A stretch of 64,000 bases of DNA from an uncultured Solirubrobacterales bacterium (GCA_963805475.1 CAWDUO010000005.1:60545-124544), one strand, 5' to 3'; numbered from the stretch's first letter, positions 1 through 64,000 are shown. The notes: generated by a model not told the origin, from the letters alone. Program-made: numbers and translations.

Positions 1-390
1 TACGAGAAGGCCTCGCGCCAGGACGGCGTGACCGGCGAGAACCTGCTGCGGCTGCTCGAGTCGCGGCTCGACAACGTGCTGGTACGGCTCGGCTTCGCCG
101 CCTCGCGGCGCCAGGCGCGCCAGCTGGTGCGCCACGGCCACTGGCTGGTCAACGGCCGCCGCGTCGACATCCCCTCCTACCAGGTGCGCCCCGAGGACAT
201 CATCTCGATCAAGCCCGACTCGGCGGCCACGGAAACGATTCGCAAGGCGACCGAGCTCGTCTCGACCGTGCCGGCCTGGCTGCAGGCCGACCACGACTCG
301 CTCACCGCCAAGGTCCTGCGCTATCCAGAGCGCGCGGAGATCTCGGCGCCGGTGCAGGAGCAGCTGATCGTCGAGCTGTACTCCAAGTAG
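1..390 (+). CDS. rpsD: 30S ribosomal protein S4, C-terminal part (5' end outside window)
   Basis: Frame 1 is open from base 1. S4 RNA-binding domain [29 protein letters not shown]. Directly upstream of rpoA-rplQ, as in the conserved alpha operon. Confidence 0.9.
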
Positions 391-430
391 TCCGGAACCG
401 ATTTCTGAAACACCCATACGCAAGGAACTC

Positions 431-1417
431 ATGACCACTGACTTTCAGGTCCCTCGCATCACCGCAGAGAAAGCCGACGACCGCAACGGCACGTTCACGA
501 TCGAGCCGCTCGACAAGGGCTTCGGCTACACGTTCGGCAACAGCCTTCGCCGCGTCCTGCTCTCCTCGCTGGGCGGCGCCGCCGTCACCAGCGTCCGCAT
601 CGAGGGCGTCGCGCACGAGTTCTCCAGCGTGCCGGGCGTCAAAGAGGACGTCACCGACATCGTGCTCAACCTGAAGGACCTCGTCGTCCGCATGCACACC
701 GACGCCGACGAGGTCGAGGCGCCGCTGGTCGCGACCGGCCCCGGCGAGGTCAAGGCCAAGGACATCGACCTGCCCTCGGGCGTCGAGATCCTCAACCCCG
801 AGGCGCCGATCGCGACGCTGGAGAAAAAAACCAAGCTCGAGGTCTACCTGACGATCGGCCGCGGCCGCGGCTACTCGCCGGCGGAGGAGAACAAGTCCGA
901 CGAGCAGCCGATCGGCGTGATTCCGATCGACTCGATCTTCTCGCCGATCCGGCGCGCCTCCTACGCGGTCTCGACCGCGCGGGTCGGCCAGCGCACCGAC
1001 TTCGACAAGCTGGAGCTGGACCTGGAGACCGACGGCTCGATCGAGCCGGCCGCGGCGCTGCGCGAGGCCTCGGAGATCCTGATCGGGACGCTGGCGATTT
1101 TCACCGACGCCGAGCGGGTCGAGGAGCTGACCGCGCGCGAGGCGCTTCCCGTGGCGGCGGGGGGCGACGGGCTCGGCGCGGCCGCCGGCAACGGCGGCGG
1201 CGCGGCGAGCAACGGGCTCGACGAGATCCTGATCGAGGAGCTGGAGCTGGGCGTGCGCTCCTACAACTGCCTCAAGCGGGCGGGCGTGCAGACGGTCGGC
1301 GACCTGGTGCGCAAGACGCGCTCGGAGCTGAACGCGATCCCCAACTTCGGCTCGAAGTCGATCGAGGAAGTGATCGAGACCCTGCAGGCCCGCGGCCTCG
1401 ACCTGAGCCAGGACTAG
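431..1417 (+). CDS. rpoA: DNA-directed RNA polymerase subunit alpha
   Basis: 328-aa ORF. N-terminal domain FTIEPLDKGFGYTFGNSLRRVLLSS and C-terminal domain LELGVRSYNCLKRAGVQTVGDL. Confidence 0.97.
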   Translation: MTTDFQVPRITAEKADDRNGTFTIEPLDKGFGYTFGNSLRRVLLSSLGGAAVTSVRIEGVAHEFSSVPGVKEDVTDIVLNLKDLVVRMHTDADEVEAPLVATGPGEVKAKDIDLPSGVEILNPEAPIATLEKKTKLEVYLTIGRGRGYSPAEENKSDEQPIGVIPIDSIFSPIRRASYAVSTARVGQRTDFDKLELDLETDGSIEPAAALREASEILIGTLAIFTDAERVEELTAREALPVAAGGDGLGAAAGNGGGAASNGLDEILIEELELGVRSYNCLKRAGVQTVGDLVRKTRSELNAIPNFGSKSIEEVIETLQARGLDLSQD

Positions 1418-1448
1418 GGCCGGGCGGGGAGCGGAGAGGGGAGAGCCG

Positions 1449-1802
1449 ATGCGCCACCGCCGCAAGCGCAACAAGCTGAGCCGCGACGCGGCGCACCGGG
1501 CGTCGCTGCTGGCGAACCTCTCGAAGCAGCTGATCGAGCACGAGCGGATCGAAACCAGCCAGGCGAAGGCGAAGGCGGTCAAGCCGGAGGTCGAGCAGCT
1601 GATAACGCTCGCCAAGCGCGGCGACCTGCACGCGCGGCGGCAGGCGCTGTCGTCGCTGCACAACGACAAGTTCGTCGTCCACAAGCTGTTCGAGGAGGTC
1701 GCGCCGCGCTACGCCGAGCGGCCCGGCGGCTACACGCGCATCGTCAAGCTCGGCCCGCGGCGCTCGGACTCGACCGAGATGGTCTACCTCGAGTTGGTGT
1801 AG
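1449..1802 (+). CDS. rplQ: 50S ribosomal protein L17
   Basis: 117-aa ORF starting MRHRRKRNKLSRDAAHRASLLANL, the typical L17 N-terminus. Follows rpoA. Confidence 0.97.
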   Translation: MRHRRKRNKLSRDAAHRASLLANLSKQLIEHERIETSQAKAKAVKPEVEQLITLAKRGDLHARRQALSSLHNDKFVVHKLFEEVAPRYAERPGGYTRIVKLGPRRSDSTEMVYLELV

Positions 1803-1806
1803 GCGG

Positions 1807-1821
1807 AGCGGGGTCCCCGCT
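1807..1821. terminator. Short GC hairpin between convergent rplQ and truA
   Basis: Palindrome AGCGGGG-T-CCCCGCT in the 19-bp convergent gap. No U-tract, so this is a weak call. Confidence 0.3.
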
Positions 1822-2574
1822 TCAGGCGTAGGTGACGGACTCGAGGTAGAGGCCCTGGGGCGGGGCGGTGTCCCCGGCGGCGCTGCGGGGGGCGCCTTGT
1901 AAGAGCTGTTGGAAGCTGGGGAGGGTGCGGCGGGATGAGGCCGTTTCGAGCATCGTGCCGACTAGGACGCGGACCATGTTGCGCATGAAGGCGTCGGCCG
2001 TGATGCGGAAGCTGAGGAGGTCCCCATCCGCCTCCCAGCCGGCGGCGAGGATGTCGCGCTTGAAGCGGACGTGGTCGGTCTGGGTCGGGGTGAAGGCGGT
2101 GAAGTCGTGGGTGCCGATGAGGGCGGCGGCGCAAGCTTCCAGGGCTTCCAGGTCGACGCGATGCGGCCACCAGAGGGCGCGGCCTCGCTCGAAGGGGCTG
2201 GGGGCTGGGCGGGCGAGGACTCGGTAGAGGTAGCTGCGGGACTTGGCGCTGTGCCTCGCGTCGAAGCTGTCGTCGACCGGGCGAGCCGCAGTGACCGCGA
2301 TGTCGTCCGGCCCGATCCCATTCAAGCTTCTGGCCAGGTCCCGCGGCAGCTCGGCTTCGGTCGTGAAGCTCGCCACCTGTCCCAGCGCATGCACCCCCGC
2401 ATCCGTCCGCCCGGCAACCGTCAGCCGCACCTCCTCCCGCAGCACGGTTGCCAAGACAGCCTCCAGCTCCCCCTGCACGGTTCGCAAGCCAGGCTGCGCC
2501 GCCCATCCCCGGAACCCGGACCCGTCGTATTCGATGTCGAGCCGGACCTTGGTCACCGCGGAGGCAGTATGCAC
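1822..2574 (-). CDS. truA: tRNA pseudouridine(38-40) synthase TruA
   Basis: 250-aa ORF with VRLDIEYDGSGFRGWAAQPG and GRTDAGVHA, the catalytic Asp motif. Confidence 0.9.
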   Translation of the reverse strand: MHTASAVTKVRLDIEYDGSGFRGWAAQPGLRTVQGELEAVLATVLREEVRLTVAGRTDAGVHALGQVASFTTEAELPRDLARSLNGIGPDDIAVTAARPVDDSFDARHSAKSRSYLYRVLARPAPSPFERGRALWWPHRVDLEALEACAAALIGTHDFTAFTPTQTDHVRFKRDILAAGWEADGDLLSFRITADAFMRNMVRVLVGTMLETASSRRTLPSFQQLLQGAPRSAAGDTAPPQGLYLESVTYA

Positions 2575-2600
2575 CTATCCGCCACATCCCTTTTCGCCCC

Positions 2601-2708
2601 TTCCGCTGTTCCTTAACCCGAAATAACAGGGCAAAGGAACAGCGCAACACGCGATCGGGCGTTCCGCTGTTCCTTTGCCGGACTTAACAGGGCAAAGGAA
2701 CAGCGGAA
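2601..2708. repeat. Tandem pair of family-A palindromic elements (degenerate copy 2601-2644, perfect copy 2662-2708)
   Basis: 2662-2679 TTCCGCTGTTCCTTTGCC pairs perfectly with 2691-2708 GGCAAAGGAACAGCGGAA across an 11-nt loop. The upstream copy shares CGCTGTTCCTT / AAGGAACAGCG. Same element at 33957-34001 and 56957-57003. Confidence 0.8.
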
Positions 2709-2750
2709 GGGGCGGAGGGACGGCGGGGCGGGCGCCTAGAATCGAACGCG

Positions 2751-3563
2751 ATGCGCGTGCTGCTGACCAACGACGACGGGATCTCGGCGCCTGGGCTCCA
2801 GGCGGCGCGGCGGGCGCTGCGCGAGGTCGAGGGGGTCTCGGTCGAGGTGATCGCGCCGGACTCGAACCGCAGCGCGACGGCGCGCAGCATCACCACGCGC
2901 TCGCCGCTGAGCGTCGAGGAGGTCGAGTTCGGCGACGGCGACCGCGGCTTCGCCACCGACGGCACGCCGGTCGACTGCGTGCGCTTCGCCGAGCTGGGCC
3001 TGGTCGGCGAGCGGCCCGACCTGATCGTCTCCGGGATCAACCACGGCGCCAACCTCGGCGACGACATCACCTACTCGGGCACGGTCGCCGCCGCCCTGGA
3101 GGGGATCGTGCTCGGCATCCCGGCGCTGGCGATCTCCCAGCAGTCCTCGGGCGGCGGCATGGGCTACGTCAGCGGCCGCTTCGACTTCTCCGTCGCCGCG
3201 GCGTTCCTCGCCCAGCTGGTCGCCGCCCTGCGCACCGAGCCGATGCCGCCGGAGACGCTGGTCAACGTCAACTGCCCGGCCGGCGAGCCGACCGGGGTCG
3301 AGGTGACGAGGCTCGGCAAACGCGTCTACAACGACGAGCTGAAGCTGATCGGCGAGGACGAGGGGGGCCGGCGCCGCTACGAGATCTACGGCTGGGAGCC
3401 CGGCTTCGAGCAGCGCGAGGAGACCGACCTGATGGCCGTCTCGCAGGGACGGATCGCGGTCACGCCGATCCACTTCGACCTCACCGACCACGGCGAGCTC
3501 GACCGCCTGCGCGGCTGGCCGCTGGAGCGGATGCTGGACGCCGCCGTCCCCTCCTCGGCGTGA
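2751..3563 (+). CDS. surE: 5'/3'-nucleotidase SurE
   Basis: 270-aa ORF starting MRVLLTNDDGISAPGL, the SurE N-terminal metal-binding DD motif. GINHGANLGDDITYSGTV also present. Confidence 0.93.
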   Translation: MRVLLTNDDGISAPGLQAARRALREVEGVSVEVIAPDSNRSATARSITTRSPLSVEEVEFGDGDRGFATDGTPVDCVRFAELGLVGERPDLIVSGINHGANLGDDITYSGTVAAALEGIVLGIPALAISQQSSGGGMGYVSGRFDFSVAAAFLAQLVAALRTEPMPPETLVNVNCPAGEPTGVEVTRLGKRVYNDELKLIGEDEGGRRRYEIYGWEPGFEQREETDLMAVSQGRIAVTPIHFDLTDHGELDRLRGWPLERMLDAAVPSSA

Positions 3564-5599
3564 GCCCCGCCGCGAGCGACGCCGACCGCGCGCGGGCCGC
3601 CGAGCTGCGCGAGCGGCTCGCCTTCCACAACCACCGCTACTACGTCCTCGACGACCCCGAGATCGGCGACGACGCCTACGACGCGCTGCTCGACGAGCTG
3701 CGGGCGCTCGAGGCCGACCACCCAGAGCTGCGCAGCCCCGACTCGCCCACCCAGCGGGTCGGCGCGCCGCCGCTGGATCGCTTCGAGCAGGTCACCCACC
3801 ACGAGCCGATGCTCTCGCTCGCCAACGCCCGCGACGAGGAGGAGCTGCGCGCCTGGGAGACGCGGCTCGCCAACCACCTGAAGCGACTCGACATCGCCGC
3901 CTCGCGGTTCAGCTACACGACCGAGCCGAAGATCGACGGCCTGGCGGTCGCGCTCACCTACGAGGACGGCGTGCTGACCCGCGGCGCGACGCGCGGCGAC
4001 GGCCGCGTCGGCGAGGACGTGACGCGCAACCTGCGCACGATCGGCTCGGTCCCGCTGCGGATCCCCGACGCGCCCGGCCTGGTCGAAGTGCGCGGCGAGG
4101 CCTACCTGCCGATCGCCGCCTTCCGGGCGCTGAACGAGCGCCGCGCCGCGGCCGGCGAGCCGACCTTCGCCAACCCGCGCAACTCGGCCGCCGGCTCGAT
4201 CCGCCAGCTCGACCCCGCGCTGGCCGCCGAACGGCCGCTCTCGACCTGGATCTACGGGCTCGGCGCCGCCCCGGAGCTCGACCTCGCCACCCACTGCGAG
4301 GAGGTCGAGTGGCTCGGCGAGCGCGGCTTCCGGGTCAACCCCGACACCGCCCACCACGCCGGGATCGAGTCGGTGGTCGAGCGCTGCCGCTGGTGGGAGG
4401 GGCGCCGCGAGGAGCTCGACTACGAGATCGACGGCGTCGTCGTCAAGGTCGACGAGCGGGCGCTGTGGCGGGAGCTGGGCGTCGTCGGGCGCGAGCCGCG
4501 CTGGGCGATCGCCTGGAAGTTCGCGCCGACGACGGCGACCACGCGGATGACGCGGGTCGTCTGGAACGTCGGCCGCACCGGCCACCTCGTCCCCTTCGCG
4601 ATGCTCGAGCCGGTCCACGTCGGCGGCGTCACCGTCACCACCGCGACCCTGCACAACGAGGAGGACCTGGCGCGCAAGGACGTGCGCGAGGGCGACGAGG
4701 TGGTCGTGATGCGGGCCGGCGACGTGATCCCCCAGGTCGTCTCGCCGAAGCTGCCGCGCGGGAACCCGCGGGCGCGCAAGCCGAAGCCGCCGGCCGAGTG
4801 CCCGGCCTGCGGGACGCCGACCGTCAAGCCCGAGGACTCCGTGTTCACGATCTGCCCCAACCGCACCGGCTGCCCCGGCCAGTCCTTCCAGCACGTCAAG
4901 CACTTCGTCAGCCGCGGGGCGATGGACATCGACGGGCTGGGCGAGGAGCTGGCGCTGAACCTTCTCAGGGACGGGCTGATCGAGGACGTCGCCGACATTT
5001 ACGAGCTGGACGAGGACGACCTCGTCGATCGCAAGATCGGCGGCAAGAGCTTCAAAGAGAAATCGGCCCGCAACCTGGTCGCGGCGATCGACGCCTCGCG
5101 GGCGCGGCCGTTCAAACGCGTACTCTACGCGCTCGGCCTGCCGGGTGTCGGCGCGGTCACCGCGGAGGCGCTGGCCGATCACTTCGGCTCGATCGACGCC
5201 CTGCGCGAGGCCGACCCCGAGCGGATCGAGGAGGTCGAGGGCGTCGGGCCGATCATGGCCGTGCAGATCGCCGAGTCGCTCGCCGACGAGCCGACCTGGG
5301 CGCTGGTCGGGAAGCTGCGCGAGAAGGGCCTGCGGCTGGAGGCCGGCGAGGGCGAACGGCGCGCCGCGGGCGGCCCGCTGGAGGGGAAGACGCTCGTCCT
5401 CACCGGCACCCTGCCGGAGCTGACCCGCGAGCAGGCGGCGGCGCTGGTCAAGGCGGCCGGCGGCAAGGTCGTCAACTCGGTCTCGAAGAACACCGACTAC
5501 GTGGTGGCCGGCGAGAGCCCCGGCTCGAAGCTGGCGAAGGCGGAAGAGCTCGAGACCGAGATCCTGGACGAGCCGGGCCTCCGCCGCCTCCTCGAATAG
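3560..5599 (+). CDS. ligA: NAD-dependent DNA ligase LigA
   Basis: GTG at 3560 overlaps the surE stop (GTGA). KIDGLA adenylation motif, Cys4 zinc finger (CPACGTP...C..C), HhH region and C-terminal BRCT. The upstream part of the 974-aa open frame overlaps surE and is not credible. Confidence 0.93.
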   Translation: MSPAASDADRARAAELRERLAFHNHRYYVLDDPEIGDDAYDALLDELRALEADHPELRSPDSPTQRVGAPPLDRFEQVTHHEPMLSLANARDEEELRAWETRLANHLKRLDIAASRFSYTTEPKIDGLAVALTYEDGVLTRGATRGDGRVGEDVTRNLRTIGSVPLRIPDAPGLVEVRGEAYLPIAAFRALNERRAAAGEPTFANPRNSAAGSIRQLDPALAAERPLSTWIYGLGAAPELDLATHCEEVEWLGERGFRVNPDTAHHAGIESVVERCRWWEGRREELDYEIDGVVVKVDERALWRELGVVGREPRWAIAWKFAPTTATTRMTRVVWNVGRTGHLVPFAMLEPVHVGGVTVTTATLHNEEDLARKDVREGDEVVVMRAGDVIPQVVSPKLPRGNPRARKPKPPAECPACGTPTVKPEDSVFTICPNRTGCPGQSFQHVKHFVSRGAMDIDGLGEELALNLLRDGLIEDVADIYELDEDDLVDRKIGGKSFKEKSARNLVAAIDASRARPFKRVLYALGLPGVGAVTAEALADHFGSIDALREADPERIEEVEGVGPIMAVQIAESLADEPTWALVGKLREKGLRLEAGEGERRAAGGPLEGKTLVLTGTLPELTREQAAALVKAAGGKVVNSVSKNTDYVVAGESPGSKLAKAEELETEILDEPGLRRLLE

Positions 5600-5604
5600 G
5601 ACTT

Positions 5605-5652
5605 CCGTTTTCGACTTTTTCCACACCCTGGGGTGGAAAAAGTCGAAAACGG
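5605..5652. repeat. Family-B palindromic element (20-bp perfect arms)
   Basis: CCGTTTTCGACTTTTTCCAC (5605-5624), 8-nt loop, GTGGAAAAAGTCGAAAACGG (5633-5652). Fills the ligA/PBP4 convergent gap. Related copy at 40126-40161. Confidence 0.85.
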
Positions 5653-5655
5653 GGG

Positions 5656-6900
5656 TCAGTAGGAGGCTACGGCGGCGGCTATCTGGTCCTGCTCGTAGTG
5701 GGCGAGGGTCAGGTCGCCTACGCCGTTCATCAGGATCGAGAAGATCATCGTGCGGCCGCTGCGGTTCTCGCAGACGCCGGAGAGGGCGCTGACGCCGGTC
5801 AGGGTGCCGGTCTTGACGTGGCAGCGGCCGTAGGCGGCGGTGCCGTGCATGCGGTCTTCGGCGGTGCCGGACTTGCCGGCCACCGCGAGGTCGCCGACGA
5901 AGTCCGCGCCGACCGGCGAGCGGCGGACCGCGTCCAGCAGGGCGACGACCTGGAGCGGCGAGGCGCGGTTGCCGCGGGTCAGGCCGGAGCCGTCGACCTG
6001 GTGGATGCCGGAGCCGTGGGCACGGGCGAAGCGCTCGACGACCGCGGCGCCGGCGGCGGTCGTGCCGGCGCCGCCGAAGTGGGCGCCGATCAGCTTGGCC
6101 AGCATCTCGGCGAAGAAGTTGTTCGAGTAGACGTCAGTGGCGGCGACGATCCGCGACAGCGGCGGCGAGCTGACGGAGGCGAGGGGGCGCGCCCCCGGGG
6201 GCGTGACGCCGCGGGCGACGCCGGCGCGGATCGCGACGCCGCCGGCGCGCAGCGCCCGCGCCAGCTTGGCGGCGGCGAGCCGGGCCGGGTCGCCGGCGAA
6301 GCCCTGGGAGATCGAGCCGCGGTAGCCGGAGTCGAAGGAGAGGCCGGAGAGCGGGCCGACGTAGGGGCTGGTGGCGTAGCCGGAGTCGGCGACGCCGCGC
6401 ACCCGGTCGAAGACGCTGTCGTCCTCATAGAGGCGCCCGGTGACGCGGCGCACGCCGGCGGCGCGCAGCTGCGCGCTCAGGCCGAGCAGGTTCGTGCCGA
6501 GTCCGCCCTCGTAGCGGTCGTAGAAGGAGGGGACGCCGAGCATCGGGTCGCCGGCGCCGCGCAGCCAGAGGCTGCCGTGCAGGACGCCGTGGGGGTCGAG
6601 CGCGCCGTCGGTCAGCAGGCCGGTCTCGATCCGGTAGTCGGGCCCGAAGCGGGTCAGCGCGGTCGACGTCGTGAACAGCTTGGTGTTGGAGGCGAGGATG
6701 CGCGGCCGCCGCGCCGCCCGCGCGCACGCCGGCCGGCCGCTGTCGGCGTCGATCACGAACAGGCCGCTGGCCGCGCCGCCGCCGTAAACGAGGCGTCGCT
6801 TCATCTCCCGGCAGGGTTCGCTCGCCGCGCTCGCCGTCGCGGCCGCCCAGAGCAGGGCGATCGCCAGGCAGGCGAGGAGCAAGGGGGCGGCTCGTCTCAT
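5656..6900 (-). CDS. dacB: D-alanyl-D-alanine carboxypeptidase/endopeptidase, PBP4 (peptidase S13) family
   Basis: Start taken at MRRAAPLLLACLAIALLWAAATASA (signal peptide). Active-site SNTK (ASNTKLFTTSTAL). C-terminal KTGTL motif. Confidence 0.85.
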   Translation of the reverse strand: MRRAAPLLLACLAIALLWAAATASAASEPCREMKRRLVYGGGAASGLFVIDADSGRPACARAARRPRILASNTKLFTTSTALTRFGPDYRIETGLLTDGALDPHGVLHGSLWLRGAGDPMLGVPSFYDRYEGGLGTNLLGLSAQLRAAGVRRVTGRLYEDDSVFDRVRGVADSGYATSPYVGPLSGLSFDSGYRGSISQGFAGDPARLAAAKLARALRAGGVAIRAGVARGVTPPGARPLASVSSPPLSRIVAATDVYSNNFFAEMLAKLIGAHFGGAGTTAAGAAVVERFARAHGSGIHQVDGSGLTRGNRASPLQVVALLDAVRRSPVGADFVGDLAVAGKSGTAEDRMHGTAAYGRCHVKTGTLTGVSALSGVCENRSGRTMIFSILMNGVGDLTLAHYEQDQIAAAVASY

Positions 6901-6970
6901 CCCTGTCCGCAACACGGAAGCAAGACAAGGTAGCGGAGCCCGCCCGGCGCGTCTGGGATAATCCGTGTTT

Positions 6971-8155
6971 ATGGGCAAGGTCGTCGAGATCGAGTCACCG
7001 GCCCGGCGGCGCAAACGCGGCAAGGGCCGCAAACGCCCGTCGAAGACCGCCTTGGTGCTGGGCGGCGGGGGCTTCACCGGCGGCGTCTACGAGGTCGGCG
7101 CCCTGCGCGCGCTCGACCTGCTCGCGGTCAACAGCACGGTCAACAACTTCGACATCTACGTCGGCACCAGCGCCGGCTCCTTCGTCGCCGCGATGCTCGC
7201 CAACGGCGTCACGCCCGACGAGATGATGCAGGTGATCAACGAGCGCGAGCCCTCCGAGCTGGAGGACCTCGACCTCGACAAGGCGCTGCGCTTCAACTAC
7301 CTCGGCTTCCTGCAGAAAGCGGCGCTGCTGCCGCTGCGCACGCTCGAGCTGGCGCGGCGGCTGATCTCGATGGGCGACTTCTCGGCGATCGACATCGGCG
7401 TCGGCCTGGCCGAGGCGCTGCCGGCCGGCCTCTACTCGAACAAGGGGATCGCCGAGTACGTCGAGAAGGCGCTCGCCGACATGGGCCGCGTGAACGACTT
7501 CCGCCTGCTCGACAACGAGCTCTACCTGACCGCGACCGACCTCGACACCTGCGAGCGGCTGGTCTTCGGCGAGCCCGGCTGGGAGGACGTGCCGATCTCC
7601 AAGGCGGTCGCCTGCTCGACCGCGCTGCCGCTCGTCTACAAGCCGGTCGACCTGAAGGGCCGCCACCTGGTCGACGGCGGCATCCGCTCGACGACCAACG
7701 TTGACATCGCGGTGCAGAAGGGGGCGAAGTTCATCCTCGTCGTAAACCCGCTCGTTCCCTACGTCAACGACTTCGAGCAGACGATCCCGACGGTCTTCGG
7801 CACGCGCGTGCGGCGGGTCGCCGACATGGGCCTGCCGGCGATCGCCAACCAGGCCTTCCGGCTGATCGCCCACGCCCGCCTGCACCAGGCGGTCGAGCAC
7901 TGGCAGGAGAAATACAAGGGCGTCGACATCGTCCTGATCGAGCCCGAGCCGAACGACGAGCTGATGTTCGGCACGCCGATCATGGACTACTCGCGGCGCC
8001 TCAAGATCGCCCGCCACGGGTTCGAGTCGGTGACCGCGACGCTGGCCCAGGACTACGACCGCTACAAGGAGATCGCCGAGCGCCACGGCCTGGAGATCTC
8101 CCAGCGCCGCGTGCGCCGCGCGGTCGAGCGCGAAGAAGAAGCTCAGCTCGCGTAG
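6971..8155 (+). CDS. Patatin-like phospholipase family protein
   Basis: GGGGFTGG oxyanion motif, GTSAG (GxSxG) nucleophile and DGG catalytic Asp. ATG 6971, with an alternative GTG at 6965. Confidence 0.85.
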   Translation: MGKVVEIESPARRRKRGKGRKRPSKTALVLGGGGFTGGVYEVGALRALDLLAVNSTVNNFDIYVGTSAGSFVAAMLANGVTPDEMMQVINEREPSELEDLDLDKALRFNYLGFLQKAALLPLRTLELARRLISMGDFSAIDIGVGLAEALPAGLYSNKGIAEYVEKALADMGRVNDFRLLDNELYLTATDLDTCERLVFGEPGWEDVPISKAVACSTALPLVYKPVDLKGRHLVDGGIRSTTNVDIAVQKGAKFILVVNPLVPYVNDFEQTIPTVFGTRVRRVADMGLPAIANQAFRLIAHARLHQAVEHWQEKYKGVDIVLIEPEPNDELMFGTPIMDYSRRLKIARHGFESVTATLAQDYDRYKEIAERHGLEISQRRVRRAVEREEEAQLA

Positions 8156-9927
8156 AGCCGCTCGATCTCGGCCCGGTGCTTGTCGGCGACGACGGCGCGC
8201 TTGACCTTCAGCGTCGGCGTCAGCTCGCCGCTCTCCTGCGAGAGGTCGTGCGGCAGGATGGCGATCTTCTTGACCTGCTCGACGCGGGCGAACTTCTCGT
8301 TGACCTTCGCCAGGTGGGCCTCGATCGCCGCCCGCACCTCGGGGTTCGAGGCGAGCTGCGCCGGGTCCTCGGGCAGGCCGTGCTCGGAGGCGTAGGCGGC
8401 CGCTTCCTCGGGGTCGAGGGTGAGGAGGGCGACCAGGTAGGGACGGCGGTCGCCGACGACCACGCACTGGGAGACGAGCGGGTGCTGCTTGATCTCGCTC
8501 TCCAGGTTGGCCGGGGTGATGTTCTTGCCGCCGGCGGTGATGATGATGTCCTTCTTGCGGCCGGTGATGCTGATGAAGCCCTCGGCGTCGATCGTGCCGA
8601 GGTCGCCGGTGTGCAGCCAGCCGTCGACGATCGTCTCCCGCGTCGCCGCCTCGTTCTTGTAGTAGCCCTGGAAGACGTTGGGGCCCTTGACGAGGATCTC
8701 GCCGTCGTCGGCGATCCGCACCTCGCAGCCCGGGAAGGGCTTGCCGATCGTGCCGATCTTGAAGTCGTCGGGGGTGGAGATCGTCGCCGCGGTCGAGGTC
8801 TCGGTCATCCCCCAGCCCTCGAGCACGAGCACCCCGGCGGCGTCGAAGAAGCGCAGGATGTCGGGGCTGATCGGCGCCGCGCCGGAGACCGCGAGGCGCA
8901 GCTTGCCGCCGAACAGGTCGCGGATCTTCGACAGCACTTTCTTATCGGCGAAGGCGTAGGAGCGGCTGAGCAGGAAGCCGGGCCTGCGGCCGGCCCGCTC
9001 GGCCGCGCGCATCCTTTCGCCGCTGCGGATCGACCACTCGAAGATCGCCTTCTTGAGGCCGCCCTCCTTCTCCATCGCGCTCGTCGCGAGGGTGTAGATC
9101 TTCTCGAAGATGCGCGGCACCGAGGGGAAGTAGGTCGGCTTGACCTCGGCCAGGTTGGGCATGATCTTCAGCGGGTCGCGCTCCCAGTAGGCGAGCGTCG
9201 CGCCGAGGTCGAAGCTGCCGAGCTGGACCAGCAGGGCGAAGGAGTGGGCGAGGGGGAGGTAGAGGTAGGTGACGTCTTCGGGTTCGATGACGCTGGTCGA
9301 GTTGACCATGTCGAGCATCGCCCGGTAGTTGGCGTGGGTGATCACGCAGCCCTTCGGCGGGCCGGTCGTGCCCGAGGTGTAGATGAAGGTGCAGACGTCC
9401 TCGGGGGCGACGGCGCTCCACAGCCGCTCCCACTCGGCGGCCTCGCGGCCGCGGCCGCGCGCGGCGAGGTCCTCCAGCGAGACGGCGTCCTCGCTGGCGC
9501 CGCTCATCCGCACGACGTGCTCGAGCAGCGGCAGCCGCTCGCGCACGGCGCGGATCTTCTCGATCTGCTCGTCGTCCTCGACGACGACGACCTTGGAGTC
9601 GGAGTTCTCCAGCACGTACTGGCACTCCTCGGGGGAGTTGGTCTGGTAGATCGGCACGACCGTGGCGCCGATCGAGAGCGCGGCGAAGTCGCAGTAGGTC
9701 CACTCGGGGCGGGTGTTGGCGAGGATCGAGACCTTGTCGCCCCTGCCGACGCCGAGCGCGACCAGGCCGAGGGCGAGCTCGCGCACCGCCTCCTCGACCT
9801 CGGCGAAGCTGCGCTTGACCCAGGCGTCGCCCTGCTTGGACATCACCGCGGGCGCGTCGCCGTAGATCCGCGCGGCGCGCGGCAAGAGGTCGGCAAGCGT
9901 GGTCGAGTGTGTTCCCCGCTCCTCCAC
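8143..9927 (-). CDS. Long-chain fatty-acid--CoA ligase (AMP-dependent synthetase)
   Basis: 594-aa ORF with AMP-binding signature YTSGTTGPPKG and C-terminal GELTPTLKVKR. The 3' end overlaps the patatin gene 3' end by 13 nt. Confidence 0.9.
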   Translation of the reverse strand: MEERGTHSTTLADLLPRAARIYGDAPAVMSKQGDAWVKRSFAEVEEAVRELALGLVALGVGRGDKVSILANTRPEWTYCDFAALSIGATVVPIYQTNSPEECQYVLENSDSKVVVVEDDEQIEKIRAVRERLPLLEHVVRMSGASEDAVSLEDLAARGRGREAAEWERLWSAVAPEDVCTFIYTSGTTGPPKGCVITHANYRAMLDMVNSTSVIEPEDVTYLYLPLAHSFALLVQLGSFDLGATLAYWERDPLKIMPNLAEVKPTYFPSVPRIFEKIYTLATSAMEKEGGLKKAIFEWSIRSGERMRAAERAGRRPGFLLSRSYAFADKKVLSKIRDLFGGKLRLAVSGAAPISPDILRFFDAAGVLVLEGWGMTETSTAATISTPDDFKIGTIGKPFPGCEVRIADDGEILVKGPNVFQGYYKNEAATRETIVDGWLHTGDLGTIDAEGFISITGRKKDIIITAGGKNITPANLESEIKQHPLVSQCVVVGDRRPYLVALLTLDPEEAAAYASEHGLPEDPAQLASNPEVRAAIEAHLAKVNEKFARVEQVKKIAILPHDLSQESGELTPTLKVKRAVVADKHRAEIERLYAS

Positions 9928-9952
9928 TGCGGGGAGTCTATTTAATGAGGGA

Positions 9953-10705
9953 ATGACCGAAGCAGCCGACGAGGGAGCGCCGGAAGCGGCGGCGACGCCG
10001 ATCCCGCGCCGCGGCCGCGTCTGGGCGATCGTCCTGCTCGGGCTGGCGCTGTTCGGGCTCGGCTACGCGCTGGTGCAGATCTCGACCCGCAAGGCGGGCC
10101 GCCAGGCGATCCACGTCGAGGGCGCCGCCAACGCGCAGGAAATCTTCGGCGGGGTGGCGCAGGAAGAAGACCGGCTCGGCTCCTCCGGCGCGCCGGTCTC
10201 GATCCAGGTCTTCAACGACCTGCAGTGCGAAAACTGCCGCGAAGAGTTCCTCGCGACGATCCCGCCGCTGGTCGACTCCGACGTGCGCGAGGGGCGGGTG
10301 AAGCTCTTGATGCGCCACTACTCGGTCGCCGAAAACCCGCTGGAGAAGGGCTTCTTCGGCGCCGAAGCGGCGGCGCGGCAGGGCTACGGCTGGCAGTACA
10401 CCTACCTCTTCTTCCGCAACCAGGGCGAGGTCAAGCGGCTGGGCCGGGTCAGCGACGACTTCGAAAGCTCGCTGGCGGGGTCGATCGGCGAACTCGACGT
10501 CCCCGAATGGAAGGAATACCTGGACCGGCGCGGCGGCTCCGGCGGGGCGATCGCGAAGAAGCTGGAAGCCCAGGAAGAGCTGGGGACGCAGCTCGGCATC
10601 CGCACCGGCCAGGCGATGATCGTCAACGGGCCCGGCGGCACCCGCGCGCTCCAGGACGCGCCCTCGCTCGCCAGGATCGAACGGGCGATCGAAGCGGTGA
10701 GCTGA
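9953..10705 (+). CDS. Membrane-anchored DsbA-like thiol:disulfide oxidoreductase
   Basis: N-terminal TM helix (VWAIVLLGLALFGLGYALV) and thioredoxin-type CxxC (FNDLQCENCREEF). ATG at 9953 chosen inside a longer open frame. Confidence 0.7.
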   Translation: MTEAADEGAPEAAATPIPRRGRVWAIVLLGLALFGLGYALVQISTRKAGRQAIHVEGAANAQEIFGGVAQEEDRLGSSGAPVSIQVFNDLQCENCREEFLATIPPLVDSDVREGRVKLLMRHYSVAENPLEKGFFGAEAAARQGYGWQYTYLFFRNQGEVKRLGRVSDDFESSLAGSIGELDVPEWKEYLDRRGGSGGAIAKKLEAQEELGTQLGIRTGQAMIVNGPGGTRALQDAPSLARIERAIEAVS

Positions 10706-10729
10706 GCGGCCTCGTAGGATCCCGCGACG

Positions 10730-11149
10730 ATGAGCCCGCAACGGCCGCACACCGCGATCGTCACCTGCATGGACGCGCGGCTCGATGCGTTCCGGTTCTT
10801 CGACTCGTTCTCGGACGTGGTGCACGTGCTCCGCACCGCGGGCGGGCGGGTGACCGGGGACGTGATGCGCGGGCTGGCCGCCTCCTGCGCGATGGGGACC
10901 GAGCGGGTGATCGTGATGCACCACACCGACTGCGCGATGGCGGCGCACACCGACGAGCAGATCCGCGCGCTGCTGCCGCCGGGGCCGCAGCCGGAGATCG
11001 AGTTCCTGACGATCGGCGACCCGCTGGAGGCGCTGACCCGCGACGTGCACGCGGTGCGCGCCTCGACCCTGCTGCCGGAGGGGACCGAGGTGCGGGGGAT
11101 GGTCTTCGATCTGGAGACGGGCGAGGCGCGCGAGGTCGAGATCGCCGAG
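10730..11149 (+). CDS. Beta-class carbonic anhydrase (CanA/Rv1284-like) domain; no stop codon before the PdxH domain
   Basis: [10 protein letters not shown]...VLRTAGGRV...VMHHTDCAM...[15 protein letters not shown], the zinc-ligand pattern of small actinobacterial beta-CAs. The frame continues straight into PdxH. Confidence 0.75.
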
Positions 11150-11798
11150 GCGGTCGGCGACCTGGCGGAGATGCGCCGCGACTACAGCCGCGCCGCGCTC
11201 GACGAGGGCTGGCTGGCGGCGAGCTGGCTGGAGCAGTTCACGCTGTGGTTCGACGAGGCGCGGGCGAGCGAGGAGATCGTCGAGCCGAACGCGATGGTGG
11301 TCGCGACGGCGAGCGCCGAGGGGCGGCCCTCGGCGCGCACGGTGCTGCTCAAGGCGCTCGACGAGCGCGGCTTCGTCTTCAACACCAACCTGCGCTCGCG
11401 CAAGGGCCGCGAGGCGGCCGAAAACCCGTGGGGCTGCGCGGTCTTCCCCTGGCACCCGGTCGAGCGCCAGGTCGTCGCCGCCGGCCGGCTGGAGCCGGTC
11501 GAGGAGGCGGAGGCCGACGCCTACTTCGCCACGCGCCCCTACGGCGCGCGGATCAGCGCCCACGTCAGCCGCGCAGTCGGAGCCGGTGGGCGGCCGGGCG
11601 GAGCTGGAGAAGGCGCACGCCGAGCTGGAAGCGCGCTACCCGCCCGAGGGCGAGGTGCCCCGCCCGCCGCACTGGGGCGGCCTGCGCCTCGTCCCGGAGA
11701 CGGTCGAGCTCTGGCAGGGCCGCCCCAACCGCCTCCACGACCGCCTGCGCTTCAGGCGCGAGGGGGAGGGGTGGACGGTCGAGCGCCTGGCCCCGTAA
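11150..11798 (+). CDS. pdxH: Pyridoxamine 5'-phosphate oxidase PdxH, in frame with the upstream CA domain; apparent +1 frameshift at 11570-11574
   Basis: LAEMRRDY...[42 protein letters not shown]...[10 protein letters not shown] in one frame. The C-terminus [34 protein letters not shown]...ERLAP is in the next frame. Confidence 0.8.
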
Positions 11799-11817
11799 GC
11801 GAGGCCAAGAACCACCT

Positions 11818-11862
11818 CGCGTTCGCCTTTTGTCGGGCTCAGTCCGACAAAAGGCGAACGCG
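11818..11862. repeat. Family-C palindromic element (perfect 18-19-bp arms)
   Basis: GCGTTCGCCTTTTGTCGG (11819-11836), 7-nt loop, CCGACAAAAGGCGAACGC (11844-11861). Related copies at 37938-37980 and 54782-54824. Confidence 0.85.
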
Positions 11863-11880
11863 CGGGCGATACGTGGGGCA

Positions 11881-11908
11881 TTAGACGATTAAACGCTTAA
11901 TCGTCTAA
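11881..11908. repeat. A+T-rich 12-bp perfect inverted repeat
   Basis: TTAGACGATTAA-acgc-TTAATCGTCTAA, between family-C copy 1 and the cupin gene stop. Confidence 0.6.
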
Positions 11909-11928
11909 ACGGAATTCCGTCTCAACGA

Positions 11929-12306
11929 TCAAGCCCTACGGTGTTTGGCGCGCTCTCGCGCCCCGGCCTTCTGCTCGAGCGTCATCGCGCCTGGATGGCC
12001 GTCGCCGGGCCATGGGGTGAGGATCAGCAAAAGGCGGGCATCGGACCGAGCGGCAATCGTGTGACGCTCGGCCGGGTCGAACTCGAAGAGGTGGCCGGCG
12101 CTTGCCGTGACAGTCTCCTCACCGGGGACGGTGACGTCGACCCCGCCGTCGATGACGACCACCCGTGCGCGCTCGTGCACCTCGTGCTCCCGCATCTCCT
12201 CCCCGGTCGGAAGATGCAGCACGATGGTCCGCGCATCCTCGGCCGAGGCGAGGATCTGCGGCTGGTGCGGCTCCGCTTCGACTGCCTTCAGGTCCCAACT
12301 CTGCAT
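11929..12306 (-). CDS. Cupin domain protein
   Basis: 125-aa ORF with a cupin-like beta-barrel core (HEVHERARVVVIDGGVDVTV...GHLFEFDPAERHTIAA). Confidence 0.6.
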   Translation of the reverse strand: MQSWDLKAVEAEPHQPQILASAEDARTIVLHLPTGEEMREHEVHERARVVVIDGGVDVTVPGEETVTASAGHLFEFDPAERHTIAARSDARLLLILTPWPGDGHPGAMTLEQKAGARERAKHRRA

Positions 12307-12381
12307 CCTCTGCCTCCGTTTGCCTCGAAACCGATCCGTTCATGCTAAAGGCCGACGGGGCCGAGTGATGAGGGGGCTGCA

Positions 12382-12774
12382 TCAAGCGGCGGCGAGTTCT
12401 GGCGCGGGTGCGACTTCGCGTTCTGCCTCCCCGTCGGGGACTTGACGCTCGATACCAATCAGCAGCTCCTCGTCCAGCACCGCAAGGATGCGCTTCAACA
12501 CGGGGATCGTCGGCATGTGATCGCCGCCCTCGACTTTCGAGATGAAGGAGTGTGAGGTGCCCGCTCGCTCGGCGACCTCTTTCTGGCTCAGGTCAAGCTC
12601 GTAGCGCCGCTCACGGATATGGGCGGCGATCCAGTTCCGCTCGCGCAGCTCGCGGATCGCCGCGTACTCATCGCGAGCCTCTCGGTACTGATCGCTGCGC
12701 CCGGAGCGATTCTGTGCCGCCTCGACGGCGTTCCTGCCCTTTGGGCTGATGCGGCCATTCTCTTTCGCGCTCAT
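12382..12774 (-). CDS. XRE-family HTH protein, probable antitoxin (HigA-like)
   Basis: HTH LSQKEVAERAGTSHSFISKVEGG. Lies 30 bp downstream of a Gp49/HigB-like toxin gene on the same strand. Confidence 0.8.
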   Translation of the reverse strand: MSAKENGRISPKGRNAVEAAQNRSGRSDQYREARDEYAAIRELRERNWIAAHIRERRYELDLSQKEVAERAGTSHSFISKVEGGDHMPTIPVLKRILAVLDEELLIGIERQVPDGEAEREVAPAPELAAA

Positions 12775-12782
12775 GACGCTAG

Positions 12783-12800
12783 TTTATCTATATAGATAAA
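12783..12800. promoter_or_regulatory. 18-bp perfect A+T palindrome, candidate operator/internal promoter of the toxin-antitoxin pair
   Basis: TTTATCTATATAGATAAA fills most of the 30-bp spacer between the toxin stop (12805) and the antitoxin start (12774). Confidence 0.45.
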
Positions 12801-12804
12801 TGGG

Positions 12805-13269
12805 TCAAGTGGCTCGCTTTCGCCTGCTCAGCGGCGCGTCCTTGCCCGCGGCGCGCGGAGGTTTCCTTGGCGTGGCGTCCATTCGCCGCTTAAAGTCAAC
12901 CATCCGTCGCTTCGCCAAAGCCTTCTCCGAGGGGGGCACCGCCCCGGCGTTCTTCTCGAAGGCGTGCAGCAGGACGATCAGGTTCCCGGACCGCTGATAG
13001 AGGACCCGGTACCGCGTGTTGGCGAACCTGATTCTCAGCTCGCGCAGCTCGCCCTCGATCTGTGAGCTGACGGGGAACTCGGGCGGCGGTGCGTGCGGCG
13101 CCTGCCCGTTCAGATGCTCTTCGATATGGGCGTCGATCTTCGCTGCCCGTTTGGCGGGAAGCGCCTCGATGAACTCGTTCGCGGGCTCGCCCCCGCGCTT
13201 GTCGCGATAGTAGACGGCTTGCGTTCTGGCCACGAGGCGAGCATTGCAGACAACCCGGCGCGGCCTCAC
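12805..13269 (-). CDS. Phage Gp49-like / HigB-type toxin (RelE/ParE superfamily)
   Basis: AVYYRDKRGGEPANEFIEALP...LRELRIRFANTRYRVLYQRSGNLIVLLHAFEKNAG matches the Gp49-like (DUF891) pattern. GTG at 13233 is an alternative start. Confidence 0.75.
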   Translation of the reverse strand: MRPRRVVCNARLVARTQAVYYRDKRGGEPANEFIEALPAKRAAKIDAHIEEHLNGQAPHAPPPEFPVSSQIEGELRELRIRFANTRYRVLYQRSGNLIVLLHAFEKNAGAVPPSEKALAKRRMVDFKRRMDATPRKPPRAAGKDAPLSRRKRAT

Positions 13270-13479
13270 TTTTCCCCCTCGCGCAGAACTCTCCAGTCAA
13301 TCCGACGTACCGGCTTCACTATGGGCATGTCGCCGAGCATGCAGGCAAGCCGCAGCGCCGTGAGCGCATACTTGCCGCCAACTTTGCGCTCCGGACCCGA
13401 ACTCCTAAGGAAGATCGCAGCCGAACAAGGGCCGTGGGCCGTTTAACGGCCGTGGGCCGTTTTCCACGCTCTCGACGGA

Positions 13480-13920
13480 TTGAGCGTGCCAGCCCTTGAG
13501 AACACCGCCGAATGGCATTTTCACCAGGGGAATCCGTGCGCGTTTCCCAAGCCAGAGGCGGCCGAGTATCTCGATACCGAGCATCCCCTCGCCGGCGAAC
13601 GGCTACGACAGAAACCGCACGCGGTCGCCCAACTGCGCGACCTGACTGCCGCTGTCTGGCTGGACGTCGGCGAGGCACGCCTACTACGGCGGGGCGGTCC
13701 CCGTCGACCTGCGCTCCGAGCAGGACCGGCTCGCCACCGACCTCTTGGCCGATTGCCAGCGGGCCTATCTGGCGGCACCGGGGCATCTGCGCCGCCAGTG
13801 GAACCAGGCGCTCTTCGAGCGGCTGGTCGTCCACGACGACGACATCGAAGCGACCGAGATCGCCGAGCCGTTCGCCACGCTGGTCGATCCGGAACCTCCG
13901 GCTCGGCTGGGTCGTGAGGC
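13480..13920 (+). pseudogene. Remnant of a large serine recombinase (C-terminal part only; fragments in more than one frame)
   Basis: From 13682: YYGGAVPVDLRSEQDRLATDLLADCQRAYLAAPGHLRRQWNQALFERLVVHDDDIEATEIAEPFATLVDPE resembles the conserved C-terminal tail of actinobacterial serine recombinases. No catalytic N-terminal domain is present. Confidence 0.45.
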
Positions 13921-13929
13921 CGTCACGCA

Positions 13930-13955
13930 AACCGCCGCTTCTTCTGGCGGCGGTT
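13930..13955 (-). terminator. Hairpin downstream of tRNA-Pro
   Basis: AACCGCCGC (13930-13938), 8-nt loop, GCGGCGGTT (13947-13955), 19 nt past the tRNA 3' end. Only a short T run follows. Confidence 0.35.
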
Positions 13956-13973
13956 CAAATGAGGGTCTTTTAG

Positions 13974-14047
13974 TCGGGGCGCCCGGATTTGAACCGGGGA
14001 CCTCACCGACCCGAACGGTGCGCGCTACCAGGCTGCGCCACGCCCCG
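13974..14047 (-). tRNA. tRNA-Pro (anticodon CGG)
   Basis: The reverse complement reads CGGGGCG-TG-GCGC-AGCCTGGTA-GCGC-G-CACCG-TTCGGGT-CGGTG-AGGTC-CCCGG-TTCAAAT-CCGGG-CGCCCCG-A. Full cloverleaf, 74 nt, CCA not encoded. Confidence 0.93.
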
Positions 14048-14134
14048 AAGGGGGCGATTATCTCAGAGCGGCGGGGCGGGGGCGGTTCCGGCTCTTGCGC
14101 CGCCGGCGTCCTCTCGATGCGGGAGCGGCCTGCG

Positions 14135-14874
14135 TCAGCCGCCGGCCTGGGCGGAGACCCAGGGGGCCACCAGCGAGAGCGTCGCGAGGGCGACGAGAAG
14201 GCCGGCGAGCAGGGAGGCGGCGAGGAGGCTCGCGCGCAGGCCGGAGCCGGCCAGCGCGGCCTCGCGGCCGCCGGCGCGGCGCCAGTCGGAGCGGCGCCGG
14301 CGCGGCGCCAGTCGGGCGCCGCCAGGCGGGGCAGCTCGAGCACGTGGCCGAGCACGTGGACCGTCATCAGCGCGAACCAGGCGACGAAGCTCGCCTTGTG
14401 CAGGAAGACGACGGTGTCGTTCTTCGGCCCTTCGACCAGCAGCCAGACGCCGGTGGCGAAGAGGGCGAAGGTGGTCGCGACGACCCCGGGGGCGAGCAGG
14501 CGCATCGCCAGCGGCGGCGGGCCCTTGCGCCGGTAGGGCGGGGCGCCTGTGTAGTAGCGGGCGAAGCGGTAGCCGGTGCTGGCCAGCTTCAGCAGGACAG
14601 GGGGGATCAGCAGCATGCCGATGAAGATGTGCGGGCCGACGAGTCGCCCGATCAGGGGGATCGTCGCCCCCTCGAGCGCCAGCAGGACGAGCAGCAGCGC
14701 CGCCGCGCCGCCGGTCAGGCGAGCGTTGCCGGCGACGCCGCCCCCTGCCGCGGGCCGCACAGAGGGCCGCATCGCGGGGATTGCCTGCTCGGTCTGCATC
14801 GTTCGGCACCCTGCCGGCCGAGGCTCACCGCTTCCTAAGCGCCCGGTGAGAGACCTCTCACGCGCCGCGCTCAC
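14135..14874 (-). pseudogene. Integral membrane protein of unknown function, frame broken by a 26-bp tandem duplication
   Basis: GTG 14874 overlaps the kinase stop (GTGA); an alternative ATG is at 14799. TM-rich sequence up to HVLELPRLAAPDWRRAG. The repeat copy of DWRRAG in the other frame leads to GREAALAGSGLRASLLAASLLAGLLVALATLSLVAPWVSAQAGG*. Confidence 0.6.
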
Positions 14875-15809
14875 GCGCTCCCGGGCCGGAAGCCGCCGAG
14901 CTCGAAGGCGACGCGGGCCCCGCCGAGCGGCGAGGCCTCGGCCCAGATGCGGCCGCCGTGCAGCTCGACGATCTCGCGCGCGATCGCCAGCCCCAGGCCG
15001 GCGCCGCCGGAGCGGCGGTCGCGGGCGGCCTCGCTGCGGTGGAAGCGGTCGAAGACGCGCTCGCGCTCGGCCGGCGGGATGCCGGGCCCGTCGTCGTCGA
15101 CGCGGATCGTCAGCCGCGAGCCGCGCGCGACCGCGCTGAGCGCGACCCGCCCCGCCGGGCCGGCGTGGCGGCTGGCGTTGGCGAGCAGGTTGCGCAGCAC
15201 CCGGGTCAGCGCCTCGGGGTCGGCGCGCAGCGTTCCCCCGGCCAGCTCGCCCAGCTCGACGCCGCCGAGCGCCCGGTCGTCGGCGAGCCGCTCGAGGAAG
15301 CCCGGCAGCGCGACCGGCGCCGGGCGCAGGCGGGCGTCCTCCTCCAGCCGCGCCAGCGCCAGCATGTCCTCGACGAGGCGTTCGATCCGGGCGATCTCGG
15401 TCAGCGCGACGCGCTCGAGGTGGCGCACTTCGGCCGGCTCGGGCTCGGTCCGGCCGGCGAGCACTTCGAGCTGGCCGCGGATCGCCGTCAGCGGCGTGCG
15501 CAGCTCGTGCGAGGCGTCGGAGACGAAGCGCCGCTGGCGCGCCAGCGCCTCGTCGAGGCGGCTGAAGCGCCGCTCGAAGGCGGCGGCGACGAGGTAGCCG
15601 GCGAGCAGCGCCCCGGCCAGCGCGACGGCGCCGGTGACGAGCACCGTGCGCTCGACCTCGCTCTGCGTGTCGCGCGCCACCCAGCCGCGCTCGTCGTGCA
15701 GCTCGACCCTGATCGCGGCGAGCGCGCCGGCGAAGGCGGCGACGACGATCGCGCCGATCGCCAGCGCCAGGCGGGCGCGCAGCCCGAGCCGCGACCAGGC
15801 CCGCCTCAC
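14871..15809 (-). CDS. Sensor histidine kinase
   Basis: Two N-terminal TM helices, H-box FVSDASHELRTPLTAI, and HATPase N/G boxes (LRNLLANASRH, DDGPGI, GGAGLGLAIA). Overlaps the regulator gene by 4 nt. Confidence 0.9.
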   Translation of the reverse strand: MRRAWSRLGLRARLALAIGAIVVAAFAGALAAIRVELHDERGWVARDTQSEVERTVLVTGAVALAGALLAGYLVAAAFERRFSRLDEALARQRRFVSDASHELRTPLTAIRGQLEVLAGRTEPEPAEVRHLERVALTEIARIERLVEDMLALARLEEDARLRPAPVALPGFLERLADDRALGGVELGELAGGTLRADPEALTRVLRNLLANASRHAGPAGRVALSAVARGSRLTIRVDDDGPGIPPAERERVFDRFHRSEAARDRRSGGAGLGLAIAREIVELHGGRIWAEASPLGGARVAFELGGFRPGSA

Positions 15810-16480
15810 GCGCCGTCCACCAGCCGGTAGCCGGCGGCGCGCACGGTCTCGATCGGCGCCGGCGCGCCGAGCCCGGCGAGCCGGCGGCGCAGGTAGCCGA
15901 TGTAGACCTGGACGATGTTGGTGCCGGGGTCGTGGTCGTAGCGCCAGACCGAGGCGAGGATCTCCGCCCGCGTGCAGACCTGGCCGGGACGGCGCATCAG
16001 GTAGGCGAGCAGCTCGGCCTCGCGCTCGGGCAGGCGCGCCGAGCGGCCGTCGCGCTCGACCCGGCGGGCGAGCAGGTCGAGCCGCAGCCCCGCGGCCTCG
16101 AGCACGGTCGGCGCCTCGGCGGCCGGCTGGCGCAGCCGCGCCCGCACCCGGGCGAGCAGCTCGGGGAAGGCGAAGGGCTTGGTCATGTAGTCGGTGGCGC
16201 CGCGGTCGAGGCCCTCGACCCGGTCGGCGACCTCGCCGCGGGCGGTCAGCAGGATCACCGGCAGCGCCGGCTTGGCGGCGCGGATCGCCTCCAGCACCGC
16301 GAGCCCGTCGCGACCCGGCAGCATGCGGTCGAGGACGACGAGGTCGAAGTCCTCGCCGAGCGCCAGCCGCTCGCCCTCGACGCCGTCGGCGGCGACGGCC
16401 GCCTCGTAGCCCTCGGCCGCGAGCCCGCGGCTGAGGAAGTCGGCGATCGCCGGCTCGTCCTCGACGACCAGGAGCTTCAT
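15806..16480 (-). CDS. OmpR-family response regulator
   Basis: MKLLVVEDEP...LVVLDRMLPGRDG receiver domain plus a winged-helix output domain (VETVRAAGYRL). Confidence 0.93.
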   Translation of the reverse strand: MKLLVVEDEPAIADFLSRGLAAEGYEAAVAADGVEGERLALGEDFDLVVLDRMLPGRDGLAVLEAIRAAKPALPVILLTARGEVADRVEGLDRGATDYMTKPFAFPELLARVRARLRQPAAEAPTVLEAAGLRLDLLARRVERDGRSARLPEREAELLAYLMRRPGQVCTRAEILASVWRYDHDPGTNIVQVYIGYLRRRLAGLGAPAPIETVRAAGYRLVDGA

Positions 16481-16505
16481 CGGGGCCGATGCTACTCGGA
16501 GCGCC

Positions 16506-17098
16506 TCAGTATCCCGGCGGGTGGCGGGCGACGAAGCCTTCGGGGTAGGGCAGCGCCGGGTGCCAGCGCGGCCCGGAGCCGCGCGCGTCGCCGACGGTGT
16601 CCCAGCGCAGGCCGGCGATCACCGCGTAGGCGTGGCCGGCGTTGGCGTAGACGGTCAGCCAGCGGCCGCGGCCGGAGGCGCCCCAGCGCATCAGCTGGCC
16701 GGAGTCGAGCGGCGCCTGGAGGAAGCCGCCGCCGGCGAGCGCGTAGCTGACCGCGCCGGAGCAGTCGTAGCCGCGCGAGTACCAGGAGGCGTGGCCGCCG
16801 CCCCATATGTAGGGGCGGCCGATGATCTGGTCGGCGGCGCTTCGCGGGCCGGCGCCCGCTTCGCGCGCCGCGGCGCCGCGGCGACGTCGTAGGGCCGCTG
16901 CGGGTGGGGCGGCCGCTCTTCGGCGATGCGGCTGCGCTCGTGCGGCGGCGGGGCTTCGGCGACCAGCGTCGCCTTCCCGCCGCCCCCGCAGCCGGCCAGC
17001 GCCGCGGCGATCAGGCAGACCGCGACGAGCGCGCTCCCCAGCCCAAGCTTCGATCCGAGCATCGAGCCTGGATTGTGCAGGATCGATCGGGTATGCAT
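16506..17098 (-). CDS. Lipoprotein with C-terminal NlpC/P60-like domain; N- and C-terminal halves lie in different frames
   Basis: Frame A carries a lipobox signal, LGSALVAVCLIAAALAGCGGGG. Frame B carries IIGRPYIWGGGHASWYSRGYDCSGAVSYAL. The frame switch lies somewhere in 16830-16900, within a Pro/Ala/Arg-rich linker. Confidence 0.6.
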
Positions 17099-17103
17099 GG
17101 CCC

Positions 17104-17961
17104 ATGGACTCGAAGCGGCCCCTGCGCGCCTTCGATCGCTTCCAGCAGCGGCACGCCGCGCTCGCGGTGCCGGTCGCCGTGGCGAAGAAGTACGGCGACG
17201 ACCACGGCGGCAATCTCGCCGCGCTGATCGCCTACCGCGCCTTCTTCTCGCTCTTCCCGCTGCTCCTGCTGCTGACCACGGTGCTCGGCTACGCGCTCGC
17301 CGGCAATCCCGACCTGCGCCAGGAAGCGGTCGACTCGGTGCTGAGCCAGCTGCCGGTGATCGGCGAACAGATCTCGGTCAGCTCGCTGGAAGGCAACGGC
17401 GTGGCGCTTGCGGTCGGGATCGCCGGCTCGCTGTGGGCCGGCTTCGGCGTCGTGCTCGCCACCGAGCAGGCGCTCGACCGCGTCTGGGCGGTCCCCCGTG
17501 GCGACCGGCGCGGCTTCCTCGCTTCGCGCCTGCGGGCGCTGGCGCTGCTCGTCGTGCTCGGCACGCTGACGCTCGTCTCGACGGTCGCCTCCGGCCTGGT
17601 CGGCGGCGGCGCCGGCCCGCTCGGCCCGGTCGGCGGGATCGCGATCTCGGTGGGGATCAACCTGCTCGTCTTCGGCGCCGTCTTCTCCCTGCTCGGGGCG
17701 CGTGAGGCGTCCTTCGCCAGGCTGCTGCCCGGAGTCGTCCTCGCCGCCGTCTGCTGGTCGGGGCTGCAGCTCGCCGGGGGCTGGTTCGTCTCGCACGAGG
17801 TGCGGGGGGCGACGCCGGCCTACGGCACCTTCGCCCTGGTCCTCGGCCTGCTCGTCTGGATCAACCTCGGCACGACCCTGACCGTGCTCAGCGCCGAGCT
17901 GAACGTGGTCCGGGAGCGGCGGCTGTGGCCGCGCAGCTTGCTAGGTCAGAGCCCTACTTGA
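17104..17961 (+). CDS. YihY/BrkB family membrane protein
   Basis: ATG 17104 (MDSKRPLRAFDRFQQRHAALAV...GGNLAALIAYRAFFSLFPLLLLL) with multiple TM helices. The upstream part of the 379-aa open frame is Arg/Ala junk. Confidence 0.8.
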   Translation: MDSKRPLRAFDRFQQRHAALAVPVAVAKKYGDDHGGNLAALIAYRAFFSLFPLLLLLTTVLGYALAGNPDLRQEAVDSVLSQLPVIGEQISVSSLEGNGVALAVGIAGSLWAGFGVVLATEQALDRVWAVPRGDRRGFLASRLRALALLVVLGTLTLVSTVASGLVGGGAGPLGPVGGIAISVGINLLVFGAVFSLLGAREASFARLLPGVVLAAVCWSGLQLAGGWFVSHEVRGATPAYGTFALVLGLLVWINLGTTLTVLSAELNVVRERRLWPRSLLGQSPT

Positions 17962-18460
17962 CCACCTTGCCCTGCGGCGTGATCACGTACCAGTAGCCGC
18001 CGTTCAAGTCGATCGCCTGGCCGGTGGCCTGGCCCGGTTCGGTGTCGGAGACGTAGGCGTAGAGTGGCCAGCCGGCGTAGGTGACGACTTCGCCGCCTGC
18101 GGGGCCGGGGTCGCTGCCCAGCAGCGATGCCTTGACCTTGCCGGCGGCCTTCGCCTTCTGGCCCGCTTCGAGCACGAGCGGCGGCCAGATCGCGGCGCAG
18201 TCGCCTTCGCAGGTGACTTCCTTCGCTTCGTCGGGGGCGAAGACGTAGAGCGTCTTCCCTTCGCCGTCGACCAGCACCTGGCCGACGCCGGAGACGTTCG
18301 CGCTCGACACCTTCAACGGCTTCGCGGTCGGCTTCATGGCCGTGCTTTCGCCCGCGGTCGCGCCGGAGCCTTCGGTCGAGCCGCTATCGCCGCTTCCCCC
18401 GCAGCCCGCGAGCAGCGCGAGCGCAGCGGGGAGGACGAGCAGCGCGGTCAGCTTCTTCAT
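17954..18460 (-). CDS. Secreted lipoprotein with duplicated 'secreted repeat of unknown function' (COG4315-like)
   Basis: MKKLTALLVLPAALALLAGCGG lipobox, and two repeats of the GKTLYVF..D / GWPLYAYVSD type. Confidence 0.75.
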   Translation of the reverse strand: MKKLTALLVLPAALALLAGCGGSGDSGSTEGSGATAGESTAMKPTAKPLKVSSANVSGVGQVLVDGEGKTLYVFAPDEAKEVTCEGDCAAIWPPLVLEAGQKAKAAGKVKASLLGSDPGPAGGEVVTYAGWPLYAYVSDTEPGQATGQAIDLNGGYWYVITPQGKVVK

Positions 18461-18555
18461 CGCTACCTCCTCGTTTCGATGCCTTGCGCCAACCATAGGG
18501 GTCCGGGGCGCCGGCGGCGGCGCGAGGGGCCTCAGCCCGGCGTGAGAGGCGGAGC

Positions 18556-18996
18556 CTACTCGGCTGGGGAATCCAGGAGGTGGGCGACCCCGCTCGGGTC
18601 CGCACGCACATAGGTGAGGGTGGGAACGGCGGCGAAGTCCTCGTCGGCAGACACCAGGGCGCTTGCGTCGATTGCGATCGCAGCTGCCGCCAGCACGGCG
18701 TCGAAGGCCCCGAGGCGCTCCAGCCGCTCGAACAGACCGAGACCCTGTTGGAGCTGCTCGTCCGTGACCGGCAGCAGCGGGGAGAGCAGCTCGACGTAGT
18801 CGCGTCCGAGGCTCGCCGCGTCGGAGCGGTCGCGACGCCGCGAGCGCACGTGGACGAACTCCTGGATCGCCTCGACCGTCGTGGTCGCTTCGATTTCGTT
18901 CGCGGCGATCGCCTCGATCAGCTTGCGGCATGGATCCCGCAGCGGATGCTCGGCGCCCTTGGCGTAGACGAGCACCGTCGTGTCGAGAACGATCAT
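18556..18996 (-). CDS. vapC: PIN-domain toxin VapC
   Basis: [10 protein letters not shown] with further conserved acidic residues (…EFVH…, …DAVLAA…, …SADEDF). 4-nt overlap with the upstream RHH gene. Confidence 0.85.
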
Positions 18997-19244
18997 GCGC
19001 GCCGGCCGCGCAGCGCTTCGAGCTCGTCCTTCAGCTCCGCCGGCGAGGGGACCGCCATGTCGGGGGCATCCAGCAGGCGCCGGCCCGCGGCCTCGCGAGC
19101 ACGGTCCTGGGTCGGCAGCCCCCGGTCGATCGCCTCGCGCACCACCGTGGCCACCGATACCCCCCGTTGCCGCGCCGCCGCCGAGATGCGCTCGTGCCGT
19201 CGATCGTCAAGCAGAATCTGAAGTCGGTGGGAATAGATACACAT
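18993..19244 (-). CDS. vapB: Ribbon-helix-helix antitoxin VapB
   Basis: 83-aa ORF; [34 protein letters not shown] is a CopG/RHH fold pattern. Upstream of and overlapping vapC. Confidence 0.8.
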
Positions 19245-19428
19245 ACATTAGCATGCTCAGGTCGGCCGGAGGTTTGAGCGCGACCGATCGGGGCCGCGTG
19301 GGACCGACAGCGAGAGCGGACCGCGGCGGCTTAGCGCCGTCGCGGGCAAACAGGAGAGGAGAGACCGATGACCATTGCGGGCGCGATTCTGCTGATCGTG
19401 GGGAGGGAGTGTCTCCTGATCCGGCGGG

Positions 19429-19689
19429 TCAGTGGTGGCGCAGCGCGTCGATGAGCTCGTCCTTGTTCATCTCCGAACGCCCTTCGATGCCGACCTCGGC
19501 GGCGCGTTCCTGGAGCTCTTCGAGCGTGCGGTCCTCGTAGCTCTCGCCTTCGCCGCCCTTGCGGCCGGGTTCTTCGCCGCCGGCTCTCGCATTGGCGATG
19601 CGCGCGGCTTTCTCTTTGCTCTCGCCCTCTTCGCGCAGCTTTTCGTAGAGGCGGTCGTCCTTCACCGTGGGCCCGTGGTCTTTGGCCAT
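19429..19689 (-). CDS. Small charged protein with C-terminal Rho-N (SAP-like) domain
   Basis: 86 aa. RTLEELQERAAEVGIEGRSEMNKDELIDALRHH matches the Rho termination factor N-terminal domain pattern. Confidence 0.65.
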   Translation of the reverse strand: MAKDHGPTVKDDRLYEKLREEGESKEKAARIANARAGGEEPGRKGGEGESYEDRTLEELQERAAEVGIEGRSEMNKDELIDALRHH

Positions 19690-19826
19690 CTCGTCCTTCC
19701 CTTCGGTGGGGGTGCAGGTCCTGTCAAAGGAATGCCCTGTCGGCCGCGCGGCGAAACAGAGGCACGGGCCCCTGAGCTGCGGAGATGTAATCTTTCGTTC
19801 CCCTCGATTACTGGTTATTAGGTAGC

Positions 19827-21200
19827 GTGTGGCGTGCAGCGACGAACGGAGGCGGAGGAATCGACTGGATCGCGATAGCGGTGGCGGCCCTTGCGGCGCT
19901 GCTCGTGCTGCTCCTGCTGGCGATCATGGCGACGCGCGAGCGGCGGGCGCGCCGGCGCTTTCAGATCCTCGCCGACATCGCCGCCGTCTCGGAAGCCGGG
20001 GGGACGCTGGAGGAGGTCTTCGACGCGATCTGCGCGATCCTCGTCCCGCAGCTCGCCGACTTCTGCATGATCGACGTCATCGACGAGAGCCGCGTCCCGC
20101 GCCGCGCCGCGGTGCGGGTCGCCGCCGGCGCCAGGCCGGAGTTCGAGTCGGGCCTCGCCGAACGGCTGCCCTCGACGCCGCCGCGCATGGTCGCCGGCGA
20201 GGGCTCGTCGCTCGAGCCGCGCTTCTACGAACGCGTGTCGGAAGAGGACGTGCGCGGCCTCTCCCACGACGAGGAGGACTTCGAGTTCCTGCGCAGCCTC
20301 GGCATGCGCTCGGCGATCACCGTCGCCCTGCAGGCGCGCGGCGAGGTGACCGGGGCGCTGACCCTCGGGGTGGCCTGGTCGGGACGGCGCTACAAGCGCG
20401 AGGACTCCCGCTTCGCCTGGATCCTCTCCGGCCGGGTCGCCCTGGCGCTCGACAACGCCGGCCTGTTCGCCGGGCTCGAGCGGGCCGAGCGGGCGCGCTC
20501 GCAGATCGCCGAGACGCTGCAGCGCGGCCTCCTGCCGCCGCCGCTGCCGCACATCCCCGGCTGGTCGGTGGCCGCGATGTACAGGCCGGCGGGGGCGGAG
20601 AACGAGGTCGGCGGCGACTTCTACGACCTCTTCCGCGTGCCGGGAGGGTGGATGCTTGCGATCGGCGACGTCACCGGCCGCGGCGCCCATGCCGCCTCGG
20701 TCACCGCGGTCGCCCGCTACACGCTGCGCACCGCGGCTGTGCTCACCGACGACCCGCTGGTCGCCATGCGCACGCTGAACCGCGCCCTGCTGGCGCGCGG
20801 CGACGCGGCTCTGTGCAGCCTCGCGACGATGACCTTGAGCGAAGATCCGGCGGAGGCGATCCGCCTCGCCGTCGCCGGCCACCCACCGCCGCTGCTGGTC
20901 GACGGCGAGCAGGTCAGCGAGATCGCCGGCGCCGACCCCGTGCTCGGGGCCTTCCCGGACGCCGAGTGGAGCCTCTCCCGTGCCGAGGTCCGGCCCGGCC
21001 AGCAGATCGTCGTCGTCACCGACGGCATCACCGAGGCGCAGGGCCCGGAGGGGCGCTTCGGCGAGCTGCGCCTGCGCGCTCGGCTCAGCGGCGCCGGCAA
21101 CCCGGCGCTCGCCGTGCAGCGGCTCGAGGGCTCGCTGCACGCCTTCACCGAGGGCAGGCTCGACGACGACGTGGCGATGCTGGCGGTCTCGCGAAGTTGA
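19827..21200 (+). CDS. PP2C-type (SpoIIE/RsbU-like) serine phosphatase with N-terminal TM helix and GAF-like sensor
   Basis: TM helix IAIAVAALAALLVLLLLAI. PP2C motifs GGDFYDLF and AIGDVTGRGAHAA, and VVVTDGITEA. Confidence 0.85.
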   Translation: MWRAATNGGGGIDWIAIAVAALAALLVLLLLAIMATRERRARRRFQILADIAAVSEAGGTLEEVFDAICAILVPQLADFCMIDVIDESRVPRRAAVRVAAGARPEFESGLAERLPSTPPRMVAGEGSSLEPRFYERVSEEDVRGLSHDEEDFEFLRSLGMRSAITVALQARGEVTGALTLGVAWSGRRYKREDSRFAWILSGRVALALDNAGLFAGLERAERARSQIAETLQRGLLPPPLPHIPGWSVAAMYRPAGAENEVGGDFYDLFRVPGGWMLAIGDVTGRGAHAASVTAVARYTLRTAAVLTDDPLVAMRTLNRALLARGDAALCSLATMTLSEDPAEAIRLAVAGHPPPLLVDGEQVSEIAGADPVLGAFPDAEWSLSRAEVRPGQQIVVVTDGITEAQGPEGRFGELRLRARLSGAGNPALAVQRLEGSLHAFTEGRLDDDVAMLAVSRS

Positions 21201-21604
21201 CGAGCGCGGACCTGGCGCTGGTCAAGCGCCTCTATGAGTGTTTCAACGACCGCGACGAGACCTGCATCGTCGAGCTCTGCGACGAGGCGATGGAGTTCTT
21301 CCCCGTCGTCACCGCCGAGGCGGTCGGCCGCGAGGCCCCCTACAAAGGCCAGGCCGGCCTGCGCGACTACCTGGCCGACGTCGCCGAGGTCTGGGAAGAG
21401 CTGCAGATCTCGCCCGGCGAAGTCGAGGCGCGCGGCGGCGCGCTGCTCGTCCGCGGCCGCGTCTACGCGCGCAGCCGCGAGCTCGGCATCCGCGACGTGC
21501 CCGTGGCCTGGATCTGGCAGGTCCGCGACGGCCGCTTCGTCCGCGGCGAGGTCTTCCCCAACCCGGAAGACGCGCTCGCCCGCTTCGCCGCGCATGGCGC
21601 TTGA
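21197..21604 (+). CDS. SnoaL-like / NTF2-fold protein
   Basis: TTG 21197 overlaps the phosphatase stop (TTGA). LVKRLYECFNDRDETCIVELCDEAMEFF...WIWQVRDGRFVRGEVF is typical of the SnoaL/ketosteroid-isomerase fold. Confidence 0.6.
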   Translation: MTSADLALVKRLYECFNDRDETCIVELCDEAMEFFPVVTAEAVGREAPYKGQAGLRDYLADVAEVWEELQISPGEVEARGGALLVRGRVYARSRELGIRDVPVAWIWQVRDGRFVRGEVFPNPEDALARFAAHGA

Positions 21605-21632
21605 AAAGGCAAACGGCGGGTAGTGGCAGGGC

Positions 21633-22634
21633 ATCGCTGACTTCGAGGGAAAAGTCGTCGTCGTCACCGGGGCGGGGTCGGGAATCGGCCGGGCGATCGC
21701 CCGGCGCTTCGGCTCCGACCGCGCGAAGGTCGCGCTGCTGGCGCGCGGCGAGCAGGCGCTCGACGGGGCCCGCGGCGAGGTCGAGGCGGCCGGCGGCACG
21801 GCGCTCGCGATCCCGACGGACGTCGCCGACGCGGCCGCGGTCGAGGCCGCCGCCGAGCGGATCGAGGCCGAGCTGGGCCCGATCGACGTCTGGGTCAACG
21901 ACGCGATGACGACCGTCTTCTCCTTCTTCGAGGAGATCGACCCCGAGGAGTACGAGCGGGCGACCGACGTCACCTACCACGGCACGGTCTGGGGGACGCG
22001 CTCGGCGCTCAAGCGGATGGTCCCGCGCGACCAGGGGACGATCGTCGAGGTCGGCTCGGCGATGGCCTACCAGGGCATTCCCCTGCAGGCCCCCTACTGC
22101 GGCGCCAAGCACGCGATCAAGGGCTTCTTCGACTCGCTGCGCGCGGAGCTGCGCCACAAGGGCTCGAAGGTCCACGTGACGATGGTCCAGCTGCCGGGCG
22201 TCAACACGCCGCAGTTCGACCACAACCGCTCGAAGATGCCGCGGCACCCGATGCCGGTGCCGCCCGTCTACCAGCCCGAGGTCGCCGCCGACGCCGTCCA
22301 CTGGGCGGCCGGCCACCGCCGCCGCCAGGTCTACGTCGGCGTTCCCACCGTCTACACGGTCCTCGGCAGCAAATTCGCCCCCTGGCTGGCCGAGCGCTAC
22401 CTCGCCCGCACGGCGGTCAAGGGCCAGCAGACCGAAGGCCCGCCGACCGAGACCAACCGCGAGGGCAACCTGATGCAGGCCCCCGAAGAGGACCCCGGCG
22501 CCCACGGCGTCTTCGACGAAATGGCCCACAAGCGCAGCCCCCAGTGGTTCCTCAGCCGTCACCGCAACGCCCTCGCCGGCCTCTTCGCCGCGGGCGCCGC
22601 GGCCGGCGCCGCCCTTGCTCTAACCGATCGCTGA
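21633..22634 (+). CDS. Short-chain dehydrogenase/reductase; 5' end unresolved (no canonical in-frame start)
   Basis: The Rossmann motif FEGKVVVVTGAGSGIG starts at 21642, and the catalytic YCGAKHA is present. An in-frame stop lies at 21621, with only ATC before the motif. GTG 21623 would fit if one base near 21632 is spurious. Confidence 0.75.
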   Translation: MADFEGKVVVVTGAGSGIGRAIARRFGSDRAKVALLARGEQALDGARGEVEAAGGTALAIPTDVADAAAVEAAAERIEAELGPIDVWVNDAMTTVFSFFEEIDPEEYERATDVTYHGTVWGTRSALKRMVPRDQGTIVEVGSAMAYQGIPLQAPYCGAKHAIKGFFDSLRAELRHKGSKVHVTMVQLPGVNTPQFDHNRSKMPRHPMPVPPVYQPEVAADAVHWAAGHRRRQVYVGVPTVYTVLGSKFAPWLAERYLARTAVKGQQTEGPPTETNREGNLMQAPEEDPGAHGVFDEMAHKRSPQWFLSRHRNALAGLFAAGAAAGAALALTDR

Positions 22635-25526
22635 GGCGATCGCCTCGGCGGTGTGCAGGGGCCGGCGGTCGGTCAGCTCTTCGATCTGCGTCTTGCAGGA
22701 GAAGCCGTCGGCGATCAGGATCGTCTCCTCGCCGGCCTCGCGCAGGGCCGGCAGCAGGCGGCCCTGCTCGGCGATCTGGCGCGAGATCTCGTCGTGCTCG
22801 CGCTCGAAGCCGAAGGAGCCGGCGAGCCCGCAGCAGCCGGTGTCGAGCACTTCGAAGTCGAGGCCGAGGCGCTCGTAGAGCTGTCGCTCGGCGTCCATCC
22901 CCATCGTCGCCTCCTGGTGGCAGTGGCCGTGGACGAGCGCGCGCCGCTCAAGCCGCGGCGCGTCCCAGTCCGGGGCGTGCCGCTGCAGGAGCTCGGCCAG
23001 GGTCAGCGTCTGCAGCGAGAGGCGCTTGGCGTCCTCGTCGTGCGGCATCAGGTTGGGCAGCTCGTCGCGGAAGGCCGCGACGCAGCTCGGCTCGACCCCG
23101 ACGACCGGCACGCCGTCGTGGATCTGCGGGGCGAGCGCGCCGAGCATGCGCCGCCAGAAGAGCTTCGCCGTGTCGAGCATCCCGTAGTCGTAGAGCGGGC
23201 GCCCGCAGCAGAGCGCCGGCGCCGGCACGACGACGCGGAAGCCGGCGTCCTCGAGCACCAGCACGGCGGCCTTCAGCGGCTCCGGGTGGAGGAAGTTGTT
23301 GAAGGTGTCGGGGAAGAGGACGACCGGGTCGGCGTTCGGGTTGACCGCGCCGCGACCGTCCCACCACGCCTTGAAGGTCTGCTCGGCGAAGCGCGGCATG
23401 GTGCGCTCCGGGCTCAGCCCGCCGGCGCGCTTGACCAGGCGGCTGACGCCCGGCGCGTGGGTGAGGAAGTTGGCGAGCCGCGGCATTCGCGAGGCGAGCC
23501 GCGCGTGCAGCATGATCAACCCCATCGAGTAGGCGGCCCGCGGCCGCAGGCGGCGCTTGTAGTGGTGGGAGAGGAACTCCGCCTTGTAGGTGGCCATGTC
23601 GACGCTGACCGGGCAGTCGCCCTTGCAGCCCTTGCAGGAGAGGCAGAGGTCGAGCGCCTCCTCGACCTCCTCGGAGCGCCAGCCGTCGGCGATCGTCTGC
23701 CCCTCGAGCATCTCGTAGAGGATCCGCGCGCGGCCGCGCGTCGTGTGCTCCTCGTCGCGCGTCGCCATGTAGCTCGGGCACATCGTGCCGCCGGCGGCGT
23801 TGCGGCATTTGCCGGCGCCGACGCAGCGCAGCGCCGCGTGGGCGAAGCTGCCGCCGTCCTCGGGGTAGGCGAAGTGGGTCTCGACTTCCGGCGGGTCGTA
23901 GTCGGAGCCGAGCTTCATGTTGGAGACGATCGGATAGGGGTCGACGACCTTGTGCGGGTTCATCCGGTTGTCCGGGTCCCAGATCCGCTTCATCTCGCCG
24001 AAGGCGCCGACCAGCTCGGGGCCGAACATCTTCGGCAGCAGCTCCGCCCGCTGCTGGCCGTCGCCGTGCTCGCCGGAGAGCGAGCCGCCGTGCTCGACCA
24101 CGAGGTCGGCGGCCCGGTCGAGGAAGCGGCGCCAGGTGCGCAGGCCGCCGGCGCTGCGCAGGTCGAAGTCGATCCGGCAGTGCACGCAGCCGTCGCCGAA
24201 GTGCCCGTAGAGCGCCGCCCTGTATTCGTGCTCGTCGAGCAGCGAGCGGAAGCCGCGCAGGTAGGAGCCGAGCCGCTGCGGCGGCACCGCGGCGTCCTCC
24301 CAGCCGGGCCAGTGGTCGCGCTCGCCCTGCACGTAGGAGGTCGCGCCGAGGCCCGCCTCGCGGATCTCCCACAGCCGCTGCTCTTCGGCGACGTCGTCGA
24401 ACAGCTTCAGCGCCGGTGCGGTCGGGTCGCGGCGCAGCGCGGCCATGCACTCTTCGGCGCGGGCGTGGCTCTGCTCGCGCGAGTCGGCGCCGAACTCGAC
24501 CAGCAGCCAGCCCTCGCCCTCGGGCAGCAGCGGCACCTCGCCTTCGTGCTGGCCCTTCTGCACCATGTCGTCGATCAGCCGGCTGTCGATCCCCTCGAGG
24601 CCGACCGGGCCGTGGGCGAGGATCTCCGGCACGTGGTCGGCCGCTTCGAAGACCGTCGGGTAGCCGAGCACGAGCAGCGAGCGGGCGGGGGGCGAGTGGA
24701 CGAGCCGCACCGTCGCCTCCAGCACCGTCGCCAGCGTGCCCTCCGAGCCGACCAGCGCGCGGGCGACGTTGAACCCCTTCTCGGGCAGCAGCTCGTCGAG
24801 GTTGTAGCCGGAGACGCGGCGCGGGATGTCGGGGTAGCGCTCGCGGACGCGGTCGGCGTAGCGGTCGCGCAGCTCGCGCATCCGCCGGTAGATCTCGCCG
24901 CGCCGCCCGCCGCCGGCGATTATCCGCTCGAGCTCCTCCTCGCTCGTCGGCCCGACCCGCATCCGCTCGCCGTCGTAGGTGACGATCTCCAGCTCTTCGA
25001 CGTTGTCGGCGGTGCGGCCGGCCATCACCGAGTGGATGCCGCAGGAGTTGTTGCCGATCATCCCGCCGAAGGTCGCGTATTCGTGGGTCGAGGTGTCGGG
25101 GGCGAAGGTGAGCTCGTGCCGGCTCTCGGTCAGGTTGGCGAGCTGGTCGCGGATCACCCCGGGCTGCACCCGAGCGATCTTGCGCTCGGGGTCGATCTCG
25201 ACGATCTCGCGCATGTGCTTCGAGGTGTCGATCACCACGGCGACGTTGGTCGTCTCGCCGGAGAGGCTGGTCGCGCAGCCGCGCGGCAGCACCGGCGCCC
25301 CGTGCTCGCGGCAGGCGCGGACCGCGGCGATCACGTCCTCGGCGTGCTTCGGGATCACCACGCCGAGCGGCGGCTGGCGGTAGTTGGAGCTGTCGTGCGA
25401 GTAGATCGCCCGCGTGCCGGCGTCGAAGCGCACCTCGCCCTCGAGCGCGGCGGCGAGCTCGCGCTCCAGCGCCTTCAGGTCGATCTCCTCGACGCCCTGC
25501 GGGGCCAGCGTCGCGTGCCCCGTCAT
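22620..25526 (-). CDS. FAD-binding oxidase fused to Fe-S/CCG-domain (GlcD-GlcF-like) oxidoreductase
   Basis: 968 aa from MTGHATLAP. PCMH-type FAD domain (VVIPKHAEDV...PRGCATSLSGETTN), 4Fe-4S motif CLSCKGCKGDCP, and C-terminal Cys-rich repeats. The start overlaps the upstream gene stop. Confidence 0.85.
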   Translation of the reverse strand: MTGHATLAPQGVEEIDLKALERELAAALEGEVRFDAGTRAIYSHDSSNYRQPPLGVVIPKHAEDVIAAVRACREHGAPVLPRGCATSLSGETTNVAVVIDTSKHMREIVEIDPERKIARVQPGVIRDQLANLTESRHELTFAPDTSTHEYATFGGMIGNNSCGIHSVMAGRTADNVEELEIVTYDGERMRVGPTSEEELERIIAGGGRRGEIYRRMRELRDRYADRVRERYPDIPRRVSGYNLDELLPEKGFNVARALVGSEGTLATVLEATVRLVHSPPARSLLVLGYPTVFEAADHVPEILAHGPVGLEGIDSRLIDDMVQKGQHEGEVPLLPEGEGWLLVEFGADSREQSHARAEECMAALRRDPTAPALKLFDDVAEEQRLWEIREAGLGATSYVQGERDHWPGWEDAAVPPQRLGSYLRGFRSLLDEHEYRAALYGHFGDGCVHCRIDFDLRSAGGLRTWRRFLDRAADLVVEHGGSLSGEHGDGQQRAELLPKMFGPELVGAFGEMKRIWDPDNRMNPHKVVDPYPIVSNMKLGSDYDPPEVETHFAYPEDGGSFAHAALRCVGAGKCRNAAGGTMCPSYMATRDEEHTTRGRARILYEMLEGQTIADGWRSEEVEEALDLCLSCKGCKGDCPVSVDMATYKAEFLSHHYKRRLRPRAAYSMGLIMLHARLASRMPRLANFLTHAPGVSRLVKRAGGLSPERTMPRFAEQTFKAWWDGRGAVNPNADPVVLFPDTFNNFLHPEPLKAAVLVLEDAGFRVVVPAPALCCGRPLYDYGMLDTAKLFWRRMLGALAPQIHDGVPVVGVEPSCVAAFRDELPNLMPHDEDAKRLSLQTLTLAELLQRHAPDWDAPRLERRALVHGHCHQEATMGMDAERQLYERLGLDFEVLDTGCCGLAGSFGFEREHDEISRQIAEQGRLLPALREAGEETILIADGFSCKTQIEELTDRRPLHTAEAIASAIG

Positions 25527-26638
25527 GCCGCGTACTCCTCCGCGTCGGCGCGCTTCAGCTCGAGGCCGTGGCCGGGGCGCGAGCGGTCTGGGACGAGCCG
25601 GCCGCCCTCCGGGTCGAGCGTGCCGTCGAACAGCAGCCGCTCGACCCGCACGTGGTCGTGGAAGTACTCGAGGTGCTCGAGCGTCTCGATCGCGCAGCAG
25701 GCGTGCGCCGAGATCGCCGGCGCGCAGTGGGCGGAGAAGCGCCGCCGCGCCGCCTTGCAGACGCCGTCGGCGCGCAGCATGTTGGTGACCCCGCCGACCC
25801 GGGTCACGTCGGCCTGCACGACGTCGACGCAGCCCGCGAGCTCGCCGAGCTGCCGCAGCCCCCACTCGTACTCGCCGGCGGCGATCGCCATCCCGGCGGG
25901 GCCGTGCTCGCGCACGAAGGCCAGCCCGGCGCGGTCCTCGGAGCTGACCGGCTCCTCGAGGTAGGAGACGCCGTGCTCGGCATACCGCTCGGCCTCGCCG
26001 AGCGCCGCCTTCGGCGCGAAGGCGCCGTTGGCGTCGACCATCAGCTCGACCTCGTCGCCGATCGCCTTGCGGCAGAGGGCGAGGCGGTCGGGGTCGCGCT
26101 CCGGTTCGCGGCCGACCTTGACCTTGACGCGCGGCAGCCCGGCCTCCATCCAGCCTTCGAGCTGATCGCGCAGCCGCGGCGGCGAGTAGGAGGTGAAGCC
26201 GCCGCTGCCGTAGACCGGGACGCTCTCGTGGAAGCGGGGGAGGGCGTCGGCGAGGCAGAGGCCCAGCAGCCTCGCCTTCAGGTCCCAGAGCGCGACGTCG
26301 ACCGCGGAGACCGCCATCGCGCCGACGCCGGGGCGGCCGGCGTTGCGGATCGCCTCCTGCATGGCGGACCAGGCGGCGGGCGGCGAGAGCGCGTCGCGGC
26401 CGGCGACGACGTCCGCGAGCTTCGACTCGACGAAGGTCGCCACGGCGACGTCGCCGTAGGCGTAGCCGAGGCCGGTCGCGCCGCCCGCGTGGGCCTCGAC
26501 CACGACGATCGTCGTCGAGTCCCAGCGCAGCGTGCCGTCGGACTCCGGCTCGTCGGTGGGGACGGTGAAGGCCGAGACGTCGAGGCCGCCGATCGGCGCC
26601 TCGACCGCCTCGCCTTCGGGCGCGGCCACCGCGGCCAT
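25523..26638 (-). CDS. Enolase-superfamily enzyme (mandelate racemase/muconate lactonizing family)
   Basis: 371 aa. AVDVALWDLKAR, KVKVG and LMVDANGAF...EEP metal-ligand pattern. ATGA overlaps with both neighbouring genes. Confidence 0.8.
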   Translation of the reverse strand: MAAVAAPEGEAVEAPIGGLDVSAFTVPTDEPESDGTLRWDSTTIVVVEAHAGGATGLGYAYGDVAVATFVESKLADVVAGRDALSPPAAWSAMQEAIRNAGRPGVGAMAVSAVDVALWDLKARLLGLCLADALPRFHESVPVYGSGGFTSYSPPRLRDQLEGWMEAGLPRVKVKVGREPERDPDRLALCRKAIGDEVELMVDANGAFAPKAALGEAERYAEHGVSYLEEPVSSEDRAGLAFVREHGPAGMAIAAGEYEWGLRQLGELAGCVDVVQADVTRVGGVTNMLRADGVCKAARRRFSAHCAPAISAHACCAIETLEHLEYFHDHVRVERLLFDGTLDPEGGRLVPDRSRPGHGLELKRADAEEYAA

Positions 26639-28423
26639 CAGCCGCTCACGAACTCTTTCAGCTTGCCCTTCAGCGACTGTTTGACGATGCGGGCGCCGTT
26701 GGGGTCGCCTTTGACCAGGGCTTTCGCCATCGAGGTCGCCTGTTCGACTTTGATGTGCGGCGGCAGCGGCGGCACCTCGGGGTCGGTGATCGCCTCGATC
26801 AGGACCGGGCGCTCGGCGGCGAGCGCCTCGTCCCAGGCGCCGGCGACCTGGTCGGGATCGTCGACGCGGATGCCCTTCAGGCCGAGCAGCTCGGCGTAGC
26901 GCGCGTAGCCGAAGTCGGGGATCGTCTGCGAGGCCTCGAGTTTCGGGTCGCCGGTGAGCACGCGCTGCTCCCAGGTGACCTGGTTGAGGTCGTCGTTGTG
27001 CAGCACGAGGACGATCGTCTGCCTGTTCGGCCATTCCTCGTAGCGGTTGGCGATGTCGATCAGCGCGTTGATCCCGAGCATCTGCATCGCCCCGTCGCCG
27101 AGCGCCGCGATCACCGGCCGGTCGGGGTAGGCCATCTTCGCCGCGAAGGCGTAGGGGATGCCCGGGCCCATCGTCGCCAGCGTGCCCGAGAGCGCCGCCC
27201 GCATGCCCCTGCGCAGCTTCAGGTGGCGCGCCCACCAGTTCGTCGCCGAGCCCGAGTCGGCGGTCAGGATGCAGTCGTCGGGCAGGCGGGGAGAGAGCTC
27301 GTGGAAGACGCGCAGCGGGTTGAGCGGCGTCGCATCGATCATCGCCCGCGCGGAGAGGATCTCCTCCCACTTCTCCACTTCGCCTTCGATCTCCTCGCGC
27401 CAGGAGCGGTCCTGCTTGCGCTCCAGCTGGGGGATCAGCTCGCGCAGCGTGTCGCGCGCGTCGCCGATCAGGCCGACCTCCATCGGGTAGCGGATGCCGA
27501 CCAGGCGGCCGTCGATGTCGATCTGCACGCCGCGCGCCTGGCCCGGCTCGGGCAGCCACTCCGAGTAGGGGAAGCTCGAGCCGATCATCAGGAAGGTGTC
27601 GCAGCCGTCCATCATCTCGTAGCTCGGCTTCGAGCCGAGCAGGCCGATCGGGCCGGTCACGTAGGGCAGGTCGTCGGGCAGGACGTCGCGGCCGTTGAGC
27701 GCCTTGGCGACGCCGGCGCCGAGCAGCTCGGCGACCTGCTCGACCTCCTCCGCGGCCTGGCGGGCGCCGGCGCCGACGAGGATCGCGACCTTCTCGCCGC
27801 CGTTCAGCAGCTCGGCGGCGCGGCGCACCTCCCCGGCCGGCGGGATCACGCGCGAGGGCTTGGCGTCGGCGGACCCGGTGAAGACCGAGCCGTGGCTCAT
27901 CGGCGGGTCCTCGTAGTTCGGCCTCCTGCACGTCCTCGGGGAAGATCACGGCGGTGACCGAGCGGGAGGCGCGGGCGATCTGCACAGCGCGGTCGATCAG
28001 ATGGCGCGCCTGCGGCGGCGACATGCAGGTCTGGACGAACTCCGAGGCGACGTCCTTGAACAGCGTGTTGAGGTCGACCTCCTGCTGGTAGTTCGAGCCC
28101 AGCGAGGTCGTCTTCTGCTGGCCGATCAGCGCGACCACCGGCTGGTGGTCGAGCTTCGCGTCGTAGAGGCCGTTGAGCAGGTGGATCGCGCCGGGCCCGG
28201 AGGTCGCCATGCAGACGCCGACCTCGCCGGTCAGCTTGGCGTGCGCGCAGGCGGCGAAGGCGGCGATCTCCTCGTGGCGCGTCTGCACGAACTCGACCTC
28301 CTCGCCGTGCTCGTGAAAGCCGCCGAGGATGCCGTTGATGCCGTCGCCCGGATAGCCGTAGACCCGGCCCACCCCGTGCTCGTGGAGTCGTTTCAGTGCG
28401 AATGCGCCAACCGTTTCCGACAT
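26638..28423 (-). CDS. Thiamine-diphosphate enzyme, pyruvate oxidase/dehydrogenase (PoxB)-like; apparent +1 frameshift near 27916
   Basis: The N-terminal Pyr domain (GYPGDGINGIL...TRHEEIAAFAACAHAKLTG...ATSGPGAIHLLNGL) ends at ...FPEDVQEAE in one frame. YEDPPMSHGSVF... continues in the next frame, with the ThDP motif GDGAMQM...HNDDLN. Confidence 0.85.
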
Positions 28424-28523
28424 CGATCCTCTTCCCTTCGCTCGTCTCTCTCGGACTCGTCTGGGCTACCCGGATCGGCCGGCCGGAAAACGACTGCTAG
28501 GTGAAGGCGCGGGCAAAAAGGGA

Positions 28524-29760
28524 TCAGTAGCCCTCGGTGGCGTAGGGGTTGAGGAACTGCCGTGTGCCGGAAACCGGCGCGCTCGACCTCGGCTCAGCTC
28601 GGCTCGATCGCAGACGTCGGTCCCACGCGGCGCTCGATCGTCTCGATCTGGTGGTCGACTATCTCGCGGGCCTCGGCTTCGGAGAGCCCGTACTCCGATG
28701 CTCGGGCCACGCAGCCAGACGCCTGGCTCATCCGGTATCCATCCTTGCCGATCGCCATCAGCTGAGCGGTCTCGCCGCCGGTGCGGGCCTGCGGGCAGAT
28801 GTCATAGGCGGGGGTCAGAGTCAGCGACTGTCCGTCCCAAAAGGCTGCGTGGTTACGAGCGTGGTCGTCGGTGTTGCCGACCAGGACGTTGAAGACGATG
28901 CGGCCGAAGAGCTCGCGCAGGGTCTGTGTCGGCGTCGCTGAACCGGGCGCGGATCTGATCCGCGAGGTGGGCGTAGCTCGCGTACCGGGCACTCATCTCG
29001 TCCAGCTCGAGAATCGTCAGCGCCGAGACCATTGCCCGGCGGGCGCCTCCGCCGGGGCGGTCGAACCGCTCGATCAGCAGGGCGTCCTTCCCGAGCGCGT
29101 TCGTCAGCTTCACTCGGGCGGCGTCGAGACCCACGCGGCGTGCGAGCTCCATCGCGATGAACTCCCCCTTGACCACGGGAAAGGCGTCGGTGGTCGAGCT
29201 GAACTTCGCAATCAGCCGGCGCTCGCCGTCACGCAGCAGTGCCTTGGGCCGGGCTCCACCGACCGAGCTGCCGTGCAGGAGGGCCTGGTCGAGCGCCGGC
29301 GAGAGAGCCACCCCCTGCTCCACTCGTTCGGCCGACTGGGCGAGCTCGGCAAGCGTGGCTGTGCCGGCCTCGCGGGCGACGTACTCGTCGGCCGCCCTGG
29401 AAGTCGAGGGCCCCGATGCGGTCTGAGCCGGACTCGAGCAGGTAGGTCAGCAGGTTGAGCTCGGCCGTGTCTTCGGCGCCGCGTCCGACCCGAGCATTGA
29501 GGATGACCCGCTCGGCCCCAGGCGTCGGGCGCAGAGTCGGCGATGCATCCAGCTACTGGACCGACCGGCGGAGCCAGCGGCCCTCGCTGGAGCGGTAGCT
29601 CTGGCAGGAAGAGCGGAATGCGGTCCTCGCGGCTGAGATAACTCTGCCCATAGGTGAACGTGAGCACGCTTCCTTCCGGGTTCAGGCGGCCGGCGACGAC
29701 TGGCTCGGTGGCGCCGGGGAGCCAGACCCAGACGAAAGCCTGACCGGGCTCAGAAGTCAT
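28524..29760 (-). pseudogene. hipA: HipA-family serine/threonine kinase toxin, multiply frameshifted
   Basis: Pieces in successive frames: MTSEPGQAFVWVWL...DSAPDAWGR | RVILNAR...ALDFQ | AADEY...GGARPKALL...LIERFDR... | TLRELFGRIVFNVLVGNTDDHARNH... | ...RQFLNPYATEGY*. Confidence 0.8.
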
Positions 29761-30079
29761 CGTCGATCCTGGTCGGCTTGCGCACTCGGTCGGGCAGGGC
29801 GGCCAGCCGATCCTCGATCCGCGCCGCTTCGATTGCTCTGCGGGGGCGGTCGGCGTGGAACAGCGGCACCCCGGCAAGGGTCGCCGCCTCGAATGCGACC
29901 CCGAGGCCGACGCTGGGATCTCCGCGCTCGATCTTGCGCATCGTCACGTGGGTTATGCCGACGCGCTCGGCCAGCTCTTGGAGCGTCCAGCGGCGTTCGC
30001 GCCGCGCGACCGCGATCTGGCCGCCGAGCAGTTTCGCCGCCTCGATCGTGGAGGCCGAGAAGGGGTGCGTTCTCTTCAC
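29750..30079 (-). CDS. hipB: XRE-family HTH antitoxin (HipB-like)
   Basis: GTG start. RWTLQELAERVGITHVTMRKIERGD is the HTH. Overlaps the hipA start by 11 nt. Confidence 0.8.
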   Translation of the reverse strand: MKRTHPFSASTIEAAKLLGGQIAVARRERRWTLQELAERVGITHVTMRKIERGDPSVGLGVAFEAATLAGVPLFHADRPRRAIEAARIEDRLAALPDRVRKPTRIDDDF

Positions 30080-30084
30080 CCTTC

Positions 30085-30140
30085 AATGATATCTAAATAT
30101 CTATTGGAAGTTCAAAAGATAGTTAAATATCTTCCAAATA
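30085..30140. promoter_or_regulatory. A+T-rich repeat-containing region upstream of hipB (candidate operator/promoter)
   Basis: Direct repeat TAAATATCT at 30094-30102 and 30124-30132. Inverted repeat TTGGAAG (30104-30110) / CTTCCAA (30131-30137). Strikingly A+T-rich for this DNA. Confidence 0.4.
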
Positions 30141-30156
30141 CCCCGCCAGATGAGGG

Positions 30157-31125
30157 ATGCTTACCCGTGGAACGGGTAATGAACCAGGCGAGTTGACGAA
30201 CCTGGGTCCCATCGTCGCCACCGCGCTCGCCGCGGCTCTCTACACGCGGCGCAGCCGCGAGCTCGCCCGGCGCGGCAGGCCGATGCCCGCCTGGCGCCAG
30301 GCCTGCTTCTACCTCGGCCTCGCGGCGCTGCTGGCGGCGCTGATCTCGCCGCTCGACCGGATCGCCGAGACGCGGGTCTTCTACGCGCACATGATCCAGC
30401 ACCTGACGATCGGCGAACTGGCGCCGCTGCTGATCCTGCTCGGGCTCAGCGGCGCGATGCTGCGGCCGCTGCTCGCCCTGCCGCCGGCGCAGCGCCTGCG
30501 CTTCCTCGTCCTGCCGCTCGTCGCCCTGCCGATCTGGGCGATCAACCTCTATGCCTGGCACCTGCCGGCGCTCTACGAACTGGCGCTCGAAAACGAGCTC
30601 GTGCACTGGCTCGAGCACGGCATGTTCTTCGCCGCCGGGATGCTGATGTGGGGGGCGCTGATCGAGCCGATCCCGGGGCCCACCTGGTTCGGCTCCGGCG
30701 CCAAGGCGACCTACGTGCTGGCGGTGCGGGCGCTCGGCTGCGCGATCCTCGGCAACATCCTGATCTGGTCGGGCACGCCCCTGTACCCCGGCTACGCCGG
30801 AGGCGAGCGGATCTGGGGGATCTCGCCGCTGCGCGACCAGCAGATCGGCGGCGCGATCATGTTCATCTGGGGCGCCCTGATCACGATCGTCGTCTTCTCC
30901 TGGCTGTTCCTGCGCTGGCTGCGCGAGGCGGAGCTGCGCCAGTCCGCTGCTCGACGCCGGCGGCGACGAGCGGGCGGCCCTCAGGACCGCGCGCTACCGA
31001 CGGCGGTCTCCCGCTCGGCGCGCTGCTGCTCCGCCTCCACCGCCTCCATCCCCCTGAGGCCGAGGCAGACGCGCCAGGCTCCGAAGCCGATGACGATGGG
31101 CAGGATCCAGACCGCCACGCGGTAG
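30157..31125 (+). CDS. ctaG: Cytochrome c oxidase assembly factor CtaG (caa3_CtaG family); both ends uncertain
   Basis: Polytopic membrane protein with AHMIQHLTIGELAPLLILLG and EHGMFFAAGMLMW motifs. The last ~145 nt overlap the qcrB 3' end on the other strand. Confidence 0.7.
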   Translation: MLTRGTGNEPGELTNLGPIVATALAAALYTRRSRELARRGRPMPAWRQACFYLGLAALLAALISPLDRIAETRVFYAHMIQHLTIGELAPLLILLGLSGAMLRPLLALPPAQRLRFLVLPLVALPIWAINLYAWHLPALYELALENELVHWLEHGMFFAAGMLMWGALIEPIPGPTWFGSGAKATYVLAVRALGCAILGNILIWSGTPLYPGYAGGERIWGISPLRDQQIGGAIMFIWGALITIVVFSWLFLRWLREAELRQSAARRRRRRAGGPQDRALPTAVSRSARCCSASTASIPLRPRQTRQAPKPMTMGRIQTATR

Positions 31126-32343
31126 AACCAGACCTGGCTCATGTAGCCGATCCCGAGCCAGACCAGCATCCGGTCGGAGGCGCCGGCGAGGAAGATCATC
31201 ACCACCCAGGAGAGGAAGCCGGCGCCGATCGCGGTGCGCACCGGGGCGTCGCGCGGGCGCTGGAGCACGTTGTGGGTGCGCCGGTCGCCGGTCGCCCGCC
31301 GCTCCACCCAGGGCCAGGCGAGCAGCGCCCCCATGACCACGGTGGGGAAGAGGATGCCGCCCCAGAAGGGGTTCGGGACCAGGGTGCGGTTCCAGACGAC
31401 GACGTCGAAGCCGGGGACGAGCCGCAGGGCGCCGATCAGCCAGCCCAGGTACCAGTCGGGCTGCGCTCCGTTCGTCCCCTGGGAGACGTGGTAGGGGCCC
31501 CAGAGCCAGATCGGGTTGATCTGCACCAGCCCGCCGAGCAGCACCAGCGCCGCCGCGACGGCGAACAGCAGGCCGAGCGAGCGCGGCACCTGGGCCGGGA
31601 AGGCCGGCAGGCCGATCAGCCTGCGCTCGCCGGCGCACGCGCTCGCGCTTGAACTGCGTGTGGTGGCGCGAGGCGACGAGCGCCAGGTGGGCGGTCAGCA
31701 GGCCGCCGATCAGCAGCGGCAGCAGGAGGACGTGGGCGATGTACATGCGCGACCAGAGTTCCGGCCCGCCGGGGAACGGGTGGCCGAAGATCGCCAGCAT
31801 CAGGTTGGCGCCGACGAAGGGGATCGAGAGCCCGACCGCGTAGCCGATCGCCAGGCCCATGCCGGAGAGCAGGTCGTCGACCAGCGAGTAGCCGAGGTAG
31901 CCCTCGAGCAGGGCCGCGAACAGCATCAATATGCCGATGACATAGGTCAGCTCGCGCGGCTTGCGGTAGGCGCCGGTGAAGAAGACGCGGATCAGGTGCA
32001 GGACGATCGCCGCGACGAAGACGTCGGCGGCCCAGTGGTGGGTCTGGCGGATCAAGAGCCCGGCCTTGACGTCGAAGGAGATGTGCAGGACGGAGATGTA
32101 GGCCTTGCTGGCCTCGACGCCGTGCAGCGGCGTGTAGCTGCCTTCGTAGGTGTCCTTCGCGGTGCTCGGGTCGAAGAAGAAGGTCAGGTAGACGCCGGTC
32201 GCGACGAGCACGAGGAAGGCGTAGAGCGCCACCTCGCCGAGCAGGAAGGACCAGTGGTCGGGGAAGGCGTAGCGCAGCGTCCTGCGCAGCAGCGGCGCGG
32301 CGCCGCTGCGCTGGTCGAGGAAGCGGACAGTGCGGCGGATCAC
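30981..32343 (-). CDS. qcrB: Cytochrome bc1 complex cytochrome b subunit QcrB; apparent +1 frameshift in 31605-31650
   Basis: The N-terminal 240 aa (FPDHWSFLLGEVALY...RQTHHWAADVF...ASRHHTQFK) lie in one frame. ERRLIGLPAFPAQVPRSLGLLF...INPIWLWGPY...HNVLQRPRDAPVRTAIG lies in the next. Confidence 0.85.
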
Positions 32344-33233
32344 GCCGAGGGCCTCCGCGTGCGCACGCCCCAGAAGGCCGGTCCGACCGGTCCGGAGAGC
32401 TGGCCGGCGGCGCGCAGGTCGCCCTCCGAGTCGACCAGCAGCGGCAGCTGCGGCAGCGGCCGTCCCGCCGGGCCGAAGGTCACTTCGGCGCCGCGCGCCG
32501 GGTCGAAGGTCGAGTAGTGGCAGGGGCAGACCAGCGCCGGACCGGGCTCGGCGGCCGGGAACTTCGGGTCGCGGTAGAGGGCGATCGCGCAGCCGGCGTG
32601 GGTGCAGATCTTCGAGTAGGCGACGATCCCCTCCGGCGTCCAGCCCTTGCGCCCGGCCGGCATCTCCAGTTCGCCGGGGTCGAGCCGCACGACGACCAGC
32701 GGCGCCGCCAGCTCCTCGCGGTAGGCGTGCTCGGGGTAGGCGGTGTAGAAGGTCCTCTGCTCGATCTCCTCGGCGGCGTAGGGCTTGCCGTCCTCGTCGA
32801 CCAGGCGGCGGTCGCGGCGCCAGGGCGAGTAGTAGAAGGACTCGGTGTCGAGCAGCGGGCCGAAGGAGGCGGCGGGCACGACCAGCGCCGCCCCGAGCGC
32901 CGCCCCGGCCGCCCCCGCGGCGCCGATCAGCAGCCGCTTGCGGGTGAAGCGGTCGCCGCTCTCGGCGAGCAGCCGGTCGACCGCGTCCTGCTCGGCCGGG
33001 TGCTCGGCCGCCGGATAGTCCTCCTCGACCTCTTCGTCGGCCGCCGGGAAGAGCTTCTCGCCGGCGAGGATCAGCGCCGCGGCGAGCAGCGCCAGCGCGA
33101 CGCCGAGGCAGAGGCCCAGGTACTGGGTCAGGTGCGGCCAGTCGAGGGCATAGACGACGACGAACATCAGCGCGCAGGCGGCGGCGCCGAGCAGCAGCAG
33201 GGCGACGAGCAGCTCCGATCGCTCCCGCTTCAC
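32340..33233 (-). CDS. qcrA: Cytochrome bc1 complex Rieske iron-sulfur subunit QcrA
   Basis: Rieske motifs CTHAGC and CPCH, with N-terminal TM helices. 4-nt overlaps with qcrC and qcrB. Confidence 0.9.
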   Translation of the reverse strand: MKRERSELLVALLLLGAAACALMFVVVYALDWPHLTQYLGLCLGVALALLAAALILAGEKLFPAADEEVEEDYPAAEHPAEQDAVDRLLAESGDRFTRKRLLIGAAGAAGAALGAALVVPAASFGPLLDTESFYYSPWRRDRRLVDEDGKPYAAEEIEQRTFYTAYPEHAYREELAAPLVVVRLDPGELEMPAGRKGWTPEGIVAYSKICTHAGCAIALYRDPKFPAAEPGPALVCPCHYSTFDPARGAEVTFGPAGRPLPQLPLLVDSEGDLRAAGQLSGPVGPAFWGVRTRRPSA

Positions 33234-34054
33234 GTCTTCAGCCTGCTTCCGATCAGCACGCAGACGCCGGTCAGCGCGACCGCCGCGACCAGCCAGGCGA
33301 CCAGGCCCTCGGGGACGGGACCGAGGTGGCCGATGCCGAGCCCGCCCTCGTCTTCGGGGTGCTGGCTGGCGAGCACGTAGGCGACGATCTTGTTCAGGTC
33401 GGCGTCGCCGATCTGCGATTTGGGGAACTTCGGCATCAGGAAGGGCCCGATCCGCACCGCCTCGGCGATCTCGGTCGCGTTCGCATGCTGGAGCACCGGC
33501 ACCTTGGCGCCGCTCACGTAGCCGCCTTCGCCGACCACCTGGTGGCAGCCGGCGCAGTGCTCGGTGAACAGGGACATGCCTTCGGTAAGCGCGTGGTAGT
33601 CCGGCTTCGGGTCGGGGACTTCGGGGCCGCCGCCGAAGCTCGCCACGTAGGCGCTGATCGCGGCGATCTCACGCGGGTTGAACCAGGGGCGGCGCCGTTC
33701 GGGCTCTTCGCCGGCGTGGTTCAGCGGCATCCGCCCGGTGCGCAGGTAGAAGTCCGGCGCCAGCTCGCCGACCCCGCGCAGCGGCGGTCCCTGGGCGGTG
33801 GTGTCGCCGGCGCCGCGGTTGCTGGGGCGGGCGACGCCTTCGCCCATCGGGCCGTGGCAGCTGGCGCAGTTGGCGGCGAAGAGGCCGGCGCCGAGCCGGC
33901 GCTCGCTGATCCGCGAGCCGCCGGGAACGTGCACGATGCCGCTCGGCGGCTCGGCCTCCGCTGTTCCTTTTCCTCGTATAGCAGGGAAAAGGAACAGCGG
34001 AACGAGTATGGGGGCCAGGATCGCGACGGCGAGCATCTGCGTCCGCCGGCTCAT
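33230..34054 (-). CDS. qcrC: Dihaem cytochrome c subunit QcrC
   Basis: Two CxxCH motifs (CASCH, CAGCH), a C-terminal TM anchor and an N-terminal hydrophobic segment. The start overlaps the upstream stop (ATGA). Confidence 0.88.
   Translation of the reverse strand: MSRRTQMLAVAILAPILVPLFLFPAIRGKGTAEAEPPSGIVHVPGGSRISERRLGAGLFAANCASCHGPMGEGVARPSNRGAGDTTAQGPPLRGVGELAPDFYLRTGRMPLNHAGEEPERRRPWFNPREIAAISAYVASFGGGPEVPDPKPDYHALTEGMSLFTEHCAGCHQVVGEGGYVSGAKVPVLQHANATEIAEAVRIGPFLMPKFPKSQIGDADLNKIVAYVLASQHPEDEGGLGIGHLGPVPEGLVAWLVAAVALTGVCVLIGSRLKT
33957..34001. repeat. Family-A palindromic element inside the qcrC coding sequence
   Basis: TCCGCTGTTCCTTTTCC (33957-33973), 11-nt loop, GGAAAAGGAACAGCGGA (33985-34001). 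45 nt, translated as (V)PLFLFPAIRGKGTA(E) within qcrC. Confidence 0.85.
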
Positions 34055-34452
34055 GACTGGTTGCAGACGTGGTAGGTGAGGGCCCCGGAGGCGGTCATCG
34101 CGATCAGCACGAAGAACAGCGAGGAGACCGTCATCCCGACGACGCCGAGGAAGGCGATGCGGCCGGGCGGCGGCGCGTCCTTGTAGTCGCCGGTGCGGCG
34201 GAAGAGCCAGAGGGCGGTCAACCCGGCGGCGAGCGCGACCGACGCCGCTACGGCGCCGACGGCGATTCCCCAGACGGCGAGCGAGATGCCCCACATGCCG
34301 CCGGTCGGGCTGCACTCCGCCTCGGCCAGCCAGTAGCCGAGGCCGATCTGGAGCACGTAGGCGGCGGGAGCGCCGAGGACCGCGAACCAGAGCACCGGCG
34401 AGACCGGCGAGGAGGGCGGGATCCGCTCCGCTATCGGCTCCAGCGCCTTCAT
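34051..34452 (-). CDS. Small polytopic membrane protein between ctaE and qcrC (possible oxidase/supercomplex accessory subunit)
   Basis: 133 aa with 3-4 TM helices (VLWFAVLGAPAAYVLQIGLGYWL..., ISLAVWGIAVGAVAASVALAAGL...). ATGA overlaps on both sides. Confidence 0.6.
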   Translation of the reverse strand: MKALEPIAERIPPSSPVSPVLWFAVLGAPAAYVLQIGLGYWLAEAECSPTGGMWGISLAVWGIAVGAVAASVALAAGLTALWLFRRTGDYKDAPPPGRIAFLGVVGMTVSSLFFVLIAMTASGALTYHVCNQS

Positions 34453-35024
34453 AGCGACGGCGAGAGCTGGGTCAGCACGACGGCGACCGCCGCGAGGTTG
34501 ACGAAGTACCAGTAGAGCGCGGTCGCCCGCAGGGCGATCAGCCGGAAGCCGGTCAGGCCGCGCCAGAGCTTCCACAGCAGCCACGAGTCGAGCGCCAGGC
34601 CGACGGCGACGTGGGCGTGGTGGACGCCGAGCAGGGTGAAGTAGATCGAGGAGTAGGCGTTCTGCTGCGGGCTGAAGCTGTTCATGTCGGCGACGTAGAG
34701 GTGGATCTGCAGGCCGAGGTAGGCGGCCTGGATCGCGGCCGCCGCGGCCAGCAGCCACCAGGCGCGGCGCGCCCGGCCGCGCTTCGCCTCGCGCACCGAG
34801 AGGAAGACGGGCACGGTGGCCGCGAGGAGCCCGCCGGTGAAGACCAGGGGCAGCGTCGCCGAGGGCGCCTCGATCCCCCCGAGCGGCCACTCGCTCGCCT
34901 TGAAGCGCAGGTAGAAGTAGGTGGCGATCAGGCAGGCGAAGAAGGTCGCCTCGGTCGCGATCAGCAACGCCATCCCCCACCAGCCGCTCGGCTGCGCCCG
35001 CCGCCGCGCCGCCGCCGCCTCCAT
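34449..35024 (-). CDS. ctaE: Cytochrome c oxidase subunit III
   Basis: 191 aa. WWGMALLIATEATFFACLI...FTLLGVHHAHVAVGL...YWYFVNLAAVAV is typical of subunit III. Confidence 0.88.
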   Translation of the reverse strand: MEAAAARRRAQPSGWWGMALLIATEATFFACLIATYFYLRFKASEWPLGGIEAPSATLPLVFTGGLLAATVPVFLSVREAKRGRARRAWWLLAAAAAIQAAYLGLQIHLYVADMNSFSPQQNAYSSIYFTLLGVHHAHVAVGLALDSWLLWKLWRGLTGFRLIALRATALYWYFVNLAAVAVVLTQLSPSL

Positions 35025-36853
35025 CAGGCCTCCTCGGGCTCGCGCCCGTGCCAGGCGGCGAGGACGACGAAGACGACGGCGGTGAAGATCGCCGCCGCCA
35101 GCCAGCGCTGGAGGATGACCATCGCGAAGACGGCCGAGATCGCCAGCGCGGCGAGCGGCGGCCAGGGCGACTTGGAGGGCATCTTCAGCACCTCGTCCCA
35201 ATCGCCGTCGACCGCGGTGCTGGCCGGCGTCTCGTGGCCCCGCTCGAGCGTCTTCACGCCCCACTCGAGGTGGTCGGCGTCGGCTTCGCGGTCCTCCCTG
35301 TCCCACATCGCGTAGGGGCTGGAGACGGTCGGGATGACGGCGTAGTTGTACGCGGGCGGCGGCGAGCTGGTCGACCACTCAAGCGTGTCGCCGCCCCAGG
35401 GGTCGGCGCCGGCCCGCTCGCCGCGGAAGAGGCTGATCGCCAGGTTGGCGGCGACGCTGAGCAGGCCGATCGCCAGCAGGTAGGCGCCGAGCGTCTCGAT
35501 CAGGTTGTAGCTCGTCCAGCCGAGCCCGGCCGAGTAGGTGTAGTCGCGGCGCGGCATCCCCGCCAGCCCGAGCAGGTGCATCGGGAAGAAGGTGACGTTG
35601 GTGCCGACGAAGGTCAGCCAGAAGCTCGCCTGCCCCCAGCGCTCGTGGTACATCCGCCCGGTGACCTTGGGGAACCAGTAGAACATCCCGCCGATCAGCG
35701 GGTAGACGGCGGCGCCGAAGATCACGTAGTGGAAGTGGGCGACGACGTAGTAGGTGTCGGTGAGCTGCTGGTCGAAGGGGATCGCGGCGAAGGTGACGCC
35801 GGAGAGGCCGCCGACGATGAACAGGACGATGAAGCCGACGATCCACAGCAGCGGCGTCTTGAAGCGCGGCGTGCCGGTGACGATCGTCGCGATCCAGGAG
35901 AAGAGCTGGATGCCGCTGGGGATGACGATGATCAGGCTCGCCGCGGCGAAGTAGATCGTCGTCGCGGTCGCCAGGCCGACGGCGAACATGTGGTGCGCCC
36001 AGACGCCGAAGCCGAGGAAGGCGACGAGGATCTCGGCCAGCGCGACGAGCGGGAAGGCGACCATCCGCCGCCGCGTGAAGGTGGGGATGATCGAGGTCGC
36101 GATGCCGAAGGCGGGCAGGATGATGATGTAGACCTCGGGGTGGCCGAAGATCCAGAAGAGGTTCTGCCAGAGGATCGGGTCGCCGCCGAAGGCGGGGGCG
36201 AAGAAGTGCAGGCCGAGCAGCCGTTCGAGCTCGAGCAGGACGAGCGCCGTGTTGAGCGCCGGCAGGGCGAAGACGAGGGCGAAGGAGACGGCGAGGAAGG
36301 CGAAGCAGAAGAGCGGCATCCGGTTCAGCGACATGCCGGGCGCGCGCAGCTTGAACACGGTGACGATCACGTTGATCGCCCCGGCGGTGGTCGAGATGCC
36401 GACGAAGAGCAGCCCGAGCGCGTAGAAGTCGATCCCCGGCCCGGGGCTGTAGGCGCTGGAGGCGAGCGGCACGTAGTCGAACCAACCGGCGCTCGGCGCG
36501 TTGCCGGTGGCGAGGCCGGCGTAGATGAAGATCCCGGCGCAGAGGTAGATCCAGTAGGAGAGCGCGTTCATCCGCGGGAAGGCCATGTCGCGCGCCCCGA
36601 TCATCAGCGGCAGCAGGTAGTTGCCGAAGGCGCCGAGCGAGATCGGGATGACGAAGAGGAAGATCATCGTCACCCCGTGCATCGTCATCGCTTCGTTGAA
36701 GGTCGCCGGGTCGAGCGTCGACTGGTTGGGCCCGATCAGCTGGGTGCGGATCAGCAGCGCCTCGACGCCGCCGGCGAGGAAGAAGGCGAGCGCGGTGAAG
36801 AAGTAGAGGATGCCGATCCGCTTGTGGTCGACCGTGGTCAGCCAGCCGAGCAC
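35024..36853 (-). CDS. ctaD: Cytochrome c oxidase subunit I (intact ORF from GTG 36853; may originally start at GTG 36929)
   Basis: WLTTVDHKRIGILYF, haem/CuB ligands (...WAHHMF..., ...HFHYV...). A GTG at 36929 overlaps the ctaC stop, and its frame joins this one if a base near 36854 is removed. Confidence 0.92.
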   Translation of the reverse strand: MLGWLTTVDHKRIGILYFFTALAFFLAGGVEALLIRTQLIGPNQSTLDPATFNEAMTMHGVTMIFLFVIPISLGAFGNYLLPLMIGARDMAFPRMNALSYWIYLCAGIFIYAGLATGNAPSAGWFDYVPLASSAYSPGPGIDFYALGLLFVGISTTAGAINVIVTVFKLRAPGMSLNRMPLFCFAFLAVSFALVFALPALNTALVLLELERLLGLHFFAPAFGGDPILWQNLFWIFGHPEVYIIILPAFGIATSIIPTFTRRRMVAFPLVALAEILVAFLGFGVWAHHMFAVGLATATTIYFAAASLIIVIPSGIQLFSWIATIVTGTPRFKTPLLWIVGFIVLFIVGGLSGVTFAAIPFDQQLTDTYYVVAHFHYVIFGAAVYPLIGGMFYWFPKVTGRMYHERWGQASFWLTFVGTNVTFFPMHLLGLAGMPRRDYTYSAGLGWTSYNLIETLGAYLLAIGLLSVAANLAISLFRGERAGADPWGGDTLEWSTSSPPPAYNYAVIPTVSSPYAMWDREDREADADHLEWGVKTLERGHETPASTAVDGDWDEVLKMPSKSPWPPLAALAISAVFAMVILQRWLAAAIFTAVVFVVLAAWHGREPEEA

Positions 36854-36928
36854 GCCCGGCGGTCTCCTCCCAGATCCGGCCGAGCCGTTCGGTGCGGGTG
36901 CGCGCGGCGGGCGGTGCGGCGGCCTCCA

Positions 36929-37861
36929 CTACCGCAGCTCCGAGAGGTAGGCGACGATGGCGTGGAAGCGGGCGGCGCCGAGGCCCAGCCCCGGCATCTT
37001 GTCGCCCGGCTTGATGCTCTGCGGGTTGCGGACCCAGCGGAAGAGGTTGCGCGGCGTGTTGGCGATCGTGTCGGCGGCGAGCGTCTGACGGCTCGCCACG
37101 TGGGTCAGGTTCGGCCCGACCGTGCCACGGGCTTCGGTGCCGGCGATCGTGTGGCAGGAGGCGCAGGCGTCTTCCATGAACAGCCGCCGCCCGCGCCGCG
37201 CCGGCGGCCTCGCCGGCTCACGCGCCGGCCGTTCTGCGTGCGCCAGCCATTCGCGGAAGCGGGCCGGCGGTTCGGCGTACACGCGGAATCCCATGTGGGC
37301 GTGCTGGAGACCGCAGAACTCGGCGCACTGCCCCCGGTAGACGCCCGCTTCTTCGGCGTACAGCTCGATGCTGTTCGCCAGCCCGGGGATCATGTCGATC
37401 TTGCGGTTCAGCTCCGGCACCCAGAAGGAGTGGATGACGTCGGCGCTGCGGGCGACGAGGTCGATGCGGGTGCGGTCGGGGATGTGGATCTCGTTGGCGG
37501 TGACGGCTTTGGAGCCGCCGTATTCGACCTGCCACCACCACTGGTGGCCGGTCACGGTCACGGTCATCGCCGTCTCGCTCGCCTTCGGAGCGTCGGTTTC
37601 CTGCATCAACACGAGGTCGGAGACGACGAAGAGGGCGGCGAGGACGACGATCGGGATCGCGATGCCGAAGGCGACGACGAGCGCCGTGTTCGCCCGTTCG
37701 CTCTCACCCAGCAGCGGCAGGCCGGGCGTGTCGCGGCGCAGCCAGCCGAGCGCCAGCATCGCGACGGCGCCGAGGAAGACGATCCCGGCGACGACCAGCA
37801 TCCACCACCAGAGCGTGGCGATGTGATGCGCGGCGGGGCTGTGGGGGTCCAGTGGCGACAC
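36929..37861 (-). CDS. ctaC: Cytochrome c oxidase subunit II with C-terminal cytochrome c domain (caa3-type)
   Basis: CuA motif HSFWVPE...CAEFCGLQHAHM, and a C-terminal CASCH haem c site. Confidence 0.92.
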   Translation of the reverse strand: MSPLDPHSPAAHHIATLWWWMLVVAGIVFLGAVAMLALGWLRRDTPGLPLLGESERANTALVVAFGIAIPIVVLAALFVVSDLVLMQETDAPKASETAMTVTVTGHQWWWQVEYGGSKAVTANEIHIPDRTRIDLVARSADVIHSFWVPELNRKIDMIPGLANSIELYAEEAGVYRGQCAEFCGLQHAHMGFRVYAEPPARFREWLAHAERPAREPARPPARRGRRLFMEDACASCHTIAGTEARGTVGPNLTHVASRQTLAADTIANTPRNLFRWVRNPQSIKPGDKMPGLGLGAARFHAIVAYLSELR

Positions 37862-37937
37862 GTCCGGCTCCCCGCCCTCGGGTCAGGCGGGGGCGGGCAC
37901 GGGCTCACCTACCCAGAAGGCCGACGGTTATGCGTCG

Positions 37938-37980
37938 GCGTTCGCTGTTTGTCGAGCTCAGGCCGACAAAAGGCGAACGC
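37938..37980. repeat. Family-C palindromic element, copy 2 (imperfect arms)
   Basis: GCGTTCGCTGTTTGTCG ... CCGACAAAAGGCGAACGC. Ends one base before the STAS gene stop codon. Confidence 0.75.
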
Positions 37981-38352
37981 TCAGCCGCGCAGCTCGGCGA
38001 GGGCCGCGTCGCGGCTCTCGTGCAGCGAGATCTGCGATTCGACGCCGGTGATCTGCAGCAGGCGGCGCACCTGGTGGTTGTGCGAGCAGAGCACGAAGCG
38101 CCCCTGCCCGTCGCCGCCGGCGTCGCGGTCGAGGCGCTGCCAGGAGCGCACGACCAGCGCGATCCCGGTCGAGTCGATGAACTCGCAGTCGCAGAGGTCG
38201 AGCATCACGGCGGCGGTCGGCTCGGCGAGCGCCGCGTCGAGCTCGCGCTCGAGCTGCGGCGCGGTGCTCATGTCGAGCTCGCCGCTTACCGAGATCGCGT
38301 TTATCCCGTCGTCGAGCAGCTCCCTCCTCACTGCAAACGGGGCGGGCTTCAC
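37981..38352 (-). CDS. STAS-domain anti-sigma-factor antagonist (RsbV/SpoIIAA-like)
   Basis: 123 aa. ISVSGELDMSTAPQLERELD...DLCDCEFIDSTGIALVV, where the DST serine is the expected phosphosite. Confidence 0.85.
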   Translation of the reverse strand: MKPAPFAVRRELLDDGINAISVSGELDMSTAPQLERELDAALAEPTAAVMLDLCDCEFIDSTGIALVVRSWQRLDRDAGGDGQGRFVLCSHNHQVRRLLQITGVESQISLHESRDAALAELRG

Positions 38353-38546
38353 GCGGCGATCCTACATGAGCGAGCTAAAGCAAAATCCGCTGGATCGGGG
38401 GGTTTCGGCCCTCGGGCGGAGGGTAGCCGGGAGGACCGATGCCCGGGGGCTATGCTCGGGCGCCGCGGGGGAGCTAGGTTCCCCAGCGGAAGAGTGGCTT
38501 CATGCCAGAGAGCTCGACCATCAACGACAAGCCGAGGGGGCTGCAG

Positions 38547-39356
38547 ATGACGCTGCCGGCCAAGGCCGAGAACGTCGCCGTCGTGCGTCACGCCCTCGCC
38601 GGGCTGGCGGAGGAGATCGGGATGGACGAACCAGGGCTGGCCGATCTGAAGACCGTCGTCACCGAGGCCTGCATGAACGTCGCCGTCCACGCCTACGAGG
38701 GCGGACCCGGTCCCCTGACGGTCGAGGCCCTGCCGGACGAGGACGGCCTGACGGTGACCGTGCGCGACGAGGGCGTCGGCATCCAGCCGCAGGCCGACGT
38801 CGAGCGGGGCAGCCTGCGGCTCGGGCTCTCGCTGATCGCCGCGCTCTCGACCAGCTTCGCGATCTCAGGCGGCGTGGGCGCCGGGACCGAGGTGAAGATG
38901 CGCCTGCCCCTGCACGGCGGTGCGGCCGGCAGCGTCGACGGCGACCCGGTGAGGATGGAGGCCGACCTGCGCGAGACGACCGAGCTGGTCACCGATCGGC
39001 CGGAGCTGCTCGGGCCGGTGCTCGCCCGCATCGTCGGCGCCCTGGCCGCCCGCCGCGAGCTCTCGGTGGACCGCCTCTCCGACGCCGTTCTGGTCACCGA
39101 CGCGATCGCCGCCGCGGCGCCCGCGCGCTTCGCCGACGGCCGCGTCAAGCTCGGCCTCGAGGACGGCGGCGAGGGGATCGCCCTGCGGATCGGGCCGATG
39201 GACCCCGGGGACGCCGCCGCGATCCGCCGCGAGCTCGAAGTGCCCGACGTCGGCGGCTCGCTGGAGGCGCTGGTCGACGAGCTGGCGATCGAGGAGGGCG
39301 ACGACGGCGAGCACCTCGTCATTCGCTTCTCTGCTGCTCGGCGATCCGCTCCCTGA
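38547..39356 (+). CDS. RsbW-like anti-sigma serine kinase with ~140-aa C-terminal extension of unknown function
   Basis: ATG 38547 is preceded by GAGGGGG (the open frame starts at 38502). N-box TEACMNVAVHAY and G-box VRDEGVGI. I do not recognise the C-terminal half. Confidence 0.7.
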   Translation: MTLPAKAENVAVVRHALAGLAEEIGMDEPGLADLKTVVTEACMNVAVHAYEGGPGPLTVEALPDEDGLTVTVRDEGVGIQPQADVERGSLRLGLSLIAALSTSFAISGGVGAGTEVKMRLPLHGGAAGSVDGDPVRMEADLRETTELVTDRPELLGPVLARIVGALAARRELSVDRLSDAVLVTDAIAAAAPARFADGRVKLGLEDGGEGIALRIGPMDPGDAAAIRRELEVPDVGGSLEALVDELAIEEGDDGEHLVIRFSAARRSAP

Positions 39357-40089
39357 TCCGGGCGAGCGCCCGCCGCAGGATGCGCGAGACGTGCATCTGC
39401 GAGTGGCCGATCCGCTCGGCGATCTGCGACTGCGTCATGTCCTCGGCGAAGCGCAGCCGGAGCACCAGGCGCTCGCGGTCGTCGAGGTAGGGGAGGGCGG
39501 CCTCGAGCGCGATCCGCCCCTCGACCAGCTCGAAGGCATCGTCCTCTTCGCCGATCCACTCGGTCGGCGAAGACTCCTCGGAGTCCTCGGAGCCGGCCGG
39601 GCGGTCGAGCGAGAGCGGCCGGCGGTTGTGATTGGCCTCCATGACCTCGAGCACGTCGGTCTGCTCGACCTCGAGCCGCTCGGCGATCTCGCCGATCGAG
39701 GGCGAGCGCTGCAGCCGCTTGGTCAGCTCGGTGATCGCTTTGTCGACTTCGGCCATGCGGTCGTGCAGGCCGCGCGGCACGCGCACCGTCCAGACGCGAT
39801 CGCGGAAGTGGCGTTTCAGCTCGCCGAGGATCGTCGGCGAGGCGAAGGCGGTGAAGGGGATGCCGCGCTCGGGGTCGAAGCGGTCGACCGCGCCCAGCAG
39901 GCCGACGTGGGCGACCTGCAGCAGATCGTCGAAGGACTCGCTGGCGCCGCGGTAGCGGAGCGCCAGCCGCTTCGCGAAGTCCATGTTCCGGCGCACCAGC
40001 TCTTCCCGGATCGCCGGGTCACGCTCGCGGGCAAAACGCCGCCACAGCTCGGAGTCTTTCTCTATCGCGTAGTCGCCCGGCGAGTCCAT
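39319..40089 (-). CDS. RNA polymerase sigma factor, SigB/SigF-type (group 3)
   Basis: 256 aa from MDSPGDYAIE. Region 2 is DLLQVAHVGLLGAVDRFDPERGIPFTAFASPTILGELKRHFRD. Region 4 HTH is SQIAERIGHSQMHVSRILRRAL. Confidence 0.88.
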   Translation of the reverse strand: MDSPGDYAIEKDSELWRRFARERDPAIREELVRRNMDFAKRLALRYRGASESFDDLLQVAHVGLLGAVDRFDPERGIPFTAFASPTILGELKRHFRDRVWTVRVPRGLHDRMAEVDKAITELTKRLQRSPSIGEIAERLEVEQTDVLEVMEANHNRRPLSLDRPAGSEDSEESSPTEWIGEEDDAFELVEGRIALEAALPYLDDRERLVLRLRFAEDMTQSQIAERIGHSQMHVSRILRRALARIRERIAEQQRSE

Positions 40090-40125
40090 CTCATACCCGT
40101 GTGCGGCGCCGTCGAAACGGCGTTT

Positions 40126-40161
40126 CCGGCTTTTTCCACGCCATAGGGTGGAAAAAGCCGG
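40126..40161. repeat. Family-B palindromic element, copy 2 (14-bp arms)
   Basis: CCGGCTTTTTCCAC (40126-40139), 8-nt loop, GTGGAAAAAGCCGG (40148-40161). Lies in the divergent spacer between the sigma factor and GH15 genes. Confidence 0.75.
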
Positions 40162-40200
40162 GATCGGTTTGCCGACCACGGCGCAGGGTACGCGGCCGGC

Positions 40201-42036
40201 GTGAGCTCCTACCCGCCGCTGGCGGCCTACGGGCTGATCGGGGACCGGCGCAGCGCGGCGCTGGTCTCCGCCGGCGGCTCGGTCGACTGGTGCTGCCTGC
40301 CGCGCTTCGACTCGGGGTCCGTGTTCGGGCGGCTGCTCGACTGGGAGCGCGGCGGCCGCTTCGCGATCGAGGCGCCGGGGGCGGAGTGCGAGCAGCGCTA
40401 CCTCGAGCGGACGCTGGTGCTGGAGACGCGCCTGCGCGGCGAGGGCGGCGAGGCCCGCCTGCTGGACTTCTTCGCTCCGCCGGAGGGGCGGGAGGGCCCG
40501 CGGATCCTCCGCATCCTCGAGGGCGTCTCCGGCTCGCTGGAGCTGCAGGCGCACTTCGAGCCGCGCTTCGACTACGGCCAGGTGAAGCCGTGGCTGCGCG
40601 GCGCCGGGGAGGACGGGAACCTGTTCGCGGCGATCGGCGGCGACGACGGCCTGGTCCTGCGCAGCGAGGTCGAGCTCGAGTTCGGCGACCGCCACACGCT
40701 GAGCGGCACGGCGACGATCGACCAGGGCGAGCGCCTGCGCTTCGAGCTCGCCTACCGCCGGCCGGTCGAGCTCGACTCGCTTGCGCAGCTGGAGCCGCTC
40801 GACCCCGGCGCGGTCGACGCCTGCCTCGAGCGCACCTGCGAGTGGTGGCGCGAGTGGGGCCGCTGCGCCCAGGGGGAGGTCGTCAACGCCTTCCCGGGGG
40901 CGATGCGCTCGGCGCTGACGCTGAAGGCGCTCTCCTTCGAGCCGACCGGGGCGATCGCCGCCGCGGCGACCACCTCGCTGCCGGAGGTGCGCCAGCTGAG
41001 CGGCGAGCGCAACTGGGACTACCGCTACAGCTGGGTGCGCGACTCGGCGATGACCGTGCGCTCGCTGGCCGAGCTGGGCTGCGAGCGCGACGCCGACGCC
41101 TTCCGCCGCTTCATCGAGCGCAGCGCCGCCGGCAACGCCGAGGACCTGCAGATCCTCTTCGGCATCGGCGGCGAGCGGCGGCTCGCCGAGCAGGAGGTCG
41201 AGGGGCTCGAGGGCTGGAACGGCTCGCGCCCGGTGCGGGTCGGCAATCAGGCCGCCGGGCAGCTCCAGCTCGACGCCTTCGGCCAGATCGTCGACCAGAG
41301 CTGGCGCTGGCACGAGCGCGGCAACTCCCCCGACCACGACTACTGGGCCTTCGTCGCCGACCTCGTCGACACGGTAGCCGAGCGCTGGGAGGACCGCGAC
41401 AAGGGAATTTGGGAGTGGCGGGGGGAGCCGCGCCACTTCGTCCACTCCAAGGCGCTGTCGTGGTCGGCCCTCGACCGCGGCGTCAAGCTGGCAGAGGACA
41501 CCGGCAGGCAGGTCCCGGACGGTTGGCGCGAGGCGCGTGAGCGGGTCCGCGCCGCGGTGGAGAGCGAGGGCTACGACGAAGACCGCGGGATCTTCCGCAT
41601 GGCCTTCGGCCACGACGACCACGACGCGGCGCTGCTGCGCCTGCCCGCGGCCGGCTTCTGCGCCTGGGACGACGAGCGCATGGTTCGCACCGCGGACGCC
41701 CTGCGCGAGGCGCTCGACCTCGGCGGCGGCCTGCTGCGCCGCTACGACGCCGACGACGGGATGCCGCCCGAGGGCGCCTTCCTCGCCTGCTCGTTCTGGC
41801 TCACCACCTGCCTCGCCCGCCAGGGCCGTGAGGAGGAGGCCCGCCAGGTCTTCGAGCGCGCCGAGGCGACCGCCAACGGCCTCGGCCTGTTCTCCGAGGA
41901 GTACGACCCCGAAGCCGAGCGCATGCTCGGCAACTTCCCCCAGGCCCTGACGCACCTCTCGCACATAGAGGCGGCGGTGGCTCTCACGCGGGTAGGCTCT
42001 CGAAGGATCTTCAAATCGAGACAAGGAGCTGACTGA
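40201..42036 (+). CDS. Glycoside hydrolase family 15 (glucoamylase/trehalase-like)
   Basis: 611 aa. [42 protein letters not shown] and C-terminal FSEEYDP...[10 protein letters not shown] are GH15 hallmarks. Confidence 0.85.
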
Positions 42037-42635
42037 TGGCCTTCACCGTCCCCGATCTCCCCTACGGTTACGACGCGCTCGAGCCGCACATCGACGAGGA
42101 AACGATGCGCGTCCACCACGACAAGCACCACCAGGCCTACGTCACGAAAGCGAACGAAGCGCTGGAGGGGACCGAGTGGGCCGACCGCGAGATCGAGGAC
42201 GTGCTGCGCAACCTCAGCGCCATTCCCGGCGAGGTGCAGGGCCCGGTGCGCAACAACGGCGGCGGCCACTTCAACCACTCGCTGTTCTGGCAGATGCTCA
42301 GCCCCGACGGCCGCGGCGCGCCGGGCGGCGAGCTGGGCAGCGCGATAGAGGCGACCTTCGGCTCCTTCGACTCGTTCAAGGACGAGTTCAAAAAAGCGGC
42401 GCTGGGCCGCTTCGGCTCCGGCTGGGCCTGGCTGGTCAAGGACAGCTCCGGCCTCGCCGTCGTCTCGACGCCGAACCAGGACTCGCCGGTGCTCGACGGC
42501 AGCGTGCCGCTGCTCGGCTGCGACGTCTGGGAGCACGCCTACTACCTCAAGTACCAGAACAAGCGCCCCGACTACGTGGACGCGTTCTGGAACGTCGTGA
42601 ACTGGCCCTTCGTGGAAAGCCGGTTCGCGGAGTAG
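42036..42635 (+). CDS. sodA: Superoxide dismutase [Fe/Mn]
   Basis: [25 protein letters not shown] ... DVWEHAYYL. The start overlaps the GH15 stop (TGATG). Confidence 0.95.
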
Positions 42636-44273
42636 CTACGCGACCTGGGCGGGACGCGCGGCCTCGGGGAGGTCGCGCGTCGCCGCGCCCTCCTTCGGCG
42701 GGATCTGGCCGATCGCGTTCTCGGCCATCGCGGTGATCGTCAGGCTGGGGTTGACGCCGACGTTGGCGGGGATCGCGGAGCCGTCGCAGACGATCAGGTT
42801 CTCGTAGCCGAAGACCCGCTGGCGGGCGTCGACGACGCCGTCCTCGGGGCCGTGGCCGATCGCCGCGCCGCCGAGGATGTGGGCGGTCGTCGGCACGTTC
42901 AGCGTCGCCTCCATGACCGAGCTCTGGGCGATCCCGCCGGTGCGCTCGGCGAACCATTCGGCCGCCTCGTTGGCGACCGGGATGAAGGTCGGGTTGGGCC
43001 GCTCGGGGTCCTGCTCGGTCTGCAGCCGCACCTCGCCGTTGCGCTTCAGCCGCGGTCGCAGGGCGATCGCGTTGTCGAGCGTCTGCATGACGAGCAGGAT
43101 GATCGTGCGGTGCGAGGTGCCGAACGGCCACAGCACCCTGGCGAAGTCGACCGGGTGGCGGACGATCTGGGCGAGCAGCTTCAGCGGCCGCGTGACCCGC
43201 GTCCCGTCGCCGACCAGCAGCGTGTTCAGGGTGCTCATCGAGTCGCCCGCCCTGCCGTAGGTGACGGTCTCGATGTGGGTGTGGGGGTCGGGGTAGATGC
43301 TCGAGGTGATCGCGACTCGGCTGCTCAGGTCCTCGGGGTAGTCGGGCGGCACGCGGACGGCGAGGATGCTCTCGCTGTTGGTCCGCACCAGCTCGCCGAG
43401 GCGCGGCGAGATCCTCGGCAGCGAGCCGCCGAGGCGGCAGCGCTGGAGCAGCTTGTTGGTGCCGAGCGGGCCGGCGGCGACGATCACGCCGCGGGCGGTC
43501 AGGGTGTGCTTGCGGCGGCCGCGCAGCATCCCCGAGCGCTCGCTGGTCACCGCGTAGCCGTCGCCGCCGTCGGCGGCGCCGAGCGGCCGGATGTCGGTGA
43601 CGGTGCGCTCGGGCTGCACCTCGACCCCGCGGTGCTCGGCCAGCCAGAGGTAGTTCTTGACCAGCGTGTTCTTCGCCCCGTGCGGGCAGCCGACCATGCA
43701 GCGGCCGCACTGCTTGCAGCCGGTGCGCTCCGGTCCCTCGCCTTCGAAGTAGGGGTCGGCGACGGTCTGGCCGGGGTTGTCGAGGTAGACCCCGACGGGG
43801 GTCTTGCGGTAGGTGTCGCCGACACCCAGCTCCTCGCCGAGCTCGCGCAGCAGCTGGTCCGCCGGGTCGTCGCGGTCGTGGACGGTGACGCCGAGCATCC
43901 GCTGCGCGGTCTCGTAGTGGGGCATCAGGCGCGCCTGCCAGTCGTCGAGGTCGGCCCACTGCGGGTCTTCGAAGAACTGGGCGGGGGGGACGTAGAGCGT
44001 GTTCGCGTAGCCGAGGCTGCCGCCGCCGACCCCGCAGCCGCTGACCACGGCGACGTCGCGGAACAGGCTCAGCCGGAAGATCCCCTTCATCCCCAGGCGC
44101 GGCGCCCAGAAGTAGCGCCGGCTGTCCCAGGTCGAGGAGGGGAAGTCGTCGTCGCCGAACCGCTTGCCGCACTCGACCACGGCGACGTCGTAGCCCTTTT
44201 CGGCCAGGCGCAGCGCCGAGACGCTGCCGCCGAAGCCAGAGCCCACAACTATCCAGTCGTAGTCGTAGGTCAA
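42636..44273 (-). CDS. GMC-family FAD oxidoreductase (cholesterol-oxidase-like)
   Basis: 545 aa. N-terminal WIVVGSGFGGSVSALRLAEKG dinucleotide fold, and C-terminal DGSAIPANVGVNPSLTI. Confidence 0.85.
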   Translation of the reverse strand: MTYDYDWIVVGSGFGGSVSALRLAEKGYDVAVVECGKRFGDDDFPSSTWDSRRYFWAPRLGMKGIFRLSLFRDVAVVSGCGVGGGSLGYANTLYVPPAQFFEDPQWADLDDWQARLMPHYETAQRMLGVTVHDRDDPADQLLRELGEELGVGDTYRKTPVGVYLDNPGQTVADPYFEGEGPERTGCKQCGRCMVGCPHGAKNTLVKNYLWLAEHRGVEVQPERTVTDIRPLGAADGGDGYAVTSERSGMLRGRRKHTLTARGVIVAAGPLGTNKLLQRCRLGGSLPRISPRLGELVRTNSESILAVRVPPDYPEDLSSRVAITSSIYPDPHTHIETVTYGRAGDSMSTLNTLLVGDGTRVTRPLKLLAQIVRHPVDFARVLWPFGTSHRTIILLVMQTLDNAIALRPRLKRNGEVRLQTEQDPERPNPTFIPVANEAAEWFAERTGGIAQSSVMEATLNVPTTAHILGGAAIGHGPEDGVVDARQRVFGYENLIVCDGSAIPANVGVNPSLTITAMAENAIGQIPPKEGAATRDLPEAARPAQVA

Positions 44274-44292
44274 GGCGGGGTTTTCCCTCGGC

Positions 44293-44487
44293 TCAGGCCT
44301 CGCCCGGCTCGAGCGGGCGGAAGTCGCTGGTCCGCGCTCCGCAGACGGGGCAGAACCAGTCGCCGGGGATGTCCTCGAACGGCGTTCCGGGCGGGATGCC
44401 GCCGTCGGGGTCGCCGACCGCCGGGTCGTAGATGAAGCCGCAGCTTTCGCAGATCCACTGCGTCGTCTCGGTGGTCGTCGCGCTCAT
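44293..44487 (-). CDS. Rubredoxin
   Basis: 64 aa. [12 protein letters not shown]...WFCPVCGA gives two CxxCG knuckles. Confidence 0.93.
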
Positions 44488-44509
44488 GGCCGAAGCTTAG
44501 GGAACCGGG

Positions 44510-45073
44510 CTACTTGTCGAAGCTGACCGCGACCGGCTCGCGCTCTGCTTTGTCCTCGATCTCGAAGTACTCGCGCGCCGTGAAGCCGCCCTGGTTGGCG
44601 ACGATCGAGCCGGGGAACTGCTGGATCGAGGTGTTGTAGGACTGCACGTTGGAGTTGTAGATCCGGCGCGAGGCCTGGATTTCGTCCTCCAGCTCCGAGA
44701 GGTTGCGGCTCAGCTGCTGGAAGTTTTCCGTCGCCCGCAGCTGGGGGTAGTTCTCGGCGACGGCGCGCAGGCCGGCGAGCGCGCCGGTAAGGCCCTGCTC
44801 GGCTTTGGAGGTGTCGGCGACGCCCTGCGCGGACATCGCGTCGGCGCGCGCCTGGGTCACCTTCTCGAAGGTCTCTTTCTCGTGCGTGGCGTAGCCCTTG
44901 ACCGTCTCGACCAGGTTGGGCACGAGGTCGTGGCGCCGTTTGAGCTGCACGTCGATCCCGCTCCACGACTCGTCGACCCGGTTGCGCGAGGCGATGATCG
45001 AGTTGCGCTTGGCGACGTAATAGAAGCCCGCGACGACGACGAGCGCGACGATCACGATGAGAACGACCACCAT
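44510..45073 (-). CDS. lemA: LemA family protein
   Basis: 187 aa. N-terminal TM helix, then YNSIIASRNRVDESWSGIDVQLKRRHDLVPNLVETVKGYATHEKETF. Confidence 0.88.
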   Translation of the reverse strand: MVVVLIVIVALVVVAGFYYVAKRNSIIASRNRVDESWSGIDVQLKRRHDLVPNLVETVKGYATHEKETFEKVTQARADAMSAQGVADTSKAEQGLTGALAGLRAVAENYPQLRATENFQQLSRNLSELEDEIQASRRIYNSNVQSYNTSIQQFPGSIVANQGGFTAREYFEIEDKAEREPVAVSFDK

Positions 45074-45103
45074 GCCCGCATCCTACCCCCATAGGATCGG
45101 GCC

Positions 45104-45775
45104 GTGGGCGCGAAGCGCGAAGCGGAGGAATGGGCCGAGGTCGTGCGGCGCTACGGGCAGCGGCACGAGCTGACGTATGAGCCGGTGGGCGGGATCAACC
45201 CGGTGGACGCGCCGGTGGCGCTCTGCGTCGGCGGCGCCAACCGGCTCACCGGGCAGCTGGTCGAAGGCTTCTGGGGCTCCTCGTGCGACGCCGACGAAGT
45301 CGAGGCCGGCGGCCTGTTCGGCAAGGCGACGCTGCCGACGGCGCTGCTCGCCAAGGCTCACATGCCGGACCTGGCGCAGGTGATCCCGGCCTTCAACGTC
45401 GAGTCGATCGAGGGGCACGAGGTGCTCACCAAGCGCTTCGCCCGCAAGGTCGAGTTCGAGTCGATCGAGTTCAACAGGCGCTTCCAGGCGACCGTGCCCA
45501 GCGAGTACGACCCGGTCAAGCTGCGCGAGCTGTTCAGCCCCGGCTTCCTCACCTGGACGACGACGATGACCGGTGAGGTCGACTTCGGCATAAACGACCG
45601 TCAGCTCTGGTTCCTCTGGCGCCTGCGCGAGCGCGGCGAGGGCGAGCTGAAGGAGGCGCTGAAGAACGCGGGTCAGCTGTTCAAACGCCTCCAGGCCGAG
45701 ATGGAAGAGAGCGGCCTGCACACCTACCAGCCCGGCCCGTGGCACGCCGGTCTGAAGCCCTTTCCTAAGGACTGA
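45104..45775 (+). CDS. Hypothetical protein, DUF3137-like (LemA-associated)
   Basis: 223 aa, divergent from lemA. VEFESIEFNRRFQATVPSEYDPVKLRELFSPGF resembles the DUF3137 core as I recall it. Confidence 0.5.
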   Translation: MGAKREAEEWAEVVRRYGQRHELTYEPVGGINPVDAPVALCVGGANRLTGQLVEGFWGSSCDADEVEAGGLFGKATLPTALLAKAHMPDLAQVIPAFNVESIEGHEVLTKRFARKVEFESIEFNRRFQATVPSEYDPVKLRELFSPGFLTWTTTMTGEVDFGINDRQLWFLWRLRERGEGELKEALKNAGQLFKRLQAEMEESGLHTYQPGPWHAGLKPFPKD

Positions 45776-45784
45776 GGTCTCCGG

Positions 45785-45865
45785 CGCGCGGGTCCTGTCG
45801 GAAGGGAAGGGGGTGTTAGCGGCCTCACCCGGCCGAACACCCCCTTCCCTTCCGCCACCCGCGCG
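45785..45865. repeat. 81-nt nested inverted repeat
   Basis: CGGAAGGGAAGGGGGTGTT (45799-45817) pairs with AACACCCCCTTCCCTTCCG (45836-45854). Outer pair CGCGCGGGT (45785-45793) / ACCCGCGCG (45857-45865). Inner pair CGGCC/GGCCG. Confidence 0.75.
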
Positions 45866-45880
45866 AGATACGTTTGGCAA

Positions 45881-46525
45881 GTGACGGAGAGACAGCGGGG
45901 CCCAGCCGAGGCTCCGAATCTGGGGGAGCCTGCGGTGCCGCGGCCTTCGGCGTCCGTGGTGCTGCTGAGGCGCGGGGGGAAGCACGGGGACCGGGCGCTG
46001 GAGGTGCTGCTGCTGAAGCGATCCGAGAAGGCGAAGTTCATGCCCGGGGTCTGGGTGTTTCCCGGAGGCGGAGTCGATCCGGATGACGGCGAAGGCGAGA
46101 CTGGGCGTCGAGCTTGCGCCGTTCGGGAGCTGGAGGAGGAGGCCGGCATCCAGCTTCCCAAGGGCGAGGAGCTTGTGCTCTTTTCACGCTGGATCACTCC
46201 CGAAGTCGTCTCGCGCCGCTTCGACGCCTGGTTCTTCCTCGCGCTGGCGCCAGCTCACACTCCGCCCGTGCCCGATGGCGTCGAGACGACCGAGGCTGGC
46301 TGGTTCGAGCCGAAGGCGGCGCTGAAGGCTCAACACGAAGGCGAGCTGCAGCTGGCCTTCCCAACGGTCCAGCAGCTGAAAGCTCTCTTGCCCTACAGCA
46401 CCGCCCCGGAAGCCATCGACGCCCACCGGGGCCGGACCGTCGACCCGATCCTTCCGAAAGTCATCGGCACCCCCGACCAGCACCGCGTGGTCCTTCCCGG
46501 CGACCCGGACTACCCGTCAACCTAG
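45881..46525 (+). CDS. NUDIX hydrolase
   Basis: GTG start. Nudix box GGGVDPDDGEGETGRRACAVRELEEEAGI. Confidence 0.85.
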   Translation: MTERQRGPAEAPNLGEPAVPRPSASVVLLRRGGKHGDRALEVLLLKRSEKAKFMPGVWVFPGGGVDPDDGEGETGRRACAVRELEEEAGIQLPKGEELVLFSRWITPEVVSRRFDAWFFLALAPAHTPPVPDGVETTEAGWFEPKAALKAQHEGELQLAFPTVQQLKALLPYSTAPEAIDAHRGRTVDPILPKVIGTPDQHRVVLPGDPDYPST

Positions 46526-46541
46526 ACCGTACCTCGCGCGC

Positions 46542-47849
46542 CTATGCGGCCTGGGCGAGTTCCGGATACGCGCCGGCGACTGCCGCCTGGATCGACTCGG
46601 CGACGATCGAGACGAGCTGGCGCAGCTCGTCCTCGGAGATCGATAGGGGGGGCATCAGGACGACGACGTCACCCAGCGGTCGGACTATGGCGCCGCGGCG
46701 GCGCGCCTCGAGGGTGACGCGGTGGCCGAGGCGCAGGGCCGGGTCGTGCTCGCCGAGGTCGATGCCGGTCATCGTGCCGCGGCGGCGCACCTCGGCGACC
46801 TCGGGCAGCGCCGCGACCGGCTCCAGCAGCTCGCCCAGCAGCTCGAGCTTCGGCCCGAGGCGCTCCAGCGTGCGCTCCTCCTCGAAGACCGCGAGGCTGG
46901 CGAGCGCCGCGGCGCAGGCGAGCGGGTTCCCCGTATACGTGTGGCCGTGAAAGAAGGTGCGTTGCTCCTCGGGCGCGCCGAGGAAGCCCTCGTAGATCCG
47001 CTCGGTCGCGAGCGTCGCCGCCAGCGGCAGGTAGCCGCCGGTGAGCCCCTTGGCGAGGCACATCAGGTCGGGCGCGACCTCCTCCCGCTCGCAGGCGAAC
47101 ATCGTGCCGGTGCGGCCGAAGCCGGTCGCCACCTCGTCGCAGATCAGGAGCACGCCGTAGCGGTCGCAAAGCTCGCGCGCCTCGCGCAGGTAGCCGGGCG
47201 GGTGGACGAGCATCCCGGCGGCGCCCTGGACGAGCGGCTCGACGATCAGCGCCGCGATCTCTTCCTCGTGGCAGGAGAGCACGCGCTCGAGGTCGGCCGC
47301 GTCGCCGGGCTCGACCGCGTGCGTGGGGAAGAGCAGCGGCCGGTAGGTCGAGTGGAAGAGGTCGATTCCGCCGACCGAGACCGAGCCGATCGTGTCGCCG
47401 TGGTAGGCCTCGCGCATGTGGGCGAACGAGGTGCGCCGCCGGTGCTGGCCGCCGCGCTGCTGCTGGAACTGGAAGGCCATCTTCAGTGCGATCTCGACCG
47501 CGGTCGCCCCGGCTTCGGAGTAGAAGACGCGGCTCAGGCCCGGCGGCGCGATCTCGACCAGCTTCGCCGCCAGCTCGGCGGCGGCCGGGTGGGAGAGGCC
47601 GAGCATGGTCGAGTGGGCGACCCGCTCCAGCTGCTCGCGCACGGCCGCGTCGATGCGCGGCTGGCGATGCCCGTGGACGTTGCACCACAGCGAGGAGACG
47701 CCGTCGATATAGCGGCGCCCCTCGGCGTCGATCAGCCACGTCCCCTCGGCCCGCTCGATCATCAGGGGCTCTTCCTCGACCCAGCCCCGCTGCTGGGTGA
47801 ACGGGTGCCAGAGATGGTCGCGATCGAGCTGAGCGTGGTCCACCGACAT
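46542..47849 (-). CDS. bioA: Adenosylmethionine-8-amino-7-oxononanoate aminotransferase
   Basis: 435 aa from [29 protein letters not shown], the [15 protein letters not shown] region and [15 protein letters not shown]. Confidence 0.9.
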
Positions 47850-47975
47850 CGCCGCGCCCGAATCTAGTCCGCCCCCCGGCGGAACCTCGCCGCCCGATCG
47901 CCGCAGGTTGCGGTATCGCGCCCTCGCGGGGAGGTCCAAATAAAAGTCGGGCGGGGAGGGTGGCATTCTTCTCAC

Positions 47976-48320
47976 GTGGCCGACCGACAGCACTTGCCGA
48001 ATCCGCTGCGCCGCGAGGTCTTAGTAGAGGCCGGGCACCGTTGCGCTATCCCCACTTGCCGCGAGCATCCCGTGGAGGTCGCGCATATCGAGCCACGAAA
48101 GCCGGATGGCTCAAACGACGTATTCGACAACCTGATCGCTCTTTGTCCGACCTGCCATACGCGCTACGACAAAGGCGAGATGGACCGGCTCTCAATGCGG
48201 CAATACAAGGCGAGCCTCTCAGTCCTCAATGCCCGATACGGCGACGTTGAGAAAAAGATTCTGGAATATTTCGCCGATACCCCAGGAGCGAACGCCATTC
48301 AGCTTCCCGGGGGGTCATAA
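47976..48320 (+). CDS. HNH endonuclease (short, possibly C-terminally truncated)
   Basis: GHRCAIPTC...VAHIEP...[17 protein letters not shown]/zinc motif. Lies in visibly lower-G+C DNA. Confidence 0.75.
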
Positions 48321-48414
48321 GGGAACATGTGTGGCCAAGAGATCGACTAGCGAATAGAGATGCCCATCTTGCTCCACTTCGGCTCTATGTAATCCCGTTT
48401 AGAGTAGCCATGGC

Positions 48415-48885
48415 ATGACTGATTCCGGAGGTCCGTACGTGATGCTCGCCGCTCTCTGTGAGCAGGTGATCCAAGCGAATGATAGTCGCGTCAGCGTCAT
48501 CAATGTCGTTGAGCAGGTCACCGCTGGGAGGCAAGGGCCAGAAGTCCCTGATGAGATGCCGCCGTTCGACTTTCAGATCAAATCGATCATCGAGCTAGTT
48601 GGAGGGAAGGCAAAAGGGCGATTCGGCATCAAGATCCAACCAGAGGCCCCGAGCGGCGTCAAGCTCCAAGCTATTGAGCATACGGTCCGGTTTGGAGAAG
48701 GAAGTGGCGTCCGCCTAGTTGGCGACGTTCAGATCAAATTGGAGGAGGAGGGTCCCTACTGGATCGATGTAATCCTGGTCAGGGGCCGGGGCAAGAACCA
48801 AGCCGAGGAGCTGCTTACGAGGATGCCCCTGCGAGTTGTTTACCAACCAATGAAGACGACCATTGACCGCCCGACGGAAGATTGA
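48415..48885 (+). CDS. Hypothetical protein
   Basis: 156-aa ORF in the lower-G+C islet. No motif I can name. Codon usage differs from the flanking genes. Confidence 0.5.
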   Translation: MTDSGGPYVMLAALCEQVIQANDSRVSVINVVEQVTAGRQGPEVPDEMPPFDFQIKSIIELVGGKAKGRFGIKIQPEAPSGVKLQAIEHTVRFGEGSGVRLVGDVQIKLEEEGPYWIDVILVRGRGKNQAEELLTRMPLRVVYQPMKTTIDRPTED

Positions 48886-49156
48886 TCACCTGATCTTTAT
48901 CTGCTCCAGAGAGCGTGATCTGGGGACTAAGTCGTTTTAGTTCCTCCCGTAGCTCTGCCTCGGTCCAGTCTCCGTTCGTAAACTCTGCGATCCGCAAGGT
49001 GATCGCCGTTGCCAGTTCGTGGGCAGGCCCGTCCGATTGCGGGGAGAGGTCCCAGGTGGCAGGAACAAGCCAGGCCTCAAATTCCGCGAGCGATATATCA
49101 CCGCGGATATACCAGCCAAGTCTCATCTGGATTGTCTGATCGAGTGATTCAGTCAT
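48815..49156 (-). CDS. Hypothetical protein
   Basis: Start taken at MTESLDQ (ATG 49156), preceded by GAGAGGACGAGG. The 3' end overlaps the previous ORF by ~70 nt, so the end is uncertain. Confidence 0.4.
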   Translation of the reverse strand: MTESLDQTIQMRLGWYIRGDISLAEFEAWLVPATWDLSPQSDGPAHELATAITLRIAEFTNGDWTEAELREELKRLSPQITLSGADKDQVINLPSGGQWSSSLVGKQLAGASS

Positions 49157-49463
49157 GCCTCGTCCTCTCAAACGCGTTACGAAGGAAGAGTTGCGGCGCC
49201 TGTTCAACGCGGGAGCCTATTGGGATCGGGCACAGGAAGGAGAGTTCCTTGAAGACGTTGAGCGGGCGGAAGCGATCCGACCGGCTTTGCGAAGGAAGCT
49301 GCGAATGCCTCATGGGTCCGTCTCCCAAACTGTCGCATATCGGCTTCCCGGAGGCGAGAAAGTAGCCCTGGTGCACCAATACGTCCGTCCAGATGGCCGA
49401 GTTCGCGGGAAACCCGATCCCAAGTATCTAAAGATCGACGGCGTGATCCATGCAGCCCATTGA
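49155..49463 (+). CDS. Hypothetical protein
   Basis: 102-aa ORF. Its ATG shares the palindromic CATG with the divergent ORF start. No clear ribosome-binding site. Confidence 0.35.
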   Translation: MPRPLKRVTKEELRRLFNAGAYWDRAQEGEFLEDVERAEAIRPALRRKLRMPHGSVSQTVAYRLPGGEKVALVHQYVRPDGRVRGKPDPKYLKIDGVIHAAH

Positions 49464-49567
49464 AGCCACTCGCAGCCGCCGCTTCTGATAGCGGATAAGC
49501 GTGATGTGCGTCACACGCGCAAATATTTCGCTTGAGAAATAGTTGCGAGAGTGCAACCATTGCCGGG

Positions 49568-50098
49568 ATGCAAGCGAGCGAGATCGCGGCTATGGCCGAC
49601 AAAGCCGGGGTGAGCGCGGGGGCGCAGGACACGGCGGCTCGGCTGAGCGCTCTGATGCGCCACGTCTTCCTCTACGACCGCGGCAACCAGCTGCGGGTGA
49701 TTGAGGAGTGCGGGCTCTCGATGACGCAGTGCAAGGCGCTGCTCGAGCTGGGCGGGATCGGCGAGGGCACCGAGCCGCGGCAGGTGAGCGAGCTGGCCGA
49801 GACGTTCGGCGTCTCGGTCCCCTCGATGAGCCGGGCGGTCGACGCGCTGGTCGGCGAAGACCTGGCCACCCGGGTCGAGGATGCCGAGGACCGGCGGGTG
49901 CGCCGGGTCGCGATCACCGCGAAGGGCAAGGAGCTGGTGAACACGCTGCTCGTCGTCCGCCAGGCGGGGATCGAGTCCTTCGCCGAGAGTCTCAGCGCCG
50001 CCCAGCGGCGCAAGCTGGACGCGGCGCTCGACTCGCTGATGGACAGGGAGGACATCGCCGAGGCCTACGAGCACCTGAAGGGAGTTGGACCAGCTTGA
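49568..50098 (+). CDS. MarR-family transcriptional regulator
   Basis: Winged HTH (MTQCKALLELG...VSELAETFGVSVPSMSRAVDALVGEDLATRVEDAEDRRVRRVAITAKG). ATG 49568, with an alternative TTG at 49532. Confidence 0.8.
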   Translation: MQASEIAAMADKAGVSAGAQDTAARLSALMRHVFLYDRGNQLRVIEECGLSMTQCKALLELGGIGEGTEPRQVSELAETFGVSVPSMSRAVDALVGEDLATRVEDAEDRRVRRVAITAKGKELVNTLLVVRQAGIESFAESLSAAQRRKLDAALDSLMDREDIAEAYEHLKGVGPA

Positions 50099-51573
50099 CC
50101 CGTTACCGCCACCTGATCACCGACGAGAACCGCAAGTGGTGGACGCTCGGAGCGATGTGCTTCGCGCTGTTCATGATCATGCTCGACAACACGGTCGTGA
50201 ACGTCGCCCTGCCCTCGATCCAGCGCGACCTGAACGCGACGATCTCCGGCCTCGAGTGGACGGTCAACGGCTACACGCTCTCCTTCGCCGTGCTGCTGGC
50301 GACGGGCGGGCGGCTCGGCGACATCTTCGGCCGCCGCCGCATGTTCCTCGCCGGCGTGGTGATCTTCGCCCTCTCCTCGGCCACCGCCGGCTTCGCCCAG
50401 GGCCCGACCGACCTGGTGATCAGCCGCGTCGTGCAGGGCGTCGGCGCGGCGCTGATGATGCCGGGAACGCTCTCGATCATCACCGACGCCTTCCCCGCCC
50501 ACGAGCGCGGCAAGGCGATGGGCACCTGGGCGGGCGTCTCCGCCCTGGCGCTCGCCGTCGGCCCGGTGCTGGGCGGCTTCCTCACCGAGCACGTCAGCTG
50601 GCGGGCGATCTTCTACCTCAACATCCCGGTCGCGATCGGCGCCGTGACCGCGACGGTGTTCGCCGTGCGCGAGTCGCGCGACGAGAGCGTCGGCCGCGAG
50701 ATCGACTTCCTCGGCGTGGCGACGCTGACCGGCGCCCTGACCGCGCTGGTGCTGGCCCTGGTCGAGGGCAACAGCTGGGGCTGGGGCTCGCCGGCGATCG
50801 TCGGCCTGCTTGCCGGCGCCGTATTGCTCGCGTTCGCCTTCGTCGCGGTCGAGAACCGCGTCAAGGCGCCGATGGTCGAGTTCCGCTTCTTCAACGACCG
50901 GAACTTCCTCGGCGCGGTCGTGGTGGCGCTGATCATCACCTTCGCGATGATGGGCGTCTTCTTCTTCCTCGCCCTCTACATGCAGGACATCCTCCGCTAC
51001 TCGCCGCTGGAGGCGGGCGTGCGCTTCCTGCCGTCGACCCTGATGATCGTCGGCGTGGCGCCGGTTGCCGGCCGGCTCGCCGACCGCTTCGGCCCGCGCT
51101 GGCTGATCGTCGCCGGGCTGGCGATCCTCACGGCCTCGCTGTGGACCTTCACCCACATCGCGGTGAACTCGGGCTACATCGACCTGCTGCCCGGCTTCAT
51201 GCTGCTGGGCATCGGCATCGCGCTGACGATGTCGCCGATGACCAGCGCCGCGATGAACGCGGTCGCGGTGCAGAAAGCGGGGATCGCCTCCGGCGTGCTC
51301 TCGATGTTCCGCATGGTCGGCGGCAGCCTCGGCGTCGCCGTCACCGGCGCGATCTTCCAGGCTACGGTCGGCGGCGGCAGCTTCGAGACGGCGACGCCGC
51401 AGCAGTTCGTCGCCGGGCTGAGCGACGCGATGTGGGTCTCGGCCGCGGTCACCGCGCTCGGCGCCCTGATCGCCGCCGTGGCGATCAACGCCAGGCCGAA
51501 AGCGGTTTCCGCCGCGGTCGCCGAGGCGGAGGCCAGCCCGGGCGGCGAGGAGCTGGCCGGGGTGGCTGGGTAG
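50095..51573 (+). CDS. MFS transporter, EmrB/QacA (14-TMS drug:H+ antiporter) family
   Basis: TTG 50095 overlaps the marR stop (TTGA). LDNTVVNVALPSIQRDL and GGRLGDIFGRRRMFLAG motifs, with ~14 hydrophobic segments. Confidence 0.85.
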   Translation: MTRYRHLITDENRKWWTLGAMCFALFMIMLDNTVVNVALPSIQRDLNATISGLEWTVNGYTLSFAVLLATGGRLGDIFGRRRMFLAGVVIFALSSATAGFAQGPTDLVISRVVQGVGAALMMPGTLSIITDAFPAHERGKAMGTWAGVSALALAVGPVLGGFLTEHVSWRAIFYLNIPVAIGAVTATVFAVRESRDESVGREIDFLGVATLTGALTALVLALVEGNSWGWGSPAIVGLLAGAVLLAFAFVAVENRVKAPMVEFRFFNDRNFLGAVVVALIITFAMMGVFFFLALYMQDILRYSPLEAGVRFLPSTLMIVGVAPVAGRLADRFGPRWLIVAGLAILTASLWTFTHIAVNSGYIDLLPGFMLLGIGIALTMSPMTSAAMNAVAVQKAGIASGVLSMFRMVGGSLGVAVTGAIFQATVGGGSFETATPQQFVAGLSDAMWVSAAVTALGALIAAVAINARPKAVSAAVAEAEASPGGEELAGVAG

Positions 51574-51574
51574 C

Positions 51575-51685
51575 GGTGCGTCCGGGCAGGGGCTCCACTT
51601 AACTTTTTCGTGGGACGTTCGGCTGCCGTCCGAGATCGGATGCGCCGAAAAAGTACAAGACGTTCCGCCCCTACCCGGACGCACC
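51575..51685. repeat. 111-bp composite inverted-repeat element (MITE-like or large bidirectional terminator)
   Basis: GGTGCGTCCGGGCAGGGGC (51575-51593) versus GCCCCTACCCGGACGCACC (51667-51685), one mismatch. Inner pair ACTTTTTCG (51602-51610) / CGAAAAAGT (51646-51654). Innermost pair GGACG/CGTCC. Confidence 0.7.
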
Positions 51686-52330
51686 GCCGTCGAGCCGGGG
51701 CCAAGCTTCAAGGGCATTGAGATCGAGGAATTGCAGGGTCTCCACGTCTACTCCCCCGAGCGAGGCGATGGTTGCCCGGTTCGATTCTTCGATTGCGGAT
51801 GGTTTCTCCGGCCAGGGGGTGAGGACTACCTTCGCCACCTCGAGCCCGGCGGCGCGGGCGGCCTCGATCGTCAGCAGGGTGTGGTTGATCGTGCCGAGGC
51901 TGGGCGAGGCGGCGGCGACGAGCGGCAGGCCGAGGTCGACCGCGAAGTCGCGCACGAGGTAGCCAGGGGAGAGAGGGACGAGCAGCCCGCCGACTCCCTC
52001 GCAGACAAGGGCGTCGGCGCCGGCGGCCGCGGACCGCGCCGCCTCCAGGAGGCGCCCGCGCGAGATCTCCTCGCCCGCCAGCTCGGCGGCCAGGTGCGGC
52101 GACATCGGCGGCCCGTAGCGGTAGGGCGCGATCTGCTCGTCGCTCTGGCTCGAGCCCGCGGCGCGGCGCAGCAGCGCGTGGTCGGGCTCGCCCGCCTCGT
52201 CGAGCCCGGTGACCGCCGGCTTGCACACGGCGACGCGCTTGCCTTCGGCCGCCAGGGTGCGGGCGAGCGCCGCGGCGACGACCGTCTTGCCGACCTCGGT
52301 CCCCGTGCCCGTTACGAAGACGCCCTCCAC
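51671..52330 (-). CDS. bioD: Dethiobiotin synthetase
   Basis: FVTGTGTEVGKT P-loop, 219 aa. Upstream neighbours are bioF and bioB. Confidence 0.9.
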   Translation of the reverse strand: MEGVFVTGTGTEVGKTVVAAALARTLAAEGKRVAVCKPAVTGLDEAGEPDHALLRRAAGSSQSDEQIAPYRYGPPMSPHLAAELAGEEISRGRLLEAARSAAAGADALVCEGVGGLLVPLSPGYLVRDFAVDLGLPLVAAASPSLGTINHTLLTIEAARAAGLEVAKVVLTPWPEKPSAIEESNRATIASLGGVDVETLQFLDLNALEAWPRLDGGASG

Positions 52331-52336
52331 GCGCGC

Positions 52337-53518
52337 TCAGGCGGCGACCGGGGTTCGCACGAGGCCCAGTTCGCGCGCCGCCTCGCCCGCCCGCCGCGCC
52401 GCCTCGCGCAGCTCGGCCCCCTCGTGCGTCGCCATCGCGCTGAAGCGCAGGCGCGAGGAGCCCGGGGGGACGGTGGGGGGGCGGATGCCCTGGGCGAAGA
52501 CGCCGCGCTCGAGCAGCCGCTCGCAGAGCGCCATCGCCGGCTCGGCCTCGCCGACGGCGAGGGGCACGATCTGGCTCTCGCCGCCCCCCGCCTCGAGCCC
52601 CTCTGCGCGCAGCCCCTCGCGCAGCGCCGCTGCGTTGGCGCGCAGCCGCTCGACCCGCGCCGGCTCTGCTTCGAGCAGCTCCAGCGCCGCCCCCCCGGCG
52701 GCGAGCGAGGGCGGCGGCAGGGCGGTCGAGAAGACGAAGGAGCGCGCCGCGTTGAGCAGGTACTCGCGCAGCTCTGCGCTCGCGCAAGTGTAGGCGCCGT
52801 AGGAGCCGAGCGCCTTGCCGAGCGTGCCGACGAGGACGTCGACCTCGTCTCCCAGGCCCGCCGCGGCGACCGAGCCGCGGCCCCCCGGGCCGAGCGCCCC
52901 GGTCGCGTGCGCCTCGTCGACCATCAGCCGGCAGCGGTGCTCGCGCGCCAACCGCGCCAGCTCCGCCAGCGGCGCCGTGTCGCCGTCCATCGAGAAGACG
53001 CCGTCGGTGACGATCAGCGCCGCCCGCCCGCCCGCCTCGCGCAGCCCCCAGGCGAGGTGCTCGGCGTCGGCGTGCCGGTAGACGAAGGTCTCCGCCCGCG
53101 CCAGCCGGCAGCCGTCGACGATGCTGGCGTGGTTGAGCTCGTCGGAGAAGACGACGCCGCCGCGCCCGGCGAGCGCCGCGATCGTCCCCACGTTCGCCAG
53201 GTACCCAGAGCCGAACAGCAGCGCCGACTCGTAGCCCTTGAACGCCGCCAGCCGCTCCTCCAGCCGCCGGTGGGGGTCCATGTTGCCGGAGATCAGCCGC
53301 GAGGCGCCGGCCCCGGCGCCCCAGCGCAGCGCCGCCTCGGCCGCCGCCTCGCGCACCCGCGGGTGCGCCGCCAGCCCGAGGTAGTCGTTCGAGCAGAGCA
53401 GCAGCACCTCGCGCCCGTCCAGCGTCACCCGCGGCCCCTGCGCCCCTTCGACCAGCCGCAGCCGGCGGCGGAGCCCGCCTTTGCGCAGCTCCTCCAACCT
53501 GGCCTCGATATCCATCAT
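52337..53518 (-). CDS. bioF: 8-amino-7-oxononanoate synthase
   Basis: 393 aa. [21 protein letters not shown] and the PLP lysine in GTLGKALG. Confidence 0.9.
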
Positions 53519-53579
53519 GGCTACAAGGTGTTTCCGGCCGCCCCCGGACGCGGAAGCACGGGCGGGAGACTTCCGGTGG

Positions 53580-54731
53580 TCATGAGCCCGCCCGTGCGGG
53601 AGCAGAGGAGGCGGCCGTTGGGTAAGGCGGGGGCTTCTTCGTCTTCTTGATCACCCGCAGCTGGGTCGAGGGGTCCCAGAAGCTCGCTTCGTCCTGGCGG
53701 TCGATCAGCTCGTCGATCGGCGTCGCCGGCGCCTCGCCGTCGAGCCAGCCGGCGCGGTTGTCGGGCCGCGGGTTGGCGCCGTTGTCGGGCTGGCGCGCCA
53801 CGTTCAGGCCGAGCTCCTCGAACATCGCCCGGTCGTCCTCGGGCTCGGCCCCCAGCGTGGTCAGGAAGTTGCCCATCATCACCCCGTTCAGCCCCGCCTT
53901 GACCGCCAGCGGCTGGAGCTCGCCGAGGTTCTCGACCCGGCCGCCGCAGAGGCGGAAGAGCGCGCCGGGGATGATCAGGCGGAAGATCGCCACCCACTTG
54001 ACGACCTCCCACGGGTCCATCAGCGGGCGGTCGCCGAACTTCGTCCCCTCGCGCGGGTTGAGCAGGTTGATCGGCACCGAGGTCGGCTCCAGCTCGGCCA
54101 GCTCGAAGGCCATCTCGACCCGCTGCCGCGGCGACTCGCCGAGGTTGAGGATGCCGCCGACGCAGGTCTCCAGCCCGGCGTCCTTGACCGCGTCGATCGT
54201 CCGCAGCCGGCCCTCGTAGCGGACCGTGGTCGAGACCTCCGGGTAGTAGGAGCGCGAGGACTCGACGTTGTGGTGGACGCGCTGGATGCCGGCCTCACGC
54301 AGACGCCTCGCCCGCTCGGCCGACATGTGGCCGATCGAGGCGCAGCGCTTCAGGTTGGTCTGCTCGGAGACGAGCTTGGCGCCCGCGACGATCTTCTCGA
54401 AGTCGCGCTTGGAGAGCCCCTGGCCCTGGGTGACCATGCAGAAGCGGTGCGCCCCCGCCGCCTCGGCCGCCTTCGCGTGCTCGAGGATCTGCTCGGGCTC
54501 CATCATCGCGTGCATCGGCGTGTCCGCCTCGGCGTAGCGCGACTGGGCGCAGAAGCCGCAGTCCTCGGCGCAGCCGCCGGACTTGGCGTTGACCAGCGAG
54601 CACATGTCGGTCGAGTCGCCGAAGTTTTCCCGGCGCACCGCCCAGGCGCGCTCGACCAGCGCGCCGATCTCCTGCCGGTCGCTCAGCTCGCCGAGCGCCA
54701 GCGCCTCCTCGAAATCGATCAGGGACGTCAT
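53580..54731 (-). CDS. bioB: Biotin synthase (radical SAM), with ~40-50-aa C-terminal tail
   Basis: CAEDCGFCAQS CxxxCxxC motif. YNHN-equivalent HHNVESS, and GGILNLGES. Confidence 0.92.
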   Translation of the reverse strand: MTSLIDFEEALALGELSDRQEIGALVERAWAVRRENFGDSTDMCSLVNAKSGGCAEDCGFCAQSRYAEADTPMHAMMEPEQILEHAKAAEAAGAHRFCMVTQGQGLSKRDFEKIVAGAKLVSEQTNLKRCASIGHMSAERARRLREAGIQRVHHNVESSRSYYPEVSTTVRYEGRLRTIDAVKDAGLETCVGGILNLGESPRQRVEMAFELAELEPTSVPINLLNPREGTKFGDRPLMDPWEVVKWVAIFRLIIPGALFRLCGGRVENLGELQPLAVKAGLNGVMMGNFLTTLGAEPEDDRAMFEELGLNVARQPDNGANPRPDNRAGWLDGEAPATPIDELIDRQDEASFWDPSTQLRVIKKTKKPPPYPTAASSAPARAGS

Positions 54732-54781
54732 TCGGGGCGCAAGGCTAGGAGCCGCCCCGGACGTTCGCCCCTCCAGCGAGG

Positions 54782-54824
54782 GCGTTCGCCGTTTGTCTTC
54801 CTATGCGCGACAAACAGCGAACGC
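54782..54824. repeat. Family-C palindromic element, copy 3
   Basis: GCGTTCGCCGTTTGTC (54782-54797), 11-nt loop, GACAAACAGCGAACGC (54809-54824), one arm mismatch. Lies between the bioB start and the GGDEF gene stop. Confidence 0.75.
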
Positions 54825-54830
54825 GCGTCG

Positions 54831-56279
54831 TCAGGCGGCGACGCCCGCTACCCGCACCGCGTCGCGCCCCGCCCGCTTGGCCGCGTACATCGCGTCGTCC
54901 GCCGCCGAGAGGATCGCGTCGTAGCTCTGCGCACGCGGCCCGAAGGTGGCGATCCCGATGCTGGCGGTGATCGGCGGCGCCGCCTCGCCCGGCGGAGTGT
55001 GCTGGCGGATCGCCTGGGCGATCGCCTCGGCCACCTCCTCGGCCTCGTCGAGCTCGCAGCGCGGCAGGACGATCGCGAACTCGTCGCCGCCCAGCCGCGC
55101 GACCACGTCGGTCTCGCGCATCCGTCCGCGCAGGACGCCGGCGATGTCGGCGATCACGCGGTCTCCGGCCGGGTGCCCGAGCGTGTCGTTGACCTGCTTG
55201 AAGTTGTCGAGGTCGAGCATCAGCACGGCGCCGACGGTGTCCTCGCGCCGGCTGCGGGCCAGCTCGGTGCGCAGGTCTTCGCCGAAGCGGCGCCGGTTCT
55301 TCAGCCCGGTCAGCGGGTCCTGGTTGGCCTGCTGTCGCAGCTCCTGCATGCGCTCGGCGCGGCTCCAGACGAGGACCAGCGCGCCCAGCAGCAGCGCCAG
55401 GCAGATGCCGACGACGGCGATCAGGATCGGCAGGCTGACCCCCGGCCGGTTGGGATCGCGGACGACCAGCAGCCAGGTGCGGTCGGCGATGCGCAGGGGG
55501 ACCGCGTCGGATTCCCCGCGCGCCAGCTGGGGCCCGGCGACGCTGTGGCCGTCCTCGAGCAGCTCGACGGCGACGTCGCCGGGAAGCGCCGAGGTCGCCA
55601 CGGCGGTCAGGTCGGGGACGTGGAAGGAGCCGATCGCGAAGCCGACCAGGGCGGCGCGGCGCTCGGCCCGGGTCGCGGTCGGCGCCCCGTCGCGGTAGAC
55701 GGGGCGGAAGACGTTAACCCCGATGCCGCCGATCGGCAGGCGCATGACCCTGGTCGCGGTGGACTTGCCGCTGTCGCGCGCCTCGAACATGTAGGGCGCC
55801 CGGGCGGAGTCGGCGCCGAGGTCGTAGCCCAGCGGCGGCGTCAGCCCCGTCTCCGACCTGCCGTAGACGAGCGGGTAGTAGTCGCGGCTTTGCCGGGGCT
55901 CGCGGCGGAAGCCCAGCTGCGTGCGTTCCTCGATCTGGTAGCCGTGGGAGCGCTCGAAGCCGGCGCGGCGCGAGGCCGGCACGGCGAGGACCAGCCCCGT
56001 CCCCGAGAGCGCCCCCGAGTGCAGCAGCGAGCTGGCGATCGCGTCGAACTTGTGACGGTCGAGGTGGTCGACGACGCGGTAGAAGGCGGTGGCGCTGGCG
56101 AGCTGGCCGACCGAGAGCGCGGCGAGCGCTTCGGTCTGCCGCGCCGAGCGCGCCGCCTCGCTGTGCTGCGCCTGCGCGAAGTTTTCGCTTTCGCGGTCGC
56201 GCACGACCAGCGCGATCGCGATCGAGCCGACGGCGATCGCGACCACGACCGCGTATCCGAGCCAGAAGCGGAGCTTCAT
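54831..56279 (-). CDS. Diguanylate cyclase with periplasmic CHASE-like sensor
   Basis: Start at MKLRFWLGYAVVVAIAV. Two TM helices flank a ~270-aa extracytoplasmic domain. GGDEF domain (DPLTGLKNRR...RLGGDEFAIVL). Confidence 0.85.
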   Translation of the reverse strand: MKLRFWLGYAVVVAIAVGSIAIALVVRDRESENFAQAQHSEAARSARQTEALAALSVGQLASATAFYRVVDHLDRHKFDAIASSLLHSGALSGTGLVLAVPASRRAGFERSHGYQIEERTQLGFRREPRQSRDYYPLVYGRSETGLTPPLGYDLGADSARAPYMFEARDSGKSTATRVMRLPIGGIGVNVFRPVYRDGAPTATRAERRAALVGFAIGSFHVPDLTAVATSALPGDVAVELLEDGHSVAGPQLARGESDAVPLRIADRTWLLVVRDPNRPGVSLPILIAVVGICLALLLGALVLVWSRAERMQELRQQANQDPLTGLKNRRRFGEDLRTELARSRREDTVGAVLMLDLDNFKQVNDTLGHPAGDRVIADIAGVLRGRMRETDVVARLGGDEFAIVLPRCELDEAEEVAEAIAQAIRQHTPPGEAAPPITASIGIATFGPRAQSYDAILSAADDAMYAAKRAGRDAVRVAGVAA

Positions 56280-56311
56280 GCTCCTATATTCGGCCAATTC
56301 CTCACCGCCCC

Positions 56312-56947
56312 TCATTTGGCAGGAACGCTTGCGAGCGACTCCCAGAGGTAGAGCGAGGCGAGGCTGCGGTGCGGGCGCCAGGCCTCGCCGATCTCCAGCA
56401 CCTGGCCCGGCGGCGGCATCTCCGCCAGCCCGTACTCGATCCGCACCGCCTTGCGGATGCCGAGGTCGCCGCCGGAGAGCACGTCGGGCCGCTCGAGGTG
56501 GAAGAGCAGGAACATCTCCGCGGTCCACTGGCCGAGCCCGCGCACGGCGACGATCTCCTCGACGACCCGCTCGTCGGAGAGCTCGCCGAGGCGGTCGAGC
56601 TCGAGCTCGCCGTCGAGCACGTGGGCGGCGAGGTCGCGCACGTAGGAGACCTTGCGGCCGGAGAGCCCGCAGCCGCGCAGCTCCTCCTCGCTCGCCTCGA
56701 GCAGCCGCTCGGGCGAGGGGGCGGCGCCGCCGAACAGGTCGAGCACCCGCGCGTAGATCGTCCGCGCCGCCTTGGTCGAGAGCTGCTGGCCGACGATCGC
56801 CCGCAGCAGGGCGCCGTAGGCGTCTGCCGGGCGCTCCTCGGCGCGGCGCCGCAGCCGCGTCGCCAGGTCGATCTCGCCGAGCCGCTCGATCAGCGCCGCC
56901 ATCGCCGGGTCGGCGGCGGCCAGCGCCGCCCGCGCCTCGGCGCTCAC
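56312..56947 (-). CDS. DNA-3-methyladenine glycosylase II (AlkA-like, HhH-GPD)
   Basis: GTG start. HhH-GPD pattern LRGCGLSGRKVSYVRDLA...VRGLGQWTAEMFLLF...D. Confidence 0.8.
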   Translation of the reverse strand: MSAEARAALAAADPAMAALIERLGEIDLATRLRRRAEERPADAYGALLRAIVGQQLSTKAARTIYARVLDLFGGAAPSPERLLEASEEELRGCGLSGRKVSYVRDLAAHVLDGELELDRLGELSDERVVEEIVAVRGLGQWTAEMFLLFHLERPDVLSGGDLGIRKAVRIEYGLAEMPPPGQVLEIGEAWRPHRSLASLYLWESLASVPAK

Positions 56948-56956
56948 AAACGCTCC

Positions 56957-57003
56957 TTCCGCTGTTCCTTATCCCTCAATAACGAGGAAAAGGAACAGCG
57001 GAA
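56957..57003. repeat. Family-A palindromic element, copy in the crotonase/AlkA-like spacer
   Basis: TTCCGCTGTTCCTTATCC (56957-56974), 11-nt loop, GGAAAAGGAACAGCGGAA (56986-57003), one mismatch. Confidence 0.85.
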
Positions 57004-57008
57004 CGTCG

Positions 57009-57833
57009 TCATCGGCCCTGCCAGCGCGGCCGGCGCTTCTCGGCGAAGGCCTCGATGCCCTCGCGCAGGTCGGCGGAGGCGAAGCACGATTCGCGCAGGG
57101 CGATCAGGCCGCTCTCCTGCTGCTCGCTCAGCACCGGGTTCGAGTTGAGCACCTCGATCGCGCGCTTGTTGCCGCGCATCGAGAGCGGCGCGTTGGCGGC
57201 GATCCGCTCGGCGAGGGCGATCGAGGCCCCTTCGAGCGCCTCGTCGTCGACCACCTCGTGGACGAGGCCGATCTCCTCGGCCCGCGCGGCCTCGAAGTTG
57301 CGGCCGGTGAGGAACAGCTCCTTGGTCCGCGCCAGGCCGACCGTGTCGAGGAACTTGCGCAGGCCGGTGTGGCCGTAGACGAGGCCGAGCTTGGCCGGCG
57401 GCATGCCGAGCTTGGCGCCGCTGGCGCAGATCCGCATGTCGCAGGTGATCGCCAGCTCCAGCCCGCCGCCGAGGCAGTGGCCGTTGATCGCCGCGACGGT
57501 CGGCCAGGGGTGGGCGGCGAGCGCCTCCATCGCGTCGTGGAAGGGGTGGGCGACGAGCGCCTCGGCGTCGCGTTCGAAGGTCTCGCGCGGGATCGAGGCG
57601 AGGTCGTAGCCGGCCGAGAAGGCGGGCGGCGCGCCGGTGATCATCACGCAGCGGGTCTCGATCCCGCGGTCGAGCCGCGGCAGCGCCTCCGCCAGCGCGT
57701 CGAGGATCTCGTGGTCGAGGGCGTTGCGGCGCTCGGGGTTGAAGATGCGGATGCGGGCGACCGCCTCGGCCGGCGAGTCGAGGATCAGCTTGCCGGAGGC
57801 GAGCCGCTCTTCAACCGGGCGCTCCGCGCTCAC
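57009..57833 (-). CDS. Enoyl-CoA hydratase/isomerase (crotonase) family protein
   Basis: 274 aa. FSAGYDL and AAINGHCLGGGLELAITCDMRI are crotonase signatures. Confidence 0.88.
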   Translation of the reverse strand: MSAERPVEERLASGKLILDSPAEAVARIRIFNPERRNALDHEILDALAEALPRLDRGIETRCVMITGAPPAFSAGYDLASIPRETFERDAEALVAHPFHDAMEALAAHPWPTVAAINGHCLGGGLELAITCDMRICASGAKLGMPPAKLGLVYGHTGLRKFLDTVGLARTKELFLTGRNFEAARAEEIGLVHEVVDDEALEGASIALAERIAANAPLSMRGNKRAIEVLNSNPVLSEQQESGLIALRESCFASADLREGIEAFAEKRRPRWQGR

Positions 57834-57837
57834 CGTC

Positions 57838-58050
57838 CTACTCCAGGACGACGAGGACGTCGCCTTCGCTGACCGACTGGCCCTCCGCGCAGCGGATCTC
57901 CTTGACGACGCCGTCGTCCTCGGCCTCGACCGGGATCTCCATCTTCATCGACTCGAGGATGACGACGGTGTCGCCGTCGGAGACCTCGTCGCCGACCGCG
58001 ACGGTGACTTTCCAGACGTTGCCCGTGATGTGCGCCTCGATGTCCGCCAT
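57838..58050 (-). CDS. Small biotin/lipoyl-attachment (BCCP-like) protein
   Basis: 70 aa with biotinylation motif ESMKMEIPV. Confidence 0.85.
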   Translation of the reverse strand: MADIEAHITGNVWKVTVAVGDEVSDGDTVVILESMKMEIPVEAEDDGVVKEIRCAEGQSVSEGDVLVVLE

Positions 58051-58070
58051 GGCGCGGGAGACTATCCGCC

Positions 58071-58754
58071 ATGGAGGACCCTGCGATCATCGTCGCCGCG
58101 CGCAACGAGGCGGACCGGGTGGGGGAGACCGTGGCGGCGCTGCGACGGGCCTTCCCCGGGGCGGCGCTGTGGGTCGCCGACGACGCCTCGAGCGACGGCA
58201 CGGCGGAGGTCGCGATGTCCGCCGGGGCCCAGGTGGTGAGCCGGGGGCGGCCGCACGGCAAGGGGGCCAACGTCACCGCGGCGGCCGAGGCGGCGCTGAG
58301 CGCCGAGCCGGCGCCGCGGATCGTCCTGCTCTGCGACGGCGACCTCGGCCCGAGCGCCGCCGGGCTGGCGCCGCTGGTCGAGGCGGTGCGCCGCGGCGAG
58401 TGCGACCTCGCGGTCGCCGCCTTCAGCCGCCGCGTCGGCGGCGGCTTCGGCTTCGCGCTCGGCTTCGCCCGCTGGGCGATCCGCCGCCGCTGCGGGCTGG
58501 AGACGCGGGCGCCGATCTCCGGCCAGCGGGCGCTGCGGGTGGACGCCCTGCGCGCGACCCTGCCCTTCGCCCGCGGCTACGGCATGGAGGTCGGGATGAC
58601 GATCGACGCGGTCCGCACCGGCTATCGCCTGCGCGAGTACGAGCTCGACCTCTCCCACCGCGCGACCGGTCGCAGCCTCGCCGGCTTCACCCATCGCGCC
58701 CGCCAGCTGCTCGACTTCGCCCACGTCTACCTTTCGCGGCGCCGCGCCGAATAG
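58071..58754 (+). CDS. Family 2 glycosyltransferase
   Basis: IIVAARNEADRVGETVAAL...WVADDASSDGT (DxD region), 227 aa. Confidence 0.75.
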   Translation: MEDPAIIVAARNEADRVGETVAALRRAFPGAALWVADDASSDGTAEVAMSAGAQVVSRGRPHGKGANVTAAAEAALSAEPAPRIVLLCDGDLGPSAAGLAPLVEAVRRGECDLAVAAFSRRVGGGFGFALGFARWAIRRRCGLETRAPISGQRALRVDALRATLPFARGYGMEVGMTIDAVRTGYRLREYELDLSHRATGRSLAGFTHRARQLLDFAHVYLSRRRAE

Positions 58755-58763
58755 CCTCGTCCC

Positions 58764-60213
58764 ATGATCCTCGCGATCGACCAGGGGACGACGGGAACGA
58801 CCTGCCTCGTCTTCGACGAGGAGGGGCGGATCGCCGGCCGCGCCTACTCGGAGCTCGAGCAGCACTTCCCGCGGCCGGGCTGGGTCGAGCACGACGCGAA
58901 CGAGATTTGGGAGGCGGCGCGGCGCGTCGCGCGCGACGCGCTAGGCGACGCCGGCATCGACGGCGCCGAGCTCGACGCGATCGGGATAACCAACCAGCGT
59001 GAGACGGTGGTCGCCTGGGACCCCGCCACCGGCGAGCCGCTGCACCGGGCGCTGGTCTGGCAGGACCGCCGCACCGCGGGGCGCTGCGAGGAGCTGCGCG
59101 CGGCCGGCCACGAGGCGCTGGTGCGCGAGCGCACCGGGCTCGTCCTCGACCCCTACTTCTCCGCCACCAAGATCGAGTGGCTGCTGCGCAATGCCGAGCT
59201 GCCGCCGGGCGCCGTCTTCGGCACGGTCGACTCCTGGCTGCTGTTCAAGCTGACCGGCCGCCACGCGACCGACTACACGAACGCCTCGCGCACGCTGCTC
59301 TTCGACATCCGCCGGCTCGCCTGGGACGCGGAGCTGTGCGAGCTGTTCGGCGTCGACCCCGCGCGCCTGCCCGAGCCGCTGCCCTCGTCCTATATATACG
59401 GGACGACGACGGAGTTCGGCGGCGAGGCGCCGGTGGCGGGGATCGCCGGCGACCAGCAGGCGGCGCTCTTCGGCCAGGCCTGCCACGCGGCCGGCAGCGC
59501 CAAGAACACCTACGGCACCGGAAGCTTCGTCCTCCTGCACACCGGCGAGGAGGCGCCCGAGCCGGGCGAGGGGCTGCTCGCCACGGTCGCCTGCGGCGCC
59601 GGCGAGGCGGCCGCCTACGCCCTCGAGGCCTCGATTTTCGCCACCGGCGCCGCCGTGCAGTGGCTGCGCGACGGGCTCGGGATCATCGGCGAGGCGGGGG
59701 AGAGCGAGGCGCTCGCCGCCTCGCTGAAGGGCAACGACGGCGTCTACTTCGTCCCCGCACTGACCGGGCTGGGCTCGCCGCACTGGGACCCCTACGCGCG
59801 CGGCACGATCGTCGGCCTCACCCGCGGCAGCGGCCGCGCGCAGCTCGCGCGCGCGGCGCTGGAGGCGATCGCCTACCAGACGGTCGACGCGGTGCGCGCC
59901 GAGGAGGCGGCCGCCGGGGAGCGGCTCGGCGAGCTGAAGGCGGACGGCGGCGCCGTCGCGAACCGCTGGCTGATGCAGTTCCAGGCCGACGTGCTCGGCG
60001 CGCCGGTCGTCGTCCCCGAGATCGCCGAGACGACGGCGCTCGGGGCCGCCTACCTCGCCGGGATCGCGACCGGCCGCTGGAGCGCCGCCGAGGTCGCGGA
60101 GATGTGGCGCGAGGCGGCCCGCTACGAGCCGCGGCATGGGCGAGGACGAGCCCGAGTCGCTGCTTGCGGAGTGGCACAGAGCCCTCGACCGCTCCCGCGG
60201 CTGGGCTGCGTAA
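58764..60213 (+). CDS. glpK: Glycerol kinase; apparent +1 frameshift near 60135
   Basis: AIDQGTTGTTCLVFD, GDQQAALFGQ. After ...AARYEPR the family-typical end MGEDEPESLLAEWHRALDRSRGWAA* is in the +1 frame. The uncorrected frame reads through into plsC. Confidence 0.88.
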
Positions 60214-60251
60214 CCAGGCGATGGGCAAGGGGTAGGCACGGGCAAGCCGCG

Positions 60252-60995
60252 ATGCCCGACATGAAGCCACAGGTCTACAAGGACGACCGCCCGGCGTCCT
60301 ACTTCGACCAGTTCCACACGGCGGCGCTGAAGGGCGCCGGCTGGACCTACACCTTCGTCCGCTTCCTCGTCACCCTGCCGACGCTGGTGATCTACCGGGT
60401 GCGGGCGATCGGCCGCGAGAACGTGCCCGAGGACGGGCCGCTGATCCTCGCGCCCAACCACTTCAGCCAGATGGACCATTTCTTCGTCGGCGTCTACCTG
60501 CGGCGGAAGATCCGCTTCATGGCCAAATCGCAGATGTTCGGCCCGCCCGTCCTCACCTACATCTACAAGGTCGGCGGCGTGATCCCGATCCGCCGCGGCC
60601 ACCACGACGAGAAGGCTTTCGAAACCGCGTTCGAGGTGCTCGGCCAGGGCGAGATGCTGCTGATCTACGCCGAGGGCGGCCGCTCGCGCAGCGGCGAGCT
60701 GGGCGAGCCGAAACCGGGGGTCGGGCGGCTGGCGCTGGAGTCGGGCGCCCCGGTCGTCCCGGTCGCGATCCACGGCTCGGCCAAGGTGCGGCGCTGGAAG
60801 CGGCTGCGCTTCCCCAAGGTCACGGTCCAGTTCGGCGAGCCGCTGAGCTTCCCAGTCGAGAAGGGGGCGAGCCGCGAGCGCCAGCAGGAGGTCGCCGCCG
60901 AGATCTTCGGTCAGGTGCGGGAGATGTACAAGGAGCTCTCTACTCGTAACGCTCGCCGAGCTTCGCGTAGAAGCCCGGATCGTGCCCCGGCGTGA
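60252..60995 (+). CDS. 1-acyl-sn-glycerol-3-phosphate acyltransferase family protein
   Basis: NHFSQMD (HX4D) and YAEGGRS motifs. ATG 60252. The 3' end overlaps the convergent MBL gene by 56 nt. Confidence 0.8.
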   Translation: MPDMKPQVYKDDRPASYFDQFHTAALKGAGWTYTFVRFLVTLPTLVIYRVRAIGRENVPEDGPLILAPNHFSQMDHFFVGVYLRRKIRFMAKSQMFGPPVLTYIYKVGGVIPIRRGHHDEKAFETAFEVLGQGEMLLIYAEGGRSRSGELGEPKPGVGRLALESGAPVVPVAIHGSAKVRRWKRLRFPKVTVQFGEPLSFPVEKGASRERQQEVAAEIFGQVREMYKELSTRNARRASRRSPDRAPA

Positions 60996-61851
60996 CGATC
61001 GCGTCGGGATACTCGCGCCGCAGCAGCCGCAGCTCCTGGATCGAGCGCCGGTAGTTGTGCTCGTCGAAGGGACGGGGCGCCAGCGGCGCCGATCCGTCCA
61101 GCTGGCCCTCGGTGTAGACGACGTCGCCGCCGATCACGAAGTCGCGCTCGGCGAGGCGGGCGATCACCGACATGTGGCCGGCGCTGTGGCCGGGGGTGTA
61201 GGCGAGCCGGATCGAGCCGTCGCCGAAGAGGTCGAAGCAGCGGGCGAAGCTGGCGTATGAGTCGATCCCGCCGCGGTCGAAGTCGACGGTGCGGTAGTCG
61301 AAGGCGAAGTGGAAGTGGGCGCGCCGGTAGCCGTTGGCGAGCGGTTTCGGGCCGACCGTCGCCGCCTCCCACTCGACCTCGCTGACGACGAAGGTCGAGT
61401 TGGGGAACTCGGAGATCGCCGAGCTGTGGTCGAGGTGCAGGTGGGTCATCACGACGACCGGGATCTCGCCGGGGTCGAGGTTGCGGGCGCGCAGCTGCGC
61501 CGGCACGTCTTCGCCCGGCTCCAGCGCCGGCTTGCCGAAGCGCGCGGCGAGGCCGCCGAAGTTCTCCTTGCCGTCGGTGGCGATCGAGGGGTGCAGGCCG
61601 GTGTCGACGAGGATCGCCCCGGCGCTGGGGTGGCGGATCAGGAAGGCGGGGCAGGGGACGACCGTCGGCGGCTTGCCGCTGAGCAGGGCGCGCAGCAGCT
61701 TCAGCGTCTCCAGGCGCCCGCCCGGCCGCTCCATCATCGGCAGCGGCCAGGTGACGTGCCCGGCGATCAGCGGTTCGACGCTCACCGAGGCGCCGGCCGT
61801 GCCGCCGGCCAGCGGCTCGTGCAGCGGTTTCGCCTCGACGTGAACCTTCAT
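60940..61851 (-). CDS. MBL-fold metallo-hydrolase (lactonase-like)
   Basis: 303 aa. THLHLDH zinc motif and a downstream GHSAGH. Confidence 0.82.
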   Translation of the reverse strand: MKVHVEAKPLHEPLAGGTAGASVSVEPLIAGHVTWPLPMMERPGGRLETLKLLRALLSGKPPTVVPCPAFLIRHPSAGAILVDTGLHPSIATDGKENFGGLAARFGKPALEPGEDVPAQLRARNLDPGEIPVVVMTHLHLDHSSAISEFPNSTFVVSEVEWEAATVGPKPLANGYRRAHFHFAFDYRTVDFDRGGIDSYASFARCFDLFGDGSIRLAYTPGHSAGHMSVIARLAERDFVIGGDVVYTEGQLDGSAPLAPRPFDEHNYRRSIQELRLLRREYPDAIVTPGHDPGFYAKLGERYE

Positions 61852-61899
61852 CGCCGGGTGACATTACCCGGCTTCGAGTCGGCTATAGGCTGGCGGGCG

Positions 61900-62752
61900 A
61901 TGGCTGAAAGCCGCGATTCGCGCATCTTCAGGGAGGGTTTGCTGGACGGGCAGGTCTGCCTCGTCTCCGGCGCCGGCAGCGGCCTCGGGCGGGAGACCGC
62001 GCTGGAGCTGGCGCGGCTCGGCGCCGCGGTCGTCGGATGCGGGCGGCGCGAGGAGCCGCTGGCCGAGACCGCGGCGCTCGCCGCCGGCCTGCCCGGCTGC
62101 TTCGAGCGCGAAGCGATGGACATCCGCGACGAGGCGGCCGGTCGAGCGGCTGTTCGACGGGCTGCTGGAGCGCCACGGGCGGCTCGACGTGCTGGTCAAC
62201 AACGCCGGCGGCCAGTTCCTCAGCCCGGCCGAGGCGATCACGCCGAAGGGCTTCCGCACGGTGATCGAGCTGAACGTGCAGGGCACCTGGCTGATGACCC
62301 ACGCGGCGGCGACGAGGGCGATGATCCCGCAGGGCGGCGGCAAGGTGCTCAGCGTCACGCTCTCGCCGCACAACGGGATGCCGGGGATGGTCCACTCCGG
62401 CGCCGCCCGCGCCGCGGTCGAGAACATGATGCGGACGCTCTCGGTCGAGTGGGCGCGCTTCGGGATCAAGCTCTGCGCGCTCGCCGCCGGCCAGTTCGCC
62501 ACCGAGACGCTGCTGACCAAGTACCCGCAGGTGGTCGTCGACAACCTCGAGCGGTCGATTCCGATCGGCCGCGCCGGCCGCGCCGAGGAGCTGGCCTGGC
62601 TGGTCGCCTACCTGGCCTCGCCGGCCGGCGACTTCTTCTCCGGCACGACGCTCACGATCGACGGCGCCCGCGACAACTGGGCCGGCCCGTGGCCGCCCGA
62701 GGCGATCGCGGTCGACGGCGAGCCGGTCGCCGAGCAGCGCCACCTCAAGTAA
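61900..62752 (+). CDS. Short-chain dehydrogenase/reductase; apparent +1 frameshift at 62137-62140
   Basis: VCLVSGAGSGLGRETA...DIRDEAA lies in one frame. VERLFDGLLERHGRLDVLVNNAGGQF...HSGAARAAVENM... lies in the next. Confidence 0.82.
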
Positions 62753-62793
62753 CGGGGCACGTTTCTTTCGCTATGCGTCAATAACGTGCCCCG
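62753..62793. repeat. 11-bp-stem hairpin in convergent gap (probable bidirectional terminator)
   Basis: CGGGGCACGTT (62753-62763), 19-nt A+T-rich loop, AACGTGCCCCG (62783-62793). Confidence 0.65.
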
Positions 62794-62799
62794 CGCCGG

Positions 62800-63255
62800 C
62801 TAGTGACGGGGCTCGAGGACGACGATCGGGATCTCGCGCCCTTTGCTGCGGGCGGCGTAGCCTTCGTAGCCGGGGTAGGCGGCGACCGCCTTGTCCCAGA
62901 GCCGGTCGCGCTCCTCGGGTTTCGCCACGCGGGCGTGGACCGGCAGGCGGGCCGAGCCGACCTGGACCTCGGTGTCGGGGTTGGCCTTGAGGTTGTAGAA
63001 CCAGGCCGGGTTCTTCGGGAAGCCGCCTTTGGAGGCGATGACCGCCAGGTCCTCGCCCTCGCGCACGTAGAGCAGCGGCGAGGTGCGCTTGACGCCGCTC
63101 TTCGCTCCGACGTGGTCGAGCAGCAGCACCCGGATCGGCGAGCCGGGCAGGCTGTGCCCGACCCGCCCACCCGTGACCCGGTAGACGAACGTGTGGACGC
63201 GCATCCCCCGCCAGATCAGCGGCCAGGTCTTGTCGGCGAGATCGAGGTAGCTCAT
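62800..63255 (-). CDS. Deazaflavin (F420H2)-dependent nitroreductase family protein (DDN-like)
   Basis: 151 aa from MSYLDLADK. LLLDHVGAKSGVKRTSPLLYV...ASKGGFPKNPAWFYNLKANP...YPGYEGY pattern. Confidence 0.8.
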   Translation of the reverse strand: MSYLDLADKTWPLIWRGMRVHTFVYRVTGGRVGHSLPGSPIRVLLLDHVGAKSGVKRTSPLLYVREGEDLAVIASKGGFPKNPAWFYNLKANPDTEVQVGSARLPVHARVAKPEERDRLWDKAVAAYPGYEGYAARSKGREIPIVVLEPRH

Positions 63256-63406
63256 CCGTTTTGAGGGCCTAACTCGATTCTGAGGGCGCGAAAACCAAGC
63301 AGGTCGGGGGATGCAGGGAGGCTGGTGAGGGGAGCGCACAGTTAGTGCGTGACCCGAACCAGCCTCCCGAAGACCCCGAGATGCGCCGGTTTGCAGCGTC
63401 CTCAGC

Positions 63407-64000
63407 TCAGGTGTACATGCCTCCGAACATGCCGCCTGTGACGTTCAGGGTCTGTCCCTGCACGTAGTTGGAGAGCGGCGAGGCGAGGAACAGCACCGGG
63501 CCCGAGGCCTCCTGCGGCGTCGCCGGGCGGCCGAGCGGGATGATCGCCGAGGCCATCGCCCGCATCTGCTCGGGGATGCCGAGCTCGATCTTCTCGCCGC
63601 CGGGGGCGGTCATCTCCTCGCCGGCCTCCTTGGCGGCGGTGAGCCGCGTTTCGACGAAGCCGAAGGCGACCGCGTTGACGTTGATCTTGAACTGGCCCCA
63701 CTCCTTGGCCAGCGTTTTGGTCATCCCGACGACGGCCATCTTCGCCGCCGAGTAGTTGATCTGGCCGGCGTTGCCCATCGTCCCCGAGGTCGAGGAGATG
63801 TTGATCAGCTTGCGGAAGACCTCCTTGCCCTCGCCCAGCTCGGCCTTGGCCGCCTCGCGCCAGTGCGGCGCCAGCGCCCGGGCGACCCGGAAGGGGACGA
63901 CGGTGTGGATGTCGAGCATCGCCTGGAACTGCTCGTCGGTCATCCGGTGGGCGACGCCGTCCCAGGTGTAGCCGGCGTTGTTGACGACGACGTCGATCGC
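63407..64000 (-). CDS. SDR-family oxidoreductase (FabG-like), N-terminus outside window
   Basis: The frame is open to the window edge. IDVVVNNAGYTWDG ... SSTSGTMGNAGQINYSAAKMAV (the YxxxK catalytic motif). Confidence 0.85.
   Translation of the reverse strand, partial: AIDVVVNNAGYTWDGVAHRMTDEQFQAMLDIHTVVPFRVARALAPHWREAAKAELGEGKEVFRKLINISSTSGTMGNAGQINYSAAKMAVVGMTKTLAKEWGQFKINVNAVAFGFVETRLTAAKEAGEEMTAPGGEKIELGIPEQMRAMASAIIPLGRPATPQEASGPVLFLASPLSNYVQGQTLNVTGGMFGGMYT

Follow-up and report, generated by a model that had tools for sequence, protein, structure and literature searches.

A copy of a short palindromic repeat, here called family A, lies in frame within the cytochrome gene qcrC of an uncultured Solirubrobacterales bacterium, where it occupies positions 33957..34001 of the window (the whole 64-kb stretch of DNA that was analysed). 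The sequence-only reading of this DNA had described it as an in-frame palindromic insertion of the kind known from the RPEs of Rickettsia. We confirm an in-frame, lineage-specific and RPE-like insertion in qcrC, and further copies of the same family are seen in frame in other genes. Taken together, our results make it likely that a mobile, REP-like copy landed in frame in the export signal of qcrC, part of which it now encodes.

The copy lies on the minus strand, is 45 nt long and corresponds to nt 54-98 of qcrC. Its arms, which read TCCGCTGTTCCTTTTCC (33957..33973) and GGAAAAGGAACAGCGGA (33985..34001) on the plus strand, are 100% complementary and pair perfectly over 17 bp. Between them lies an 11-nt loop (33974..33984; tcgtatagcag on the plus strand, CTGCTATACGA in the mRNA sense) with an AT-rich centre, like that of the remaining family copies. 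The extent, arms and loop first proposed for the palindrome are all borne out by these coordinates. The copy runs from the third base of codon 18 to the second base of codon 33 and translates in frame as (V)PLFLFPAIRGKGTA(E); in the reverse orientation it places a stop codon in the same reading frame. The foreign codon usage ascribed to the insert is evident from its GC3, which is 0.40 versus 0.93 in the remainder of qcrC, and its GC content is 51% versus 71%. With up to three mismatches allowed, the arm motif occurs eight times in the window, forming four hairpins, while dinucleotide shuffles give 0.05 occurrences. Hence, the palindrome is no chance match, and its assignment to a repeat family holds.

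Upon folding, the mRNA-sense strand of the qcrC copy gives a centroid of -34 kcal/mol (z = -5.5). No terminator-like site was found on the minus (mRNA) strand at this copy: the bases 3' of the stem are GGCCGAGCC, there is no U-tract, and the combination of GC-rich stem and U-tract on the transcribed strand that marks an intrinsic terminator is not present. In an Rfam scan of the window, only one tRNA, located elsewhere, reaches its gathering threshold; the surroundings of the element give nothing but generic hairpin matches, which score at most 28 bits against cut-offs of 51-98 bits.

The host gene, qcrC (33230..34054, minus strand), encodes the 274-aa dihaem cytochrome c subunit of the bc complex, as judged from its orthologues, from PF00034/PF13442 and from its match to M. 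smegmatis QcrC in the solved structure (6adq_C; E = 2.7e-36, residues 24-271). The protein has two CxxCH haem motifs (CASCH and CAGCH) and a C-terminal transmembrane (TM) helix, LVAWLVAAVALTGVCVLIG. Its homologues number in the thousands; the best of them, 83-89% identical, come from Solirubrobacterales MAGs. The genes of the operon follow the order ctaC-ctaD-ctaE-orf133-qcrC-qcrA-qcrB. The CxxCH pair, the C-terminal helix, the homology to a solved structure and the position of qcrCAB beside the cta genes all identify the protein as QcrC.

Directly upstream is a conserved membrane ORF of 133 aa (34051..34452, minus strand), which aligns with its orthologue over the full length and whose TGA stop, at 34051-34053, overlaps the qcrC ATG as ATGA. 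L111, L112, L113, L116, L117 and L118 likewise show an ATGA or GTGA overlap. The overlap with this conserved ORF anchors the qcrC start, and the earlier placement of the element inside the coding sequence (CDS) on the strength of that overlap is upheld by the six orthologous loci. Furthermore, codons 1-18 of qcrC are homologous at the DNA level to the 5' ends of its orthologues. Past the element, the next in-frame start would be the GTG in IVHV, seven codons downstream, and initiation at that GTG would yield a QcrC that lacks a signal peptide. These comparisons fix the start at the ATG at 34054, and the element is accordingly internal to the CDS. Apart from the insert, qcrC is intact, with both CxxCH motifs and the identity to orthologues given above. 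It should also be noted that qcrB, in the same operon, carries a 1-nt frameshift near 31630, and that its two halves are each 86-92% identical to the orthologue in L112; the window assembly is likely to contain at least this one indel, and the single-base accuracy of its sequence is not guaranteed.

The N-terminus of QcrC has the layout of a Sec signal peptide. Among the orthologues, a basic n-region is followed by an uncharged run, an AxA motif and then the conserved (E/Q)PPSGIVH; AxA precedes (E/Q)PPSG in 96 of 109 of them, and the sequence ahead of the mature N-terminus varies. Such a combination of basic n-region, uncharged run and AxA|(E/Q)PPSG typifies Sec signal peptides that are cleaved. 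As far as can be read from its sequence, the window QcrC conforms to it, with a charged n-region (MSRRTQ), a core (MLAVAILAPILVPLFLFPAI) and a c-region (RGKGTAEA) that together make up 34 residues before EPPSG. By comparison with the orthologues and with the published C. glutamicum protein (PMC8795186), codons 1-34 (33953..34054, minus strand) would thus encode the signal peptide, and cleavage would fall before E35 (EPPSG). The element had initially been assigned to an N-terminal membrane anchor, a view supported neither by the AxA|(E/Q)PPSG comparison nor by the finding that the mature QcrC of C. glutamicum contains one TM helix, at its C-terminus (PMC8795186). We conclude that the element sits in a signal peptide that is probably cleaved, and that the anchor of QcrC is the C-terminal helix.

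The residues that the element encodes are absent from this position in all 119 QcrC orthologues; hence, the insertion is lineage-specific, as an orthologue check of the 15 residues was meant to establish. No distant orthologue has the same residues encoded in another way, and a start downstream of the element is contradicted by the comparisons above. In a DNA alignment, 45-47 nt of element DNA stand in place of about 20 nt in the orthologues, GCGCCGCGACCGTSGCGCTS, and there is a 1-codon gap upstream of the element. Because this ancestral sequence of about 20 nt was lost, the net gain in the protein is 8 codons and not 15. The description of an in-frame insertion of 15 codons is thus right as to the frame, which is kept, and wrong as to a simple addition. 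Similarly, removal of the element would leave the junction ...APILV|AEPPSG, and not ...APILV|AEAEPP as first given. The hydrophobic segment was also said to have grown from about 12 to about 20 residues. In the window QcrC the uncharged run counts 20 residues and would count 13 if the element were absent, yet the orthologue median is 19; what took place was a replacement of about 20 nt rather than a plain extension. In most orthologues 24-26 residues precede (E/Q)PPSG, corresponding to a signal peptide of about 25 residues.

The element supplies 8 of the 20 residues of the hydrophobic core (PLFLFPAI) and most of the c-region, while the positively charged n-region and the AxA motif (AEA|EPPSG) are kept. 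R27 and K29, directly after the core, make for an unusual c-region and could lower cleavage or export; an Arg at -2 is tolerated in some QcrC orthologues. An empty qcrC site in a relative of more than 90% identity was not found among the sequences searched, and scans of JGI metagenomes gave no match for a family A arm at 1-31 or 32-62 nt 5' of the codons for PPSGIVH. A protein search with the 57-aa N-terminus likewise brought up no candidate for a further QcrC with such an insertion.

The family to which the qcrC copy belongs has the consensus YTCCGCTGTTCCTTTGCC-N11-GGCAAAGGAACAGCGGAR (45 nt). Four copies are present in the 64 kb of the window, all intergenic except for that in qcrC. Two of them stand in tandem between divergent genes, the first with imperfect arms (2602..2646) and the second with perfect arms of 18 bp (2663..2707); the third (56958..57002) fills a 61-nt spacer between two minus-strand genes, one with its stop at 57009 and the other with its start at 56947. 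A scan of a genome collection with the arm sequence returned more than 110 loci, from at least 12 MAG species among the matches listed; the hosts of these loci are labelled as Solirubrobacterales, Conexibacteraceae or 'uncultured Actinomycetes' MAGs, and, among the matches listed, the best loci are 87-89% identical to the window, whose own genome is not one of those represented. Together, the listed loci and the window hold 143 copies, of which 138 are exactly 45 nt long, and the arms are near-invariant. Loops of a few types (CTAAATAACTG, CCTCTATACCC and CYGCTATNNNG) recur at unrelated loci, with an AT-rich loop centre. Between orthologous copies the arms are 96-100% identical, a figure biased by the fact that the loci were fetched by exact arm matches, while the flanks are about 80% identical and the loops, sometimes flipped, 18%-90%.

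Of the intergenic copies in the listed loci, 53 are flanked by unidirectional, 18 by convergent and 4 by divergent genes. Family A thus has the basic properties of REPs, being a short palindrome present in many, mainly extragenic copies that are depleted between divergent genes. A position profile of the 138 copies shows that their ends are YTCCG and CGGAR; no GTAG or CGTC tetranucleotide is conserved in their 12-nt flanks, where the tag of RAYT-type REPs would be expected. Loop orientation has no bias with respect to transcription (17:19). Runs of A or T flank some intergenic copies elsewhere. Many copies directly precede start codons within operons, as at the nuoC-nuoD junction in four genomes. 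On the sequences compared, we regard family A as a group of short, apparently mobile, REP-like palindromic repeats of a Solirubrobacterales clade.

That family A is mobile is suggested by its patterns of presence and absence. When the listed loci were compared, filled and empty sites were seen between related genomes; these comparisons were made among the retrieved loci, as the regions shared by the window and these loci are too rearranged. L095 shows an exact in-frame gain of 45 nt relative to L018 and L016, and several intergenic sites differ by 54-62 nt between the filled and the empty state. In GalT, L016 and L095 are filled while L018 and L038 are empty, with a gain of about 33 nt; here, the empty site is already similar to the outer ends of the element, and the replacement looks like that in qcrC. 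In some comparisons the element replaces a few target bases. None of the five filled/empty comparisons (L095, L072, L101, L056 and GalT) shows a target-site duplication, and the pairing of terminal inverted repeats with such a duplication, by which MITEs are recognized, is therefore not seen in them. Empty sites tend toward short GC-rich palindromes, and orthologous intergenic sites hold different palindrome families in different genomes. A search for transposases in the 8-kb loci around the copies identified no general mobiliser. The sole gene flanked by repeat dimers (L100:5568-6509) was considered and rejected in this role, being DUF559/AbiEi-like by eye and absent from the other loci.

The copy in qcrC is not the only one within a gene. 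Copies in CDSs were screened for by codon usage and ORF continuity, followed by two Pfam scans. Among the listed loci and the window, 21 of 134 evaluable copies (~16%) lie within a gene and keep its reading frame. In 15 of the 21, the insert is spanned or flanked by Pfam domains, namely in HyuB (L044), a HAD hydrolase (L053), a P-type ATPase (L070), a TPP enzyme (L097), a PMT-like glycosyltransferase (L056), a 3-hydroxyacyl-CoA dehydrogenase (L039), an SDR (L037), two YfiH-like (Cu-oxidase_4) proteins (L030 and L027), BirA (L038), MurF (L045), an Exo_endo_phos protein (L014), a UvrD/PD-(D/E)XK helicase-nuclease (L102), an alpha/beta hydrolase (L002) and GalT (L016). The other six were assigned by orthology to HyuB (L089), to the HAD hydrolase (L086 and L096) and to the 3-hydroxyacyl-CoA dehydrogenase (L054), by the empty site (L095), or are represented by qcrC in the window. 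Palindromic repeats in frame within the ORFs of functional genes, the hallmark of RPEs, are hence found in these 21 of 134 copies, 15 of them with Pfam support. At a coding density of about 90%, a share of 16% in CDSs amounts to a strong depletion, and it is nevertheless far above that of classical REPs.

The in-CDS copies yield peptides from three frames, SAVPLP-x4-GQRNSG, LRCSFA-x4-AKEQR(K/S/N) and (L/V/A)PLFL(C/F/Y)P-x3-GKGTAE, which are used 11:4:1 in independent in-CDS events. The third of these frames, the hydrophobic one, is confined to the qcrC signal peptide, apart from one candidate in a polytopic membrane protein (L068). A copy has on average about 4.6 of its 6 frames open (76%).

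Palindromes have entered the 5' end of qcrC more than once. Independent palindromic insertions are present in the first ~30 codons in 3 of 121 QcrC lineages. Besides that in the window, L111/P0016 has gained 162 nt after about codon 7, with two hairpins of a related subfamily (CTGTTCCTTTTGCC...), and L116/P0050 has gained 81 nt after about codon 9 in the form of an unrelated palindrome, CTTCTCGGAGATTCGGGGGG-tcata-GCCCCCCGAATCTCGGAG. Both retain the ATGA start. The case of L116 is ambiguous, as a TTG directly after the palindrome could be a new start. This recurrence points either to hairpins that target certain sites or to a hairpin that is useful at some sites.

If the latter were true, the hairpin might be kept for a role in the mRNA, as a processing site, stability barrier or elongation brake that sets the ratio of ctaCDE and the 133-aa ORF to the downstream qcrCAB, with coding a secondary matter. 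The three independent insertions, the occurrence of differing palindrome families at orthologous sites, the many copies right before start codons in operons and the high stability of the hairpin are all consistent with such a role. Against it, 118 of the 121 orthologues do without such a hairpin, the three insertions lie at differing codons, the mRNA strand has neither U-tract nor terminator and matches no Rfam family at the gathering score, and the loop is unbiased in orientation. Moreover, with about one copy per 16 kb and a tolerant target, 3 of 121 is by a rough estimate only mildly above chance. We hence consider an mRNA role quite unlikely. A bolder version, in which selection has made the start of qcrC a site for hairpins and different families were recruited there independently in three lineages to tune the cta-qcr message, is speculative and improbable. 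If it were true, hairpins would tune translation or survival of the message past the oxidase genes and thereby set the stoichiometry of the bcc-aa3 supercomplex, and these genomes would exchange one hairpin cassette for another at fixed functional sites, coding sequence included.

The remaining alternatives concern the fate of the element-encoded residues and the standing of the sequence itself. The uncharged run of 20 residues could span a membrane, and R27 and K29 together with three prolines may impede access of the signal peptidase; the N-terminus would then be an uncleaved signal anchor, and the element residues would stay in mature QcrC as part of a second anchor. However, AEA|EPPSG is kept where 96 of 109 orthologues have AxA, the equally long uncharged runs of the orthologues (median 19) belong to ordinary signal peptides, and mature C. 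glutamicum QcrC has its one TM helix at the C-terminus (PMC8795186), all of which leads us to regard an uncleaved anchor as unlikely. Another view would have the element untranslated, with qcrC either starting downstream or decaying as a pseudogene in a damaged operon. The frameshift in qcrB, the TTG after the palindrome of L116 and the observation that REPs annotated at N-termini are often in fact extragenic (PMC3733652) could be cited in its favour. Yet only AEA separates the element from the mature EPPSG, and a downstream start would leave no export signal; codons 1-18 are homologous to the signal peptides of orthologues, the rest of qcrC is intact with its GC3 of 0.93, and the two qcrB halves, each 86-92% identical to the L112 orthologue, point to an assembly error. 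We therefore rejected both the downstream start and the pseudogene, which are very unlikely. Finally, the presence of at least one likely indel error in the window raises the question of whether the palindrome itself is an artefact of assembly or sequencing. This we hold to be extremely unlikely, since many assemblies made independently, in different projects and with different pipelines, contain the family, the ORF stays exactly in frame, and the perfect arms match a subfamily variant (TTTTCC) found elsewhere.

The explanation that we favour is thus an in-frame insertion into a signal peptide. As a copy is exactly 15 codons long, its insertion would never shift the reading frame, and selection would retain only those copies whose peptide fits the local protein context. 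The qcrC copy appears to occupy the sole orientation and frame that gives a hydrophobic and stop-free peptide (PLFLFPAI-RGKGTA). At insertion or later, some 20 nt of ancestral DNA coding for the core and the c-region would have been lost. The ribosome presumably reads through the hairpin and QcrC would be exported via Sec, with the element residues most likely removed along with the signal peptide, leaving the mature cytochrome unchanged. The insertion would then be tolerated and roughly neutral, though by now structurally necessary to the signal peptide. Hence, a 15-codon, mostly stop-free palindrome combined with selection for local fit may explain the facts without any function of the peptide.

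These results extend the colonisation of genes by in-frame palindromes to free-living, high-G+C soil Actinomycetota. The qcrC copy would be a clean case, as the peptide that it encodes appears to be a working part of the export signal of an essential protein, and it illustrates the uptake of mobile DNA by signal peptides. In practice, gene callers and homology pipelines would misplace starts or give odd N-terminal extensions at such genes (P0016, P0050). About one sixth of the copies adds 15 residues to an ordinary enzyme, and these amount to natural loop-insertion experiments. Furthermore, hairpin targeting, or a hairpin function, becomes testable through the recurrent insertions into the start of qcrC and through the palindromes exchanged at orthologous sites.

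In-frame palindromes are well established for the Rickettsia RPEs, RPE-1 to RPE-10 (Ogata et al. 2000, as cited in PMC10969869 and PMC3733652). Like family A, these are repeated palindromes that are often in frame in unrelated functional genes, where they add a short peptide, and N-terminal insertions are known among them as well. RPE-1 is, however, about 100-150 bp long and resides in AT-rich, obligate intracellular Alphaproteobacteria (PMC10969869), in contrast to the 45 nt of family A in free-living Solirubrobacterales (Actinomycetota) of 71% G+C; nearly half of the RPE-1 copies are in CDSs, as opposed to ~16% for family A. By length and host, family A falls outside RPE-1 to RPE-10, and its peptide in qcrC differs from theirs in falling within a signal peptide that is probably removed.

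The precedent originally claimed was that of Rickettsia; this analogy stands, but in-frame GTAG/CGTC REPs within genes were already known outside that genus, in Opitutus, Thauera, Xanthomonas and other genera, N-termini included (Di Nocera et al. 2013, PMC3733652). Those REPs share with family A that they are short, high-copy stem-loops located mostly between unidirectional or convergent genes, that a minority is in frame in known genes, also at N-termini, and that target-site duplications are lacking (PMC3733652). Unlike them, family A has no tag by its stem and occurs as single 45-nt units rather than dimers, and unlike the REPs mobilised by RAYTs it has no RAYT gene linked to it in the 8-kb loci around its copies. 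MITEs (Correia/NEMIS, ERIC and RUP; PMC10969869) are likewise small and non-autonomous, with inverted-repeat ends, presence/absence polymorphism and occasional in-frame fusions with host ORFs. Family A differs from these in consisting of just two arms and a loop of 45 nt in all, with no target-site duplication and no known parent IS. MIRU are, like family A, short actinobacterial repeats that lie at gene junctions in operons and are read by ribosomes; they are, however, direct tandem repeats in intergenic spacers with small coupled ORFs and not palindromes within CDSs. A full-text literature search returned no description of such elements from Solirubrobacterales. We conclude that family A works in the manner of RPEs and GTAG/CGTC REPs while belonging to neither, and is a new example of a known phenomenon.

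Palindromic elements have entered the first ~10 codons of qcrC independently in two further lineages. In one (locus L111), the insertion at 305-425 consists of two hairpins resembling family A, the 45-nt REP-like repeat, and amounts to +162 nt; in the other (L116), a palindrome unrelated to family A at 285-340 accounts for +81 nt. The ATGA overlap at which qcrC starts is kept in both lineages.

At the nuoC-nuoD junction, a family-A copy located 5-6 codons 5' of the nuoD start is conserved in four genomes (L017:5434, L032:1779, L034:6226 and L041:6852), and the loops of these four copies are related. Numerous further copies lie within operons, immediately 5' of start codons.

At two pairs of orthologous sites, family A occupies the site in one genome, while a different palindrome family occupies it in the other (L075:5116-5160 versus L046:~3040-3100; L104:886-930 versus L012:~1830-1875). 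The non-A families at these pairs are CCGCCGATGGGCC...GGCCCATCGGCGG and GGCGACTTAGTCGCA...TGCGACTAAGTCGCC. The window itself holds further strong inverted repeats at 5600-5657, 11815-11865, 40102-40185 and 45796-45857; their sequences differ, some of their arms contain GTGGAAAAAG, and they are probably additional palindrome families of the source genome.

For GalT, filled sites (L016:4308-4352 and L095:482-527) differ from empty ones (L018:~5890 and L038:~1390) by ~33 nt rather than 45, and TCCGC...GCGAGC-like ends are already present at the empty site. Several of the sites that lack the element are themselves short GC-rich palindromes, a hint that the family-A element targets or replaces small hairpins.

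In four lineages, the four-TM, 133-aa ORF upstream of qcrC and QcrC form one fused protein of ~370 aa (P0059, P0067, P0073 and P0111). The fused homologues have no signal peptide, and export and anchoring appear to have been taken over by the upstream protein's last TM helix.

In the window's qcrB (30994..32343, minus strand), a 1-nt insertion at 31620-31640 (GTGCGCCGGCG versus GTGC-CGGGCG in two orthologues) shifts the reading frame past ~residue 236. Because the halves on either side each remain 86-92% identical to the L112 orthologue, the frameshift is probably an assembly indel rather than the mark of a pseudogene.

Finally, in L100 (5418-6632), family-A palindromes arranged as tandem dimers stand on either side of an ORF of ~314 aa. 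Judged by eye, the ORF is DUF559/AbiEi-like; it is not a Y1 transposase, and it was not found in any other retrieved locus. Together with its flanking dimers, the ORF has a layout like that of a REPtron, a transposase gene flanked by REP repeats.
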